Assembly: GCA_965645245.1 (NCBI GenBank)
Contig: OZ287078.1
Span: 496,001-560,000 of the forward strand
Length of the DNA stretch: 64,000 nt
Source of the DNA: Massalongia carnosa
Lineage: Eukaryota
Reading direction: 5' to 3'
Shown here piece by piece: positions 1 through 64,000 of the stretch. Under the pieces are notes generated by a model. The model was given only the letters and a program-made list of their open reading frames with translations. It was not told where the DNA came from and ran no database searches. How positions within the stretch are numbered: the stretch's first letter is position 1; the number at the start of each line of letters is the position of its first letter. Made by a program: the position numbers and the translations under genes.

Positions 1-159
1 CTACGCGTAAGAGTGCTCAAGTTTTTGGTGTCCTGGTTTTTTTGTCACTAGTTACCTAATAGGGACATTATTACCTAATATCACACCGCTAAACGGATTT
101 CGGAATGAAACGGTCAACTTTTTCCCAAACAAGCCTATTTCCTCCACAGAATTCATGAA

Positions 160-794
160 ATGAGTCGTCGCCCTAACCCCCGCGCTGCAGAAAGTGATGC
201 CGCCGCCTCGGAAGCAGCAAAGGGTGCTCTAGCAGGGGCTGCGAAGGTCTGATTAACTCACCCATTTAATTTAGTCCCCTCACACGACAGCGCCTCTTAG
301 CTCCATCCCCCATTCAGCCTTTTCTTATGTCTCCGAGAGAGAGTATCTTCGCATCAATGGCGGCATAGACTCGCTAATATCCCCGATGGTTGTGTAGCTC
401 GGTCTCTTTGCGGCGGTTCTGGGCGCGGCAGGATATGCATTCTCTCCGCTATATAGAGGGGTAACGGTGCAGTTCAAAGTGTGCGAAGCTTGATTCCATT
501 GCCTGTTCATGGGTTTCTCTAGCCTCTAAATCCCACCACCCTATCTCCTAACTATATCTAATACCTACTAGCTTCATTCAGCTCTCATTTATGACGTTGG
601 GTGGCATGATCGAAGCCGATCGGCGACTGCGGGGATATGAAATCAATGTGCGGCGAGAGAACAGAAGGAGAGTAGACGAGGCGGTCTGGAAGCGGTGGGA
701 AGAGATGCTGGAGGAGGAGCGTAATGGGGATGGAAGTACGAGGGCAGTGGAAGATCGTACAGGGAAATTGAAATGTGAGGAAAGAGAGGAGTAA
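160..794 (+). CDS. Small conserved fungal membrane protein, 3 exons (160-246, 398-480, 572-794); HIG1-like topology, function uncertain
   Basis: ATG 160 and GT-AG introns 247-397 and 481-571 splice into one frame: MSRRPNPRAAES...AAK/LGLFAAVLGAAGYAFSPLYRGVTVQFKV/FIQLSFMTLGGMIEADRRL...; two hydrophobic segments. Confidence 0.7.
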
Positions 795-1780
795 GAGGCT
801 TTGGGGAGAGAGGATTGGGAGCAATACTGATAGAAATTTTGGGATTGGAGGGTCTACAAACAGAGTTGGCGCTGTGGAGATTGGCCCTTATAAGATCTCG
901 AAGACTTGGTGCAGCAGAACCACCCTAAAGGACAAGCGCACTATAGATCATCTGTTGGAGGTCCGCGATGCTAGTCAAGCGATTTACACTGCAAGAGCAA
1001 AGTTGAGAGCGACGGGGAACTTGAAGGAGCAGCGTAAGAGGTTGAGCACAGAAACGCTAAGGGTACAGGAGAGCAAGCCCAACTATCCTGGCAACCCTTT
1101 TCCGTCTCTCCCCCAAGCTCTATCGGGCGCAAAGACCAGGTGAAAGACGTCAGGACTGCTCAGCAACGCAACTGATAGTTTCAGCGACAGCTGAATATAG
1201 GAAGACCGAATGAGCAGCCCTAGGAAATTAACAACAGGTATTTTCTCCGTAATCTGCTATGGCTTGGGCAAGGTGACCAACCAACGCCGAGGTGTTTTGA
1301 AGAGGTAAGGTAGTTTGGGGGTGAGGTTAATAAATTTTCTTGTGCTCGCCTACTATGGCGTAGGGAAAGAAGTGGCTGTCTTAGGACAACGATTTATTCC
1401 CGCCCCTTAATGATATTGTATATAGTTAGGTAGATGCTAAGTATCTGAAAAACAACACAATGAGCAGAGCGCAAGGCTTGAGCCACTAACAAGTCATAAA
1501 TAGGTAGTAGCAGGAACCCCAAGACTCATGCAACAATGAATGATTCATAACATTACTTACAGGAATAAATGTATGACTCGAGGAGTCTTGATATATTATA
1601 TGTCAAGAAGACAATCTGGCTACCAAGCACGCGGGGCCAAAAGAAGTTTAGTTTCCATAACCAAGACTAAGTAAGGAGACTGTTCTTTTCACTTCAAATA
1701 GTTTATGTAGTTTTCTGAAATAATAATACGTATTGAAAGTATTTTTATGTTAAATCTTCGGCCGCACGGGCTCTTATCTT

Positions 1781-2367
1781 GATGATGATGATGATGATGA
1801 TGATGATGTATTCATACTCCGATATGACACAGGCCGTAGGCCGGCCCATGCGGGCAAAGCTATCTAAGTTATGTTACATGGAAAACCTTTCACAGGTGTA
1901 AAAACCATATCCCTTGATACCCGTCCGATGTGACTTCGGGTCGACGTCGGGCGGGAGACGCAGTGCAAAAGACGTGTGGGAACTGTAATGCCTTGTGAAA
2001 AGAGAAGAAAGAAAGAAAGGTTCAACTATTGTTGATTGTACAATAATGTTGATGCTAGTGAGAATTGATTCAATAAGCCTGTTTTCATTAGCCAAGCAGT
2101 TAGTATCTTCAGAGTTTTTGATGATTCGGTCAGCTACTGATAGTTGCTCGTGCCGGCGGCGCGAGACATCTGTTCTCTATTGTCAATAAGTCTGCAGAAC
2201 CCAGCCACATGAGCAGGCCGGTGAGGTGACGGAGGGCACCCTTCGCTTGTAGAGGAAGTCAGCTAACCCGATCTTGCCAGTGCGGATTTGTGTTGTTAGA
2301 GCGCTTTCTGCCTTTTTTAGCTGCGTGAGCCGTTTTGTGTGCTATGGAGGGTTCGATGACGCAATGC
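1781..2367 (-). mobile_element. 5'-truncated Tad1-clade LINE relic with (CAT)n tail
   Basis: Minus strand encodes an ORF2 C-terminus, LKKAESALTTQIRTGKIGLADFLYKRRVPSVTSPACSCGW...WLMKTGLLNQFSLA, with an internal deletion and a stop; (GAT)n tail at 1781-1808; 12-bp TSD GGCTCTTATCTT at 1769-1780 and 2368-2379. Confidence 0.88.
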
Positions 2368-3165
2368 GGCTCTTATCTTATCTTATCGATTGATGAAGAT
2401 TTTCTTGTTGAGTCTAAAGTCTTTTAGCTTCCTATTCGGGTTAGACTCTACTCTGGCCAATGAACTGGGTTAGGAGAACTCGAGAATACACTTTCAATTC
2501 TCAAGATTAAATGGTACATATTTTTACCAACGCAAGCTGAAGTTATAGATTCGATACGAAATTTATTTTGGATGAGCCTTAGGACTCTTTCTCCCCTAAA
2601 AAGTCAGGTTCTACTGAATTAATATAACATACCGTTTTACAAGTAAGAAATCCCAGTCCAGCGAGATACTCGCTGGTGAAGAGCCTCATCTACTCGGATC
2701 TTAATTGGCTAAATAAAGAGCCTCATTCTATTATTAACGAACAGCCTCGCTAACAAACCATCCCATTAACGAAGACGAGTGCTTCCAGAACGCGATCTAA
2801 GACGTATGTTATAAGTATATGATTCTCTCGCTTGGATGAATAGATGATATATCATTTTTTTTTGTTCTACAGAGACCAAGAAGTCATCTAAGGACGTAAC
2901 TTCCATATTTTCACGTGGCTGCCCTCTAGAGCATGAAATAAAATCATTATCGGTGGTCGCCTTTCACATGAAAAACAATCGGAAGGCCGGTAGCAAGCCT
3001 TCGAATTGAACATTCAAAGTTGTTATCATGAAGAAATCATCTCAGTCACCTCCCTGACAGTGAGTGTGTCTCTACTACTGCCGTTGGCCTATCATCAAAA
3101 TATGGGCTTTCTAACCCTGCTTCTCAGATATTTTTGTCCATCTTCTACATATAAATGTACTATTC

Positions 3166-4263
3166 ATGTACTTTTCGTCCTTGGGCAAGAAAGCGATGTA
3201 CCCACCCTCCCGGCATTCACGATCCACAAAAAAGTCTCCATTCCTCAACCTCCCCGCAGAGATTAGAATGATAATCTATGAATACGCTTTAATCAGAGAA
3301 CAGCCAATTGACCTATGGCCCCATCTCTACCATCTCATAACGACAGAATCTACGCATGACCATGCCTTGAAAATCCGCGACCATGTTTTCAAAGTCCGCG
3401 ACCAAGAGAGCCTCGCCTATGTACGTAAGGAAATGGCAACAGGGCTCTTAGGCACATGTCGTCAAGTCTATAACGAGGCCGCCGGGTATTTCTGGAGTGA
3501 CAACTCATTTCGCTTCTCCGGCCGAAGTGGTTGGCAAGGTCTGCTGCGGTTTTTTCTTACAATCGGCCCAGACGCCCGTTCCCGGATTCGCAAAATCGAT
3601 GTTCATGCACCCATTTATATGCGCTGGCCGTTTAAAGGCAAGGACGGCAAAGATCTCAATGGTAAATCGAAGAACTCCCCCAAAATGCACATGACCAAAA
3701 TCCTACCTGAGGGTCATCTGGATACGATCGCGAAGCAGAGAGTGTGCAACATACTGCAGCAGGATCGGAGTCTCGAGGAAATGAATTTCGTGGTTCCTGC
3801 GACTTTCCGCAACGGCGATGAGAGCGAGTTTGGAGGGTATGATGTGGACCACGAAGGGCACAGCGAGGCAATTGAGCGCATCCAGCAGCTGGATTTCGTG
3901 AAAATGACGGTTGTATTTGAGGCAGGATCATACCTAGCCGTTGAGAACGGCGTGCAAGGGATCTTGGAAGAGGGTTGGGATCTTTTGTGCTTACCTGGGA
4001 GTTACATCTACGAAAAGGCTGACAATGGTGACTATGAAAAGAGGGAGGTTTGTGAGACACGTCGCTGGAGCGCACCGATTCGACAATGGGATTATATTTT
4101 GGGGGTGGAAATACTGTTGAGGGAGGCGGAGGAAATTTTGCTACATGCCAACGGAGGAAGACATGGAAGGAAGATTTTCAAGACAGCAAGACCGTTGCGG
4201 GGCTTTGGGGTTTGTAAGTTTCTTGGATCAGATAGTTTACTAGTTCCGCTGAATGATGCCTAG
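3166..4263 (+). CDS. Fungal protein with N-terminal F-box-like motif (SPFLNLPAEIRMIIYEYAL...LLGTCRQVYNEA)
   Basis: 365-aa ORF carrying the FLxLPxEIRxxIY and LLxTCRQxYxEA motifs typical of ascomycete F-box-like proteins; exact start uncertain. Confidence 0.75.
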   Translation: MYFSSLGKKAMYPPSRHSRSTKKSPFLNLPAEIRMIIYEYALIREQPIDLWPHLYHLITTESTHDHALKIRDHVFKVRDQESLAYVRKEMATGLLGTCRQVYNEAAGYFWSDNSFRFSGRSGWQGLLRFFLTIGPDARSRIRKIDVHAPIYMRWPFKGKDGKDLNGKSKNSPKMHMTKILPEGHLDTIAKQRVCNILQQDRSLEEMNFVVPATFRNGDESEFGGYDVDHEGHSEAIERIQQLDFVKMTVVFEAGSYLAVENGVQGILEEGWDLLCLPGSYIYEKADNGDYEKREVCETRRWSAPIRQWDYILGVEILLREAEEILLHANGGRHGRKIFKTARPLRGFGVCKFLGSDSLLVPLNDA

Positions 4264-4494
4264 ATATATAACATATAAGACATCTAGATTGACATACCAT
4301 GAATAGGTATATGGGATATCGTGGATGATTGTTCAGACGTATTGACTGTGAAGTTACTCCAAACTTAGGAATGTAGGCTGAATGCTAGATGTCGCCGCTT
4401 TGAGAGGAGGGCAAGGAGATTCTAAGCTTAAGTTGGCTGCCATAAAATTAGTCGAATACGTTTTCAACATCTTCAATAAACTAGGTACACAGCA

Positions 4495-5267
4495 ATGTCG
4501 CCAATATTACTCCCCAGATCTGCCAGCATTTCTCGAAACACCAACGAGACCAAGATTCAGCTCTCTCTTTCAATTGATGGTGGCCCGCTCAATCTTCTGG
4601 AACCCACAACCGATTTCGATGAATCATCTTCTGAAAGCTCAATTCCATCACAAGAAACCGTTACGCATGCCTCGCAAATCACAGCCTCACAGCATATATG
4701 GATATGGACAGGCATTGGTTTCCTGGATCATATGCTACATGCTTGGGCCAAGCATGCAGGCTGGAGTTTGCGTCTTAGAAGTAAAGGGGATTTACTGAGT
4801 AGGTTCTGGAGACTTGTTCCGCAAGAACCACTTGACTCGTATTAATTTTGTTCTCTACAGTTGATGACCACCACACAACCGAAGACACATTCCTTGCGCT
4901 TGGCAGCGCCTTCACGAAAGCTCTCGGCCCCCGCACGGGCATCGCAAGATTTGGCGACGCATTTGCCCCGCTCGATGAGGCGCTCTCTCGAGCTGTCCTT
5001 GACATCTCCTCTCGTCCTTTCTTTGTAGGGGAATTCGGCTTCACAAGCCCCATGATTGGCACTTTGAACACACAAATGATTCATCATGGGCTGGCCAGCT
5101 GGGCTCAGACTGCGAATGTTACATTGCATGTTAACGTCCTCAGGGGATCTAACGATCATCACCGGGCCGAAAGCGCATTTAAAGCTTTGGCTTTGGCTTG
5201 CAAGATTGCGGCAGCAAGGGTGGAAGGGAAGGAAGGAGAAGTGGGTAGTACGAAAGGAGTCTTGTGA
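4495..5267 (+). CDS. HIS3: Imidazoleglycerol-phosphate dehydratase
   Basis: RNTNETKIQ, TGIGFLDHMLHA, intron 4799-4860, IDDHHTTED, APLDEALSR, NDHHRAESAFKA, STKGVL end. Confidence 0.97.
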
Positions 5268-5738
5268 GCGTGAGCGATTGGGATGGAATAGAGTATATAT
5301 CGGTGTTGGCTTCATCAGAAGGGATTTGGGTAAACAGCCAGATTACCATGCAAAACGAGTAAAGACACCACCCTTCTGCCCAGAAAGGTGATGAGAAATG
5401 GTCAATCAGCATCTTCCAACCTATGCTACGTCGATTATTCTGTCGCTTCCATAACAACCCATCCGCTCGATTAACTCTAGCTGGTTTCACTTCGGGTGTT
5501 TTACCTTGGCTCTCTTGAAAGATACGTTAATCAAAGCAGTCCACAGTGCGAAACGAAAGTCAGAGAACGGCAAGATCACGTGCAGTCAAAGTCGGGCCGA
5601 ACGTTGTGTGTTCCTGCATTAACGAGATGCACACCCCACCAAAATTATACTCCCTACGAATAAAACCCTGACCCCACAGCTGCTCCGAGTTTTCTTCGAA
5701 TACGCCTCCAGATCTTCACGTCTACTTCTTTGGTGCCA

Positions 5739-8250
5739 ATGGCTGTAGGAAAGGAGCGTTTGCGTATACTTCTCATTGGCAGTGGTGGCAGAGAGCATGC
5801 CCTAGCTTGGAAGCTCAGTCAATCTCCGCATGTCGACGCCATATATGTAGTACCCGGCAATGGAGGAACAGCCCGTGGGTTGCGCAAAGTAGTGAATATC
5901 AATCAGGTTAAGCCTGATAATTACCCTGGCCTTGTCTCTTTCGCAAAGGAACATGAGGTTAACCTCGTCATTCCTGGCCCCGAAGCACCAATCGTGGATG
6001 GCATCAAAAGCTTCTTCCGCGCAGGTGAGGCTAAATCATATCTCCTTACAAAACTCAGTATCGCTGAAGTAATGCGTAAGTTGGCATAAGATGTTTTGGG
6101 CCTACTAGAGCTGCTGCTCGCATGGAGGGCGCAAAAACTTTTGCGAAAGATTTCATGATCCGCCATAACATACCTACAGCAACATATAGGAGTTTTAGCG
6201 ATTATGAGGCAGCCAAAAATTTTTTGGAAGAAGTTCCTTACAAGGTAGTCATCAAGGCTAGCGGCTTAGCTGGAGGCAAAGGAGTGGTTCTCCCCTCGTC
6301 CACAGAGGAAACCCAGATAGCGCTTAAGAATATCATGAAAGACAAGGAATTTGGCTCTGCGGGAGACGAAGTGGTAATCGAGGAATACTTAGAAGGGGAA
6401 GAGCTAAGCTTTTTGACCTTTTGTGATGGCCATATCATCAAGTCTCTACCACCAGCACAAGACCACAAGCAGGTGTTCAATAACGACAAGGGACCAAATA
6501 CCGGTGGTATGGGCTGCTATGCACCTACAGCAATAGCGACGCAAGATCTGATTGATGAGGTCCACAGAACTATCATTCAACCAACAGTTGACGGAATGAG
6601 GAAGGAAGGTTAGTGTAACGAGCGTAGCTAAGGGGACGGCTATTAAAGACTTTTGTAGGTTTCCCCTTCGTTGGTCTCCTATTCACCGGCCTTATGATCA
6701 CCAAAGATGGGCCCAAGACACTTGAATACAACGTGCGCTTTGGCGACCCAGAAACGCAGACCCTACTCCCACTTCTAAGCAATGAAACGGATCTAGCAGA
6801 GGTCATGATTGCTTGCACAGAAGGCTGGCTGGATGGGGTTTCCATCACCACTAACTCCGGGTTTTCAGCTTGTGTTGTTGCTGCGGCCGGAGGCTATCCC
6901 AATGCATACAAGCGTGGTCATGTTATAACATGCCAAAACATACCCCCTGAAACCCTCATTTTCCACGCTGGAACAACCCTTGAGTCGGACGTGCTTACAA
7001 GCACTGGCGGCCGCGTTATTGCAGCCACTTCGACGGCGGCCACGCTCGAAACCGCTATCTCTCAAGCATATTCCACTATGTCCTCGATTCATTTTCCTGA
7101 GATGCATTACCGGACCGATATTGGACATCGTGCTCTAAATCGCAAAGAAGTCTCGCCTTCTCTTTCGAGTCCTTGCAACGGTAAGTCCCTTACTTATGCT
7201 TCAGCTGGGGTCTCTATTTCGGCTGGCAACGATCTGGTCCAACGGATCAAGCCTCTTGTTGCTTCTACTGCCCGCCCAGGTGCCGATGCCTTTCTCGGTG
7301 GATTTGGCGGCGATTTTGATCTTAGCCAAGCAGGATACGTCGGCGGACCTACGCTCGTGGGTGGCATGGATGGAGTAGGCACGAAATTAACTATCGCACA
7401 TGCAATGAACAAGCATGACACGGTTGGCATTGACCTTGTGGCAATGAACGTCAACGATCTAGTGGTACAGGGAGCGGAACCGCTGTTCTTTATGGATTGC
7501 TACAGCTGTGGAAAACTAGATGTCGACGTGGCCGCGGAGTTTGTGAAAGGAGCGGCCACCGGTTGCAAAGAGGCTGGTTGCGCGCTCATAGGGGGTGAGA
7601 CGGCAGAAATGCCGGGCCTGTTGTCGAAAAATGGGCGCGTATATGACGTCTCTGGTGCGGCGGTTGGGGCGATTGCCCATGGACGAACCAGGCTACCAGA
7701 AAAACTTTCAATGAAAAAGAGCGATGTGCTTCTGGGCCTGAGCAGTAGCGGATGCCACTCGAATGGCTTTTCGCTCGTCCGGAAAATCATCGAAAAAGCC
7801 AGCCTATCCTATCACGACCCGGCGCCGTGGGAGATATCGGGTACAAGCGTGGGGGAGAGCTTACTCACGCCAACGAGAATATATGTTAAATCGGTCCTGG
7901 ACGTTGCCAACAAGAACCTGGTCAAGGGCATGGCCCACATCACCGGCGGGGGCCTGATCGAAAATATTCCGCGCATGCTACCCGAGCATCTAGCCGCTGA
8001 GTTGGACGTTGCAACCTGGCGAGTGCCAATGGTATTAAAGTGGCTGAAGAGGACAGGCGAACTGGAGGACGGGGAATTCGCGCGGGTGTTCAACACGGGG
8101 CTCGGCATGGTGATAGTGGTTGCGGAAGAGAATGTCACGCAGGTGTTAACAGAAATGGAAGCGGCGGGGGAAGTCGTTTATGTGGTCGGAAAGCTTGTTC
8201 AGCGGGAGCGCGAGGCGTGCGTTCTGAAAGGCTTAGATGCTTGGCTCTAA
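5739..8250 (+). CDS. ADE5,7: Bifunctional GAR synthetase / AIR synthetase
   Basis: IGSGGREHAL, KASGLAGGKGV, GPNTGGMG, EYNVRFGDPETQ, then PurM half DGVGTK, GGETAEMPG, HSNGFSL, HITGGG; introns 6025-6080 and 6609-6658. Confidence 0.97.
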
Positions 8251-8928
8251 GCGGGTTGAGAGGGGTGATCTCGTTGGACGGAACTCTAGCGATAAAAAAG
8301 TCACCTTACGATAAAATTATCGATTGTGGCCTTTGGTAGAATAGGTAGGAATACCTCGTTTTATAGTATACTGAGAAGCCCCCAACCGCAAGGCAGCCCT
8401 ATAAAAGATAGTGGTAGGACAGAATCAATAATTTCTACTTCTTCTTAGCCTTACGGACTCGACCCCTTCCTTCTCTTTTCATCATTTTCCTTGGGCGAGG
8501 TTCGTTTCCCGTTCACGCTCGCGCTGCTAAGTAGCTCGGTAAATTCCCATTCATCCATTCATTCAGTCCACACATACGACCACACACCGTCTCTCCTCTT
8601 TCGTTTCGTGTTCTTTTACTCTTTATTTTTCTTCTTTACTATCTGGAAGAGCGTGATGGTAATGGATAGTGTCCCGGCCCCGGGTTGGTTGGGGGGTGGG
8701 GGGGTTGTTGGGTTAGTATTAGGGAGGGGGGGAGAGAAAGGTAGGTTGGATAAGGGGAATAGGGGGTGCAGGGAGGATATTTGGGGGGGGAGGAAAGGGG
8801 TAGTATTGTAACCTATGCAGAACTGAGGATGGGGAGATGTGGTGGTTGTGAGGGGGACGAGGGATGGATTGGCGTTAGGGTTGGCGTGCAGCTGTCTGTA
8901 TTTCTTTCTTTATCTTGACTTATCTTGT

Positions 8929-8986
8929 CTTGCCTTGCCTTGCCTTGCCTTGCCTTGCCTTGCCTTGCCTTGCCTTGCCTTGCCTT
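8929..8986. repeat. (CCTTG)n pentanucleotide microsatellite, about 11 units
   Basis: Perfect tandem TGCCT array read directly. Confidence 0.95.
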
Positions 8987-9181
8987 ACAGACTCACGTCA
9001 TGTGTTCTATTTCCTTCGTCGTTCATAAAGAGGATGATAGAGCAAGTGAAGAGAAAGAGTAGACCGACGCAAGGACGCAAGCGAGTAGGGGGAAATGGAC
9101 GAGTGTGGAGAAAGTTGAAAAAGTGGGCCGAAGTAGAGGAATGGAAGGTAAGATGAAAGAAGAAGAAGAGGAAGAGGATGT

Positions 9182-10240
9182 TCAGGCGAGCACGATAGCG
9201 AAATTATTCCGTTTCCCGCCTGGACGCAGTTCGATTTTCCGGAACTGGTGCTTCGCTCCCGCTGCGGTTCTCTCATCCTCCTGATTACATTTTGCAGCGC
9301 CACCGTCATTCACCAACACCTTCTTCCCCCCGCCTTTAAAGGTCCAAAGAAAATACACGAGCTTCGCCCCCATTTTCCGTCTCGCTTTCACGTATCCCAG
9401 ACTCTGCAGCATGGCCTCGAGGCGGTCCTCGTCTAGGTACCTGGAATTTGTCACGCAGGGGGCCGGGAGGACGAGGAATAACGCGGGGAGAATTGCGCTT
9501 TCTGTCTCTGGAGTATCCTGTCCTCCAGCACCGGTGACTCCTCCCATGCCAGCAGTAGTAGCAGCATGATCACTAGGATTATCACATGAAGCATTGTGGA
9601 AAGATGTAGGCGGCCGCAAAAACTCCGCCACGCGCCGCAGCATCGCGCCTCGACTCGCAGCATCCCCCACATAGTTCAGCACTAGGCTTAAACTGATAAT
9701 GTCGACCCGCTCCGCTGCACAGGAGGGAAGCGGCCGCTGCATGAAATCCTGGGTCCTGATCTGCGGGTGCTGCGAGTGCAGATCGATTCGCTCGACCTCG
9801 AACCGCGAGCTGCGCGAACAGGCATTGTCGACTTTCAGCGCGCCGACTTCCAGCATCTTGATCTTGCCCCCCCCGCCGCTCCTGTTCATCCAGCCCGCTT
9901 GCTCATTCGCGTTATGATTGCCCCGCCGGGAAAGGAACTCCTCCACCCATGCTCTCAGCACCATGCCTGAGTCGCCGCCTCTTTCCGCTGACTGCCCCAT
10001 CAGGCTCGCGCACTGGTAGAGCGCTAATCCGCCATGAGCGGAGATCTGCGACTGCAAGGAAGCGGCGAGGGCGGTGTCGTGCACCTGGAGGGCGGCGGAG
10101 AGGCGTTTTTGGAGTGTATGGTGGGTGCGGATAAGGGCGCGGGTTGCGTGGGAGGAGACCGGTTTGGGAGTTATGATGGGGTGGAAGTGGTAGGGAGGGC
10201 GGGAATGCGAGAGGAGTGGTTTTCGGCGGTTGGGAGGCAT
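9182..10240 (-). CDS. BMT2: 25S rRNA adenine-N1 methyltransferase Bmt2 (alternative upstream ATG at 10312)
   Basis: RALIRTHHTL, GGLALYQCAS, RGGDS, LEVGAL, RIDLHSQ...QDFMQRP, SLSLVLNYV, VLPAPCVTNSRY, RNNFAIVL. Confidence 0.9.
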   Translation of the reverse strand: MPPNRRKPLLSHSRPPYHFHPIITPKPVSSHATRALIRTHHTLQKRLSAALQVHDTALAASLQSQISAHGGLALYQCASLMGQSAERGGDSGMVLRAWVEEFLSRRGNHNANEQAGWMNRSGGGGKIKMLEVGALKVDNACSRSSRFEVERIDLHSQHPQIRTQDFMQRPLPSCAAERVDIISLSLVLNYVGDAASRGAMLRRVAEFLRPPTSFHNASCDNPSDHAATTAGMGGVTGAGGQDTPETESAILPALFLVLPAPCVTNSRYLDEDRLEAMLQSLGYVKARRKMGAKLVYFLWTFKGGGKKVLVNDGGAAKCNQEDERTAAGAKHQFRKIELRPGGKRNNFAIVLA

Positions 10241-10329
10241 TGATTTTGCTAGGTAGAATGGAGAGGTGGTTGATAAAGAAATTATGGTTGGTGGTTGGCG
10301 GGGATTCTGCATAAGTGTTGGAGTAGATC

Positions 10330-11513
10330 TAGCGTTAACCCGAATAGGAAGGTAATTCCCTTGGACTCGGTACCGGTTACAAGAAATAGTTTACCAGGTT
10401 TACGCTCCTTTGGCGCAGCAAATTGATATTCATTAGGCATTGTTATACCTGTGCTGCCACCTCGTTTAGCAGGACAGGACAATGACGAGATATAATCAAT
10501 AATATATTTGCGATCAGCTTGAAGAACAGGAGATGGGCGAATGAAGCCAGACGAGCTATCGCCTTTATGGAGCAGGGAGGCACCTGCCTGAGGCTACTCG
10601 ATCGCAATAAAACGTAATAAGGTGAACAACTGAAAGGGGACGACGCTGGTTAAGCCCTTGTCGATGATCCTATCAGGGTTTAATCATTTGGTCCTCTGAT
10701 TTTTGGAAAGGAAAAGGCCTGAATGATATTCGCGGAAAGATATACCCTCTAATACTGTCATTTTCGTCAACAATAATATTCTGCAGGGCCAAATCGTCAT
10801 GTGATACCACGAAAGGGGATTCTTCGAGGGCGCGATGAACATATTTGTATTCTAGAGCTCAGCGAATATAGCCGATTTGCCAGCTCCAACAAAATACTCA
10901 TCATCTGACTGAGAATCTTTTCCCGGCGCTCTCGAGTCGGTATGTTGCTTGATCGTTTTAGCGGTTTTCCGTGGTACTACATCAAGACCTTATACGGCCA
11001 TCCTATGGGCTTGCAGAACGTAGTGTTGAAGCAAGCAACTTTGGGTGACCATTGGAATCCACTTCATTTCAGCCCATGCAAGATTTTAAATTATCTCTCA
11101 ACATTGTTTTTGATAGAATCGTGTAATAGGTAATACGCATGCGTTGGCACGCGAACAGCATATACCTTTTTGTCTTGCTGGATAGAATAGATAGAGCGCT
11201 CCTTCCCGGAGTACGGAACGACTGTTATGTCATAAAGGAAAGCGGCGGCGTCGTGGCCATTTTTGGCGAAGATATCAAGGACGCACTGCGGATGGATCGG
11301 CCAGATGATCATTTTCACCCAGGCTTGATAAGTGTTCAGGATTGAACTGCTTCGATAAATCGTGCTTGCAGAGCTTAGGAGCTTATGATTCCGTAGTTTC
11401 CACACACCTAAATTAGCAATAAAATCAGGTGATCGTCGGCTCCTAGCTCCGTAGTTCAATAATACTACTCTTTGGTTAAATAAGATCCCTCTTGCAATTC
11501 TCCCCGTCATCAT
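10330..11513 (-). pseudogene. Degraded aminoglycoside-phosphotransferase / choline-kinase-like gene
   Basis: YAVRVP, then in-frame stops; PFVVSHDDLALQNIIVDENDSIRG (10745-10818) splices to IIDKG, a degenerate HxDLxxxN...IIDW kinase motif; boundaries approximate. Confidence 0.65.
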
Positions 11514-11607
11514 TAGTTTTCCTTCAGCACTTCGTTATAAATATTATGAAAAGTAAACTATTGTGATAAAAGCACTTACACGAGTTAAAATGAGCAAGTT
11601 ATCATAT

Positions 11608-13601
11608 CTATCGCAGTGGTTTGCAGAAAGCCTTGGTCAGCCTTTGTTTCAGCATCTCCATGAGTTCTTTATTCCGAGCCTTCTGCTCTTCCATCTGCTC
11701 CATAAGCTCCGCATGTCGTTGCTTGCTCTCTTCCCTCTTCTGAGCGAGCTGTTGTTTGCTCTCTTCCCTCTCCTGAGCGAGCTGTTGCTTTAACCAGTCA
11801 ATCTCTTGCTGAAGCATGGCTGTGGGTCTTAGTCTTGGCCTTTTGGACCGCCCTGTGGCCTGAGACGAAGTTTCGCTTTCCGTCATCTCTTGGGAATTAG
11901 GCTCGATCTCATTCTCACCGCTAGCATTTGACATGGATAAACTGGTTGGGACTTCAGATCCCAAATCGTCTGGTAGAACATCGATAGCTTTACAGATCCA
12001 TTCCAAATGCTTCGGCATCCATAGTTCGTAAAGATTCTTTGTAAACTTATAGGCCGTCCATTTTTCTTTTCCGTTCAAATCCGTCAAAAAAAAGTCTCGA
12101 ATGGGATAGCGATAGTAAGTCGTTGTGTCATCCTCAATCACGGGATAATGGCCATATATTCTCACATTCTTGTCGTCGTGTGAGATTGAAAAGGCAAGGA
12201 TTTTTCGATGAACCTCTCCTTTCCAATAAAACTCATTTTCCCATTTTGCGTATTTATAAAGCTCGACAACGGCTCTTACGGCATGGGTCATGCTATGAGC
12301 GTTTTGTCGATCGGCAATATCTAAGGCGGTAGCACCGCATTTGACCTCACATGTAAGGAAAGGAAAATACATTCTCCAAGTGGCCATGAAGTAAGAAAAA
12401 TCTGTAAGGCCGATATAAATGTTGACCAACGAAGGGCTTGAGCTTCTTAAGTTGCTCATTCGTGAATGCGGATTGACCGAATGCTACCGAGTAATCGGGC
12501 TGTGGACGAGGATTGGTGACACAAATAGCGCTATTCCAACCTTTGTTAACACTTTCGACCAAATGTTCGAGACAAGTAGCACCGCATGTAGCCAGACTTT
12601 CCGCAGAAGGAACAATCAGTCGAGTGATATCTTGAAGAACCCTTGCTTCGTTTTGGTTACGAATTTTTAAACAAGCCGTTTTGAATCGATCGTCGCGAAA
12701 TATCGAGTCTTGGATGACGGTTTGTGCTGAATCTAGAAGTACTTGACAAAGGGTCTTGCTCTCATCTGTAGTATCCAAATCTGACTCGCGCATAAAGCTA
12801 CCTTTATTTGCAAGTTCGGTTTCATAGGCTTCGCTTGTGTATGTGGCACTTTTTGCTTCCCTCGGTAGATCACAGGATGTGTCGACCCCAAATTCGGAAG
12901 CTTTTTGAGCGAGAGAAGTTGAGGACCATTTTCTTGCAAGAAGAGGGTGAGCCATCTTATTCCCTTTCTCAGCTCGCTGTTTATCCCACTCTTCCTGTTG
13001 TTGAACTTCTTCAATATCTTCCCAAACTTGCTTGTTATGATCGAAATATTTCTTAGGCCAGCTCCATTCCTGAATCCAATGATCGATTGAATGATGGTCT
13101 TTGGTTATGTTCTCGACAGCTGCTTTATCGTCAACAACACATCCGCTAGATGCGATTCGCAGACATTTCTCTGAAAGCCCTTGGAAAGATTCCCCTTCTT
13201 GTAATCGTTTCCGCTTGTGCTCAAAATTACGATTCGCTTCAAGTTCTTGCGGCGGGTACGCTTGTTGAACAGCCTCAGATTTAGGAGAAATCGGGTTATG
13301 TTGCTGAGACTTAGTTTAGTAAGCTTGAGAATAAAGCAACGAACGAGAGATAGTTAATGTATTTCTTTACTGACAGTATTTATTGATGTTGAAGATGAGA
13401 GATATCTTAATTCGCTGCCCTTCCCTTCGAGTGTGCTTTGCTCTTGAGCTTTTGCTGATCGTACGCTCCTACGGAGGAATTCTTGTGGCCGCTTTTCTTT
13501 AATCGTTAGGTAAAGTAGCCAGGTACTTGAAGCATTTCTTTCTTACCTTTAGCTTGAGGCCAAAGGTTCTCGGTGCTCGGTTTCGCTTGACTACGAGCCA
13601 T
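11608..13601 (-). pseudogene. Fungal PD-(D/E)XK-nuclease-like protein (DUF7924-type) with one frameshift near 12425
   Basis: MARSQAK... start at 13601 with introns; HWIQEWSWPKKYF, PRPQPDYSVAF, then after a +1 shift YFPFLTCEVKCG...ADRQNAHS, ILAFSISHD, RIYGHY; C-terminal 33-bp coiled-coil repeats (KQQLAQxREES). Family name recalled, not searched. Confidence 0.75.
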
Positions 13602-13826
13602 GTTTGATTAGTAGGAAGACGAGTAGAGGGTGTGTTTAATATGTTGCCGATGACGACGCTTGCCCATTTGCTCCGTGCTCGGATTCCGTAGTTAGTAAGT
13701 CAGATTATTTGCCGCTAGCGCGGCACACAAATGGGGTTCTGTATTTAGCGAATATCCCAGTACTAAATTCTTGGAGGATCAGGAATTCAAGATTCAACGA
13801 CACGACTAACATCAACGGCGACAGCG

Positions 13827-14678
13827 ATGGCGCCAAAAGAAAAAGACACAAAGAAGGGTTAGTTACTATCTTTCTAATCATCTTTCAAGGGTTATATCTC
13901 TAGTGATCTAGCCCAAGCTACATTTCTGCCGGCAATTAGATCTGCCGTTTGCCTTAGAGATGCAAATCAATGATTATTGCCCTGTTCCTTGTTGAACAAA
14001 TGACTTGAGGGCCTTCGGGCATACATTTCTGGGATTCTTTTCTAACGCAACCAATGTAGGCCCGAAGCCCAGCGGTAAACCCAACGCAAAAGCTAGCGCC
14101 GCTTCCAAAGCCACCCTGCGCGGCGTATGTCTCTCTTCTTTGAACTTAACTCCATCACCCTGACCTCTTCTGCCTATATCTAGTTACACTCTCATAAAGC
14201 GCGCAAGATTCGCCTTACCACGACCTTTCACCGCCCCAAGACGCTGCAGTTGTCTCGCACACCCAAATACCCGCGCAAATCGGTCCCCCACGTGCCCCGA
14301 CTCGACCACCACCAGGTCATCATCCACCCGCTAAACACGGAGAGCGCGATGAAGAAGATTGAGGAGAATAACACGCTGGTGTTTATCTGCGATGTCAAGG
14401 CCAATAAGCGGCAGATCAAAGAGGCGTTGAAGAAGCTGTACGACGTCGACTGCGTCAAGGTGAATACGTTGATTAGGTACGTTTTTTTTAGCGCTAGTAC
14501 TCTGGAGATACGGGAAGTGGAGAGGATGAGAGCAAATGGATAAGACAGGGTGGTTGGATTCATGAATAGCGCTAATGTTAAGTGTTGCAGGCCGGATGGG
14601 TCAAAGAAGGCGTTCGCAAGGTTAACGCCTGATGTGGATGCTCTAGATATCGCGGCTACGAAACTTGCAATCGTTTAG
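13827..14678 (+). CDS. RPL25: 60S ribosomal protein uL23, 4 exons
   Basis: [10 protein letters not shown]; introns 13858-14059, 14126-14183, 14477-14590; [48 protein letters not shown]. Confidence 0.97.
13909..14028 (+). ncRNA. Candidate intronic box H/ACA snoRNA in RPL25 intron 1
   Basis: Unusually long (202 nt) intron; hairpin GGCA..TGCC, ANANNA-type AAATCA at 13964, second hairpin closed by TGCCC 13978 / GGGCA 14017, then ACA at 14023. Confidence 0.3.
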
Positions 14679-15186
14679 ATTATTTGAAATGTCTTGATGC
14701 GAGCAGAGGGGTACTGGCTAGGCTTTTCAAGTGTTAAACGACATGATTTGTCGATCTTCTGGTGCAATCTCGGGTGCTGTCCTAATTGCCTCATAATCTT
14801 ATGTGTAAAGTCCTCAAGTTGGGAGATTGATTACCAGGACAAAAAATAATGCCGATAAACAATGCTGGTGGGGCAGGAAGTGAACGTTTGTTCTCTTCTC
14901 GATTTGCGGAATGAAACCACAAATCCTATCCAGCCCTTCGAGATGGTATGTTGAGATGGCAGACCATGATATCCCCACAATACCGGACTTCTAAATGTTG
15001 CTGCCATTATCATCTCCACCCTCATCCCCCAAACTCTTTTGTGGAGCACTGCCCCTATCTTCCCAAGTCAACCCTAATGAGCCCCAACAATCTCCCTCTT
15101 ATGTACACCACGCCCATCCCCCTAACCCAATACACACGTCTAAAACATATATTTTCTCCCTCCGCCACCTCCCCTTTTATAGCCCC

Positions 15187-15552
15187 CTAACCCCCTCTCA
15201 TGGCCTCCAAATGCCGCACAACCGCTACATTCGCGTCCAAAAACCGCTCCACACAATTCTGTGCGCACGACTCCTCCCCCTTATCCAGCTTCCCACTTGA
15301 GATCTTCCCCGTCACGCATTTGGAGAAGCAGATATCGGTGAGGTTGTGGACGGCTGAAGGTTTTTGAGGCCGGTGGTGTTAGCGCTGACTATTTTCTTTT
15401 TTTTCGGCTTGCCTTGAGGAGGGAAAAAGGGGGCGAGAAAATGGTTTACATTCTTGGATCTTGGCCTTTTGCATCTCGTTGCCGAGGGCCTGTTGCAGCT
15501 GGCGCTTGTCAGCATCAGAGAGCCGGGAGACGTCGAGGTTGGCGGTGTCCAT
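15187..15552 (-). CDS. TIM8: Mitochondrial small Tim chaperone Tim8
   Basis: Exons 15450-15552 and 15187-15353 give MDTANLDVS...QKAKIQESVHNLTDICFSKC...EESCAQNCVERFLD; twin CX3C motifs; not in the ORF track. Confidence 0.92.
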
Positions 15553-15588
15553 TTTGGGGTGGGGATTGCATGTGAACGAAGGGTTTAT

Positions 15589-17739
15589 CCCTCTCGCTGT
15601 TACCCAAGCACCCCCCTCCCCAAGCTAACCATTATTAGCTAGCTTCCGCATTTAGCAAGTTTGAATTAGTCATGCGAACATCAATTTTTTCTTGACTGTC
15701 ATTGAACCTCATTCAATCAATTTAGACCTCGTCAATTGCTGTCTTTCTATATACGGGATTTTTACTGTGATTATGGGGCTCAACGAAGAAGAAATCCCGA
15801 GTGTTTCAGACAAATCGCCAATCTCAGCGAAGTAGCATAAAATAAATCGCAAAAGAGGTGTCCAAAACATCTTGATCGATATTCCGTCTACTTCCTCTAA
15901 ATATACCCCTATTCGTGTTATCAACAGGCCTTTTGTTCCATTAATTGAAGACATTGCTCGAAGTCCTCTGGAATTATTTCAGTTGTTTATAACAAGGCAG
16001 CATTGTCGCATCATCGCATATCATACCAATATCAAAGCACACGACTACATGGAGGAGGAGAAGGAGAAGAATCATCGAAATTGGACTGATACTACTGGCT
16101 CGGAAATAGAGGTGTTTTTGTGCATAATACTTCTTATGGGTCTCGATCGTCTACCTGCTACAGAAGATTATTGGAATCAACGCCCGGACAAGCCAGTCAT
16201 CATGCCTATTCAGTCCGCTATGTCGCTTTATCGATTTCAACAAATTAAGCGATTTTGAAAATCAACAATGGGCGAACAGAGCCTCCGGGACTGGGCAAAG
16301 GACCTGATTGGTGGAATAAACTAGAACCGTTGGCCACTGATTTTCGAAAGGCCTCGTTGAAACATTGCATACCAGGAAGCAATATTTCTATAGATGTACA
16401 ACTGGTGCTATTTAAAGGCCGATCTCGACACACCATGCAAATCGCTACTAAAAGTGCTCACAAAGGATTTAAAATCTACAGCCTGTCAGGATAATTATTT
16501 GTTGTCGTTTTTGTTTGCCTCCAAGACTAGCAAAATAAGTCAATTGAAAACAGCTAAACAATTGGGATTTTTGATGAAGGACGGACTAACTGTCAGTGCT
16601 TTGGTGGTGATTCAGTTATGTAAAGAACTTCCATCCTTTCTAGATTATCATCTTTTCTGTGATAATTTCTTTACTAGCACGAAGTTATTCAAGGCACTTC
16701 GATCAATCGGAATAGCTGCCAGCGGGACTGCTAAAAAGGGCTCAGGCTTTCCAGAAGAATTGCTGGCCATACGGGGCGTCACCTCAAAAGGAAAAGACTG
16801 GGGCCTACAAGCACATATGGTGGTCGATGATGAGGTGCTTTGTATGGGCTGGGTGGATAATAATGGGGTGCAGTACATGACCACCGGCCACACTCCCCAG
16901 GACCTGAACGAAATACACTATATAAATCCATACAAAAGGCATGGAATTCCTGAGACCTCAATTCAACCGATTGTACCATATTTCCCATCAACTCTGGCTC
17001 ACTTCTCTCCTTCGCCCAATCAAGCGGTCCAATAGCCCCTTGGATTACCAATACCAGCCCCAATCAGAGATATAACCTCTATATGGGAGGGTCGGATGGA
17101 AACGCTCAGCAACGAGCGGTTTATTCATACGATCGTCGTACGGATCGTTACTGGTGGCCTTTATTCATTTTTATATTGGATGCAGTCGGACTGAACGCGT
17201 TTAAACTTTACTCGATGAACTCTTTCCACCTCGAGGAAAAAAAGCTTACTCGTTCCAAGTTTCTTCGTCAGATTGCCCTCGAATTGGTGTCAAATCAAGC
17301 GGGCATCAGGCCCGTTCCACCAAAGGTAAGCATTAACACCGCGATTGATGCTTTAGTAGCACCTCCCGTTCATCATTACGTTCGTCTTGAAAGAAAACAA
17401 AGATGTATGCATTGTAAAGTCAACAAAACACGACCTTCAAAGCGAAAGGGACAGCCACTGACTGAAAGAGATGTTAATGGGCGAATAAAAAGGCGAAGAG
17501 GTGCTCAGACTATATGGGCTTGTGGAGGATGTCATCCAATCAGGCCCTGCTGTAGAAAAGCCAATTGTTGGGAAGCTATTCATATGAATTGGGACGAGTA
17601 AATGATATAGCTATAAATTTGAACTTCTTTGTAAATAGGGGTAATCAGGTTCACATTGATTGGTCAGATAATTAAGATTTAGCGCTTCTTAACCAATAAT
17701 GGTTAGCTTGTGGGGGGGGCTTGGGTAACAGCGAGAGGG
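15589..17739 (+). mobile_element. piggyBac-family DNA transposon with a pseudogenised transposase
   Basis: TIRs CCCTCTCGCTGTTACCCAAGC...CAAGCTAACCATTATT and its reverse complement; transposase 15773-17601 with SIDxQLVLFKGRS, DNFFTS, MGGSD and a C-terminal Cys-rich domain; stop near 15833 and frameshifts near 16255, 16486 and 17070. Confidence 0.93.
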
Positions 17740-17744
17740 ATAAG

Positions 17745-18426
17745 TTGCCTCAGTACCTCAGACGTGCCCGACTAAGCCCCTTCGGGTTAGTCTTACAGAA
17801 CGTTAAGCCCCTTCGGGTTAACAGGCTGACTACGCAGCACATCTGTAGCAAGTCTGAGCCCAAAACTCAAGATTACGGTCAGATATGGCTTAACGATCAT
17901 GACAAGAACGATTTCGACCTTATAGTAAAACGTCACAACTTCATTGTTTTCATGTTTGTAACGTCGTCGTCGCTTGATATGATCATGATCAATGTATTTT
18001 TGAATTTTTCGTTATAAATTTCAATATTTATTTATGTTTATAACGTGCAGAGCAATTTTACATACATCTTGTTATTTTCGTTAAGTCGATTCTCGATTTC
18101 TATGCGAAGTGCAATCAGATTGCCCCACATGAACTTTACAACGAACAGGAATTTCAGAAAACTTTCTATACAAATTCTACTTGAATTCTTTCGAAGAAAT
18201 AGCCCGTGTCAAACGAAAAAGCAAGACGTCAAAATGTCGAAAATTTGCAATAATACACGATTTATTACGAATATCTGACCGTAATATTTAGTTTTGCGCT
18301 CAGACGTGCTATCGCAGCCACGTTAGTCAGCTGGGACGCTAATCCGAAGGAGCTTAGCGAAATAGGCTAACCCGGAGGGGCTTAGACGGCTCCTAGAGCC
18401 CACGCACGTCTGAGGTACTGAGGCAA
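17745..18426. mobile_element. Non-autonomous TIR element (MITE-like, 682 bp) with 8-bp TSD
   Basis: 23-bp TIR TTGCCTCAGTACCTCAGACGTGC; TSD GGGATAAG at 17737-17744 and 18427-18434; subterminal TAAGCCCCTTCGGGTTA palindromes, two per end. Confidence 0.9.
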
Positions 18427-21400
18427 GGGATAAGAAAATTATGGGAGGTGGCTTAATAATAGGGTTCTTCCGTCGGTGTTTTAGGGCACGGACCACTTAC
18501 GACTGTTGTTGGCTTCCGGCCATGTCAGAGAGACAAAAAGGCTATCCTTTCAGAAACCAGGGCTTATCTAGCAAGCTAGATGTACAGTTATGTAATAGAA
18601 CGGTCGATGAGGATAAAAAGAAGCTTCATAGTAGGCTAAATGGTCCTGCTCCAGCTCGATGACTGGCTTTCACTAATGATTTCTTTATAAAAACTGATTT
18701 CCTTTGGTTCATCCGACCACTACCTCTTTAAGAGAATGTTAGGACTCTAATAGCTTAGGATTTACAATATGCTCTAGATCTAGAAAATTCAGGAGTCCTG
18801 CACAGTGTCATAAAGGTGGCTTCTAGTCGTTACCTTTGGGGAACATTATACCTTGTTTGAGCTCTTGCCTGATTCTTTTCCTTCATATTTATCTCTCTCG
18901 TATTCAAGACGTACGCTCTCTTGATATTCACCTGTCTGTTTTGTAAAACATGTTTATATAGACTCGTGGTATCAAAGTAGAAGGAAAGGTATATTCAGGT
19001 TTTTGATCGATCGTCATGAACCCATACTTTCGAATATTGACAGAAGCCGTCAATTTTCAGGAAGAGATAACTTTCATCTTTCAAATCACAGGAAAGCTTA
19101 AAGTAAGCGGCTGACCGCAGCAGAAACCCTCATGTCTAATCTGTCCCTCTCCTGCTTAAGGGATTTCAAGCTGAAAGTCGAACGCACTTGGACTTCAGCG
19201 GCTTGAGTCATCTCCACGCGGTTATTTGCTAGAGCCGTATCAAAATTTTATCTTTTCTCGATTAGGGTATTTATAGCTGGAAATCGAACGAACCTAGACT
19301 TTGACGGCAGAATCAACCCCGCTGTGTTCTATTATGTCTCACTTGAGCCCTTTTTATTAAGATCTCACGGGTTTAGACCTACTGTTGGCAGCAGAAATAT
19401 TCCACTACTTCATCCCTTCCTTGTTAGGAAGTCTCTCGTTGAAATCTTAATGCACCCTGAACTTGGTGGCCTGAATCATGGTTCTATTACCGGCCAAACT
19501 ACGCTCAGTGTGAACCTTGAGCTTCTTCCATCAACAAAAACTGCTTATTTTCTAGCTAGTCTGAAGGCTCTTTCTCTTCATAGGATGCTGCAACCTGAGT
19601 TCCAGCCCTTGTCATCGAGAAATAGAGCAGTTTAAAGTGACAACTCCCAAATTGAATGTCTACATAGATTATGTCTGCTATTGGTAGTCTCTGACTCTAA
19701 TTCTTTATTCAAGGCAAGGCTTCTTGAAGACTTCTCTTGACTGACAGGATCGAAATCCGTCGCCTCATAGTTGAGTACTGCAGGATTTCCCCATACCAAT
19801 TTTCATAGCTATAATCTTAGAGCAAGTAATCAAAGTACAGGCCGCAAGACCTTTTCCGTTCAACCTACAGCTCGAAAATTGCCTTTCTGAATCAATTGTT
19901 TCCTTTCTGCAAAGCTTTCGATCGGCCAATGGGCTATCCGTTCAGTATGGAGCTTTTGACACCCAACGAGCTAGTGAACCAGAACGCTTGAATTATTTGA
20001 AAGTATACCCTTTATCTTCATATAAAGACGGCTGAGTGATGTCAAGACTCTACTTTAGAGAAGAACGAAATCATGCTTTTAATACTTTATGTTAAGCAGA
20101 ACAGGATTACATATTTGTATGTTGCGTTCATTATCAAATTAAAAAAAGAATAGAAATGCTATTCTTTTCCTCATCCTTCCTCTACTAAAACACCGTCAGA
20201 GCTTTTTTCAAACCCATCCCAAGGCCCAAAAGACACATTTCATCAACGACTTCCAGCTAGTCCATACCTATATATACAGGCCATTCGTCTCTAACTATCT
20301 ATATAAAACGGATATCTAATCTAGAGAGACTTTTTTACAAGCCACAAGCAAGCCGGCCTTCTCTAGGGAAGTTGCTCGAGCCAAAAGAAGAAAGGAGAAT
20401 AAAAATGTCAGCTACAAATATCAGCCAATATTTCTGCCAAGGTTGGACAAACCAGCAGTCCTTCCCGAATAATCGAATTTCTATCGGTCTGATCCACGCA
20501 AGATTACCTGCAACAAATACCTCACAATCACCCTAAATCCCGCGAACCACAATCAAACCCTGGTTAATAACTCCTCTCCCCTCTCCACCTCCCACTTTCT
20601 TCTCTGAACAAGCAGCAAGTGAACTTTTCTTAACCTTGTTCATAGAGACAAACACCAATATATTTTATGTACATTCCATTCATCCTTCCTACACTAGCTA
20701 ACCAATCATAAACCTGGGTGGGGGGGCCTGAGTAAGTATGTATTTCCCACCACCTCTTCAAGTACGAGAGACTAGTGAAAAATCCCGATAACTAAAGAGC
20801 CAAACAGAAAACCGGTAAGAAGCCGTGGCTTGGCTCTTTTCTCCCCTCTTTTTCTTCCCTCTCTTCTCTTCCCTATCCTTTCCCCCGTCCCGTCTTCGTC
20901 CCGTTAGATTTTGCGTGTTTGCTACGTAGTAAATCCTCGTTTTGCTGAAGTCAATTTTCGGGGAAAAATACATAGGCTAGAGGAGGAGGAAAGAGAAGAC
21001 GAGATGCGTGTCTGTGCATATATGTATAGATGTATATTAGAGGATCGATAAGACGGGACAACAGACAAACATCGATCGGCTAGTCGTTTTGAGTGAGGAA
21101 ATCGAGTTGGAGAAAAGAAAAGAGAAGAAAAAAGAGGAAGATTTCAGCAAAATGGAAATGGAAAAGGAAAAGATAAGAGAGAAATCCCTAGCAGGACTTA
21201 AACGATAGGGCGGCCGGGCGGGGTTTTTTTTTGGAGGGGGGGGGGTTTGGAGATGAAGGAATACGTATATACTTTGTATGAATGACTACTTGTGTAACTA
21301 CTATGTGTAGGTCGTTGAGTAGCGGAAGAAACAGATAACAAAGAATAAAGGAAAGAAAAGAAAGAAATAGATAGAAAGGAAGATCGACGGAGAGGGTAAT

Positions 21401-21962
21401 CTCAGGGTTTTCGAGGATGTTTTGTGTTGATAGAAAACCGTCTCTGAAGCCTCGTGCGAGAAACAGACGGAAACACTATTCTACTTTTCAGACGCCTCAA
21501 GAAGGCTTGATGGAAGGGATCTGAAAATAAGGAATGCCATTCGTTTCTCTATCTATGGTTTCTCACCGCCTCGCCCACTGACGTATGCAAATCTTCTGCA
21601 GCCTCCGCATTCCTTCTCATCCTGACTTTCGCCTCTAGTCTTAACATGGGTGAATAGCTTCCAAGGCAAGCTGCTATGAACTAGTCGAGGCTTTGCCTTT
21701 AGAACTGACCTAGATACGGTTTTTTGGGCTAGCCTTTGCTTCCTTAAAAGCCCAGGACAAGGAGAAAAAAGCATACCGCTTGCCCTTCGACACTACTCGT
21801 ATCTTGATCGTTACAAATGGGCTCGGCTTGCTCTGCCTTGAAAACTGGGCGCCGTTACGTTGCCGAAGCGCCTCCTGGACGCTGGGAGCGAGGAGCCGTC
21901 AGATCGAACCGGGACGGGATATCTGACTGTGCGTCCTCGCTTAACGCGAGGTTACCGAACCG

Positions 21963-23431
21963 TCAATCTGCACCCCATATGTCAGCCGTCTTCCCTTAAG
22001 TGAGAAGCAAAAACCGCTTACCGTCGTAGAATTCATCTTCATCATCGAAATCGGCAAGTTGGTCAAAGTTAACCTTGTAGCGCAGCATGGCTCCAATACC
22101 ACCGAAGCCCTTGACGAACTGATTTCCTTCGCTGGACCGATCTGACACAAACTCCAGGGAGGCGCCAAAGTCTTTGTACTTTTCCGCTAGCCATTCCAAG
22201 AACGCCCCCTGGTCGATCACTTCCATTTCCTGGCCTGTCTCCTTGTCCATGAACATCTCCCGGTTGACCTCCTGCGATTTGCTGGTGTGTAGGATGATTT
22301 CGGAGCCATCGGAGGATTTCAGCACCCAGCGTGTGATGTCGAGATTCTCGTAGACGATCAACGTCTCGGCAGCACCCAGTTCGAGGGCTTTCAAGGTATC
22401 CTCAATGCCATAGCAGACCCGGCCCGTGTCTTGGCTGATCTCTTCAAAATATTTGCCAATCAGCTTCTTTTCTTGGATGAATTTAACTTCGCTGAGCGTC
22501 TCTGACGCCAGCTCAATGGCTTGATTGAATCCGTTTTCTCCACCGTATGACACATCCACAACTTTGATCACCTTGCTTTGTAGACGATTGTCGAACATGT
22601 CGGACTGGTTCAGATCATTTTTGAAGTCGGCCGAGCCGGCCAGGATGATTCCTGCAACGTTCACCTTGTCATTAGTGATGAAGTTCTGAACCGCCAGTTC
22701 GGCCACCTTCCGCACGTAGTTGTGTCTTTTCTCCTCACGTAAGCGAGCAAAACGCAAGGCAGATTGCCCACCGCGACCATGCTTCTTAGGAAGATCGACG
22801 GAGAATTTATGAACCACATCTCTAGTGTTCCCGCTGAGCGTTCCAAAGAGAGCACCATTCCCGTCCATGATGATGAAACCAAACTTTTGGTCCGATTCCA
22901 GCAACTCGCTCAGAGCTTCGGTGTGGAATTTATTATCACACAGGTAAAGCGAAGTGTTGATCGGTTTGAAGGGTTCAAAGTCGATGTTGATCTTGCGCTC
23001 TTTCCCTTCCGAGGTAATGATTTCCCCGCAATACACTACCAGGCCATTTGGAGGCACCTTGTTATAAAGCTTAAGGCGCTGTTGCGTCGATGTGATGGCC
23101 GATAAGACGGAGAGACGGTTCACTCTTGATTTGATGTTGGAGGCGGTGCCCTTTAGCGAGCAGCGTAAGCGTTGGTTCCACAGCAGGAATACCAACATAC
23201 AAATTCTTCAGCCAACATCCTCGCGGCTCGGGAGACCTGATCTTTGGGAGCTGTAATACAGCAGCGTAAGCTTTTCGACCATCAGGAGTAGAGCGGCAAC
23301 ATCAACGCACGTATAATCAAGGAAATCATGGATGTTCCGTTGCCTCGTGCGGCCTCGAGTCGCTTGATCAATTTTTTGACTTTCCATATTTCGATGTTCT
23401 TCTCGGCCTCATTTGCCTGAGGAGCGCTCAT
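21963..23431 (-). CDS. SUP45: Eukaryotic peptide chain release factor 1
   Basis: [41 protein letters not shown]; introns 23251-23310, 23151-23200, 21968-22021; ends EFYDD-TGA. Confidence 0.97.
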
Positions 23432-23880
23432 GATGAGCAGAAATAAGACGAAGAGACTTGTCAAACAATTTGGCGTGGAAAATTCGTCGTGATAAACCTT
23501 TGGGCTTCTCAAATGGAGATGTTTACACAGAAAACTGATTGTTGGAATCTGAAAGATCCCATAAGTTGCGAGTGTCTTATTTTCCGTCGCTTCGCCTCTG
23601 CCACCCGAGTCATTCAGGTCACATGCCCTTGCATACGAAGCGGTATCATATCGGTATAAATCAAGACTTTATCCTTGTGCAGTTGTACTCGATTTTTTTT
23701 TGGGATTAGTCTTTCCGAATAGAGGGGGCGAGCTCGGGGATTCGGGTACAGTTTCTCCGCTTCGATATCGGACTCACCCTTACGCTCTCTGCTTTGGATC
23801 TACATACATTCTCCGTACTACCTGTGTACAGAGTAATGATCTAACCAAACGTTTGGTAATCACTTATCTTCAAATACAAA

Positions 23881-23918
23881 TACAAGATACAAGATACAAG
23901 ATACAAGATACAAGATAC
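23881..23918. repeat. (TACAAGA)n heptanucleotide tandem repeat, about 5 units
   Basis: Read directly, in the SUP45 / AVT-like divergent intergenic region. Confidence 0.9.
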
Positions 23919-24316
23919 ATACAATTTCCCCCTCACCACGTGTGAATTCCTTTCTCTGAGCGTGATAAATTTATTCCGAGCATGTCTAGTACGCCTGCTC
24001 CCCGTTCTCGCCGTACACATCTTCATGAACCTCTTCTTCGGAACGACTATCTCTCATTATGGCTTCCTTGGAACGTTTTGTTCACCTTTCTTCTCCTTCT
24101 AGATTCGATGATTTCACATGACACGCAAGCGACCCCTCGTTCAAGGCGTGATTCCAACGAGCATTTACGAAATCTGCACTTGCATTGCTTATAGCTCCCG
24201 GTACTTACTTCTCCGTATTCTCCCTGGTTTTGTATTTGTTAGTAGGTGAAGCCAGTTGTCATCGGCTTGGAGGCCATGAAATTGTTCCCATCGTTGTGGT
24301 GGTGATGATTAGGGCA

Positions 24317-26615
24317 ATGTCGACGAACCCCTTCAGTTGGGAGGACTATGAACATGGAAGGTTATCAAGGCAGGGCTCGATGGGGTCGGTAGGGAGCCGT
24401 GTACGCTTCGACGAGCCATCCCCAGCAGCAACATCGGAGCGTCTCGATATCACGTCGTCAAAAGGTGGCAACTCGGAATCAACGCTGCGGAAAAGAAGGT
24501 ATCGGCCACTTTCTTGCGAATCCCGTCTGTCAATCATTTAGCCTTGTATTAGAGGTCTATGTGCTATACCCAGTGTTCAGGCATCCTGACTTGGCTAACA
24601 AAGTCCACGCTCAATCCAGGTCATCCATTTCTGTACGCCTCAACTCTTTAGCCCAGGTCGGAGGCGTGAATAGTATAGAGAATTTTGCCCGGTCATGGCA
24701 GCGTGCTGCAGGCTTTGCCGAAATTCCAGCAACGCAGCCTACGTTTCTCCTTTCAGAAGAGGAAGACTCGATTGGGTATAGTGTACCAGATGAAGAAAGC
24801 TCTCTAGTTCCACACAGATCGTTGCTTCGACAGCAATTAGAAAGGGACAGAACACCATCAGAATCCGACTTCCAGGGAGAAAGCGCTTCGTTTGAGCACC
24901 ATGAGGACGCCGGAGACTGGGCCGCATTGCCGCATGTAAATGGAAACCAAGAAAACGATGTCCTCCAACAAGCCCCATATCTGGCTTCCCCTTTCGCAAC
25001 TAAAGTGGATGGGGTATATGGATCGCTGGCGTCTCGAGTCAATGACTCGTCCATTCGTCATGCTGGGCGGCTCTATCATGAACAGCTAGCCAGTGGCGTA
25101 CAAGATCCTGACAAAGAACCTGAACCACTTTTGATAAAGCGCGTGGAGCGTGAAGACGGCAAGGTAGTGCAAGTTGTCATAGGTCAATCAACTCTGCCCC
25201 AAACGGTCTTTAACAGCGTCAACGTTCTCGTCGGCGTGGGTCTCTTGAGTCTTCCTCTTGGTTTTAGGTACTCAGGCTGGCTTATTGGCACGACGTTCTT
25301 CATCTTCTGTGCTCTCGTGACACGATATACCGCGGTAATCCTTGCGAAATGCCTTGACGTGGATCAGTCTCTAGTAACCTTTGCTGATCTCGCCTATGCG
25401 GCTTTCGGAACCAAGGCTCGGATCGCCACCAGCGTGATTTTCTTCCTCGAGCTAATCTCAACATGCGTGGCGCTAGTAGTATTGTTTGCAGATAGTCTCG
25501 ATGCCCTCATTCCCGGTTGGGGGGTTGTGGCCTGGAAGATCGTTTGTGGTGTCATTCTGATACCCCTGAGCTTCGTTCCTCTTAGGTTACTCAGCTTTAC
25601 CAGTATCCTTGGAATTCTTTCCTGCTTCGGAAGTAAGATGAGACATTCTTGATATTGGAAAATATGTTAATGGTATGCAGTTGTCATCTTGGTGTTTGTA
25701 GATGGCTTACTTAAAGGGCACTCGCCTGGTTCATTAAGAGAGCCCGCGAAGACCTACCTCTTCCCTCAAAGTTGGTCTACCGTACCCTTGAGCTTTGGCT
25801 TGTTGATGTGTATGTACTTGATGGTTGTGAATTGGGACGAGACTAATTTCTCCCAGCTCCATGGGGTGGCCACGGTGTATTCCCCAACATCTACCGAGAT
25901 ATGCGACATCCACGCAAGTACCACAAGGCTTTGAACATAACATACAGTTTCACGGTAATTATCTTGAATGATTTACCGCGTATTTTTTCTGACACAATGC
26001 AGTATATTCTTGAACTCAGCATGGCGGTCGCGGGCCTCCTGATGTTTGGAGACAAGGTTCGTGACGAAGTAACATCCAACATCTTCCGCACCAAAGGCTA
26101 CCCCAAAGCCCTATCCGTCTGCATCGTAATCTTCATTGCAATTATCCCACTCACCAAGATTCCGTTGAAGTATGACCCCGCTAGAGTAAACGTTCCTTAA
26201 ATTCACGGTCTCAACCTAACATTTCCTTTCCATCAGTGCCCGTCCAATCGTCGTTACAATTGAACACCTCTTCGGCCTCTCCCCGGTGACCATTCCCTCA
26301 ACTGCTCTTATGGGCATCTCCGGATCCGCGCGCGGCGCCCTTAAAATCTCTATTCGTATTGCTACTATTGTGGTCATCCTTCTGATCGCCATTCTCATTC
26401 CATCCTTTGACACCATCATGGCATTTGCCGGTTCCGCGCTCACTTTTACCATTTGCGTCATCTTACCGCTAGCGTTTTATCTCAAGATTTTCGGCAAGGA
26501 GATTGAGTGGAAGGAGCGGGTTCTGGGGTGGGTCTTGATATTGGCGAGTTTGGTTATGGCGGTTGTTGGGACTGTGTGGGTGTTTTTACCTAAAAGGTTG
26601 ATAGGTGCTGTTTAA
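24317..26615 (+). CDS. Vacuolar amino-acid transporter (Aa_trans family, Avt1-like), about 6 exons
   Basis: GGVNSIENFARSWQRA, STLPQTVFNSVNVLVGVGLLSLPLG, APWGGHGVFPNIYRDMRHP, IIPLTKIPL; multiple TM segments; GT-AG introns. Confidence 0.9.
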
Positions 26616-28045
26616 GATCTGATTTTTGCAAGGGTATTATTTGCAGCGATTGGGTAGTGTTGCAGGAGCTTTGCATAAATACATGGTCGGTTAAAAGTGA
26701 TTTAAGTTACTTCTTGGAAACCCTAAATAATTTCAATGCGATGGAGCATTTGAGGACATATTCTTTTGAATTCAGAAAATCATAACCTTAAATTCACAAT
26801 TGACTTGCTCCTGCAATAAAATCCCCAAGATATTTCCCCCTTTTCCAAAAACCCCACGTCATCAGCCATCTTGTTCCCACCAAACACCCTCCTCTTCTGT
26901 CTGTTTCCCGTCCCGTCTTTCTTTTTCCACTTTTCTCAATCCTCTCCTTCCCTCCCCCCTTTTGAATTCATTTCTTTCCCATTTTCCATTTCCCTAGGCA
27001 TCTCCTCTCCTCTCACCTCAATCCAAGGTTCATGGTACATAAGTAGATAATTCGTTCCCCTTCTTCACCATTGCTTTTTCGTTTTCCCATAAATAGAAAA
27101 AGAACAAGAACACGAAAAAGACAAGGAGAAATAGAAGGGAGCTAATGTATATTATTAGGGTTAGGAGGTAGGATGGGTTGATAGGGTTGATAAGATTTGA
27201 TAGAGTTAATACAAATCAAGCTGCATGAAAGGAGTATATTCAGATTTATTATTATCATAGATATGAAAGATTTGAGAGGTATGATGACATATATGAGGTT
27301 TTGGTCAATAAATGGGTTTTTCCCTCAGCAGCTTCTCGGATAGTTCTCGAATAGCAAGAACAGTAAGAAAGAAAGACGGGAGACAGGAAAGGAAGAGCGA
27401 AGACTAGGAAAGAGAAGAGGAAGATAAAACAATAGCAAATAAACTAATTATGAAAGACGAGGAATGGAAAAAGTTATCCCTCCATCCTAATAAAAAGTAG
27501 GGCGTCGAGATTTCTTTTTTGAAACATTCCACTCATCAACACCACACTGAACTATTTTCTCTTCCGAAAAAAAGGGAAAAAACCCAAAACCAGAGACCCA
27601 ATTTCTTCGATCATCGTCAATTTATTTATATATCTATTGATCCATCTCTTACCAACCTTCGCAGTCCAAATCAACCGAGGCAAGACGAGACAAGACAAGT
27701 CAAGATAAACTCCTGAGTAGATGCATACTTCGATATAGAACACACACACGCAGATAGATAGAGGCAGGGGGTTTAATCTCGATGTTGTTTTCCAACAATG
27801 GAATCCTATCTGCGTCGACGATGTTTGCAATGAAGAACTTTATCCTAAACAAGCGTAAACGCGGATTTCTACGACAAGCCAAATCGCTGACATGATGGAA
27901 GGCGCCATGTGTATGTGTATGTATGCAGTGCCAAACACGACGCTTCGATCGGAAACGAAAAACCGAGACACGCAGTATAATCCGTCGTCTAGAGATATTA
28001 GAGACCAGCCCATTCCATGCTTTCGATTTCCTTCTCCCACACCCT

Positions 28046-30186
28046 TCAAATAAACCGGTACTTCCGCGCAACCGCCAAACTTGAGACGACAATGGCAGCA
28101 ATCACGCCAATGATACCAAAGAACCAGGACAGTCCTTCAGACTCCCTGCCCGGAACGGGGACATTCATGCCAAAAAGGCCACAGATCAAGTTCAGGGGAA
28201 CAAGAATCGTAGCCAGGAGCGTGATCTTACTCAAGACTTCGTTGGCGCGGTTCCCTTGCGCGATGGCGTCGACGCTGATCTGGGCGAGACAGTTACTGTG
28301 GCTACGTGATAGCATCTTTTCAAAATGACCAAGATTATTCATGTTAGTGACAACGTGGTCTTGAATGTCGCCAAGGTAAAGACCGATTTCGGGTCGGGGA
28401 GTGACCGAATACTGTTGCGTACATCGTTTGGCGAAGCCTTTGATCACATCGGCTTTACCCCCTAGGAGGCGCATAAGCGACATGACCTTCTTGCGGCAGC
28501 CGCCGATGCGTTGGAGGAGGCGCGTGAAGTCATCAGCGCGGATGGTGAAGACTTGGTCTTCAATCGAATCTGTTTCGAATTGGATAGAGTCGATTACGGG
28601 GATGAAAGTATCGACGATGTCATCGCTTCAATGAGAAAGCGGTCAGATTGAGAATAAAAATAGGGAAAGATGGTTTGGTGTGGAAGAAGGAAAGGGAAGA
28701 AGGAAGAAAAGAAGAATTTAATATGATTAAGATCAAAGCCAAAGGAGTGGTTAGGTATAAGGTGGTAGACGTACATCATTGCATAGCAAATCCAATCTGC
28801 GCCCAAGAGCATATAATCTCGAAGCTTGCCAATCCTTTTCCTAACATTCGCCGCATGAGGGCTCTGGGTGTACGTGAAAGTGAGGATGCCCTGGCGGAAA
28901 ACCACCATGTAGACATTGACAGGTTCCATGTATTGTTCGCTGTTTTTGTCCATTTGATAAAATGATCGGAAACAAACAAAGTAGTACTGCTTAAAGAGCT
29001 CAACTTTCTCTCGAGCTTCCTGCGTGATGATATCCTCGGTTGTCAAGCGATGGATTCCAAACGCCCCCTTGAATACGTTGAGTTCGTCCTCAGTTGGATT
29101 GACAACATTCATCCACCATACTCCCGAATCCTCAGGAAGATTGAAAAGTTCACAAGACGTTGTCCCTGGTGAAAGGAGATCAGCAAACTCTGCTGCGTGA
29201 ATAGTCTGCTCCATTTCCGACGAAAAGAAGCTGAAGCGATGGGGTTCCACGGAACATGGGATGCGCTCCGGTGGGCCGTTCGCATCTAAAGGATCAATAA
29301 CCTTTTCATCGAATATAGACGCATCATCATCAATGGCACATTCGGATCCAAGTCGGGTAGGGCTGGATGAATGTGTAACAATCTTTGGAATGATCTGCTC
29401 GTTTCTAGGGCTTAAACACTGAAAAAACCTCGGCTTGTTGCCTTGAGAGCTGAAGCTAAGCTTTTGCCGGCCTTTGCTCGCAATTAAAGGTTTTCCTCTC
29501 GTGCTTTCAGCCACAAACTCGTCTAACTCTTGGAAATCTATCTTGTAGGTTTTGGATGAATCCTCTACAACAGGAAAACAAACATCGTCTTCTGCCGGAT
29601 TATGATAAGAAGCCCCATCGTTGTGGTGGTCCAATTGGCGAATGCTGCCGTTGCTAAAGGTAGGTCGACGACAATTTGTACCACCAGATATAGTACGTTG
29701 AATACCGAGATCAAGCTCAGAAGGGCCAGTGCTCCCAACAGTGTTCGCCCTCTCTCGGCGGCGTGGGTCTGCAAAAGCATCGACCGAGTTCGCTGGAGAT
29801 GTGGACCTTGAGGAAGGCGAAGAGTCCCGGGATCGATTCACGGCGACCTGACTCCGTCGACCTGTCCCTCGGTATGCAGCAGGGTTAGTTGATCCTCGCC
29901 GCTCGTCCATATTCTCTCCATTGCCACTTCTCTCATCATCCATATTGACTTGCTCGAAGTCCCTGGACACTGGACCCGTCTCACGCAGATTTTCATTAAT
30001 CTCCAACAAATCTAAGCGTCCCACGTTCACACCACTTTGAGCAGTGTTCCGTCTAGGTAAAGTTCGGCGACCGCTGCTAATGGTATCCGAGCGAGGAATT
30101 GTCGAAGCTTGATGCCGGTGATCATCCAGATCTGATACGGGCGTGTTGAATCTCGACTGCGATTTTCCGGATCGAGGGGTTTCCAT
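28046..30186 (-). CDS. CorA-family Mg2+ transporter (Alr1-like)
   Basis: REKVELFKQYYFVCFRSF, DWICYAM/IDDIVD (intron 28626-28774), GKADVIKGFAKR, GLFGMNVPVPG; an upstream exon is possible. Confidence 0.92.
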
Positions 30187-31145
30187 TGCATTAATAATAT
30201 CTTGATTATAGTGGTTATAGTCTGCAAATTAGTATAGCATCGCAAAAAGGAATGAAATCGCTCAGTATACCTGATGATAGTGCGCTACACACTAAGAAAT
30301 GCAACCCACGCTCTGTTTAGCCCAACAAAGTCGGCCAACAGGTGGCGGAGGGCGTCCCACCCTTCCTCGTTTAGGCGTGTAGCGTCCAGCTTGTTTGCGT
30401 CTGATTTCTATTCTTCAAATCAACGTTTCCTTTTCGCTAGTGAGCTTCGCGCCAGTGTCCTAATATAAGTCTAAAGCCAAATTATGGAGGCTTGAGGACG
30501 CCTCCACAAATGACTCGAAATCTTGGGCCTAACAGAGGTCGGATGAATGAAAATTGCACAAAGCGAGTCCCCGCCAACTTGGTGGTATTCCAGGCGGAAG
30601 GCCGGTGAGGCGCCAGAATGATGGATGGGAGAAGTATCCTGTGATGAGAACGAAAGACCGTGGGAGCCTTTCGTGCCTTAAAGTAGAGAGCTGGTGGAAT
30701 TGCGTAGCTGCTGAGGGGACCAAGGATCGCAAAAAGCCCTTTTACACTGGTTTCTGGGTTGATACTGTGCTGAGAAGGGTCAAGAGATATTTGAGAGGGA
30801 TAGAAGAGTATTGCCAGATGTAGTTTATCAGTATTGGATATTTGAAAGTAATTTCAGAGCCAGGTGGGGTTGGCAAAGAGTATAAAAGAAGCAATTCAAC
30901 CTCAGAATACTACGTGAACCTTGAATGCGCGATTTCTGCGTACATACAACACTAACGCTCAACATTTCATTAGCGCATTACGCAGACAGAAAATTTCTTC
31001 CTTGTGTCTCTCTCCATCCATCCAAATCCATCCAATTCAACCACATGCAATTCTCGAGACCCTGCGTTTCAGCCAGTCGGAAGAGCGACTGAACCACAGA
31101 AATACTATCCCGGAACCCTCTTCCTATCATTGGCTCCGCTTTCGC

Positions 31146-32284
31146 TCAAATTGCACTCTCGTGGTCCTCTGGTGCCGACATCCTATTGACCCAACTCCCA
31201 AGCCACCTCCACCCCGACGCAGACTTGCCCAATTCATGGAGAGCGTGATTCACCTGACCCTTCCCATCGATATCTTTCTTCCCCTCCATTTCCACTAAGA
31301 AGATGTAATGCCAGAGCCGAACCCGGCTTGGCCTGCTGCTGATACTTGTAAGGTTTAGATCGAAGGTCTTAAATACCTGCAAAGCGTCTGCGAGCGCCCC
31401 GCTTGCATAGTGATCGACCCCAAATGATACCATGGTCTTCCACTTCGAGCTTGCTACCTCGGGTACAGGCCGCCTATGAAATGCGATTTCAATCCCGGGA
31501 ATCAGCCCCCGACGCAGGATGAAGAATCGGGTTGTGTTATCTTCACGATCTTGAATGCCATCAGCGAGAAAGTCCAAGTCGTAAATTTCCGCGGCGAGGC
31601 GGCTAGATATGGCCGCCGAGGTATTGGATTTGTCTGCCGCGACGATCTCGGCAGCTTTGGAAGTGGAGGATACTTCTTGCCACTCGATTCCTTTCAAATA
31701 CTTAGATAGAAATTTTTCGCATTGGCCAAACGCCTGTGGGTGGGAAAGAATTCGCGTGACAGAGCTTAGGTTTGTCAATGGGTATGCTCTAAACATGCTC
31801 AGGTCTGGGTTTCTTGTCGTTGATGCATCAGACCCAGGAAAGGGGGTTTCTTCATTGCTGGTCTGAGGATCAATGTGTCCAAGGAGACAATGATGAACGG
31901 GCAAATAAGCCTCTCCGCACACCACAACATCGCTATACTTCTGTTCTCGGTCTATCAAAAGATCCAGCGTGTACAAAACAGAGCCATTGGAAGAATTCTC
32001 AAACGGAACTACGCCATACAAGACCTGAGAATTCTGTACCGCTGCGAAGACTTCTATTTTTCTGTCAAAGACATGACCCTTAGAATGGGGATATATTACC
32101 TTGTATAGTAGCCTTGGGAGCAAGGACGTGCTTTGCTTCGTCGAATGAGTTTAGTGTAGCCTGGAATATTTAGTAATGGAATGATTATATATAAAGTAGC
32201 AGACGTCGAACTTGCCTGATGGGTGTAGGACGAAGGAGGCCCGAGATATGCGACCTGATCTTTTGAGTTGGTCAACATGGTCAT
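31146..32284 (-). CDS. PHA2: Prephenate dehydratase
   Basis: VAYLGPPSSYTHQ, VVPFENSSNGSV, SHPQAFGQC, NTTRF, C-terminal ACT domain; introns 32161-32215 (GC-AG) and 32054-32099. Confidence 0.93.
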
Positions 32285-33556
32285 CTCGGGCAATACCTGC
32301 TTTCAAGTATGAATGAAGAGGTTGTTTTAACAGAAGTGGTCTAATTGCTGAATCTCATCTTTCTTGTGCTACGAGGTTGGAGATCCATAACGATGACAGC
32401 TTGATTGGACGTGTCAATAACCTTTCTTACAAGATGAAACCTCAGATAAACTCATTGGGGCCTTGATTCATTACTTAGCCGTGTCGGATACAGTAAGTCG
32501 GTCACTCGGCGATCACACTTCGTTTAGCCTTGAAAGTCAATTCAAGTTGCTGGCAGCCATGTGATTATCACCTGGTACTGAAAGATGCGCAATCACAAAG
32601 AGCGTTAGTCATACCAAAAGGCGAGATACATCGGTAAAGACAGTCTGCATTCTATGGAGTGAGAAAATCAAATATCTAAAGCGTGAATCTCATGCTTTCC
32701 CTCCATTCTCTATGGATCGGTCAAAGCATACGAACACCCATATTCCAGACTCGGTGGAAAGCTTCTAAAGATAAGTTATGGTAGGCACGTTCCCTTAGAC
32801 GATCAAAAGAAAGAAAAGCAACAAAGAAATCTGGACGCAGAAAGTGCGGTGGTGTCCTATCCAATAAAACCCCTCCTACATCCTGCTGAAAAACGCTCAA
32901 TGATACGCCGTTAGACATATGAAAGCCGTTGGGGCTAAGTGCAGACCTTCGGCCGGTTCATGGATCTTGTACGCCAATCCTCATTGCACCAGTCCAGTTA
33001 TAAGCCAAACTCCCCACACTTGGGACGCTCCCCAGCCAGAGTAATTTCTATCGAATCAGACCGAATTAGTTAGAGTGCAATGTAAACGACACAAATCCTG
33101 CCCAAAAGCCTTTCCTGAGGCTCTCCTATCGCCAATAAACCCTTGCTTGACCACTGGCTAGTCGAGCAACCACCGAATTTGCGGAACAAATGAAACCAAC
33201 CAGTCCAGAGATTCTCTGGTCAAAGTAAAATCAAAAAATAGTAGAGATGTGTCTGGCATGATTTCCAGTGAGAATAAAGGCATCCATCCGGCGAGCCTCG
33301 TTGTAGTCGTTGAGAATGAATCATAAGGGTCGAGAATATGACGTAGGGGTATGAGTGCGTGAGAAGATAGAGAAACAGACTCCAGAAATGACGATAAGAG
33401 CGCGAATTAAAACGCCAATTGTGTACCATCCGGGAAAAACTGATCGTGATATGGATTAGAAACTTGTTGTATGCTTAACTGTTCATACGCAAATAAATCA
33501 TGAGGAGCTCGAAAGAACGCCAACTCCGAGCTATACATAAAAGTTCTCTGGCCATT

Positions 33557-35083
33557 CTATGTAGCCACTCCGTTTGCGCCATCGCTGCTAAGGGTATCAA
33601 GTTGCAAAACACGTCGTAAGTAATCCTCTATTGATTTCATCTGAATAGGATCCCTAAGGTGTGGACTATCAAGGTCGGAGTAAGACTTCTGCGAAGAGAT
33701 AGGGGGTTGAAATGATGAAATGCTGTTGTTTTTCATGATGGTGTGATGATTATGAGGAGCTGGTAACATATAAGAATTCGACTTAGGTGTATCCGATGGG
33801 GCAGCAATTGCTGGAAATTCTGGGAGGTCAACATTGTTGGTAGGCTTGGAACTATTTACATGCGTGCGGAGGTTTGAGGAATTGAGTCGATGCCGAGGCG
33901 ATCCGTTAGAGGATGATGTGACGAGGGGAGACCTTTGAAGGAGAGGAACGCCTGAAGATGGCATACTACCTTCAGTAACAGCGGAACTGAGAGGCAACAC
34001 GGTAATAGATAGTCCGGATGGATTAGGCAAAGGTCGGTAGACCTGAGGCACATTATTATCACTTGTAGTGAGACGAGCTACCGGGCGCTGTGGAACTGGC
34101 GACAAGAGCAGATTTTTCAGCGCCAACGACTTAGCCTTGCGTTGCTCTTCTGCCGTGAGTGTAGCTGTGGTATGGGAAGGGGCGGTATTTGGACGATTGT
34201 TATCCGTAAAGGAAGTTGCTGAGGAATGAAAAGCTCTTTCGATGGGGGGGGAACTAATTTGATCATCACTATCCAGGGAGAAGAGCCCTCCGATTGAGTT
34301 GTGGTCCGGATGGCGCGAATGATGACTGCCTGGAAGAATAGGCGAAACAGAGGAAGTAGCAAGATTACTGGTCTTGATAGCTGGTGATACAGGATTAGAA
34401 CCATTTATTGTAGCACGAATTGCACTTTCCTCCTGTTTCTTATCTTTCTCCCGCTGGTCCGCATGGATAGAGGCGTTAAGGGTTGACTCGTCGCTGACAA
34501 GTGGCATAGTATCTAATCGACATTTCCTTAAAGTTGGGGACTCGTCGCTCTGGTCTGATGGCGCGTCTTTCAACTCTCTCTCCATCATAGCCTTGAGACC
34601 CGACCCTTGCTTCTGTTCAGGAACCGACTTGGAGAGAAATTTTGGCATTGGCAATGCTGAAGCAGCTGGTGAGGCGTGAAAAGTAGGCCCAGCATATGCT
34701 TGCGATGGTGTTGCATATGGTCTAGCGGGTGTTTGTGGCTTCGGTCGGCTGCCAGATTCAGGCGTAGCTCCAGATTTTGGTGTACCGGTTGCTTTCCTTC
34801 GGCCTTTGGCGTTGCTTTGTTTACCCAATGTCTGGGTCTGCTGCTGACTGTGAGATGGTGTCGCATACATGGACTTTGGTCGTGGAGGGGTGATGGGTGT
34901 GGTCTCTGGAACTCCTATAGTATGAAGCATTCTGGGAGTAGATCTGGGAGTTTCGAATTCAGAAAGATCCGGAACAGATATCGTGCTGATAACTTCCGAT
35001 GACGGTGGCCTGGAAAGAATCCTGTACGAAGGAGAGGGTTCCTTCACACCATTAGATGGACTGCGAGCCTTTTTGTCCATCAT
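33557..35083 (-). CDS. Ser/Pro-rich protein with a PNRC / Edc1-like decapping-activator motif
   Basis: YAGPTFHASPAASALPMPKF motif in a long low-complexity ORF; C-terminal IEDYLRRVLQL; start uncertain. Confidence 0.7.
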   Translation of the reverse strand: MMDKKARSPSNGVKEPSPSYRILSRPPSSEVISTISVPDLSEFETPRSTPRMLHTIGVPETTPITPPRPKSMYATPSHSQQQTQTLGKQSNAKGRRKATGTPKSGATPESGSRPKPQTPARPYATPSQAYAGPTFHASPAASALPMPKFLSKSVPEQKQGSGLKAMMERELKDAPSDQSDESPTLRKCRLDTMPLVSDESTLNASIHADQREKDKKQEESAIRATINGSNPVSPAIKTSNLATSSVSPILPGSHHSRHPDHNSIGGLFSLDSDDQISSPPIERAFHSSATSFTDNNRPNTAPSHTTATLTAEEQRKAKSLALKNLLLSPVPQRPVARLTTSDNNVPQVYRPLPNPSGLSITVLPLSSAVTEGSMPSSGVPLLQRSPLVTSSSNGSPRHRLNSSNLRTHVNSSKPTNNVDLPEFPAIAAPSDTPKSNSYMLPAPHNHHTIMKNNSISSFQPPISSQKSYSDLDSPHLRDPIQMKSIEDYLRRVLQLDTLSSDGANGVAT

Positions 35084-35892
35084 TGTGAACGTAGGAAGCG
35101 AAAGTCGTAGCCTAGAAGAAAGTCTTGAGCGGAGCACGTGATAGAAACCACAGAGTATTGAAGCGGTCAAAAATGTTGTAAAAATGGTAGGTGTTGAATG
35201 AGGTAGAGGATGAAGTCTCTGTATAGTTGGAAGTGTTGAAAACCAATCACAACAGGCTTATAAGCGAAAGGGTCAGTGTCCTTATCAGATCTTGGTTTAG
35301 AGAATGATGGGAATTCGATGTTGGAAGACGATTGGTTTTGTAGCGTTCATGTTGGTGTAGTGATTTGATGGAGGTGTTGTAGTTTTCGTCGTAGTTATAC
35401 CAACGGCTTGGGAGGGGCGAAGTTAACCTTTCGCATTCAGCCCTAAAGCTTTGACCTAGCCTCTTCAGGTCCAATATTTGTTCTTATCATTTCACATGCT
35501 TTCCATAAACTTTTCATCAACTATCAAGAACTATCCTATATTTTACTTCAGGAATCAGTTTCCGTTAAAAAGCTTAAAACAGAATCTCCAGCCGCTGTAA
35601 AATAAAGAGAAATTTTAAATACTTTTTCCACGCCTGAACCTAACCTTAAAAGGAGGCTCTGCGGGAAGTGCAATCAGTTTAGGTATGTGCCTAGAGACAT
35701 TACTGAATATGGTTTCCCTTCAAGCTCGGAGTTCTTAATATCAACAGGCTGATTTTCTAACAGGTGATTCGAGCCGGGTTTTTTTGTGTCCTTTATATCT
35801 TTAGCTCATAGTTACTCTTTTCATGCACAAGATCCACTATATCGCCCTTACCACTTTGAGTTGTCCTCACCATTAAAACGTGCCAAGTCGCC

Positions 35893-36438
35893 ATGGCCGA
35901 CGTTGATATGCCAGACGCGAGCTCGACTGTATCCGCCAAAGCAAAAGGCCCTGGACTTGGAAAGGTGTCAAAAGCCGGAGCTCCAGCAGACAGTAGCGGG
36001 GATGGCAAAAAGAGGTTTGAAGTCAAGAAAGTAAGTATGCCTAGCTACCTTTCTGAACGGTGAGAGCTAATTATGCGCAGTGGAATGCTGTAGCTCTGTG
36101 GGCATGGGACATCGTTGTCGACAACTGCGCCATTTGCAGAAACCATATCATGGATCTTTGTACGTTTTATTGAGCCTAGATGCTGAAGCTACGTCTAACT
36201 GGGATTTCAGGTATCGAATGCCAAGCAAACCAGGCCTCAGCCACAAGTGAAGAATGCACAGTCGCGTGGGGCATTTGTAATGTAGGTTTTCTCTTGCGAC
36301 CAGAGATAACACTGACACTAATGTTACTCAATTTTACAGCATGCCTTTCACTTCCACTGCATCTCCCGTTGGCTCAAGACTCGGCAAGTGTGTCCGCTCG
36401 ACAATCGTGATTGGGAATTCCAGAAGTACGGTCGGTAA
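35893..36438 (+). CDS. RBX1: SCF RING-H2 subunit Rbx1/Hrt1, 4 exons
   Basis: [41 protein letters not shown]...[39 protein letters not shown]. Confidence 0.97.
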
Positions 36439-36709
36439 GAGTCCTCAAAAAGATGTAATGGTACTTGGGCCACATACGGCTCATATGGAAATGTTATATG
36501 ATGGATGAGCATACCACAAATTCGTTGGTTGATCGGTCAAGGGAGCGATTTATGGGAGGAAATGCAATTCAGCGACTAGATCAAGGGGTTACCTCCAGCA
36601 AATACGACTGTTATGATAACAGTCTTACGTCTCCTATGCATAAACCCATAAGTGCTGTTCGTTGATCCGTAGAAATGTTCCATCCATGTGTCAACTGCAC
36701 CCGCTTCAA

Positions 36710-37133
36710 CTAGTTGATTTTCTTTCCGTCCACCTCGATGCTCGCACCGCCAAGTGCACTTCTTACAGGGAGCCAGTTTTCCGGGTTTTCGTTATATATA
36801 GGCCATGGCGGGACGACAATTAGAAACGTGAGCGCGGTGCCCGCAAGGCCAATCCAAAGAGTAAGGTATATGTTCTGTTGTATATAGCCCAGCATAAAAG
36901 CCAAAAGCTGTAGAATCTATCAGCACTTTCGGCTAAGACTGTAAAGGCAGATTGGAGAGCCATACACCTGTGCCTGCTAGAAAGAGCGTGCTGAAGATCT
37001 CAGTCTGTTTCTGGCCTTCAAAGTCCTGAATTAATTAGCGCGAGTGAACTTTGAGCAAAATATAAGGATAACCCAAGCTCACTATTTGTCCTTCGAAAAG
37101 ATCCTGAACTTGTTTGAGAAGTTGGTCTGCCAT
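36710..37133 (-). CDS. SPC1: Signal peptidase complex subunit 1 (SPC12), 3 exons
   Basis: MADQLLKQVQDLFEGQI/DFEGQ..., two TM segments, VVPPWPIYNENP motif. Confidence 0.9.
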
Positions 37134-37274
37134 TTCGTGGAGTTTGAAATGAAATCAACAAAATGAACGTTGGCCTTTGGGCTTGATATTTCGGCAATAT
37201 TTAGTTAACTATGGCCCGTGCGTTGCTAAAACATACATCAACAACTTCTTATGTAAAGGCTTCGAGTTTTAAAG

Positions 37275-38348
37275 ATGCTCAATAGGGCAAGTATTTGCAA
37301 TAGTTGCCGACTAATACAACGTTTCAAACATGCCTCACTTACATACTCGTTCGTGCGCCGAGCATCGTACTTATCTAATATTCACACTGATTTAACGTCA
37401 CGCTGTCTTCCAACGCTTAGGGATAACTGTTCTCCATTGCCGTCGTATTTACTTCTTACAACCCTTGCAGACTTTCTTCCTTTGTCTACTCTCGAACCAT
37501 TGAACTTTAATCTGGAGAAAAGTTTGCCTTTTGCACACCATCTAATCTATTTTCCACCCCCAACTCCACTATCTTCGCTTCTTCCCGATGGCACTGATCC
37601 CCTCCACTCGCCTGGAGCTCCATTCAATCATCGAATGTGGGCTGGTGGAGCTATAAGATGCCGTGATTTCAAAAATGGTGTCATTATGGGTGCTGGTGAG
37701 GTTCGCTGCGTGGAACGAATCCGTGATGTTACCATAAGAGGCCCTGCAGGCGATGAAAAAGTTTACGTTCAAATCGAGCGCCGCTTTGATAAGAACTCGC
37801 CCAAGTATAGGACAGACAAAAGCGGGACAGCCGCGAGAGACGAACATACTGATTTCATTGAAATACGTAACCTCGTTTTCCTACGGGATAAAGTCCCAAA
37901 GGTATTCGCCGATGCATCGCATTTATCAACTAGGGTTATCAAGCCTCCACATCCGCCGGATATTTCATATAAGCTCATACCGACACCGGCATTGTTGTTT
38001 CGATTCTCGGCATTGACATTCAACGCGCACGCCATCCACTTAGACAAGCAGTACTGCCGAGAAATAGAAGGACATCGGAACCTCCTGGTTCACGGCCCTT
38101 TGAGCCTGCTACTCATGGTTGAATTTCTCAAAGCGCATTTAGCGGATATAGACGCTAAGAATGATGAGCTGTGTCCGCAGCAGACGCTAATCGAGGAGAT
38201 CGAGTACAGGAATCTGGCGCCGTTGTATGCGGAGGAAGAGATGAGAGTGTGTGCGAGGAACAGCAAGAAGGATGATTGGGAGTTGTGGATCGAGGGAGGT
38301 AATGGAGGCCTGGCCGTGCGAGCATTGGCGAAAACTAGAGTGGTATAG
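37275..38348 (+). CDS. HTD2: Mitochondrial hydroxyacyl-thioester dehydratase (double hot-dog fold)
   Basis: HHLIYFPP, LLPDGTD, RMWAGG, LLFRFSALTFNAHAIHLD, EGHRNLLVHGPLS; Arg-rich presequence-like N-terminus. Confidence 0.85.
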   Translation: MLNRASICNSCRLIQRFKHASLTYSFVRRASYLSNIHTDLTSRCLPTLRDNCSPLPSYLLLTTLADFLPLSTLEPLNFNLEKSLPFAHHLIYFPPPTPLSSLLPDGTDPLHSPGAPFNHRMWAGGAIRCRDFKNGVIMGAGEVRCVERIRDVTIRGPAGDEKVYVQIERRFDKNSPKYRTDKSGTAARDEHTDFIEIRNLVFLRDKVPKVFADASHLSTRVIKPPHPPDISYKLIPTPALLFRFSALTFNAHAIHLDKQYCREIEGHRNLLVHGPLSLLLMVEFLKAHLADIDAKNDELCPQQTLIEEIEYRNLAPLYAEEEMRVCARNSKKDDWELWIEGGNGGLAVRALAKTRVV

Positions 38349-39126
38349 ATTCAAAGCTCTTAGCTCAACTCATCTACTATTGGCCAAATGGCCATAAGTA
38401 ATTCGGGTAAGATCGACCCCAAATGTCAGTTAGAAGATCCTGGAAAAATATACTAGAAAATTCTACAAACCTCTTACCCGAACGCTGGATACGACGGCGT
38501 GTTTCCCCTACCCGAATACTCTTTAAGACGACTATGCCCTTCCAATAGCCTCGAAAGCACTCCTGTCCCCTCGATTAGCAAACCAACCCTTGAAGACATC
38601 TATGCATCTTTTCCTCTCAAAAGGGGCACGAGGCCTAGAACCAGCACGTTACATAAGCGCCGCAGCCAGACATAAGGCCCAGTTAAATTTTCATTGAAAT
38701 GAATTAACGCTATTAAAAACTGTCAGAAAGCACCAAAGCTATGTCTGTCTTCCATACTATCTTGCTCAGGCTTACTTTCGGTACAATTTCCTACTATGCT
38801 ACGACTAATCTAGTGACTCAGGGAGCAGTATTTGTAAGAGCTTTATTCCCTCTGTCTACCCATTGCATTTCTCCGGATGTCGCTAAAAGGGATTTTTTTG
38901 GAATTTAGTTTGTTTTATTTTACTCTCATTTGTAGAAGCTTATGGAGAATGTACTCGATAAGCTCTTGATTTCCGTAAGCATCTACATCTCTTTAGCTCA
39001 TACTTCCCTCCGCATACCAATTATCTATAGGATCTTTTTATAGCAAGTGGTGCCTCTTGGATCCATCAGACCTTGGCCACCTCAACCGGAGGGGCCACTA
39101 CCCATTACGGAGAATCCTGATCTAAT

Positions 39127-41606
39127 TCAAACCAAGATCTTCTTGCCGCTCTCCAAATTTTGTATTTCGCGGACAAGCTCCGCCCGCTTTCGTTTATTCG
39201 TCAGATTCTCCCCAGCAATCATCTCTAGCTGTTCTGGCTTCAAGTCGGCCACAAAGCTCGGAGAAAACACCTTGGTAGGTGTGTCGGGACCTGTTACAAG
39301 GTGAAAATCGGCTCCCTGCATACATACCACATCCACGAAACGCTTGCGCGCAACCTTATAATAGGATTTGAGAATTTCGTGGATATCGCGAACCGTGTGT
39401 TCCACGTTACGCATTTGAGCATTTTGGTAAACGGCATCCATCTTGACCACATAGCCATGTGGTGCAACCCACAGCTTCTTGCTTTCCATGACTGCTTTCA
39501 GTCTTTGCTCCCGGCTTGGATATTCGTTAGTAAGTGTCTCCATCTACATGAACGGTTTTCTTCAGCTCACCATATTTCCAAATTTTCGTTAAAATAGTGA
39601 CTCAGCGTCAACGGTGTACCAGCTCTCTCTACCTGAAGGACAAACTTCGCATGATCGATGGCTTTTCTGTATCTTTCTACCAGTTCTTCATCAAGATAGA
39701 GATGATTCCGTTCAAAACCCGATTATCGGGGCAGATTCCTCGCAACAGTGAGATAGTGAAACGATGAACGAGGTATATCACATCGCTAATGTAACCAAGC
39801 GCAAGGGTATCCCAATTCGCCGATTGCTTTTTCCAGATAAGTGGAATCAGCGCTGCATCGAAGGTCCCTAGTTCAAAACCGCGAGAGCTCTTATAGATGC
39901 CCTCAATCCAAGGTAGCACTTCTTGTTGACTATTCTGTTTGATTTTGTTATCCCGTACAGTAGATCACCCAGATCATCATGTTCGCCAGTATATCGTGTA
40001 GAACAAAGCGGCTTTCGCTTGGTATGCGCCGCAGGGTGTTTAATTTTCTCGGAATTTTCTGGTTCAGCCACACTGGGGTTGGCAGAGGTCGGTCCCTTGG
40101 GTTTTGGACTAAACTTCATAGTATGACATTTCCAAATATCGTCCGAGAAGTTTTCATTGCGAGTAAAAATCGCGGTGACAAGTTTGAGGCCCTTCAATTC
40201 TTCAAAAAGCTTATCGCCTCCGTAATGAGCGTCGAGTGCAAACGTCGTGATTCTCTGGAACCTTATGGCCAGTCCAAGTAAATATTTCTGTTGTTGTTCT
40301 TTGGTTTCTTGACAAGGGCCCAAAGCTTCTAGTTGCTGCTTGCAGCTATTCAATTTCTTATTGATGTCGGACTTGACCTTTGGGTTGATTAGATATGGAA
40401 AGCCTAGCGAGGATGGTTTCAGCGATCTAACTTACTCCTGGAAATTCACGACGAACAATCTCTGCAAGAATTTCCCTCAGACGAGTTGGTAGGGCTTGAA
40501 TGCCAACCCTATCTTTTTCCAACTTTGTCCAGGGCTTTCTGCTCCGGAAAAACCCTGTTCCAAAGCATGCCTGTTGGAGGCACAATCGAGCAACTCGAGT
40601 TGGCCAAGGTTGCGGACGACACACCAGCCCAGATTTAGTTTATGGCTCTTGCCCTCGACGAGATCCATCACGTTCTGCTCAGCTCCTCGATCGACGAGAT
40701 CCAGTTTTGTCAACGCCCCTAAAGTTCTCTGCCCATCCTTGTCGTGTTCCTCGGCCATTTCAAGAATTTCCTGGGTCGCAATGTCGACATTCGCTGGGAT
40801 TACAGCTAGTATCGCGGCTCTCGGGTTCTGCATGTACCGGGCGACCATACTTCTGACTAACTCTATGTCTGATTTGGTGGGTTTTCCGGCTGTAGTTTTC
40901 TTGAAAATACCTGGGACGTCAATGACACTCAGATGCTGTTGCTCTGGACCCCGAATCTCAATCCTGAGAACATCCTCAGAAAAAGTCTTCATTACCTCCT
41001 TTTGGGCTGGAGAGTCAAGTTCCCTCAGAAAAGACACCTAAACTCTTCCAGTAAGCAAGTCCAAGGTGGAATGGTGGAGCTAGTGAAGCATGACTTACTT
41101 CCTCCATAATCTGGGCAAACGTCTCTCCTTCTAAAGAGTGAAGTCGTCCTTTTTCCAAGCACTAAGCTTCTCCGCATGTTCCGCAACAGAGTTTGCGGCA
41201 GGAATTATGGAGACTGATATGTTTTGTTCTTGTGCCCTCCTAAAGGTGATTTGCGTGGCGAATCGAGTACACAGTCCGCTATCGCGTGGAAACGGTAAAT
41301 TCGTGAGTCCTTCAAGAACGGAGCTCTTACCACTGTTACCAAAGTATTTAGCACCAAGACCTAGGTAAATCCAGCTGGTATACCTTGATTGGTCGCCAAT
41401 GACGAGAAGCTATTACACTGTCAGTGGGCTTTTTGGGCTTTTGGGGCTTTTTTTTTTAAATGGAAGCTCACTTGTGGAAGAGCAACATATTCGCCGATAT
41501 TGAATTCAAACAATTTGTCTATCGTCTCCAACCGCGCTTGGTCAGCTAAGCCCCTGGTTCTCTCCATCTTTGGTGCTCTAAGGTTAAGGCAGATAGGCCT
41601 TGTCAT
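39127..41606 (-). pseudogene. Fungal dynamin-like / Mx-type GTPase with at least 4 frameshifts
   Basis: LPQLLVIGDQSSGKSSVLEG, LCTRFATQI, DVPG, TKLDLVD, SRGFELGTF, GED-like YYKVARKRFVD; frame changes near 41143, 40550, 39920 and 39689. Confidence 0.85.
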
Positions 41607-42300
41607 GCCAGGTTGGGTATGTGGCTAGATTTTTGGATGAGATGAGATGAAGATGTCAACTTGAGTGCTTTCACCGGCGCCGAGATGGAGGCTAGTATTC
41701 ACATGACACGCGTGGATCAATGCCAAATATCTTATTTGAGCCAAGGCTACTTGCAGGAGGATTCTATCTGCCCCAAACAAACGGAAAGACCCCATTCGTT
41801 TAAAAGACGCGTCCTGAACTGAAACTCATCTCGTTTTCGGAGAGAGTGAACCATACGGAACGAAGCTGGGGACTTGCCACAGCAGGATCCAGACCAAAGG
41901 GGCTTCGTACCAGTCTTTTACAGTACATAGACGGAATTCATAGACAGACAAATCACCTTTCCCTTTTCCCATCCAAACCGTCACTCCCAAGACCCCTTCT
42001 CTATTCCTTCCCCCAAAAACCCCCCTACCCCTCGTTTTTTCCCGCCTCCCTTGACCCTCCCCCTCCAGATTGATAAGGCTCTCTTTTTTCTCTCTCAGTC
42101 CTGCCTCTCTTTCTGTCGTCATTCGTTCGTTCGTTCGTTCATTCACTCACTGACTTAATAACTCATGCGTTTGCGTTGCAATGTTTTCTTACCACCACAC
42201 CCCTTCCCGTCTAAGGAAAAGCTGCTGCTGCTGCGGGCTTTGGATGATAGATACATACACACATAACTCGTTCGGTTTGTTTGTTGTTTTGTTTTGTTTT

Positions 42301-42694
42301 CTAATATGTGCGAAAAATTTCTTGAAATTCCTGTTCGTTGAAAAGTTCATGTATGGTAATCTGATAACATTTCACGTAAAAATCGAGTTTTGACTTAACG
42401 AAAATAACAAGTCGTATGTAAAATTGCTTTGAATGTTATAAACATGAATAAACCTTGAAACTTGTAATGTAAAATCAATAATATGCTGATCATGATTATA
42501 ACAAGTGACGATTACGTTGCAATAGGAAATAGTACCTTGTTCTGTGAGGTTGAAGCTGTTGTCCTCTTGATCGTTAAGTCATATTTGATCAGACGCGCTG
42601 TAGAAAAAGCTACGTAGTCAGTCTGTTTACCCGAAGAAGCTTGTAAGGCTAACCCGAAAGGACTTAACTGGGAGCGTCTGAGGTACCGAGGCAA
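42301..42694 (-). mobile_element. Truncated, diverged second copy of the TTGCC-TIR MITE, in inverted orientation
   Basis: End CGTCTGAGGTACCGAGGCAA at 42675-42694; 42301-42500 aligns by eye to the reverse complement of about 17960-18170 (e.g. TTGTTATTTTCGTTAAGTC). Confidence 0.8.
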
Positions 42695-43483
42695 TCTTGA
42701 TTCAAAATCGTAGTTACGTCATGAACCCCTTTCGACTCCATTAGCAACCCGTGTAAACATCGATCAAACCCACCACAATGTTTATTCATGTATTTCAAGG
42801 CGACTGATCAGAATAGGAATCAGAAGGATGATATCGACACATTGATTCCAACATAGACATACATTTAAATGATGCTTAATTTTTGAATATTTGGGAATCT
42901 CCTTCCCCTTGTTAATTCGAGCAGAAAAACAGGCGAGCTCATGGTGAAGGAGAACCGGCCATTAGCCTCCTTTTGACGGATTTTAATCTTCACGCGGGGG
43001 ACAGCGTGCTTGGCGGACGGGATCCACTTGCTCATCTGGGGTTCTTTTTACAGGGGTACACGTGGTCGTGTGTGGCCAAAACCGTCTCTTTCTTGACGGG
43101 TGGCTTCAGTTTTCGTCCTGTTTGGGCGAGTTGCCAAGATCCATAAGGCTCGGCCTAGCTATTCTGGGGTTAGCATCTGATCGGCACTTCCATCCAGAGC
43201 CGACAACCAATTACAAACTAATTCTTTTCCAATCAGAGCTTCAAATCCTCAGACATCGGTTTCGACCAGCTCAGGCGCTGTTTGCATCGTTGGCACAATG
43301 GTGCTATTGTTAGCCTTGTTGAAAAATCTGTTGTGTTTATGTGCAGTTCAACGTCCGTCACGAACGATCTTCATTTATTCCACCTTGTTGAGTTCTTGCT
43401 CCATTCAACAACCACATCATCCTTGATTTGCTACGACCGCTGTACTCCTTTCATAGCTTCGAGTTTTTCAAATTAAACGCGTC

Positions 43484-44373
43484 ATGAATCATCGTCTCTC
43501 CATACTGTCTTTGACAGCCCTTCTCTTCTCCATATCGGTATCCGGTGCAGCAACAGAAACCGTCTCTATATTCATTCCAGGTGCGGACCGCCAAAATTTA
43601 GTCGGATCTATTGCAGGCGTGGTATGAGTTCCCTTATTCTTTCCACAGCTATCCATTGTCATCGAGACGACTCTGCCCTAAACTCCTAAGGTCCATCGGC
43701 AACGACCTACGTCATCCAATGTTCCGTTGCATCCGATACTGATTGCGGGTAAAAGGCCTTCTCTGGTTCACGAAATGGAAAGGCAAAGGCTGACCTACCA
43801 TGGCGATAGCTTTCCCAAACCGTTCACGTTGACAGAAGGGCCCTCCACCGTACATTATGAATTCACTCTAAGCTCCCTGTGCGACCCTCCCCGTTTTGTC
43901 TTTCCCTTCTTCGTGAAGCTGCTAGATAGAAAAAAAATATTGGGGCGCTAATGAACCTCCCCTTTCAGCCCGGCCGTTATGGACTGCAAACTCTACGGCA
44001 CCAGCTCCGCCGTCTGCACGCGAACATTCCGCGGCAATGCCGCTGAAACTGTCAGCCCGAACACCCAAACCCTGGGTCCCTCAGATATGACATTCCTCCC
44101 CGTCGCCATCACCGCTACCGCCTCCGCCGCCGCCTCCGCCACCGCATCCGCCACCGCATCCTCCACCGTCTCGCCAACATCATCGCTCAGCACATCCAAG
44201 CTCCTCTCGCAAACAGGAACCTCAACCGCAACCACAACCACGACCCCGAGCAGCAGCACTGGCGGGCAGCGCCAAAGGCGAACCACGGTTCCGCCGTAGC
44301 GCAGATTCCGCTAGTGGCATGGATCAACATGGTGGGGGTTGGGATTGTGGCGTTTGCGATATATCTGGTCTAG
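43484..44373 (+). CDS. Secreted Ser/Thr-rich GPI-type cell-wall protein; GPI signal out of frame by 1 nt
   Basis: Signal peptide MNHRLSILSLTALLFSISVSGA, LVGSIAG/..ATTYVIQC..CG/F..PFTLTEGPSTV, S/T stalk; hydrophobic tail AQIPLVAWINMVGVGIVAFAIYLV* lies in the shifted frame after 44266. Confidence 0.75.
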
Positions 44374-47252
44374 ATCTGCGGCTGTTTTGGCTAACGGAGC
44401 GGTATATCTTCAGCGAGCCTTGAGGTGAACATAAAAAGCAGCGTACCTAGTTTGTATTCTTAATTCCCTCCTTAACACCAGAAACACGACAAGTGAAAGG
44501 GCCGTCGTTTATTTTTTTGTTTAAAATAATCCAAAGAGGCAAATCGCCCTCGTTTTTGCCCATATATATAGTAGAAATAATAAAATCCCCTTCATAATCC
44601 CTCATCTCAAATTTTTCTAGTAAATATGTAGCCTGTCTTGGTACTGAAGTAAGTTGTGCTAAATGTTCGCTCTAAGGCCGAGACTTTCCAAAGGAACCTG
44701 GAAGTCACCAGCAGTTGCGGTAGACATACACAGAGATCCAGGTTTCGTGGATAACGAAGATGAACTCGTTAGGGCGAATGGCAATTATTCTAGCCTTGAT
44801 GAAAAATGGTTGTCAGAATCATATTCGTTGGCATCTTCTTCTGAAGGTCCCACTTATGGCGGTGGCTCGCTACTTCTGCTGCCGCTACCTTCGCCCCAGT
44901 TCCAAGAGGTCCAGGGGGTAAATCCTTATCTCCACCACCTCCCCTCCATTGTCGCCACTACGCAGGCCGGGAGGTCTAGATGGTAACACGTTGTTTCCTC
45001 TACCGCCATGGCTACCCCCGCTACCCTTACCGCAAAATAGCACCTAAGGAAAATGAACCCTTGAAAGCTTGGGAAAGCGAAAGGATACTCCATGAGTCAA
45101 CGGAAGACCCAAAGTATCTCCAGACCTTGATCGCCAAATCAAGGCACTTTCCCAAGACTCTGGCTGTTGTTGACTTAAATAACATGATAGACGTTTTGTT
45201 GGTAGTATGAGTAGCCGCAGGAAAGAATCTCCCGCTAGTAGCTATAGCTAAAGATTGGAAGCTTTATGGAAATTAGGAACCTAGCGGACGCAAGCTACTG
45301 GTCGTAGTAGTATGAGTAGGTGTTGAGCCGTACCGGAAATACACAACTTTTATCGAGAGGGTGATGTCCCTAGAGACGACGATCCACTCAGAGGCGGTAA
45401 CATAGTTAGAGAAGCATAGCTGGTAGTTACCTTCTTAGGTATGGCAACAATTCGGTTGTTTTGACGACGAAAGGGACGAAAGGGGATACTCTGCCATTCC
45501 ATGAAGGTATAATTGTACCAATGGTAATATTCTTGAATGATAAAAACTAGGTGATTGGTGGGCGCTGGCTTTCAGTTGGCTTTAACAGGGTTCTTTTAAA
45601 TAAAGAACGAAATGTTTCTTCGGCTCCTGCTGGTAACGAAGGTATCTCGTAGAAAGGGGAATTAGCTCCAAATAGCAAAAATATAGCTAAAGAGGCGGAA
45701 AACCACGAGATCGGTGGATAAATAGTAGGGCTAAAGTCCTGGGTCTGGCTATCGAGTACCTGGGAGGCAATTTCGATTGGAGGCAGAGAGAGCACCCGCA
45801 AACAGCAAGAACTGGAAAAACGAGAGGAGAATGAAAAGACCCTTATTTTGAAATGTTTTGAATGATGATTGTTTGAAAATACTATGATACAAAAAAGTCG
45901 TGCCAAACGCTTAAATTTATATAGGTTCTATCATATGAAAAAGGGAACGCTATAATAAAAACGACGGGAAATTTTATAACTAGATGCTACAAGATAATTT
46001 ATGCTCGCTTCTTACGAAGTATCAAGCAAATTCCGGCGCAGCATTTAGTTCGTATCATTGGACAAATCGCAATAGACTTTTATAAATGCCCCATAAAAGA
46101 AGCCCATATGGGGGGAATCCAGGGTGAAGGATCTGTTCAGCATAGCTATTGAGCCGGTCGGCTATGTGGCAGGTGCAATGAAAACTGTACTGTTTCAGAA
46201 CCCAAAGAGTAGCTGTGCATAGAGACCAACTTTGTTGAAAACCCCCATGCACAAGTGCAATGAGTGTGCAAGATGAATTGACGTTGGTTGAAGCTTTGGA
46301 AATACCTCGCCTAGTTTGTAATGAAACGCAAGCTAAGTATTTAATTATTGATATCAACATATGATTTTTTGCTTTAGTTATGAAGGGGTTAAATTGTTAT
46401 ATCCGACTTTGTTCAGGCACGAATAAACCTCTGCTTACCTACTACCAAGCTATTCACCCTTTCCTTAGGCGTCTTCCCTCTCGTCCTCCGAGAATCTGAT
46501 TTTATAGTCTCCAACCTGTTGTCACGATAACTAGTTAGCTGACTTACGTTAACAAGTTTTAGTAACCAGATATTAATATACCAAGCCCTGGATTTGACTT
46601 TGATTGAGCAGTTCCAGGCCACCCTAGAACTCAGTTACACTTATCGACATTTGCAGGTGCTTTCGGCGAAGAAGCTTACAGTACGTACATAGCATTACGT
46701 CGTTAGCCTTGACGTCTTTGATGTGTGGGCGGATCCCCACCAGCCCCCCGATTCCGGTATTGTTAGAAGTCCTCAACATGCGTTAGGACGTAACTTCCGT
46801 CCAGATGTGCCGTACTTGAGAAAGCATAGTGTCTGTGCTGTTAATGATAGAAACCAATTCTAAGGAACGAGTTTGTTTGTTACAGTTAGAATGACTGGCG
46901 CTAATTAAGGTGTTGCCTTAGAATATCAATATACTCTACTGGCTCTAGACTATACTTCACGGAACGTTGTATACGGAGCATGTGCTGAAGGCCGCACATG
47001 CAGCGTTATAGTAGGTTTCTTCAAGAGAGCACCGCGAAAGGGAGTACAGAGTAATCAAAGCCTCATCGGTCTACATGTGCGAATCTATTCGTCCTCCAGG
47101 AAATTTTAGGTGACTGCATCATACGAAATCGCTAAACGAAATTGAGATGGGGTGGGAAATACTTTGCAGCTACGAAGTTTGTGCAATCGGAATTCGGTGC
47201 CAGTACTCCGTAGAGCTGGAACGAGGCTTTTGTGATCACTTCTGACCGAAGA

Positions 47253-48251
47253 TCAAGCACCGCAAGGGCTATTTGCAGGCCGTACAGGCCGAAAAACCGC
47301 CGTCCAAACATTCATACACTCAACTCCTTCCGCCCCTGCTTCTGAAATTATTGAAGCCTCTAAAGCATCAGCATGAGCTCTTAAGCTCTCTAAGCGAACA
47401 TTGTCTGTGCTCCTGTCGCTTACTATATGCGCTGCCTGTTTCCCAATCTCTATCTTCCTAGCGACCGATCTCGCAAATCCAGTCTCCCATTTTCCGTCTT
47501 CTAGCTCCACTGCTGGAGTGAAAGTCCTGCTGCCTATGACCTCCCATCCAGCCTGCGTGGCCGCGTCGACGTAAGCAGTGGGCGAAAGCACGGTCCTAAC
47601 ATTCCCCTGCGGAAGTGGATCGATAGATTGCAGCAGGACTGCTAAGAGGTGCGGTAATGCGGCAGGTTGGGAAATTGAAAGCGACCACTCGGCCAGCAGA
47701 AGCGTTTTAACTCCTGCATCGACTAGAGATTTGAAGCTTTGAACGAGGGTAGCGAAGGAAGGGAAGTAGTAGAGTGAATGCGCGAAATAGGCTGTGGTGT
47801 AAGTTCCTATAGGTTGCGATGCCACTAGCGCTGGCGCGGTGGTTTGCCTGAAGCACAGGTACTCTCCTAGAGGGCCGGTGGAGAGACTAAATTGGGCGTC
47901 GCCGAGGGTACAGGGTTCGCCTTGTCATAGAGTTGGGGCGGTTTGAAATGAATGCGGTCACACAAACTCACCGTAGTCCAAACTTGCGGGATCAACACCG
48001 GTGACTTTTGACTCCTTATTTCCTTGAGCTTTCAACACCGCGGCGAAGAGCGCGATCATATCACCTTGACCGCACCCAACATCCAGGGTCTGTTTTCCGA
48101 CGATGCTTGACTCGAGGTCATAGCCGTTTTCTTGGGCTATTTTTAGCCACGATTGGAAGATGTTAAGACGGTGCGCGCTCTGGCTGTTGGGACTGGAGGA
48201 GGTATTCTCGAGGATCGACAAGATTTCATGAGATTCTTGGAGCGTGGGCAT
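47253..48251 (-). CDS. Class I SAM-dependent methyltransferase
   Basis: LDVGCGQGD motif I, VDPASLDYG/GEPCTLGDAQ (intron 47921-47971), FAHSLYYF, LAEWSL. Confidence 0.85.
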
Positions 48252-48511
48252 TTTGATCTGCTTGATATGAACTTTTTTTCGGAGAACTTTTACTTTTAGG
48301 GAGTTCTTTTTTGGAGAAGTTGAACGTTCGCGCTGATCGTGGGAAGAACGTTAGGCTTATGTGTACCAGTTTTCACTCATGAGTGATGAACAGTTAAGTT
48401 AGTACCTCTGTACTCTGTAAGGGATGTGGTACGGTACATGGTTTAAATTACATAGAAGGCTAGACCGAGTACATACAGGCACGCTCGGGTATGTAATTAT
48501 GAGTGGGATGG

Positions 48512-49839
48512 CACGCGGGGGACAAAAAAAAAACTACACCAAAATTTAACCGGGTTCAACCCCCCACCAAAACACAAGCAATTTCCATACAATTTTGATG
48601 GGATAATCACCATTTCAACAACCAGTCATCCAATTCATTCAATCTATTCAATAACCAGTCATTTTACCCTCACCATCCAAAACAGCTCTCAATCTATCTG
48701 GCATAGTAGACACCCGTTCATTGATAAATGCCTGGGAAACGTTCGCCCACCCCTCATAAATTAGCCCCTTGGTCGTATCATCATCCCAATGAGGATATTT
48801 TTTTAAATATTGCTTCGGGGCCTGCCAGCAATTTTCTATGGGGGCCAAATCAGGTGAACATGGACAGTTGAAATAGTGCTTCAGATCGTTGTTCTGCTTC
48901 CAAGTGCGTACAATGTTTGATTTGCCTGGTCCATGTCCAGAATCACCGTCTTCTTCTAAGACGAAATCGTGTTTTGCTTCAATCCAGGGCTTCACAATAG
49001 GCTCCAATATAGAGTCGATATAGACTCGTTGACTCATCTTTCCATTGGAGTTTCCAGGAACTCTGTAAAAGTAGATATCTGACTTGAAGTCATGACCTGC
49101 AGCAGCCCAACAGTGATGTCTCTTCTTGACGGCCTCGTCTGGTTCATCTGCTTCTTGAATACAATCATGACAATAACGTTCACCTAATCTTCGTATGATG
49201 CGTAATTTGCCCTGAGGTCCCCATCCAAAGTGCACTTCGTCACTAAATCGAACTTGTTTCCAGTCTTCTGCATTTGGATATCTAGAAAGCATAGCATCTG
49301 ACCACTTCATACGAAGCTTTCTTGTCTTCTCGTTCACCCATCCCTTTCTGCACGCAATGCATTTGTGATAATCCATGGTGCCCATGATTCGTTGAATGGT
49401 TTTGCCACTGCAGTCTAGGCCTACTTCGAAGCCCAATTGCTCCCATGTAAGAGCGCGCGCCTCCATACCTTCTTCTTCCAATAGCCGTTCCATTTCTCTA
49501 ATCAATTTAGGCGTAACAATTTTGTGACGCCCACGAGCTTCAGAAACATCGGAATTATTATGATGACGGCGTGATGAGGCTCCTTCACGCAGGTATGCAT
49601 AGCCCCTCGTACGTTCCACATCAAATGTGCGAAAAACATCCTCTTTGTGATAAGAAATGCCTTGCTTTTCGCAAAATTCAACGGCTCCCTGAATTTTAGC
49701 TTTGGTAGGAGTCTCGATATGTTTAGAATTCATAATAATGATAATTATCCCATCAAAATCGTATGTAAATTGCTTGTGTTTTGGTGGGGAGTTGAGCCCG
49801 GTTAAATTTTGGTGTAGTTTTTTTTTTGTCCCCCGCGTG
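48512..49839 (-). mobile_element. IS630/Tc1-type DNA transposon (1328 bp) with ~103-bp TIRs, CAC..GTG ends and 5-bp TSD
   Basis: TIR CACGCGGGGGACAAAAAAAAAACTACACC... at 48512-48614 and 49737-49839; TSD GATGG at 48507-48511 and 49840-49844. Confidence 0.93.
48648..49733 (-). CDS. Intact DD37E transposase (DDE_3-like)
   Basis: RFSDEVHF...LEEDGDSGH...SPDLAPIENCW; 37 residues between the second D and E. Confidence 0.9.
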   Translation of the reverse strand: MNSKHIETPTKAKIQGAVEFCEKQGISYHKEDVFRTFDVERTRGYAYLREGASSRRHHNNSDVSEARGRHKIVTPKLIREMERLLEEEGMEARALTWEQLGFEVGLDCSGKTIQRIMGTMDYHKCIACRKGWVNEKTRKLRMKWSDAMLSRYPNAEDWKQVRFSDEVHFGWGPQGKLRIIRRLGERYCHDCIQEADEPDEAVKKRHHCWAAAGHDFKSDIYFYRVPGNSNGKMSQRVYIDSILEPIVKPWIEAKHDFVLEEDGDSGHGPGKSNIVRTWKQNNDLKHYFNCPCSPDLAPIENCWQAPKQYLKKYPHWDDDTTKGLIYEGWANVSQAFINERVSTMPDRLRAVLDGEGKMTGY

Positions 49840-49848
49840 GATGGCTAT

Positions 49849-51989
49849 CCCTTCGTCTGGCAATTTGGCAGCCATTTAGGTAATATTCAATTTTACACGC
49901 GCCGTCTCCGGGTAATGACTAATAACTTTAATCTGGCCAATCAGATTTTCCCTTTTCAACGATAATGGGTACAACACCTCAATCACCCCTCATGATCTAT
50001 GTAAAATTTCCCAACATGCCTCCTTTTTGCAACATGGTCCACAGCTCTTACATTGCCATCTGGTCTGACTTGCACGTCGTCTTTTGGTGCAATTTTCATC
50101 AATTTCCGCAAGTGGTCGGCGTCGTTTGAGTCTTGGCACTTGCCTTTTGCAGGCCAAACAATAGTCCTTCTTATTCAAATGCTCCCATTTGCAAGTTGAC
50201 TCGACGTCTTTATTAACGTCTTGATTAGTAGTAACTATGACATCTGTCGGACGTTTCCGTAGGGCACCGGCTTGATTGGATAGTAGGGCATTTACTATTT
50301 CTTTTTGAAAGTCCAAATGGCTGAGTGTTGAATTCGGATACAGAATTCTCCACAATTTGAAGGCATTTAGAACGGCTGCATCCAGAAGAAAGATGAAAAT
50401 TGACCACCAGTAGCGACGATCAGATCTTTGAGGTGAATAATATGCTCTTTGCTGAGCATTCCCATCTGACCCGCCCATGTGCTGGTTATATTCCACGATG
50501 GGCATGGGAAATGGAAGCTTTTCTTTTTCATCATCAACGATGACTCTGGAATTTGCAGGAATTCCATGACGTCGACGGGAATTCTTGTAGAAAGAAGTCT
50601 TCAAATCCTCAATTGTATGAACCGTGGTCATGAATTGCACGGTGTTTAAATCCACCCATGCCATACACAGAATGTCCCCGTCATCAATGTTTGATTTTTA
50701 CTTTTATTTGCAGGTACCGTCATCAATGCCTTCTTTCCCCAGTCCTTATTCTTGGTGGCTGCAACCCTCAGACGTAGAAGATCAACAGGAAAACCGCATC
50801 CTGCATTAGCCGTCCCACAGGCAGCAATTCCAATGGTTTTCAGAGCTTTGAATAGCTTCGTATTTGTGAAGAAGTTGTCCAGAAAGATGACGTATTTCAA
50901 GCCTTCATCAGACGGTAAACTTCGAGCCAGTTGAATGACGACTAGGGAGGAAGGAGACAAATCCCATTTGGTTGTCGGAAATTTCAATTGTCCAGGCGTT
51001 TTTAACTCACTAATTTTGGACACCTGTCTTGCAATTAGTACGATGCAAATTGAGGCCTTTTCTACTCACCTTGGAGGTAAATAAGAAGTCAAAAAGATAA
51101 TTTTCCTGACATAAACTATAGATTTTGAAGCCTACACCAGCCGCCTTGGTGGCTATTTGCATAGTATGGCAGCTCCTACCCCTGAATAAAATCAATTGCT
51201 CGTCAACTGACACATGACTTCCAGGAATCCAGTATTTCTTTGATGCTTTTCGAAAGTCTGTGGCCAATGGTTCCAGCTTTTTCCACCAATCAGGGCCTCG
51301 AGTATCAATGATCTCATCTTCGTCGGGGTTGGATATCTTCAAAAATCGCTTGAGTTGCTCCCATCTTCGAAGACTCATGGCTTGAATCACCATGTCATGT
51401 ATGGCAAATTTAGGAGACGTGTTCCAATAGTCAGTAAGACGTGGCATCAGTGTATACCCCATATATAACAGACTTCCCAGAAAAGCTCCTACTTCAGAAG
51501 AAGAGGTGTCATGCCATTGACGTCTCTTGATGTCGTTTAGGGCATACTTCTTTTTCGCTTTAAGATTGGTGTTTTTAGCTATGATTTCAAGCATTTCAAA
51601 GCTAAAGAAGAGGCAGAATAAACTGAAAGGAGTCTGATTTATCAAGCGCAACGTCTCGTCCGGCTGTGGTTTTCGAAATGGAATCGAAATTGGACAATAA
51701 TTTGATGACGGAGGGGGCATGGAGTCAATTATGCTTTGTACGCTGGGTTTATTCTTTTTGGCCTGTTCTTTCAGAATTGAGGGGGGCAAAGCGTCTGATT
51801 GGTCAGGAACTTCTATCTCAATGCCTCTCATGATTATTCTAAAGAAATTGTAGATGTTTTAATGATTTTCAACTGATGTTTACCTTCTTATTTACAAAAA
51901 AAGGTGAGAATGTTTTGAAGTTCGCGACTCAGCCCTACGGTATCTCACTAAGCCTATTTAAGGTGGCTGCCAAATTGCCAGACGAAGGG
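49849..51989 (-). mobile_element. piggyBac-family transposon, second family; transposase with one intron and one frameshift
   Basis: TIR CCCTTCGTCTGGCAATTTGGCAGCCA and its reverse complement; transposase 49990-51831: SVDEQLILFRGRS, intron 51024-51069, LDNFFTN, frameshift at the T5 run near 50697, YNQHMGGSD, Cys-rich tail. Confidence 0.93.
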
Positions 51990-52102
51990 ATACAGTACTA
52001 GGCCAAAACTCTGCGGCCCCGCACCCCACCAACATTTCAATCATTCTATTCAATCAACAATCAACCACGTCACGATTGCTGAAATGTCTTGAAACTTTAC
52101 AT

Positions 52103-53384
52103 GATGATGATGATGATGATAATTCATTCTCGATGTGGCACCGTCCGAAGGACGGCCCATGCGGGCACATCTATGGGGCTATATACAGGGGTGAAAAAAC
52201 CTTACGAGGTGACAAAAACCCTGTGTTTCAACACTCCATCACCGACTCCTAGGGGCCGGAACGGATTCGGACGTCTATGCGGACTGCATGACCAGAAAGA
52301 AAAAGAAATGGCACGATGAATCGCGCACTATGGTCAGGGTAGGGACTTTTTTGAGCCTTGGTCGTTTTGATCTCGAATCGTTATCCAGCGGGGACTCAGC
52401 GGAAGACCCCCGTATCCCCTCCGAGCCGGGTCATCCAGTAGATCGAAATCAAATCCAGATGTATTCCTGCTCCCACTTTTGACTGTTTTTGTGTGTCTAT
52501 CGCCCTCGACATGCCTATCGCTGCTCGTACGTGTCGATGTCGTCACCTCTATCCCTTCAAGTCGACCGAATGTGCATACGCCTTCGTTATAAGTCATGGG
52601 TCAGATGACCTCGTTGCATCCACCTCGAAAACCATGGGTCAGAGGCCTTTCCGAGAATAATAAGGTAGAGAAGTGCACCTTCCACCAGGCCTCAATACCG
52701 TGTTGTAGTTTGACCGTTCTTCGAAAAGGACTAGGGCACCAAGCTTGTAGAGTAGCAAGGACTATTCCTGAAGTCATATACGTACACCGGCCACGGTGAG
52801 GTCGTCGGTGACATAGCCGTCACAAACGAGCCCCAACGGGAGTCCCTTATGCCTCATTATTCCTTTTCAGGCTGTACCGACTCGCCCGCCTTCCCATGTG
52901 CTCCCTCCGAGGACCCCTCGAGGCTGTGCCGACTCGTCCGCCTTCCCAAGCTCTTACTTCGATGGGAGCAATACTCTCGTGCTCTTTGGTGTGACCGAAA
53001 ACTCTGTTTTCCACCCGGTAAATCGCTTCGTAGTCGAATCGTAAACGTGTCGGCCCCCGTACGGGTACGAGGACTGTCGGGCGTCACCCCTTTCGCGTTT
53101 GTGGCAGTTCGACTCTTCCTCGACCCCCAGATTAGGAGCTACTCCTCCTATGACTGTGTCCTTCAGGAAACACCTCGAGAACTATGGCGTTTGTGGTTCG
53201 TTCTTTCGATACTCAACTTTCGTCGCGATGTGTGTGCTTTGGTGAAACCGCACGGAGTGCTCACCCACCCCCCGATTCACCTCCGACACCCACCCGTCAC
53301 CGAAGGGGAGAGAGACACTTGGCTCCTCTGGCAAGCAGAAGGTTCGTAGCCGGCACCGCGTACAGGTGGTCCTCGTTGCCAGCC
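52103..53384 (-). mobile_element. Non-autonomous non-LTR retroelement (SINE-like, about 1.28 kb) with a LINE-type 3' tail
   Basis: TSD (C)TTGAAACTTTACAT at 52088-52102 and 53384-53398; (CAT)n tail; 3' hairpins shared with the LINE at 1781; no RT-like ORF. Confidence 0.9.
53310..53384 (-). ncRNA. HDV-like self-cleaving ribozyme (predicted)
   Basis: GGCUGGC(P1) AAC GAGGACC(P2) ACC(P3) UGUACGC(L3) GGU(P3') GCCGGCU(P1') AC(P1.1) P4 hairpin CUUCUG/CAGAGG, J4/2 G-C-C-A-A, P2' G(U)GUC(U)CUC; begins at the element 5' boundary. Confidence 0.8.
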
Positions 53385-53444
53385 TTGAAACTTTACATAA
53401 TGATTACATACATACTAAACACGAATTCCCCCAAAAATTGATTT

Positions 53445-54530
53445 TTAATATTTAGTATACCATCCTTCCGACGCTATACACGCTTTTATCCTCCTACTCA
53501 TGCTCTCTATTAACCTCCTCATCATTTTCACATCTATCAACGTCCAGGCTTCTTCTAACGCTTTCCAAAGTACCTCACGAACAGTTTCATCACTGCCGCT
53601 CACCAAATCTATGTTCGGGTTGACTTGATAGACGAGCTTTTTGAGCACATACCAAACGTGCTCGATGGGATTTAAATCAGGTGGATAGGGGGGCCAATCG
53701 ATGACCTCTATGCCGTTCTCATTGAACCATTCCATCACCTTTTTAGCCTTATGTATAGGTGCGTTATCCTGCATGAAAATGAGGCCCGGTTGCCAAATTC
53801 CAAGCAGATTATCGTTCAATAATTCCATATATGAGTTCGCCGAGTACCCCGTCTTCTTCGCAGCAAAATCACGAGCTAATTTGTAAAGATCTGACCTGTC
53901 ATCTCCCCAAAAAGCTGCCCAGACCATGACACTGACTCCTTTGCCTTTGGGGACAGGTTGTATCATCTCTTTATTCCATTTTTCTTTCGGCAATCTGAAC
54001 ACCCACTGACGCTGTTTTCCTGACCCCTTTTCCACCGAGCACTCATCTGACCATATAACTCTTGACCACTGCTCAAAAGTCCACTCACGCCGCAGCAAGC
54101 ACCAATCCAATCGTTTCTTGGCCACCTCAGGCGTCAATAAAGGTCGTTTTTTAGCCACCCAGTTGGTTAAACCATACAGTTTGAGTGCCCGATAAATAGT
54201 CGTACGACTGCAGCCGAGCCCCACTTCTAGTTTGATTTGTGCATAAGTGATTCGTGGATTGATTCGTGCATGCTTGATGATATAACGTCGATCGCGTTCT
54301 GACAGCACTTCAGGCCGTCCAGAACGTGATTTAGACACGCCGTCGTTGCGAATTGAGTGCTTCTGAATGGTGCTCTGCACGGTCGATTTAGTGAAATTAA
54401 GAGTCTTCCCAATCTCGGTCGGTGTGTGCCCCAACGCCTGGGCCCCAACAATCATACCACGTTGATATGGCGTCAATTCAGTGTTACGAGGCCGATTACC
54501 ACTTATGGGGGTCAAAGAAGCACGAAGCAT
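53445..54530 (-). CDS. Tc1-type DD34E transposase
   Basis: N-terminal HTH, WSDEC, MVWAAF, FMQDNAPIH, DLNPIEHVW; 34-residue D-E spacing; the usual SPD reads PPD. Confidence 0.93.
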   Translation of the reverse strand: MLRASLTPISGNRPRNTELTPYQRGMIVGAQALGHTPTEIGKTLNFTKSTVQSTIQKHSIRNDGVSKSRSGRPEVLSERDRRYIIKHARINPRITYAQIKLEVGLGCSRTTIYRALKLYGLTNWVAKKRPLLTPEVAKKRLDWCLLRREWTFEQWSRVIWSDECSVEKGSGKQRQWVFRLPKEKWNKEMIQPVPKGKGVSVMVWAAFWGDDRSDLYKLARDFAAKKTGYSANSYMELLNDNLLGIWQPGLIFMQDNAPIHKAKKVMEWFNENGIEVIDWPPYPPDLNPIEHVWYVLKKLVYQVNPNIDLVSGSDETVREVLWKALEEAWTLIDVKMMRRLIESMSRRIKACIASEGWYTKY

Positions 54531-57500
54531 GGTGAAATGATGAGGTGGAAGATGGGGGTTTGATGAGTTGAAAACGCGAAATCACGAAAATTACGGGTTG
54601 GGCCGCAGACTTTTGGCACGGGACTGTAACTATTGTACAAGCAACCGACCTGTCCGAACGCTTACTTATGGATCGCCGCATTCATGTCTTGGAAGTCTTC
54701 TCTACATCTGACTAGGGCGTAATAACATTGGGTTTTTCGCAATGTATGAGTCTCGATTATAGATGGCAATTTCTTCAGACAGCCGATTGTTCCCAGCACT
54801 CTTTATGAAAGTCCGTGATTGGAGCATTCCTCATGCAAGACACAAGATGAGACATTCTATGTAATAAATCGACAGACCAATATTCGAAGCGCAAAGAGGA
54901 ATCAGATTAGCTGAAAAAGAAGATCTATCTCTACTACTATTCACAGAGCAACTTCTAAGCTGCAAATTTTTATCGATCTGCTTTGTTTCATTAGATCCTA
55001 CTTTTCATTATATAGCCCATGTGGTTGGATAGGTACATAGATAAGCAGACCGATTCGCTGAATCTTCCATATCAGGCGGAGAAGGGTTTCTACATCAACG
55101 TTGCCTTTTCGTATTTTCACCTCTTCACCTCTTCCCCCCTCTTTACCTCTCTCCAACTTAACCCCTTTTCCTATCTTATAAGGGTTCTCATTATGTCTCT
55201 AACCTTACACCTCCCTGCACCTCGCCGTGGTCACTAGATTCGATCAGAATGTCCTGTTGTCAAGTTTAAACCTGGAGTGGTCGATCTTTGGGTTGCGGCA
55301 AGGGAACCCGGTACGGTTGCGATGACAGCAGAAATGCCCAATACCTAGGGCTGTTTGACAATCATGTTGGGGGGTTGGCGTTAGCCGTTCGCATGGCGGA
55401 CTCAAAAGAAGAAGAAAAGACCATAATTATGGGAGTACTACCACCTAGGAAAGTGACTAAGGCAAAAGGTCGGTGCGCCGCCCTTTCAAGCCGCTTCAGC
55501 ATAATCCACTTTGGCCGAACATGGATTTCTCATGCTATAACAGCCCTGGCTCTGCCGCGTTGAGAACGTCTGGAACAGGATCCAAAAAAGGGGTTCAGTG
55601 ATAGGCTGTTCAACGATTTGCTCAGCAGGATGGCTGTGTCAAGCACGCCTTAATTAGGTCATAGAGCTCTAAGCAGACACGCTTGACACTGATCGTGGCA
55701 GTTCAAGGGCAAAATCCTGCTTCCTACGCGAAGCTCGCAATGTATGCCATGTAATTATTCTCAGCTATTCTTCTACGCGAGGCATCTTGAGAGTCAAGAG
55801 CAATAATTGAGTTTTCTTTATCATGACCAACCCTTGGACGGTTTATTCAAGCTGCTTTGTTCGAAACCCCTTTGTATGAGCCTTGCACATATGCTAACTA
55901 AATGGCGGAGTCTCAAGACATTTCCACACATTTATGGGAAAACATTCCAAGGGTGGGGGAATGTGCTATCGTTGCAATGCAGGGTTTATGCAGACAGCCA
56001 TTGTTGGGCGCTTACAGAGAGATCACACACATCACCCCTCTCAGATTTATCAATACACCAAAAAAGAAGCACTCTTCATATACCAGAACCAGCTTCATCG
56101 TCCGAGTCCGCTGGTAGATGATGGGCCTCACAACTGACAATCGCGTGCGGTATCATGGCCTACGTTTCCATCTGGTCATTCATGTGCAAGCCCTAGCATC
56201 GCTTTCACCAAGCGCGAGATTCTTTCGTTTCTTTGTTAAACGCTTTTTGCGAAGGGAATCCATTCTTGATTCTTCTTTGATGAATCGAGCAGTATCATAT
56301 GAAGCATTAGTTATAAAATAGAAAGCTATCGTTCATAAACGTTACATCATCAAGTGGCAACAGCAGTCCCTTTATATATCTCCTCTCGACTTCTCCTTTC
56401 GCCCACTCTGTATTAAAGACACCAGATTACGCAAGACGGCCCTGAAAAGAGCATGCACCTATGCTTTACCCTTAAATATAACTTTGAGATTTCTGACAGA
56501 CATGCGAAAGCAACAAACAAGCCTTTCCAAAACCCATCCACCAGGAAACTCATTTGCCTACATCGCTAGAGCGGAGCATACCACTTCCTACGCAAGTGCG
56601 TTATAGTCGCGGTTCCAGGTTAATTAAAAACTCTTCAAAGAAACTAAAACGAGCAAGTAGAAGTCTGATAAGACGAAAATAGTTCCTGCAGCTCGAGTGT
56701 TCAACCAAGACGGGGGGGGGGGGGGGGGGGTGGATCCTTACTATTAACTAGATTCCATAAATTCCTTGCGTCCAGGTTTTGTCAATCGCTTGAGAGCGCC
56801 ATTGATTGATACATGGTCGATCTTTCGAAGTAGGTATACTCCCGTTTTCTTAGCTTTTGCCCTAGACTCTTCGACCCGAGAAATAAATTATTCGCAATGA
56901 ACTTTAAATCAGCGAAAGAAAGAAGTTTTGCTGTGCTCTTAAGGGAAAAGGGGGGAATGGGGCCCCGCCCTGGCGCTGTAGCGGCTTAACCGCATACTCA
57001 TCCTGAGATCCTTCCCTTCGTATTCGCAAGGACTCCCGGGAGAACTCACAAGCTCTGAGGCACTTCCGCTTCGGTCTGAAGTTTCATCATCATCTGCCAA
57101 TGCTCCCGCCCAAGACGTCCCCTATCACACGGGCGAGGGGGGAGGGCCAGCATCTTCGTTTTCCCAGGCGTCTCAAGCAACGCCTTCCGGAAAGGTTCTC
57201 CCCTAGCGAGAATTAAAGCTGAGAATTGTACTTTTTTAAATGTTTTCGTAGAAGAGCGAGAAATTCTTAACAATTTTTAGCGCATAAGCTTCTAAGAAGG
57301 CAATTCTAGAAAACCTCGGGACCTGAAGAACGTTCCGAAGGTAAATGAGCAGATCATTATTACTCCCGGCCGAAAAAGCTGGTTTTACCAATGGCTAAAC
57401 TAAGCTAACTATTTCACGAAGGCGCATACCTTTCTCCTTACTATCTCTCTAGGCACCATACTATCAGGCCTTGAGCCGTTCTCTTACTCAGGAATGCTTT

Positions 57501-60500
57501 TAGCGGTTGCTCACCAGGCGCAGCGAAGTCCTTTCGGCCTTCAGCTTGACGGGTTGAAATAAATATAAGGAAGGGTGATAATAGTGGACTATGACAAGAT
57601 TCGGTACTGGAGTCATAGCATGTTCCCTAAGCCGCTTTTTCCATTATGGGCATTTTCAGTTCCAAAGCATCGTTCGCCATTATGTTTGATGTCTTGGTAG
57701 TTACAATGCCTTTCCTACCACCCAGTGCTTCAGGATCCTCAGGCCTCTGAGCAAAGAAAACAGCGCTTCACGTATCACATTTCTGTTTTGTCGATTTCTT
57801 TGACCAGATCCTCATATGGTGAGGTGGGTTCGTCGGGTAAAATCAGGAAACCCATAATCGAAAATCTTGTCTTAATGTTGTATGCATCTGATGAAAAAGG
57901 GTCTCATTGTTTTGATCGTTTCGGTGTGTTTCGGTTCCGGTGTTTTCTTCACATTTTTCCAAACAAGTCAAGATTTTGATATTGTCTTTACCTAGGGAAT
58001 TGGAAAAGAACAGGCCGCTTTGACGGCGTTTATATGTAAACGTTAGTACCGTTTGAGAGGTTAAGAACCGGCATAAGGAGATAATTGAAACCCCCCAAAT
58101 CCTTGGAAATGATTGGAGGTTAGGAAAAAGAAACTTATAAAAAAATGACCATGCCATATTTTCATATCCCTGATTCCGGATCGGATCTTCTTATTTCGCA
58201 ACACTTCCTCATAATGTTCACAGACAGACTGCGGAAGGATCTAGAATCCTGAGAAATGTGCATGGCGTCTTGATTGTATACATAGTATACGAGACCAGCA
58301 ACCTGTTCCAAGAATTCAGGGGGCGTCGTCTAGAAAACGAAAGATGATGATCCGCATCGTGTGTTGTCAATGGAAAGGGGCTATTACTTAAGGGGGTTGT
58401 GCGTATAAATATATATTTATAATAATATGTATATCCCTTAGGATAAATAACCATGTTATACCATAGTAGTTTCCTCCTTGCTCGGTAACAGTACGTTCGA
58501 AAGCGGAAGCTGCCTATACATAACCTATCGTGAGAGGAACTGTTGAGTCGTAGAAAAATAAGGAACTCGGTAGTCTTCGAAGAATGCTGTTCGGACGTCT
58601 TTCTCAGATCAATTGTAAGGATAAGAGGAGGTGGTTTGGGAGCGTATAATTGAACGGGTCCTGGCGCCAGTGCTTTCCGAGGCCTCCTTCCGTAAGCTTT
58701 CTGGTCGGGGATGAACTGTTACAAGGTACTTAATGAATGTTGCGAGTCGTAGAAAAATAAAGGATCAAGATTCCATTTCTTTGATCAAAATTTGCGCCGG
58801 GGGAGGGGGCGCAAATCCTCTTTCATAAAAATTAAACCCCATTGGCTGGAAAAACGTGGAGTTTTATCTATCAGCGAAACCCGCCGAGCGAGGCTCGTCT
58901 CGATCCGCCCCAGACGAGTCCAGCTTAACTGAACAAGGAGAAACCCCGATCTTGAAAACCTAAGTGCTAGGTTTCGACTTTAGAGCTCCGAGAAACGGCG
59001 AAAGATGCACACGATTTTAAACTAGTGCAAGGAACACTCTATAAGGAAAGGGTTGGATTCTCCTTGCCAAGTATCGGAACGATTGCGTTGCACTCGCTCT
59101 CCAACGAGCTTGAGGGTTGGTTGGGAATGAGAAAACAAGGGGGGGGGAATCAAAAAGACACTATACCCCAAGGAGGGGGCGCCCTCTGATCTCTGAAATG
59201 GCTGCTAGCGAGTTATCATATACTGTATATTTGCGTTTTTTCTCTTGTTATATATCTAATATTATAAAAAAGAAAATTCCCTTTTGTTCGTGTCGCGATC
59301 AGGTTGAGAATCGAAGATAGGAAGCTCTTTGCTGATCGTTTCTCTTCGAACGCAAACCTAACAGCTCGTAATAGATCCAGAGTCTGGAAGTTCATCTTGA
59401 GGCTGGTAGTTTTTCAGAGGCAGACTATCATCGTCGACTTCAAAGCGCATGAACACAACGATCGAAGTGATGCAACAGCCTGAACCAACAAAAGAGGGAT
59501 TACTGGATGTTGGCGCTTCACTCCATCTTTTCCTTGCCACGATCTCTATACGCTGAGTTATCATCACCGCAATAGCTTTACCTCCATGAACAGACTCCTC
59601 ATTATGCGAAGTTTTCCGCGCCTTTGTTATAGACAGCGCCACAAGTTCATCGATTGAAGGCAAAATTAGAAACTTCTTAGTGATGTTTGAAAAAACGGCT
59701 TCTCCTGCAAATGCTATATCTGGCTTCCGAGAACCACTTTTTTTCTCTTTGGCTGGGGACATCTTCTGCGGGTATGGAGATGTTGGCATTCTCCAGAGAA
59801 AGATCACTCTCGAAGTCTTGTTTTCCGTCTGTTATCTATCCCGTCCTGTCCTTCTGTCCCTGCGTTGGAATGAAAGAAGATACTTCATCTGGCAATACAG
59901 GGCTGGAACACAGTGTTGATTTTTGGACCATTCACCTTTCGCCATTGGAATATCTTCGAAAGATCTCGTCTATCTTCCTTATTCCTATCAACGAGGCTTT
60001 AATATCCTCACTATGGCCCTTTTCGAAATGCCACTTACGCAAATCAATTGCATCAACGAAGCATAGCCAACAACAACGGTTAGCCAGGCCGTTAGGCCCT
60101 TTGCTACACTAGTCGCCCTAGCGACGATCTTAGCCTAGATCCGGAAGCCGTTTATATCTGTAACAATTCCTCTCCGGCGACGCATTTGGCAAGCCGCCTT
60201 AACCGATATCTTGAAGATGACACAAAGGTTACCACTGCGGTAACCAGAAACGGAAAAAGAACTGATCAAGAAAGCTTTCGCGTTAATTATCCAGGATTTC
60301 TAAAAAGAATTGGAATAACAGAAAGGAATAAAGAAAGAAAGCGTACTGAAAGCTGCCGAAGGATTACCCGGAAGGGTGATACCGCTTGGTGATTTGACAA
60401 TCAGAAATATAATTATGGACCGCGCTGTTATATACCATATAATCGTTAATATCTGTAGCTGTGCCGGAAAAGCCCGAGACTAGTGCTCTGGATCTTTTAA

Positions 60501-61495
60501 AGGGCTATCAATAGTTAAATTCCCCTTCAATGCCTGTCTCTCTCTCCGGTGAATAATAACACCAACGATTCACGACACTTCCTGCCTGCCTGCACTCACC
60601 TATTTGTTCAGTGGCATCAATACCTATCTCAATATTCGTCGGAGAGTAAGATTCCAAGACTCCTAGGATTCTCGCTCTTGTCGGAATCGTCTTTTTATGG
60701 GACGGGCTTGTTCGTTCTTGAACGTTTCGATATCGAGACTGGGTTTGTCGATTGATTGGAGAAATCCGAATTGCTGATGAGTGCGGGTATGGGTGATAAA
60801 AGTTCCTGGGAGAATGGTAGAATGAAATAGTTGTTGGTGCATTAAACGCACTTGTCTCATAGAGGATGTTAATTTTTTTTTAAAAGAAAAACACGTGAGA
60901 TCGTGGTTAAAAAGGAACTAGTTGAAGCCCATATGCGGCGGATGAATCTGTCGACTCCTCTATACATGCTGGGATAAGACTATACTCGGCAAGCTTTCAA
61001 TAGATGATTACAAAAGCTTAATTTCATGGAAGGACTAATAAGCTAAACTTGAAAGCAAGACGAAGAAAACTCGAGACATCCGTGGTGATTGAATTTACTT
61101 CTAGCATCGATCTAATTTATACCCTGAGCTTGCATCGGGTTTGAAACCCCCATTTAGCGGAAGGAGACGCGGTGGTGTAAGGCTCGGAATAAGGAGGTTG
61201 ACTTGAGAAGTGATGAGAGATAAGAGATAGGAGATGAGGTAGGAGATGGCGATGAGAATAGTTAAAAACTTGCCGATGCGCAGAAGTAAGATATTGCGAA
61301 AGGTGAATCGTGATGGAAATAAATAAAGACTTTAGGAATAAGGAATTCATAATCTGAGATTATGAATTGAAGAGAAAATGATGTCAAGAAGGCCCTGTTA
61401 ATAAAATGTAAATAAACTCAGAATGGATCTTTCATCGCGTTACTCATTCCTCTTCTTTGCTCTCCGTTTCCTTATTGCTTGCCCGAAACCCAAAT

Positions 61496-61992
61496 CTAGC
61501 TAATACCCAACTCCCGATAGAAAGCCTCCGTTCTCGGCTTCCTGCCCAGAAAATCCTCGAGCGTGCGCATCTCGTCTTGGCTCCCCCCGCGCTCGAGGAC
61601 CGTGTGGCGGTATCTGCGACCTTCGGTAGGGTTCATGGGAGAGGAGGCGAAGACGGTGTAGAACATGTCGGCTGAGTAGACTTGGGAACTATTTTGAACA
61701 CGAGCACGAGTATTAGAGTTGGTATATGCATTTAAGGCATGTAGAAACAAGTACAAGGAGGGAGACGACTTGGTGAAATGATTAGTATTAGAGACAAGGT
61801 TAGGAAATACCTGAGGTAACCGTAATACCCGGCGTCGTAGCCACCAATTAGATGTCCAAATGTTGCTTGGCCGTGTCCTAGACAAACCATTGTTTTAGCT
61901 TGATTTCGTTAATGATAACCCAAGATCTTACCCCATTCCGAGCCTTCTCCCAGCACCTCCGGCCCATCAAGCTGTGTGATTTCTTTACTAAG
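61496..61992 (-). pseudogene. Orphan C-terminal fragment of an M3 metallopeptidase (thimet oligopeptidase / saccharolysin type)
   Basis: KEITQLDGPE../GHGQATFGHLIGGYDAGYYGYL/SSQVYSADMF...EGRRYRHTVLERGGSQD...FLGRKP..AFYRELG with two introns; upstream sequence is low-complexity KNR4 3' flank. Confidence 0.8.
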
Positions 61993-62080
61993 CTAAGCTA
62001 ATCTAAACTAACCAACTAGCCTAGCCCTGGTGTGAACATGATATTATGTAACTAGCTGCAGCGGTAGAAGAGACGAGATT

Positions 62081-62113
62081 GAATGAATGAATGAATGAAT
62101 GAATGAATGAATA
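62081..62113. repeat. (GAAT)n microsatellite
   Basis: Read directly. Confidence 0.9.
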
Positions 62114-62884
62114 GAACAGACAAATAAAACAAAATGAACGAAACAAAGATCCTTGAGCGATTATAATAATGAAGATGATGACGATGAAGAGAAAAGGATA
62201 AACTCCAAAATCATCTGATCTCCATCTCTCTCTCTCATTTCACCCCCCCCCAAGAGTCACCGGTCGCCGGTCACCGAACGTCGCATTTTACATTTTCCAA
62301 TTAACCACTCCTCTTCCTGTCATGCTGTAGGGTAAGTGAGCGTCTGTCTGTCTATTCTAAAACCAGAAGAAAGGGGAAAAAAAACCAAAACCAAAAACAA
62401 AACCAAAACCAAAACCCCGTGATGGATGTGTATGGAATTTGTATTGATTGATTCTGCCTGTATTGTAGTGTTCGCAAGCGACAAATGGAACCGAGCGCTA
62501 AAGTGTACATACAAAAAGGGCAAGTACCTAGGTGGTAAAAAAGGGAGAGGGAAAAAAAAAACGCCAAGGGATTCAATCCCCCCCCCCCTTTTCCCCCCTG
62601 AAGGAGGCAGGAAATAGAACAGGAAGCCGCCACATGGAAAACAAAACTTATGCTTTCGTTGGCTGTCTGTAGATACCTAGGTGGATGATGCAACAGGTCG
62701 GAAAGCAAACAGGAAGAGCGCCGTATGATGCTGCGGGTCATGAAGAAATGTCAAAGGGTGGTCGGGAAATAGGCTGCATGGTGCAACCGAGGAGGCGGTG
62801 CGTGTGCGCGGGGGAAAAGCATCAAAAGGGAAGGTGAGGTTGGTGGATGACAACAAACATGAACCCCCCCCCCCCTTCGCCCAT

Positions 62885-64000
62885 TCAGATCTCCACGCTC
62901 TTCATCCCATCCGCCCCGGCCACGCCTAGGCCCGAAACCACGCGCTTCCCGCCGTTCTCCTTGTTTCGCTCCCCATCGTCCGGCATGGACGGCGGCGGCG
63001 GCGGCGACGACTGTTGCTCCAACGCTTGGCTCAAACTCTCCTGCATGCCCCCGGTCCCGTTGGCCAGGATCGGCGTCTCCACTTCGACCAGTTTCCCGTT
63101 CGGGAGGTCATTCATGACACGCGTCTCTATGGCCAGCATGCTCTTGGCCATGCCGCTCGCCGGACGCACCGGCCGGGGCGCCACGCTGGTCTCCTCCGAG
63201 ACTTGCGCCAACGGGCTCGGCTTCCCCATCATGGTCCCGCGCGGACTCGACGGCCCCTGTCCTCGGGTGGAGAACCGCATGGGCGAGCGGCCGCGCTCTT
63301 CGGTGGGACTGCCGTACGGAGAGGAACCGTTGGATCCGGGATGACCGTGCGTGTTGACGTGAAGACCGCTGGCCGGCCTTCTCCGCGGTCTCTTGCGCCC
63401 GTATTTCTGATCGGCTCTCCAGCGCAGAATGTCCAGATAGCCCGGCTCGACCGACGTGGCTTTAAACTCCCGCAGCTTCAACTCCTGGCTTTCTTCGTCC
63501 ACAAAAACCTTTTCGCTGCCGATGTCGTCCGCGACCGTGGCGAGGAAGGCGGCCCACGAGCGCGCGATGACGTATTTGCAGTCGTAATCGCGCCCGAAGA
63601 TGATGATCTGCCCCCATTTCCCCATGGGCCCGGGCGCCAGATCCACCGCGATGTTGTTCCCGCCCCAATCCCGCGCGAGCGGGATCCACCCGGGATGCGC
63701 GTATGCCTTTTGGATCGCTCTCGACGGCTGCGAGTCCTGCTTGTCGAGGAGTTCCTGACGCCAGAGCGGATTGGCCAACGGTTGCGACGCCGAGGCCGTC
63801 AACGGCCTGAGCGACGACCGACGTTGCGCGGGGGCGGTCAGGTATTCCTCATTCACCACGCGCCAGTTCTTCCATTCCTGCACGATTTCCTCGCAATCCA
63901 ACAGCATGCATCCAAAAATGATCCCCGTGGGCCTCCCGCCCCGTTCCTGTCCGTCGTGATACTGCAGCGACTCGCGGACCTCCAAGGGCAACGAACAATC
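62885..64000 (-). CDS. SMI1: Cell-wall assembly regulator Smi1/Knr4; 5' part runs off the window
   Basis: VRESLQYHDGQE, GIIFGCMLLDCEEIV, YAHPGWIPLARDWGGNNIAVDLAPGPMGKWGQIIIFGRDYD. Confidence 0.93.
   Translation of the reverse strand, partial: DCSLPLEVRESLQYHDGQERGGRPTGIIFGCMLLDCEEIVQEWKNWRVVNEEYLTAPAQRRSSLRPLTASASQPLANPLWRQELLDKQDSQPSRAIQKAYAHPGWIPLARDWGGNNIAVDLAPGPMGKWGQIIIFGRDYDCKYVIARSWAAFLATVADDIGSEKVFVDEESQELKLREFKATSVEPGYLDILRWRADQKYGRKRPRRRPASGLHVNTHGHPGSNGSSPYGSPTEERGRSPMRFSTRGQGPSSPRGTMMGKPSPLAQVSEETSVAPRPVRPASGMAKSMLAIETRVMNDLPNGKLVEVETPILANGTGGMQESLSQALEQQSSPPPPPSMPDDGERNKENGGKRVVSGLGVAGADGMKSVEI

Follow-up and report, generated by a model that had tools for sequence, protein, structure and literature searches.

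Duplication of a TA dinucleotide on insertion counts as a trait that defines the IS630/Tc1/mariner (ITm) transposons, and annotation pipelines rely on it to delimit elements and to assign them to classes. Most Tc1-like elements end in CA..TG. In fungi, impala of Fusarium oxysporum duplicates TA and carries terminal inverted repeats (TIRs) that are short, and hupfer of Beauveria bassiana, named in an earlier sequence-only reading of the DNA analyzed here, is reportedly an IS630/Tc1-like element with a 5-bp duplication. TBE1 of Oxytricha, Zator and Tc4/Tc5 have duplications of 3 bp. The hallmarks of Transib elements are CAC termini and a 5-bp duplication.

Published surveys place several of these systems. 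In the accessible text of Dupeyron et al. 2020 (PMC7325037), impala is a DD37E element, TBE falls inside the Tc1/mariner tree, the tree of the ascomycete ‘group 9’ shows sequences from Penicillium, Talaromyces, Aspergillus, Rhynchosporium, Cordyceps and Fusarium, and at least 10 of the 11 Dothideomycetes rows of the table are pogo elements. The accessible parts of PMC5630946 contain no report from fungi of TRT, a DD37E group of vertebrates and protozoa, and those of Muszewska 2017 (PMC5751038) describe Zator as rare in fungi and Transib as missing from them. For fungal elements, only TA or undefined target sites appear in the accessible portions of four further sources (PMC9977792, PMC11544213, PMC13469147, PMC2836289).

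The locus described here comes from Massalongia carnosa (assembly GCA_965645245.1, contig OZ287078.1, positions 496,001-560,000 of the forward strand); this whole stretch of 64,000 nt is the window, to which all coordinates refer. It contains one complete copy of a 1,328-bp element at 48512-49839. The insertion site falls within a densely nested group of three transposons. The left TIR (48512..48614, plus strand) is 103 nt long and starts CACGCGGGGGAC; the right TIR (49737..49839, minus strand) has the same length, and the two arms are identical at 97 of 103 positions (94% complementary). The six mismatches lie at TIR positions 44, 50, 74, 80, 97 and 99, and five of them are transitions. These differences may reflect some age or simply an inherent asymmetry of the arms. 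A single transposase gene lies between the TIRs, an uninterrupted ORF of 361 aa on the minus strand (48648..49733), whose stop is separated from the end of the left arm by 33 nt and whose ATG is separated from the end of the right arm by only 3 nt, so that any element-borne promoter or 5' UTR would have to lie inside the right TIR. The sequence-only reading had described an uninterrupted ORF of this length and TIRs of about 103 bp with about six mismatches, reaching almost to the ATG, and both descriptions hold. The left TIR also contains an inner inverted pair of 10-mers (48537-48546 and 48591-48600), which could represent two putative transposase-binding sites. Within the window, the 29-nt element terminus matched only its own two sites (0.00 expected from 100 shuffles), and a search for other copies, using TIR patterns with up to three mismatches, blastn with the element and tblastn with the protein, returned only the element itself and the gene of a neighboring DD34E Tc1-like element.

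The transposase belongs to the Tc1-like (Pfam DDE_3) branch of the ITm superfamily. DDE_3 is matched at 32.6 bits, over its cut-off of 28.6, and HTH_Tnp_Tc3_2 at E=1.1e-5 and 26 bits, under its cut-off of 31.5; the Pfam search returned nothing beyond these two domains, and no RAG1-like domain. The NCBIfam IS630 model scores 35 bits, under its 100-bit cut-off. The RNase H-like D, D, E triad is homologous to that of Tc1 and Sleeping Beauty and complete: D165 in RFSDE (codon 49239..49241, minus strand) aligns to the SDE motif of SB100X, D262 in LEEDGDSGH (codon 48948..48950, minus strand) to the DNDPKH motif, and E300 in SPDLAPIEN (codon 48834..48836, minus strand) to SPDLNPIEN, these residues being conserved in 117, 123 and 122 of 132 relatives, respectively. 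With a profile built from 33 family members, the catalytic domain of SB100X is matched at E=4e-17, and the alignment takes in all three catalytic motifs. Relative to SB100X, three residues are inserted after the second D, which leaves 37 residues between D262 and E300 in this copy, the spacing of the DD37E groups (TRT, impala, L18, Mosquito).

Structurally, an AF2 model of the protein (pLDDT 76.9) shows helix bundles at residues 10-50 and 75-129, with a disordered linker containing RGR between them; the two bundles would make up the putative paired-like helix-turn-helix region. Foldseek searches with this model match the Sleeping Beauty catalytic domain (5cr4, E=1.2e-9, TM 0.74 on target), full-length Mos1 complexes (~1e-8) and SETMAR (TM 0.80), the full-length alignments to Mos1 having a high rmsd. 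The best 14 matches listed are all Sleeping Beauty, Mos1 or SETMAR, and RAG1 is absent among them. The intact Tc1/IS630-type element proposed from the sequence alone is thus borne out by the DDE_3 match, the SB100X profile match, the Foldseek results and the complete triad.

The transposase is part of a large family, with 422 matches at E<=1e-3 among protein clusters of 90% identity and 456 representatives at E<=1e-30 among clusters of 50% identity. One relative, P0001, shares 99% identity across 100% of the length and represents 42 member sequences. All 24 invariant and all 65 nearly invariant residues of the family are kept in the present copy. Many relatives are encoded on contigs measuring 1.28-1.45 kb, close to the element's own length, as would be expected from the assembly of multi-copy repeats. 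As far as named matches show, the family appears to be confined to Pezizomycotina; in a scan of bacterial and archaeal contigs, 55 stretches matched, of which eight encode relatives, all bacterial and with 25-39% identity. A conserved CxxC...CxxC is present in the family and missing from both SB100X and the DD34E neighbor. The distance from the second D to E is not constant: among 105 relatives that were aligned and whose triad is intact, it is 37 residues in 51 of them, 38 in 27, and between 34 and 51 in the other 27. DD37E is simply the commonest spacing, and the label given in the sequence-only reading describes this copy correctly without being a stable label of the family.

The flanks of the element depart from the pattern of the superfamily. 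Direct reading and an offset scan of both junctions place exact copies of GATGG at 48507..48511 and 49840..49844, and no TA occurs within 7 nt of either element end, in agreement with what had been noted from the sequence. The identity of the TIRs ends exactly at the terminal C/G, and identical 5-mers at the spacing of the two GATGG copies are found at 63 of 62,632 window positions (0.10%). Since this copy neither sits at a TA nor is bordered by a duplicated TA (its flanks are GATGG, or GGATGGC), it is filed here as a member of the ITm superfamily at the level of its transposase that departs from the target hallmark, and not as a typical member. The DD34E Tc1-like element 2.1 kb away (51993-54626), with CAGT termini and a TA at each flank, serves as an internal control for the non-TA flank.

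Two further sites bear on the question. Flanks were read indirectly by searching the protein collection for ORFs that run out of a TIR into the flank, which gave one match, P0267, on another contig. This ORF exits a diverged TIR as ..FFVPRV and continues as AAYL; its first flanking codon encodes Ala (GCN), not TAN, which points to a second non-TA flank, seen at the protein level. Within the window, an 18-nt site at 42991-43008 is a candidate relic in which the C and the G are both preserved, and its flanks (CTT/CTT only) match neither 5 nt nor 7 nt. Examined as a conserved coding exon, this site had no Pfam match and, among longer proteins, four candidates of which none was significant; these searches favor neither a relic nor chance.

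The length of the duplication is less clear than its presence. Read one base further on each side, the direct repeat becomes the 7-nt GGATGGC (48506-48512 and 49839-49845), whose copies overlap the terminal C/G of the TIRs. Because the terminal C and G are shared by the repeat and the TIRs, the duplication is either 5 bp (with CAC..GTG ends) or 7 bp (with ACG..CGT ends); the offset scan yielded these two as the only symmetric parses with a direct repeat of at least 5 nt. From a single complete copy with an overlapping 7-nt repeat the length cannot be fixed at 5. The 5-bp duplication of the sequence-only reading therefore stands as far as the exact GATGG is concerned, but its length is not unique, as 7 bp fits equally by symmetry.

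That the true ends are ACG..CGT, with a 7-bp duplication whose heptamer happens to begin with G and end with C and so gives the look of CAC..GTG, is the strongest of the alternatives, and we regard it as rather doubtful. GGATGGC is indeed present at both junctions, and the 5-bp parse needs two coincidental matches (~1/16) where the 7-bp parse needs one (~1/4), so that, judged by symmetry only, 7 nt is favored over 5 nt about fourfold. However, Tc1-like ends are normally CA, the DD34E neighbor starts with CAGT, and a weak, symmetric preference for G-N5-C targets would also account for the extra matches. The CA..TG terminus favors 5 nt, and so does the site at 42991-43008, with both C and G kept, provided that it is a relic.

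A normal family member might also have been placed by host repair instead of transposase strand transfer, for example if end joining trapped an excised linear element by means of 5-7 nt of microhomology or fill-in, in which case the repeat would be uninformative on the transposase. Only one complete copy is available, and breaks and repair are plausible in so dense a nest of three transposons. Nevertheless, this route is improbable: neither end of the element lacks a paired base and the direct repeat has no mismatch, as is characteristic of staggered strand transfer and not of end joining, and P0267 also lies outside a TA context. Still less credible is an ordinary TA-inserting Tc1-like element in which GATGG arose by chance and the TA copies were lost through mutation or mis-set boundaries. 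TA duplication is the rule for the superfamily in the accessible text of PMC7325037, PMC2836289 and PMC13469147, but here TA is lacking at both junctions, TIR identity halts abruptly at C/G, a zero-offset 5-mer match by chance is rare, and the decay of both flanks is implausible next to so well preserved an ORF and TIRs; P0267 adds another non-TA flank. Finally, a Transib-type or hybrid element, with Transib-like ends and target capture enclosing a Tc1-like gene that it had acquired, is scarcely conceivable. The CAC termini and possible 5-bp duplication recall Transib under one of the two parses of a single copy, but a RAG1-like domain is absent from the Pfam results, no RAG1 fold occurs among the Foldseek matches listed, the ORF occupies the whole space between the TIRs with no room for a second transposase, and Transib is reported missing from fungi. 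The label ‘Transib-like’ in the sequence-only reading is superficial, and the Pfam, Foldseek and fungal-absence evidence (PMC5751038) all go against it.

The explanation that we consider probable is a fungal Tc1-like element that inserted at a non-TA site with a 5-nt (less likely 7-nt) stagger, and that is recently mobile and potentially active. The present copy looks recently mobile and potentially active because its invariant residues are kept, because of the 99%-identical P0001 cluster and because of the element-sized contigs. By analogy with Tc1 and Sleeping Beauty, a putative N-terminal bipartite helix-turn-helix would bind sites inside the 103-nt TIRs, and excision of the element and the joining of its 3' ends to the target would fall to the RNase H-like DDE domain with D165, D262 and E300. 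Canonical Tc1/mariner elements insert at TA with a 2-nt stagger, whereas this copy would have inserted at a non-TA site with a 5-nt stagger (GATGG; CAC..GTG ends) or, less likely, a 7-nt stagger (GGATGGC; ACG..CGT ends). The binding sites and promoter within the TIRs, as well as action as a dimer, are presumed parts of this scheme, in which the longer stagger would belong to the transposase itself and so be common to the family.

A broader version of this proposal is possible and is put forward tentatively. A Pezizomycotina-wide Tc1-like lineage may have given up TA/2-nt capture in favor of a 5-nt (or 7-nt) stagger with low site specificity, a proposed, family-specific Cys4-type metal (zinc) site (C125-x2-C128 ... 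C188-x2-C191) possibly bridging linker and clamp-loop region and thereby resetting the spacing of the two active sites. Such a lineage would be still active and would have been missed by published ITm phylogenies. If a widespread fungal family with 5-7-nt non-TA duplications exists, annotation pipelines would systematically mis-bound or mis-class its elements. Such a family would also serve as a natural experiment in the spacing of the two strand-transfer events by a Tc1-type transpososome, and could yield a compact (1.3 kb) fungal transposon tool independent of TA sites.

A literature search did not find hupfer as a transposon name and gave nothing relevant on 5-bp or non-TA duplications in fungal Tc1-like elements, a weak result from a search whose scope excluded most subscription journals and, for the most part, Repbase Reports. 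If the description in the sequence-only reading is right, hupfer could belong to the same family, which would then be the long-missing context of that old report.

Among the described systems, the ascomycete ‘group 9’ differs in composition: compared by species lists, 0 of 12 organism-named family matches come from its genera. TRT has the same D-to-E spacing as this copy, which is weak evidence of kinship because the spacing varies within the fungal family. The element resembles impala as a fungal Tc1-like element with the DD37E spacing in this copy; the TA duplication and short TIRs of impala set the two apart. Transib differs in having a RAG1-like transposase unrelated to that of the element. 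TBE1, Zator and Tc4/Tc5 provide a precedent for superfamily transposases with another stagger, but their duplications are 3 bp, as against 5-7 bp here, and they are not fungal Tc1-like elements. The DD34E transposase of the same window shares only 25% identity with that of the element. The closest likeness is to Tc1 and Sleeping Beauty (DD34E), which also carry one ORF within TIRs and combine a paired-like helix-turn-helix (here a putative one, under the Pfam cut-off) with an RNase H-like DDE domain; the SDE, DxDxxH and SPDLxPIEN motifs align, and SB100X is the nearest solved structure both by sequence and by fold. Unlike these elements, the M. carnosa transposon has three more residues after the second D, belongs to a family with CxxC...CxxC, and is flanked by a 5- or 7-nt non-TA duplication instead of TA.

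The DD37E element is a compact 1,328-bp unit (48512-49839) bounded by terminal inverted repeats (TIRs) of 103 nt, at 48512-48614 on the left and 49737-49839 on the right, which are 94% complementary, with transitions accounting for five of their six mismatches. The pairing breaks off exactly at the outermost C (48512) and G (49839), and the 29-nt terminus occurs in the window at its own two sites only (0.00 expected, 100 shuffles). The sole ORF between the TIRs, on the minus strand (48648..49733), encodes an uninterrupted 361-residue transposase; its ATG lies 3 nt from the end of the right TIR, and the left TIR ends 33 nt past its stop codon. With gaps this small, the gene fills the element, and any promoter carried by the element would have to sit within a TIR. 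The intact transposase and the ∼103-bp repeats with about six mismatches, reaching nearly to the ATG, were already described in the sequence-only reading and are borne out here. Each TIR also contains a 10-nt motif, CACCAAAATT, with a second, inverted occurrence 44 nt further in (48537-48546 and 48591-48600 in the left TIR, mirrored in the right); these pairs may be candidate outer and inner transposase-binding sites.

Direct copies of GATGG flank the element (48507-48511 and 49840-49844), and TA is absent within 7 nt of both ends; the exact GATGG duplication with TA at neither end, as first reported, can be read at both junctions. Their direct orientation rules out a continuation of the inverted repeat, and identical 5-mers at the same spacing occur at 63 of 62,632 window positions (0.10%). 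A junction-offset scan reveals that the direct repeat grows to 7 nt (GGATGGC, 48506-48512 and 49839-49845) when the outermost C/G of the TIRs is counted, and two symmetric parses fit the junctions: 5 nt with CAC..GTG termini, or 7 nt with ACG..CGT termini. The 5-nt parse needs two chance matches (∼1/16) and the 7-nt parse one (∼1/4), so the single copy by itself favors 7 nt by ∼4:1. However, two points speak for 5 nt: Tc1-like ends usually start with CA, as do the ends of the DD34E neighbor (CAGT), and a weak symmetric target preference of the form G-N5-C would give the same junction picture. We therefore regard a duplication of 5 nt as probable and one of 7 nt as a tentative alternative. At either length, the duplication is not TA: this part of the original 5-bp claim stands, while its length does not stand alone, as 7 nt also fits.

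The DD37E element is one of three transposons in a nest. Starting 6 nt to its right, a piggyBac-like element (49846-51992) with perfect 29-nt inverted repeats (TATCCCTTCG...) abuts the DD34E neighbor and is flanked by TA..TA, not TTAA; its DDE_Tnp_1_7 domain is spread across three overlapping ORFs on the minus strand (51010-51831, 50646-51023, and 49990-50664), due to either frameshifts or short introns. The DD34E neighbor (51993-54626) is a second Tc1-like element with imperfect repeats of ∼28 nt at its CAGT ends, TA on both sides (51991-51992 and 54627-54628), and an intact 361-residue transposase on the minus strand (53445-54530) that scores 55.9 bits for DDE_3, 63.8 bits for HTH_Tnp_Tc3_2, and 93.5 bits for the NCBIfam IS630 model. 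Its transposase is 25% identical to that of the DD37E element (E = 7e-18). This neighbor is an internal control: a canonical TA-duplicating Tc1 located 2.1 kb from the non-TA element, in the same genome. Just left of the nest, a 97-residue minus-strand ORF (47958-48251) gives weak, sub-threshold matches to SAM-dependent methyltransferase domains and is probably a host-gene exon or fragment.

As a proxy for flanks, the protein collection was searched for ORFs reading from a TIR out into the flanking DNA. The window's own read-out ORFs cross from ..FFFVPRV into DGYP on the right and from ..FFFVPRV into PSHS on the left; in the one match, P0267, which comes from a different contig, ..FFVPRV is followed by AAYLRD, the terminal codons being kept within a diverged TIR. 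A TA straight after GTG would encode Tyr or a stop, and the first flank codon of P0267 is Ala (GCN); this makes P0267 a second insertion lacking TA there, compatible with both 5 and 7 nt. The P0267 ORF continues from the diverged TIR into an apparent part of another protein (..AAYLRDRGINPKTIKQYINGIRSYQVDRG..), which suggests that this copy sits inside another gene or element. A scan of bacterial and archaeal genomes returned only 8 distant IS630-like loci (25-39% identity). Within the window, the terminal 13-mer CACGCGGGGGACA is found a third time at 42991-43003 (0.03 matches expected by shuffles, one mismatch permitted), where it runs straight into GCGTG, the closing 5 nt of the DD37E element, to give an 18-mer (42991-43008). 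Its flanks have just CTT in common, matching neither 5 nor 7 nt, and a short ORF across it matched no Pfam family and yielded no detectable homologue; the 18-mer may have been left by a copy since lost, or may match by chance.

The literature searched, which misses most subscription journals and Repbase, contained nothing relevant on 5-bp duplications or other non-TA exceptions among fungal Tc1-like elements, and no transposon named hupfer, the precedent put forward in the sequence-only reading. The fungal ITm (IS630/Tc1/mariner) elements Trem and Dici have TA in the available text of PMC2836289 and PMC13469147, respectively, and the available portions of PMC9977792 and PMC11544213 hold nothing bearing on the DD37E family. 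The initial proposal that an ITm branch has altered its target capture is kept as the best reading, from the non-TA repeat of 5 or 7 nt at one complete copy.

The protein itself is a Tc1-like ITm transposase, in agreement with its earlier assignment to the Tc1/IS630 type. Pfam returns DDE_3 (E = 8.5e-8, 32.6 bits, above the 28.6 cut-off) and HTH_Tnp_Tc3_2 (E = 1.1e-5, 26 bits, below the 31.5 cut-off) and no other family, and the NCBIfam IS630 model gives 35 bits, far under its 100-bit cut-off. A profile built from 33 family members picks out a single solved structure of relevance, the Sleeping Beauty catalytic domain SB100X (5cr4, E = 4e-17), pairing vRFSDEvHf with vlWSDEtki, FvleEDgDsgHg with WVFQHDNDPKHT, and SPDLsPIEN with SPDLNPIEN. 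Relative to SB100X, the profile has a 3-residue insertion immediately after the second motif, by which DD34E becomes DD37E; the catalytic triad is formed by D165, D262, and E300, and 37 residues separate the second aspartate from the glutamate. The AlphaFold2 model (mean pLDDT 76.9, pTM 0.56) matches 5cr4 (E = 1.2e-9, TM 0.74 on target) as well as full-length Mos1 complexes and the SETMAR transposase domain. The 14 fold matches listed, of 18 with E ≤ 0.001, belong without exception to Sleeping Beauty, Mos1, or SETMAR, followed by retroviral integrases, and no RAG1 fold is among them. The ‘Transib-like’ description is accordingly dropped, the likeness being limited to ‘CAC’ and a possible 5-nt repeat; the consulted part of Muszewska et al. 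2017 (PMC5751038) also names Transib as the only superfamily that fungi lack.

The DD37E element is genuine and intact, a Tc1-like transposon belonging to a large, little-studied family in Pezizomycotina. The 90%-identity protein collection contains 422 matches (E ≤ 1e-3), and when the 50%-identity representatives are searched exhaustively with a profile, 456 pass E ≤ 1e-30 and 4,242 pass E ≤ 1e-10; the 15,022 that pass E ≤ 1e-3 include the wider superfamily. Among the best 120 of the 422, which form the family hit list, all 12 organism-named hits are Pezizomycotina (Bimuria, Clathrospora, Pyrenophora, Macroventuria, Ophiobolus, Rutstroemia, Botrytis, and Colletotrichum), covering Dothideomycetes, Leotiomycetes, and Sordariomycetes; taxonomy was checked for three of the twelve. 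Relatives are labeled ‘Tc1-like transposase DDE domain-containing protein’, ‘hypothetical protein’, or, oddly, ‘HMG box protein’, and an ESM Atlas look-up likewise gave DDE_3 / HTH_Tnp_Tc3_2 clusters. One relative, P0001, is 99% identical over its full length (2 residues differ) and represents 42 member sequences. The window copy retains 24/24 invariant and all 65 nearly invariant columns of a 33-sequence alignment, and many relatives lie on contigs of 1.28-1.45 kb, as would be expected from the assembly of a multi-copy repeat this size. Together, these sequence data support an element that exists in many copies, moved recently, and may still be active.

‘DD37E’ is a weak family label. In the 33-sequence alignment, the triad is intact in 28, with spacings of 37 (n = 18), 38 (n = 7), and 39, 40, and 41 (n = 1 each). 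In a wider alignment of 132, comprising the window protein and, from a set of 266 proteins, the 131 with lengths of 340-420 residues, 105 triads are intact, spaced by 37 (51), 38 (27), 34 (6), 39 (5), 41 (5), 40 (4), or other values (7), and the other 27 sequences are without one aligned triad residue. Since spacing varies across the family, the number gives no argument for kinship with TRT or impala, itself given as DD37E by Dupeyron et al. 2020 (PMC7325037). In the consulted parts of that paper's supplements, the ascomycete group around impala comprises Penicillium, Talaromyces, Aspergillus, Rhynchosporium, Cordyceps, and Fusarium (supplement 4, part 1), and the host table (supplement 3) assigns pogo in 10/10 Dothideomycetes rows (of 11), and likewise for Colletotrichum, Botrytis, and Pyrenophora. 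Judged by these species lists, the DD37E family seems absent from the sampling of that phylogeny.

Across the wider alignment, four cysteines and two histidines are conserved: C125 (118/132), C128 (120/132), C188 (107/132), C191 (121/132), H168 (122/132), and H207 (123/132). C125 and C128 lie in the helix joining the DNA-binding region to the catalytic domain, and C188 and C191 in a poorly modeled loop (residues 174-194, pLDDT <50) that comes next after the first catalytic strand, which we take to correspond to the mariner transposase clamp loop. This CxxC...CxxC and histidine pair may form a putative, family-specific metal-binding site in the linker/clamp-loop region; speculatively, such a site could rigidify or alter the dimer geometry on which the stagger depends. 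Unlike the DD37E family, both Sleeping Beauty SB100X and the DD34E neighbor carry residues other than cysteine at the positions aligned to C125, C128, C188, and C191.

Follow-up and report, generated by a model that had tools for sequence, protein, structure and literature searches.

The window, by which we mean the whole 64,000-nucleotide stretch analysed, contains a Tc1-like DNA transposon whose transposase frame (53448-54581, minus strand) carries the HTH_Tnp_Tc3_2 and DDE_3 domains. Between the stop codon of this frame and the 3' repeat of the transposon lies a non-coding retroelement (Table 1), co-oriented with the transposase and just 3' of its stop as the initial annotation had stated, the frame ending 61 nt upstream of the element. 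Element nucleotide n corresponds to window base 53385-n. The element begins at 53384 or 53383, since the G at 53384 may be counted with the target site duplication (TSD) or with the element; the TSD accordingly measures 14 or 15 bp. A repeat search returned a direct repeat of 21 nt with 95% identity at both element ends, which exceeds the TSD because the target (ATCATTATG...) is similar to the tail. The empty site is precise: in contigs of sequencing run X3, other copies of the Tc1 transposon join GCTGAAATGT (52078-52087) straight to 53384, and ACATTTCAGC, located 3' of the downstream TSD copy, directly adjoins 53384 in these contigs. Sequence, direct repeat and empty sites thus agree with the 1.28-kb insert, flanked by a 14-15 bp TSD and provided with a (CAT)n tail, that had been proposed. 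In the sequencing runs the interior is covered at much lower depth than the Tc1 flanks, indicating that elements of the window type are apparently low in copy number. A second copy was found in run X6, which contains few of the sampled words; its contig record 28 aligns to 52449-53385 (77 mismatches, 25 gaps) and continues for about 360 nt beyond element nucleotide 1 (G1; +/-1 nt) without a match to the window.

Table 1. Coordinates of the retroelement, its parts and the neighbouring mobile elements in the window (nt, element nucleotide).
Feature	Window position	Strand	Basis or remark
Host Tc1-like DNA transposon, 29-nt terminal inverted repeats	51991..54628	-	inverted-repeat search
Non-coding retroelement, 1282 nt	52103..53384	-	sequence, terminal direct repeat, Tc1 empty sites, absence of RT/EN
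TSD, upstream copy ATGTAAAGTTTCAAG	53384..53398	-	sequence and repeat search
TSD, downstream copy	52088..52102	-	sequence and repeat search; followed by ACATTTCAGC
AT(CAT)6 microsatellite tail	52101..52120	-	sequence; final AT overlaps the TSD
Predicted HDV-like ribozyme, nt 1-75	53310..53384	-	pairings, descriptor, covariation in relatives
P1 (nt 1-7 with 31-37)	53384-53378 with 53354-53348	-	includes G1.U37 and U4.G34
P2 (nt 11-17 with 67-75)	53374-53368 with 53318-53310	-	U68 and U72 bulged
P3 (A18-C20 with G28-U30)	53367-53365 with 53357-53355	-	
L3, UGUACGC	53364-53358	-	
P1.1	53363-53362 with 53347-53346	-	G22-C39, U23-A38
P4 (nt 44-49 with 55-60)	53341-53336 with 53330-53325	-	
C63, putative catalytic cytosine, first J4/2 base	53322	-	four bases before the P2 3' strand
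LINE-like 3' module, nt 1211-1282	52103..52174	-	two small hairpins, terminal box ..CGAGAAUGAAU, tail; blastn and folds
5'-truncated presumed partner LINE	1781..2367	-	ORF2 C-terminus, 3' UTR, (CAT)n tail

The longest stop-free sense frame of the element does not exceed 93 aa. Scanned against Pfam, six sense frames (71-92 aa) had no family at E<=0.01 and, at E<=0.1, no resemblance to a reverse transcriptase or endonuclease (RT/EN), and a tblastn search with two LINE ORF2 proteins produced a single 9-residue match in the element (E 1.9). Frame scans and tblastn therefore uphold the claimed lack of an RT/endonuclease ORF and reveal no ORF2 similarity that would mark the interior as decayed LINE coding sequence. 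A 197-aa antisense frame (52756-53346, plus strand) has no Pfam family and was taken as a chance open frame. With its TSD, its 3' repeat tail and its lack of coding capacity, the insert has the properties of a non-autonomous, non-LTR-type retroelement, as initially described. The label SINE-like fared worse. Neither a tRNA nor any Rfam RNA was found in the element, and its 1282 nt include six runs of four or more T. Such runs terminate Pol III transcription, and the three observations together indicate that it is not a Pol III SINE; in its mode of action it is closer to elements of internally deleted or chimeric make-up, exemplified by SIDE and NARTc.

The 3' end of the element points to a LINE. 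Using blastn, its last ~72 nt were aligned to window positions 1863-1790 with 84% identity over 74 columns, a region belonging to a LINE 3' fragment that is flanked by its own TSD (AAGATAAGAGCC, at 2379-2368 and 1780-1769) and ends in the same (CAT)n tail. Both features sustain the LINE-derived 3' tail of the first description. The LINE peptide encoded at 2186-2341 (minus strand) has 27 protein matches at E<=0.001; P0022 (1120 aa) carries RVT_1 and two exo/endonuclease-phosphatase domains, and P0006, P0008, P0024 and P0025 carry RVT_1, so that the domains of the matching proteins assign the partner to the APE+RT type of LINE, the Tad1-type label of the initial annotation staying putative. The element thus has its 3' end in common with an APE/RT LINE from its own genome, the module being either copied from the LINE end or a mimic of it. 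A full-length LINE was found neither in the window, where the partner is represented by this 587-bp 3' fragment, nor in the related loci described below.

At the opposite end, each of the HDV double-pseudoknot pairings listed in the initial annotation was found in the sequence. The helices P1, P2, P3, P1.1 and P4 follow in canonical order, the P3-to-P1 and P1-to-P1.1 junctions have zero length, and a nested double pseudoknot can be drawn on nt 1-75. J4/2 consists of C63, C64, A65 and A66, directly before the P2 3' strand; we take C63 to correspond to HDV C75, the choice over C64 following HDV geometry. The numbering equals that of genomic HDV through position 39, with P1 at 1-7/31-37 and P1.1 involving 38-39. 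The genomic HDV and CPEB3 ribozymes have the same helix order, G1.U37 wobble, U...CG in L3 and J4/2 of the form C-N-A-A before P2, whereas here P3 is shifted by one base, L3 has 7 nt, P4 is short and P1.1 is formed by a G-C and a U-A pair in place of two C-G pairs. Unlike the HDV and CPEB3 ribozymes, the fold stands at the 5' end of a retroelement.

Could such a fold be a chance resemblance borne by an ordinary 5'-truncated or chimeric retrocopy? A core descriptor (P1 with G.U, P3, an L3 of 7-8 nt and P1.1) is loose enough to allow it, matching three sites in the window against a background, from 60 shuffles, of 3.6 per 128 kb. Rfam offers no match either: at the gathering score it returned nothing over the window, and at E<=10 no ribozyme family over 51900-53700, with the limit that its HDV-type models (HDV_ribozyme, CPEB3, the drz families and others) are narrow in scope and have no means of representing the pseudoknot. 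In the window copy, moreover, P2 pairs only with two bulges, and the second of these (U72), which suggests that this copy may cleave poorly, is absent in all 13 aligned relatives. A first "full" descriptor that included P4, a C and a P2 of at least 6 pairs with bulges was rejected as too permissive (2.0 matches per 128 kb of shuffled sequence). When the core descriptor was combined with the L3 motif U...CG, known from HDV/CPEB3 and picked after viewing the sequence, 53384 was the only match in the window, against 9 matches in 300 shuffles (0.03 per 128 kb); despite this low expectation, the match falls exactly at the insertion boundary. The model CM R1 scores the window ribozyme at 89.7 bits, a value to be read in the light of a model built partly from the same sequence. 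Considering also that the same module begins at G1 at 13 further sites and that its P2 and P4 covary, as described next, a chance origin is extremely improbable.

A metagenome scan with a pattern that constrained nt 1-7 and 19-39 only yielded 20 loci representing 13 distinct insertion sites, or 14 with the window element. That these loci are assembly duplicates of one locus is ruled out by their different flanks and target duplications. In an all-against-all blastn comparison, nearly every alignment between sites begins at nt 1 of both elements and none upstream of G1, the exceptions being a few short alignments with L003, L007 or L016 that begin at nt 11-17; no relationship between sites is seen in the 25 nt that precede G1. 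At L001 and L008 the duplication abuts G1 unambiguously, placing the start of the element exactly there. Thus, when asked of further copies, the question whether 5' ends stop at G1 was answered by 13 other sites that begin at this base after unrelated DNA, in agreement with the earlier statement that the predicted cleavage site is the 5' boundary of the element. Eight insertions have target duplications, five exact (14-16 bp) and three imperfect, together with microsatellite tails; the relatives measure 641-901 nt and carry (AC)n or (CAAA)n tails. Over the window and the 20 loci (224,916 bases) CM R1 found nothing beyond the 21 ribozymes already known, and the descriptor, applied to the loci, returned the same ribozymes and one likely chance match in L017.

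Ends were not found at five of the 13 related sites (L003, L007, L012, L015/L020 and L018). L003 has merely 275 nt of sequence beyond G1, and for the other four the ends were sought by approximate-duplication, tail and terminal-box motif searches; their 48 downstream sense frames of at least 55 aa gave no RT/EN at E<=0.1. L007 carries a copia-type gag and integrase from +1856.

Outside the region fixed by the scan pattern, 12 of the 13 sites continue with GAA, P4, AGAG(C/U)CAAG and finally a P2 3' strand that in each case can pair with the 5' strand of the same copy; only L003 deviates, its P4 being interrupted by an inverted repeat. Alignment A1 (14 rows, 13 of them distinct; 338 cells) is paired in 99.1% of its cells, a share that falls to 33-56% on shifting the partner by 1-3 columns. 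Changes on both sides were observed in eight pairs, four of seven in P2 and four of seven in P4, the covariation score was reached by none of 500 shuffles, and RNAalifold recovers P2, P3 and P4 de novo. P1, P3 and P1.1 are invariant in the relatives save for the replacement of U4.G34 by C4-G34 in two of the 13 distinct rows; since the search pattern fixed these helices they carry no information on covariation. For P2 and P4 the question of whether the stems covary has a positive answer. G1.U37, also fixed by the pattern, forms a purine-pyrimidine pair at the base of P1 in the window element and in every relative. J4/2, a region outside the pattern, reads CCAA in 13 of the 14 rows and UCAA in L005 (U63). 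Sequence conservation leaves little covariation at the base of P4 (43-45 with 59-62), and C17 and G67 are invariant, a C17-G67 pair and an unpaired C17 being indistinguishable. Two contig variants of the window-type element also fit the fold, G59A converting U45.G59 to U-A and C54U lying in the P4 loop.

A different reading makes the first 75 nt chiefly an internal promoter or a site for protein binding, or gives them a dual role like that of the trypanosomatid Pr77; G1 would then be a transcription start and not a product of cleavage. The sequence conservation of P1 and L3 over the 14 rows, and of J4/2 in 13 of them, is a pattern that conservation at the DNA level would equally give. The neighbourhood of the elements has no consistent co-oriented upstream gene, which suits an element with its own promoter: at the 14 sites, the nearest frame of at least 120 aa in the 3 kb upstream shares the strand of the element in five cases, lies on the opposite strand in six and is missing in three. 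This distribution speaks neither for nor against read-through transcription, because old, dead copies need not lie in transcribed DNA. The changes in P2 and P4 that keep pairing indicate selection on an RNA structure and not on a DNA motif, and the structure has the complete HDV topology, with its predicted cleavage site at the common 5' end. We therefore regard the promoter reading as improbable, though the module may have a dual role, and consider that the insert is very probably a three-part non-autonomous non-LTR retrotransposon composed of a ~75-nt HDV-like self-cleaving ribozyme at the 5' end, a non-coding body and a LINE-like 3' module.

The origin of the body can be viewed in two further ways. 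One is that the element is an internally deleted LINE copy, a SIDE in the strict sense, with ribozyme and body coming from the 5' UTR/ORF1 region of the LINE; this would be compatible with the three-part element and differ on origin alone. In its favour, the 3' end is LINE-like, and R2 SIDEs and NARTc are reported to have arisen in this way (PMC3414825, PMC4035085). Against it, a comparison of the element body with the terminal 587 bp of the LINE shows similarity in the final ~72 nt only, and there is none to ORF2 proteins. The bodies of the elements are also unrelated to each other, all having in common only the ribozyme and, in a loose sense, the arrangement of the 3' end: relatives fall into at least four groups with the same ribozyme, unrelated bodies and three tail repeats, which are not easily derived from the deletion of one LINE. 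In addition, no ribozyme-bearing locus was matched by tblastn with LINE ORF2, and none of 59 scanned downstream sense frames of the relatives has an RT/EN domain. We consider a strict internal deletion rather unlikely. The other way, which we offer tentatively and hold to be possible at best, is that the ribozyme is a portable 5'-end cassette captured independently by unrelated bodies with LINE 3' mimics, the LINEs themselves being without ribozyme; it builds on the at least four groups and on the tails (CAT)n, (AC)n and (CAAA)n. If such a cassette were general, the hundreds of "orphan" HDV ribozymes reported from fungi, with their varied gene associations, would be the heads of such LINE parasites, which would give them a function.

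Within the three-part scheme, we infer how the RNA arises, that it is cleaved and which LINE copies it, as follows. The element would be transcribed within a longer RNA, started at a neighbouring promoter, here possibly that of the host Tc1, or else at an internal Pol II promoter that escaped detection. The ribozyme would cut immediately 5' of G1, leaving an RNA with a defined 5' end and without flanking sequence. The ORF2 protein of the LINE would then bind the 3' hairpins, the terminal box and the (CAU)n tail, the tail would anneal to a nicked, repeat-like target, and target-primed reverse transcription would proceed to G1, producing a full-length insert with a 14-15-bp duplication.

Two known systems resemble this arrangement. 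The R2 SIDEs of Drosophila are, like the window element, non-coding and non-autonomous, and they are described as having a LINE-derived 3' end that lets the LINE protein start target-primed reverse transcription (PMC3414825, PMC6765202). R2 and its SIDEs are site-specific in 28S rDNA and co-transcribed with rRNA, whereas the fungal elements are dispersed over 14 sites and have microsatellite tails; unlike those of R2 SIDEs, the fungal bodies are unrelated between groups and the link of the ribozyme to the partner LINE is putative. Closer in distribution are NARTc, RIME and SIDER of trypanosomatids, which, like the fungal elements, are dispersed, short, non-coding LINE partners; their ~77-nt 5' hallmark, Pr77/L1TcRz, belongs to the HDV-like ribozymes and cleaves at +1 (PMC3185411, PMC4035085). 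Pr77, from another kingdom, has C as its +1 base and the fungal element G1.U37, and the two ribozymes have no sequence similarity at the Rfam level. Pr77 is besides a demonstrated promoter demonstrably carried by L1Tc, whereas the fungal element is known from sequence alone. Ribozyme-headed non-coding retroelements are thus known from insects and trypanosomes and are apparently new for fungi; a literature search conducted mostly outside subscription journals found no paper tying fungal HDV ribozymes to retroelements. The elements would extend to fungi the strategy of a ribozyme-defined 5' end seen in R2 SIDEs and NARTc/SIDER, and, as judged from the 14 sites, would link a fungal HDV-like ribozyme to a concrete job, that of setting the exact 5' end of mobile LINE parasites. 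They do so in a modular pattern, with one ribozyme, unrelated bodies and different tails.

HDV ribozymes of fungi had been reported, as the initial annotation stated, and their cleavage has been demonstrated: the study by Li and Breaker (2017; PMC5640933) lists 230 representatives of the class in 26 species, from ascomycete genomes in which these ribozymes are abundant, with two that cleave in vitro at the base of P1, widely variable gene associations and a biological role that is not given. In that paper retrotransposons are unmentioned, as are transposons in its readable supplements (PMC5640933). The C-G at the cleavage site that the same text presents as a hallmark (PMC5640933) is absent here, G.U being found in 14 of 14 rows. 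In the variants described there, P2 and P3 are separated by one additional nucleotide, in most cases C, and an E-loop takes the place of part of P4 (PMC5640933); the invariant C17, if unpaired between P2 and P3, and the conserved GAAC...AGAG at the base of P4 could match these features.

The element lies in a Tc1-like transposon, 61 nt 3' of the stop codon of its transposase and in the same orientation (see table). Using a repeat search, we found the terminal inverted repeats of this transposon to be 29 nt long and 83% complementary, and the direct repeat flanking the element to measure 21 nt (95% identity), an extension beyond the target duplication that arises because the target (ATCATTATG...) is itself similar to the tail, AT(CAT)6. 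Whether the G at 53384 is counted with the duplication or with the element is a matter of choice, as either may own it. Public-run contigs were aligned to window 51700-53800, and other Tc1 copies among them join ...GCTGAAATGT (52078-52087) straight to 53384; the empty site is thus precise. The Tc1 flanks are many-fold deeper in these contigs than the element interior. Judged from contig depth in four runs, the transposon at 51991-54628 is very high-copy.

Features of the window and grouping of the related metagenome loci
Feature	Position	Strand	Details
Element insert	53384 down to 52103	-	Sequence reading of 51900-53600
Target-site duplication of element, ATGTAAAGTTTCAAG	53398-53384 and 52102-52088	-	Sequence reading
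Tc1-like transposon hosting element	51991-54628		2.6 kb; inverted repeats 51991-52019 and 54600-54628
Tc1-like transposase ORF	53448-54581	-	Open, 378 aa; HTH_Tnp_Tc3_2 and DDE_3 domains
5'-truncated APE/RT LINE copy	1781-2367	-	ORF2 C-terminus (frameshift and stops), 3' UTR, same (CAT)n tail as element
Target duplication of LINE copy, AAGATAAGAGCC	2379-2368 and 1780-1769	-
Insertion sites found repeatedly			L001 = L009 = L013; L002 = L006 = L014; L004 + L017 + L019; L015 = L020
Insertion sites found once			L003, L005, L007, L008, L010, L011, L012, L016, L018
~640-nt group			(AC)n tails; L002, L004/L017, L005
850-900-nt group			(AC)n tails; L008, L010, L011, L016
852-nt element			(CAAA)n tail; L001; first 126 nt common to L018, first 112 nt to L015
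GGCCGGC-type loci (three)			Only ~45 nt in common; L003, L007, L012

The initial annotation had fitted the first 75 nt of the element to the HDV double pseudoknot, and all parts of that fold could be located. Numbering from G1, 5' of which cleavage is predicted (nt n corresponds to window base 53385-n), P1 pairs nt 1-7 with 31-37 (including G1.U37 and U4.G34), P2 pairs nt 11-17 with 67-75 leaving U68 and U72 bulged, P3 pairs nt 18-20 with 28-30, L3 reads UGUACGC, P1.1 consists of G22-C39 and U23-A38, P4 pairs nt 44-49 with 55-60, possibly extended by C43-G62, and J4/2 is C63-C-A-A. P1 and P4 are already present in the nested minimum free energy fold of nt 1-75. Matches to a loose core descriptor are fairly common: the window has three, and 60 shuffles gave 3.6 per 128 kb. 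With the L3 motif U...CG, known from HDV and CPEB3, the sole window match is 53384 (9 matches in 300 shuffles). The odds of a chance match within 1 nt of the pre-defined boundary are roughly 1e-6 with this motif, which was added to the descriptor after the element sequence had been inspected, and roughly 1e-4 without it.

Metagenome contigs were scanned with a pattern that fixed only nt 1-7 and 19-39; it left position 30 open, treated the P2 5' strand as a free gap and accepted Y/R at positions 4 and 34. The 20 loci obtained were sorted by their flanks into 13 insertion sites. The 25 nt 5' of G1 differ from site to site, and in all-against-all blastn none of the alignments between different sites reaches upstream of G1; nearly all begin at nt 1, the exceptions being a few short ones with L003, L007 or L016 that begin at nt 11-17. 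The relatives begin where the ribozyme begins, a point that the initial annotation had proposed to check. Exact target duplications of 14-16 bp were found at five sites and imperfect ones at three more; element ends were not found at 5 of the 13. A 1276-nt contig from X6, a public run labelled as a different organism, aligns to 52449-53385 (77 mismatches, 25 gaps) before departing from the window sequence, and is another window-type copy ending at G1 ± 1 nt.

The ribozyme is the sole part common to the site groups; between the window element and any relative, the match covers no more than the first 45-86 nt (nt 1-71 for most). One ribozyme on unrelated bodies is a modular pattern that deserves follow-up. 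In L003 a MITE-like insert with long terminal inverted repeats breaks up P4 from ~nt 47 to 275 after G1 (minus strand, locus bases 1-229), and the contig piece stops short of the remaining ribozyme. L004 and L017/L019 are different records of one insertion site, L004 carrying ~5.5 kb extra downstream of the element, at ~+1031 after G1; this is a presence/absence polymorphism of another insert. At L007, copia-type LTR genes (gag, integrase and the start of RVT_2; 8709-11195, plus strand) start 1.86 kb 3' of the GGCCGGC-type ribozyme, and a search for the end of the element that this ribozyme heads did not locate it.

Since the search pattern imposed P1, P3 and P1.1, these stems are uninformative either way, and the informative regions are those outside it. 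At 12 of 13 sites the order is GAA, a hairpin that differs in length and sequence from site to site, AGAG(C/U)CAAG, and a strand complementary to the site's own P2 5' strand. We aligned the window copy with 13 further rows (13 distinct sequences in all), leaving out L003 with its broken P4, and counted pairs on a hand-written pseudoknotted structure. Paired cells amounted to 99.1% of 338, and eight pairs had changed on both sides, four of seven in P2 and four of seven in P4, so that these two stems covary in further copies; none of 500 shuffles attained the covariation score or the percentage paired, and sliding the partners by 1-3 columns lowered pairing to 33-56%. P1, P3 and P1.1 were invariant except for U4.G34 to C4-G34. 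The bulge at position 68 is single in every aligned relative, which makes the second bulge, U72, peculiar to the window copy. Among the variants listed for window-type contigs at least two fit the fold, G59A (giving U45-A59) and C54U in the P4 loop. Unguided RNAalifold predicted P2, P3 and P4. It also returned an alternative in which the P1 3' strand GGCU (alignment columns 34-37; nt 34-37 of the window copy) pairs with AGCC (columns 77-80; nt 61-64). Such a pairing would tie up C63, the putative catalytic base, and may represent an inactive conformer.

At the other end, the only further blastn match of the element in the window is nt 1211-1282 to 1863-1790 (minus strand, 84%). This match and the shared (CAT)n tail of the copy at 1781-2367 support the LINE-like part of the tail that had been described as LINE-derived. 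The LINE peptide 2186-2341 (minus strand) matched 27 proteins at E≤0.001, including P0006 and P0022, the latter of 1120 aa with RVT_1 and two exo/endonuclease-phosphatase domains; by tblastn the C-termini of both map to 2038-2347. The protein matches and the 3' similarity indicate that the M. carnosa genome houses an APE/RT LINE with a 3' end matching the element. Read from folds, the other groups are built alike at the 3' end, where two hairpins, the first of them small, precede a box such as CCGAGUAGGAAU and the tail. In the 80 nt that precede the (AC)n tail of L002, L004, L008, L010, L011 and L016, the hairpin NNNN-UAGC-NNNN varies between groups (GGCC/GGCC, GGUC/GACC, GAUC/GAUC), and the box ..CCGAGUAGGAAU is conserved after the second hairpin; in our reading of the folds, the first hairpin appears to covary between groups. 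The tail repeat matches the first target bases: elements with (AC)n tails lie at AC... sites, and the one with a (CAT)n tail lies at ATCATTATG. This would fit RT priming in which the tail base-pairs with the nicked target.

The insert was said to lack an RT or endonuclease ORF, and this was borne out: its longest stop-free sense frame is at most 93 aa, the frames scanned hold no RT or endonuclease domain, and tblastn with two LINE ORF2 proteins gave no meaningful match. Neither a tRNA nor an Rfam family was detected in the element. Its body contains an imperfect tandem duplication (52869-52962; two 42-nt copies, 81% identity, 52 nt apart). The best reading is of a ribozyme-defined 5' end and a LINE-recognised 3' end: predicted catalysis would set the former, LINE machinery would recognise the latter, and we infer both the catalysis and the transcript source. 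By analogy with Pr77, the 5' region may alternatively combine promoter and ribozyme roles. The element contains six runs of T4 or longer, which speaks against Pol III. Frames upstream of the elements have the same orientation at 5 of 14 sites, the opposite at six and are absent at three. The LINE itself may or may not bear the ribozyme. The frames scanned at the metagenome loci held no RT or EN domain downstream of any ribozyme, nor did tblastn with LINE ORF2 match these loci.

R2 SIDEs and NARTc/SIDER likewise work by combining a ribozyme-made 5' end with a LINE-recognised 3' end (PMC3414825, PMC3185411, PMC4035085, PMC6765202). For fungi, 230 HDV-class variants from 26 species, two proven to cleave, have been published; the paper assigns them no genomic role, "retrotranspos" being absent from the text and "transpos" from the readable supplements (PMC5640933). 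As described there, those variants have a C-G pair at the cleavage site, which the present family lacks, and an extra C and an E-loop, which it may or may not share. Full-text searching found no literature in which HDV ribozymes of fungi are tied to retroelements, though such cases may have been mentioned before, and we file the family as a fungal addition to the known ribozyme-headed type.

The surroundings of the element are a nest of DNA transposons, with a second Tc1/mariner-type ORF at 48651-49844, within 48651-51858 (minus strand), and piggyBac-like DDE_Tnp_1_7 frames at 49993-51858 (minus) and 16394-17598 (plus). Two overlapping DUF7924 frames at 11611-13315 (minus strand; E 4.5e-63 and 1.6e-31) are probably a single gene divided by a frameshift or an intron.
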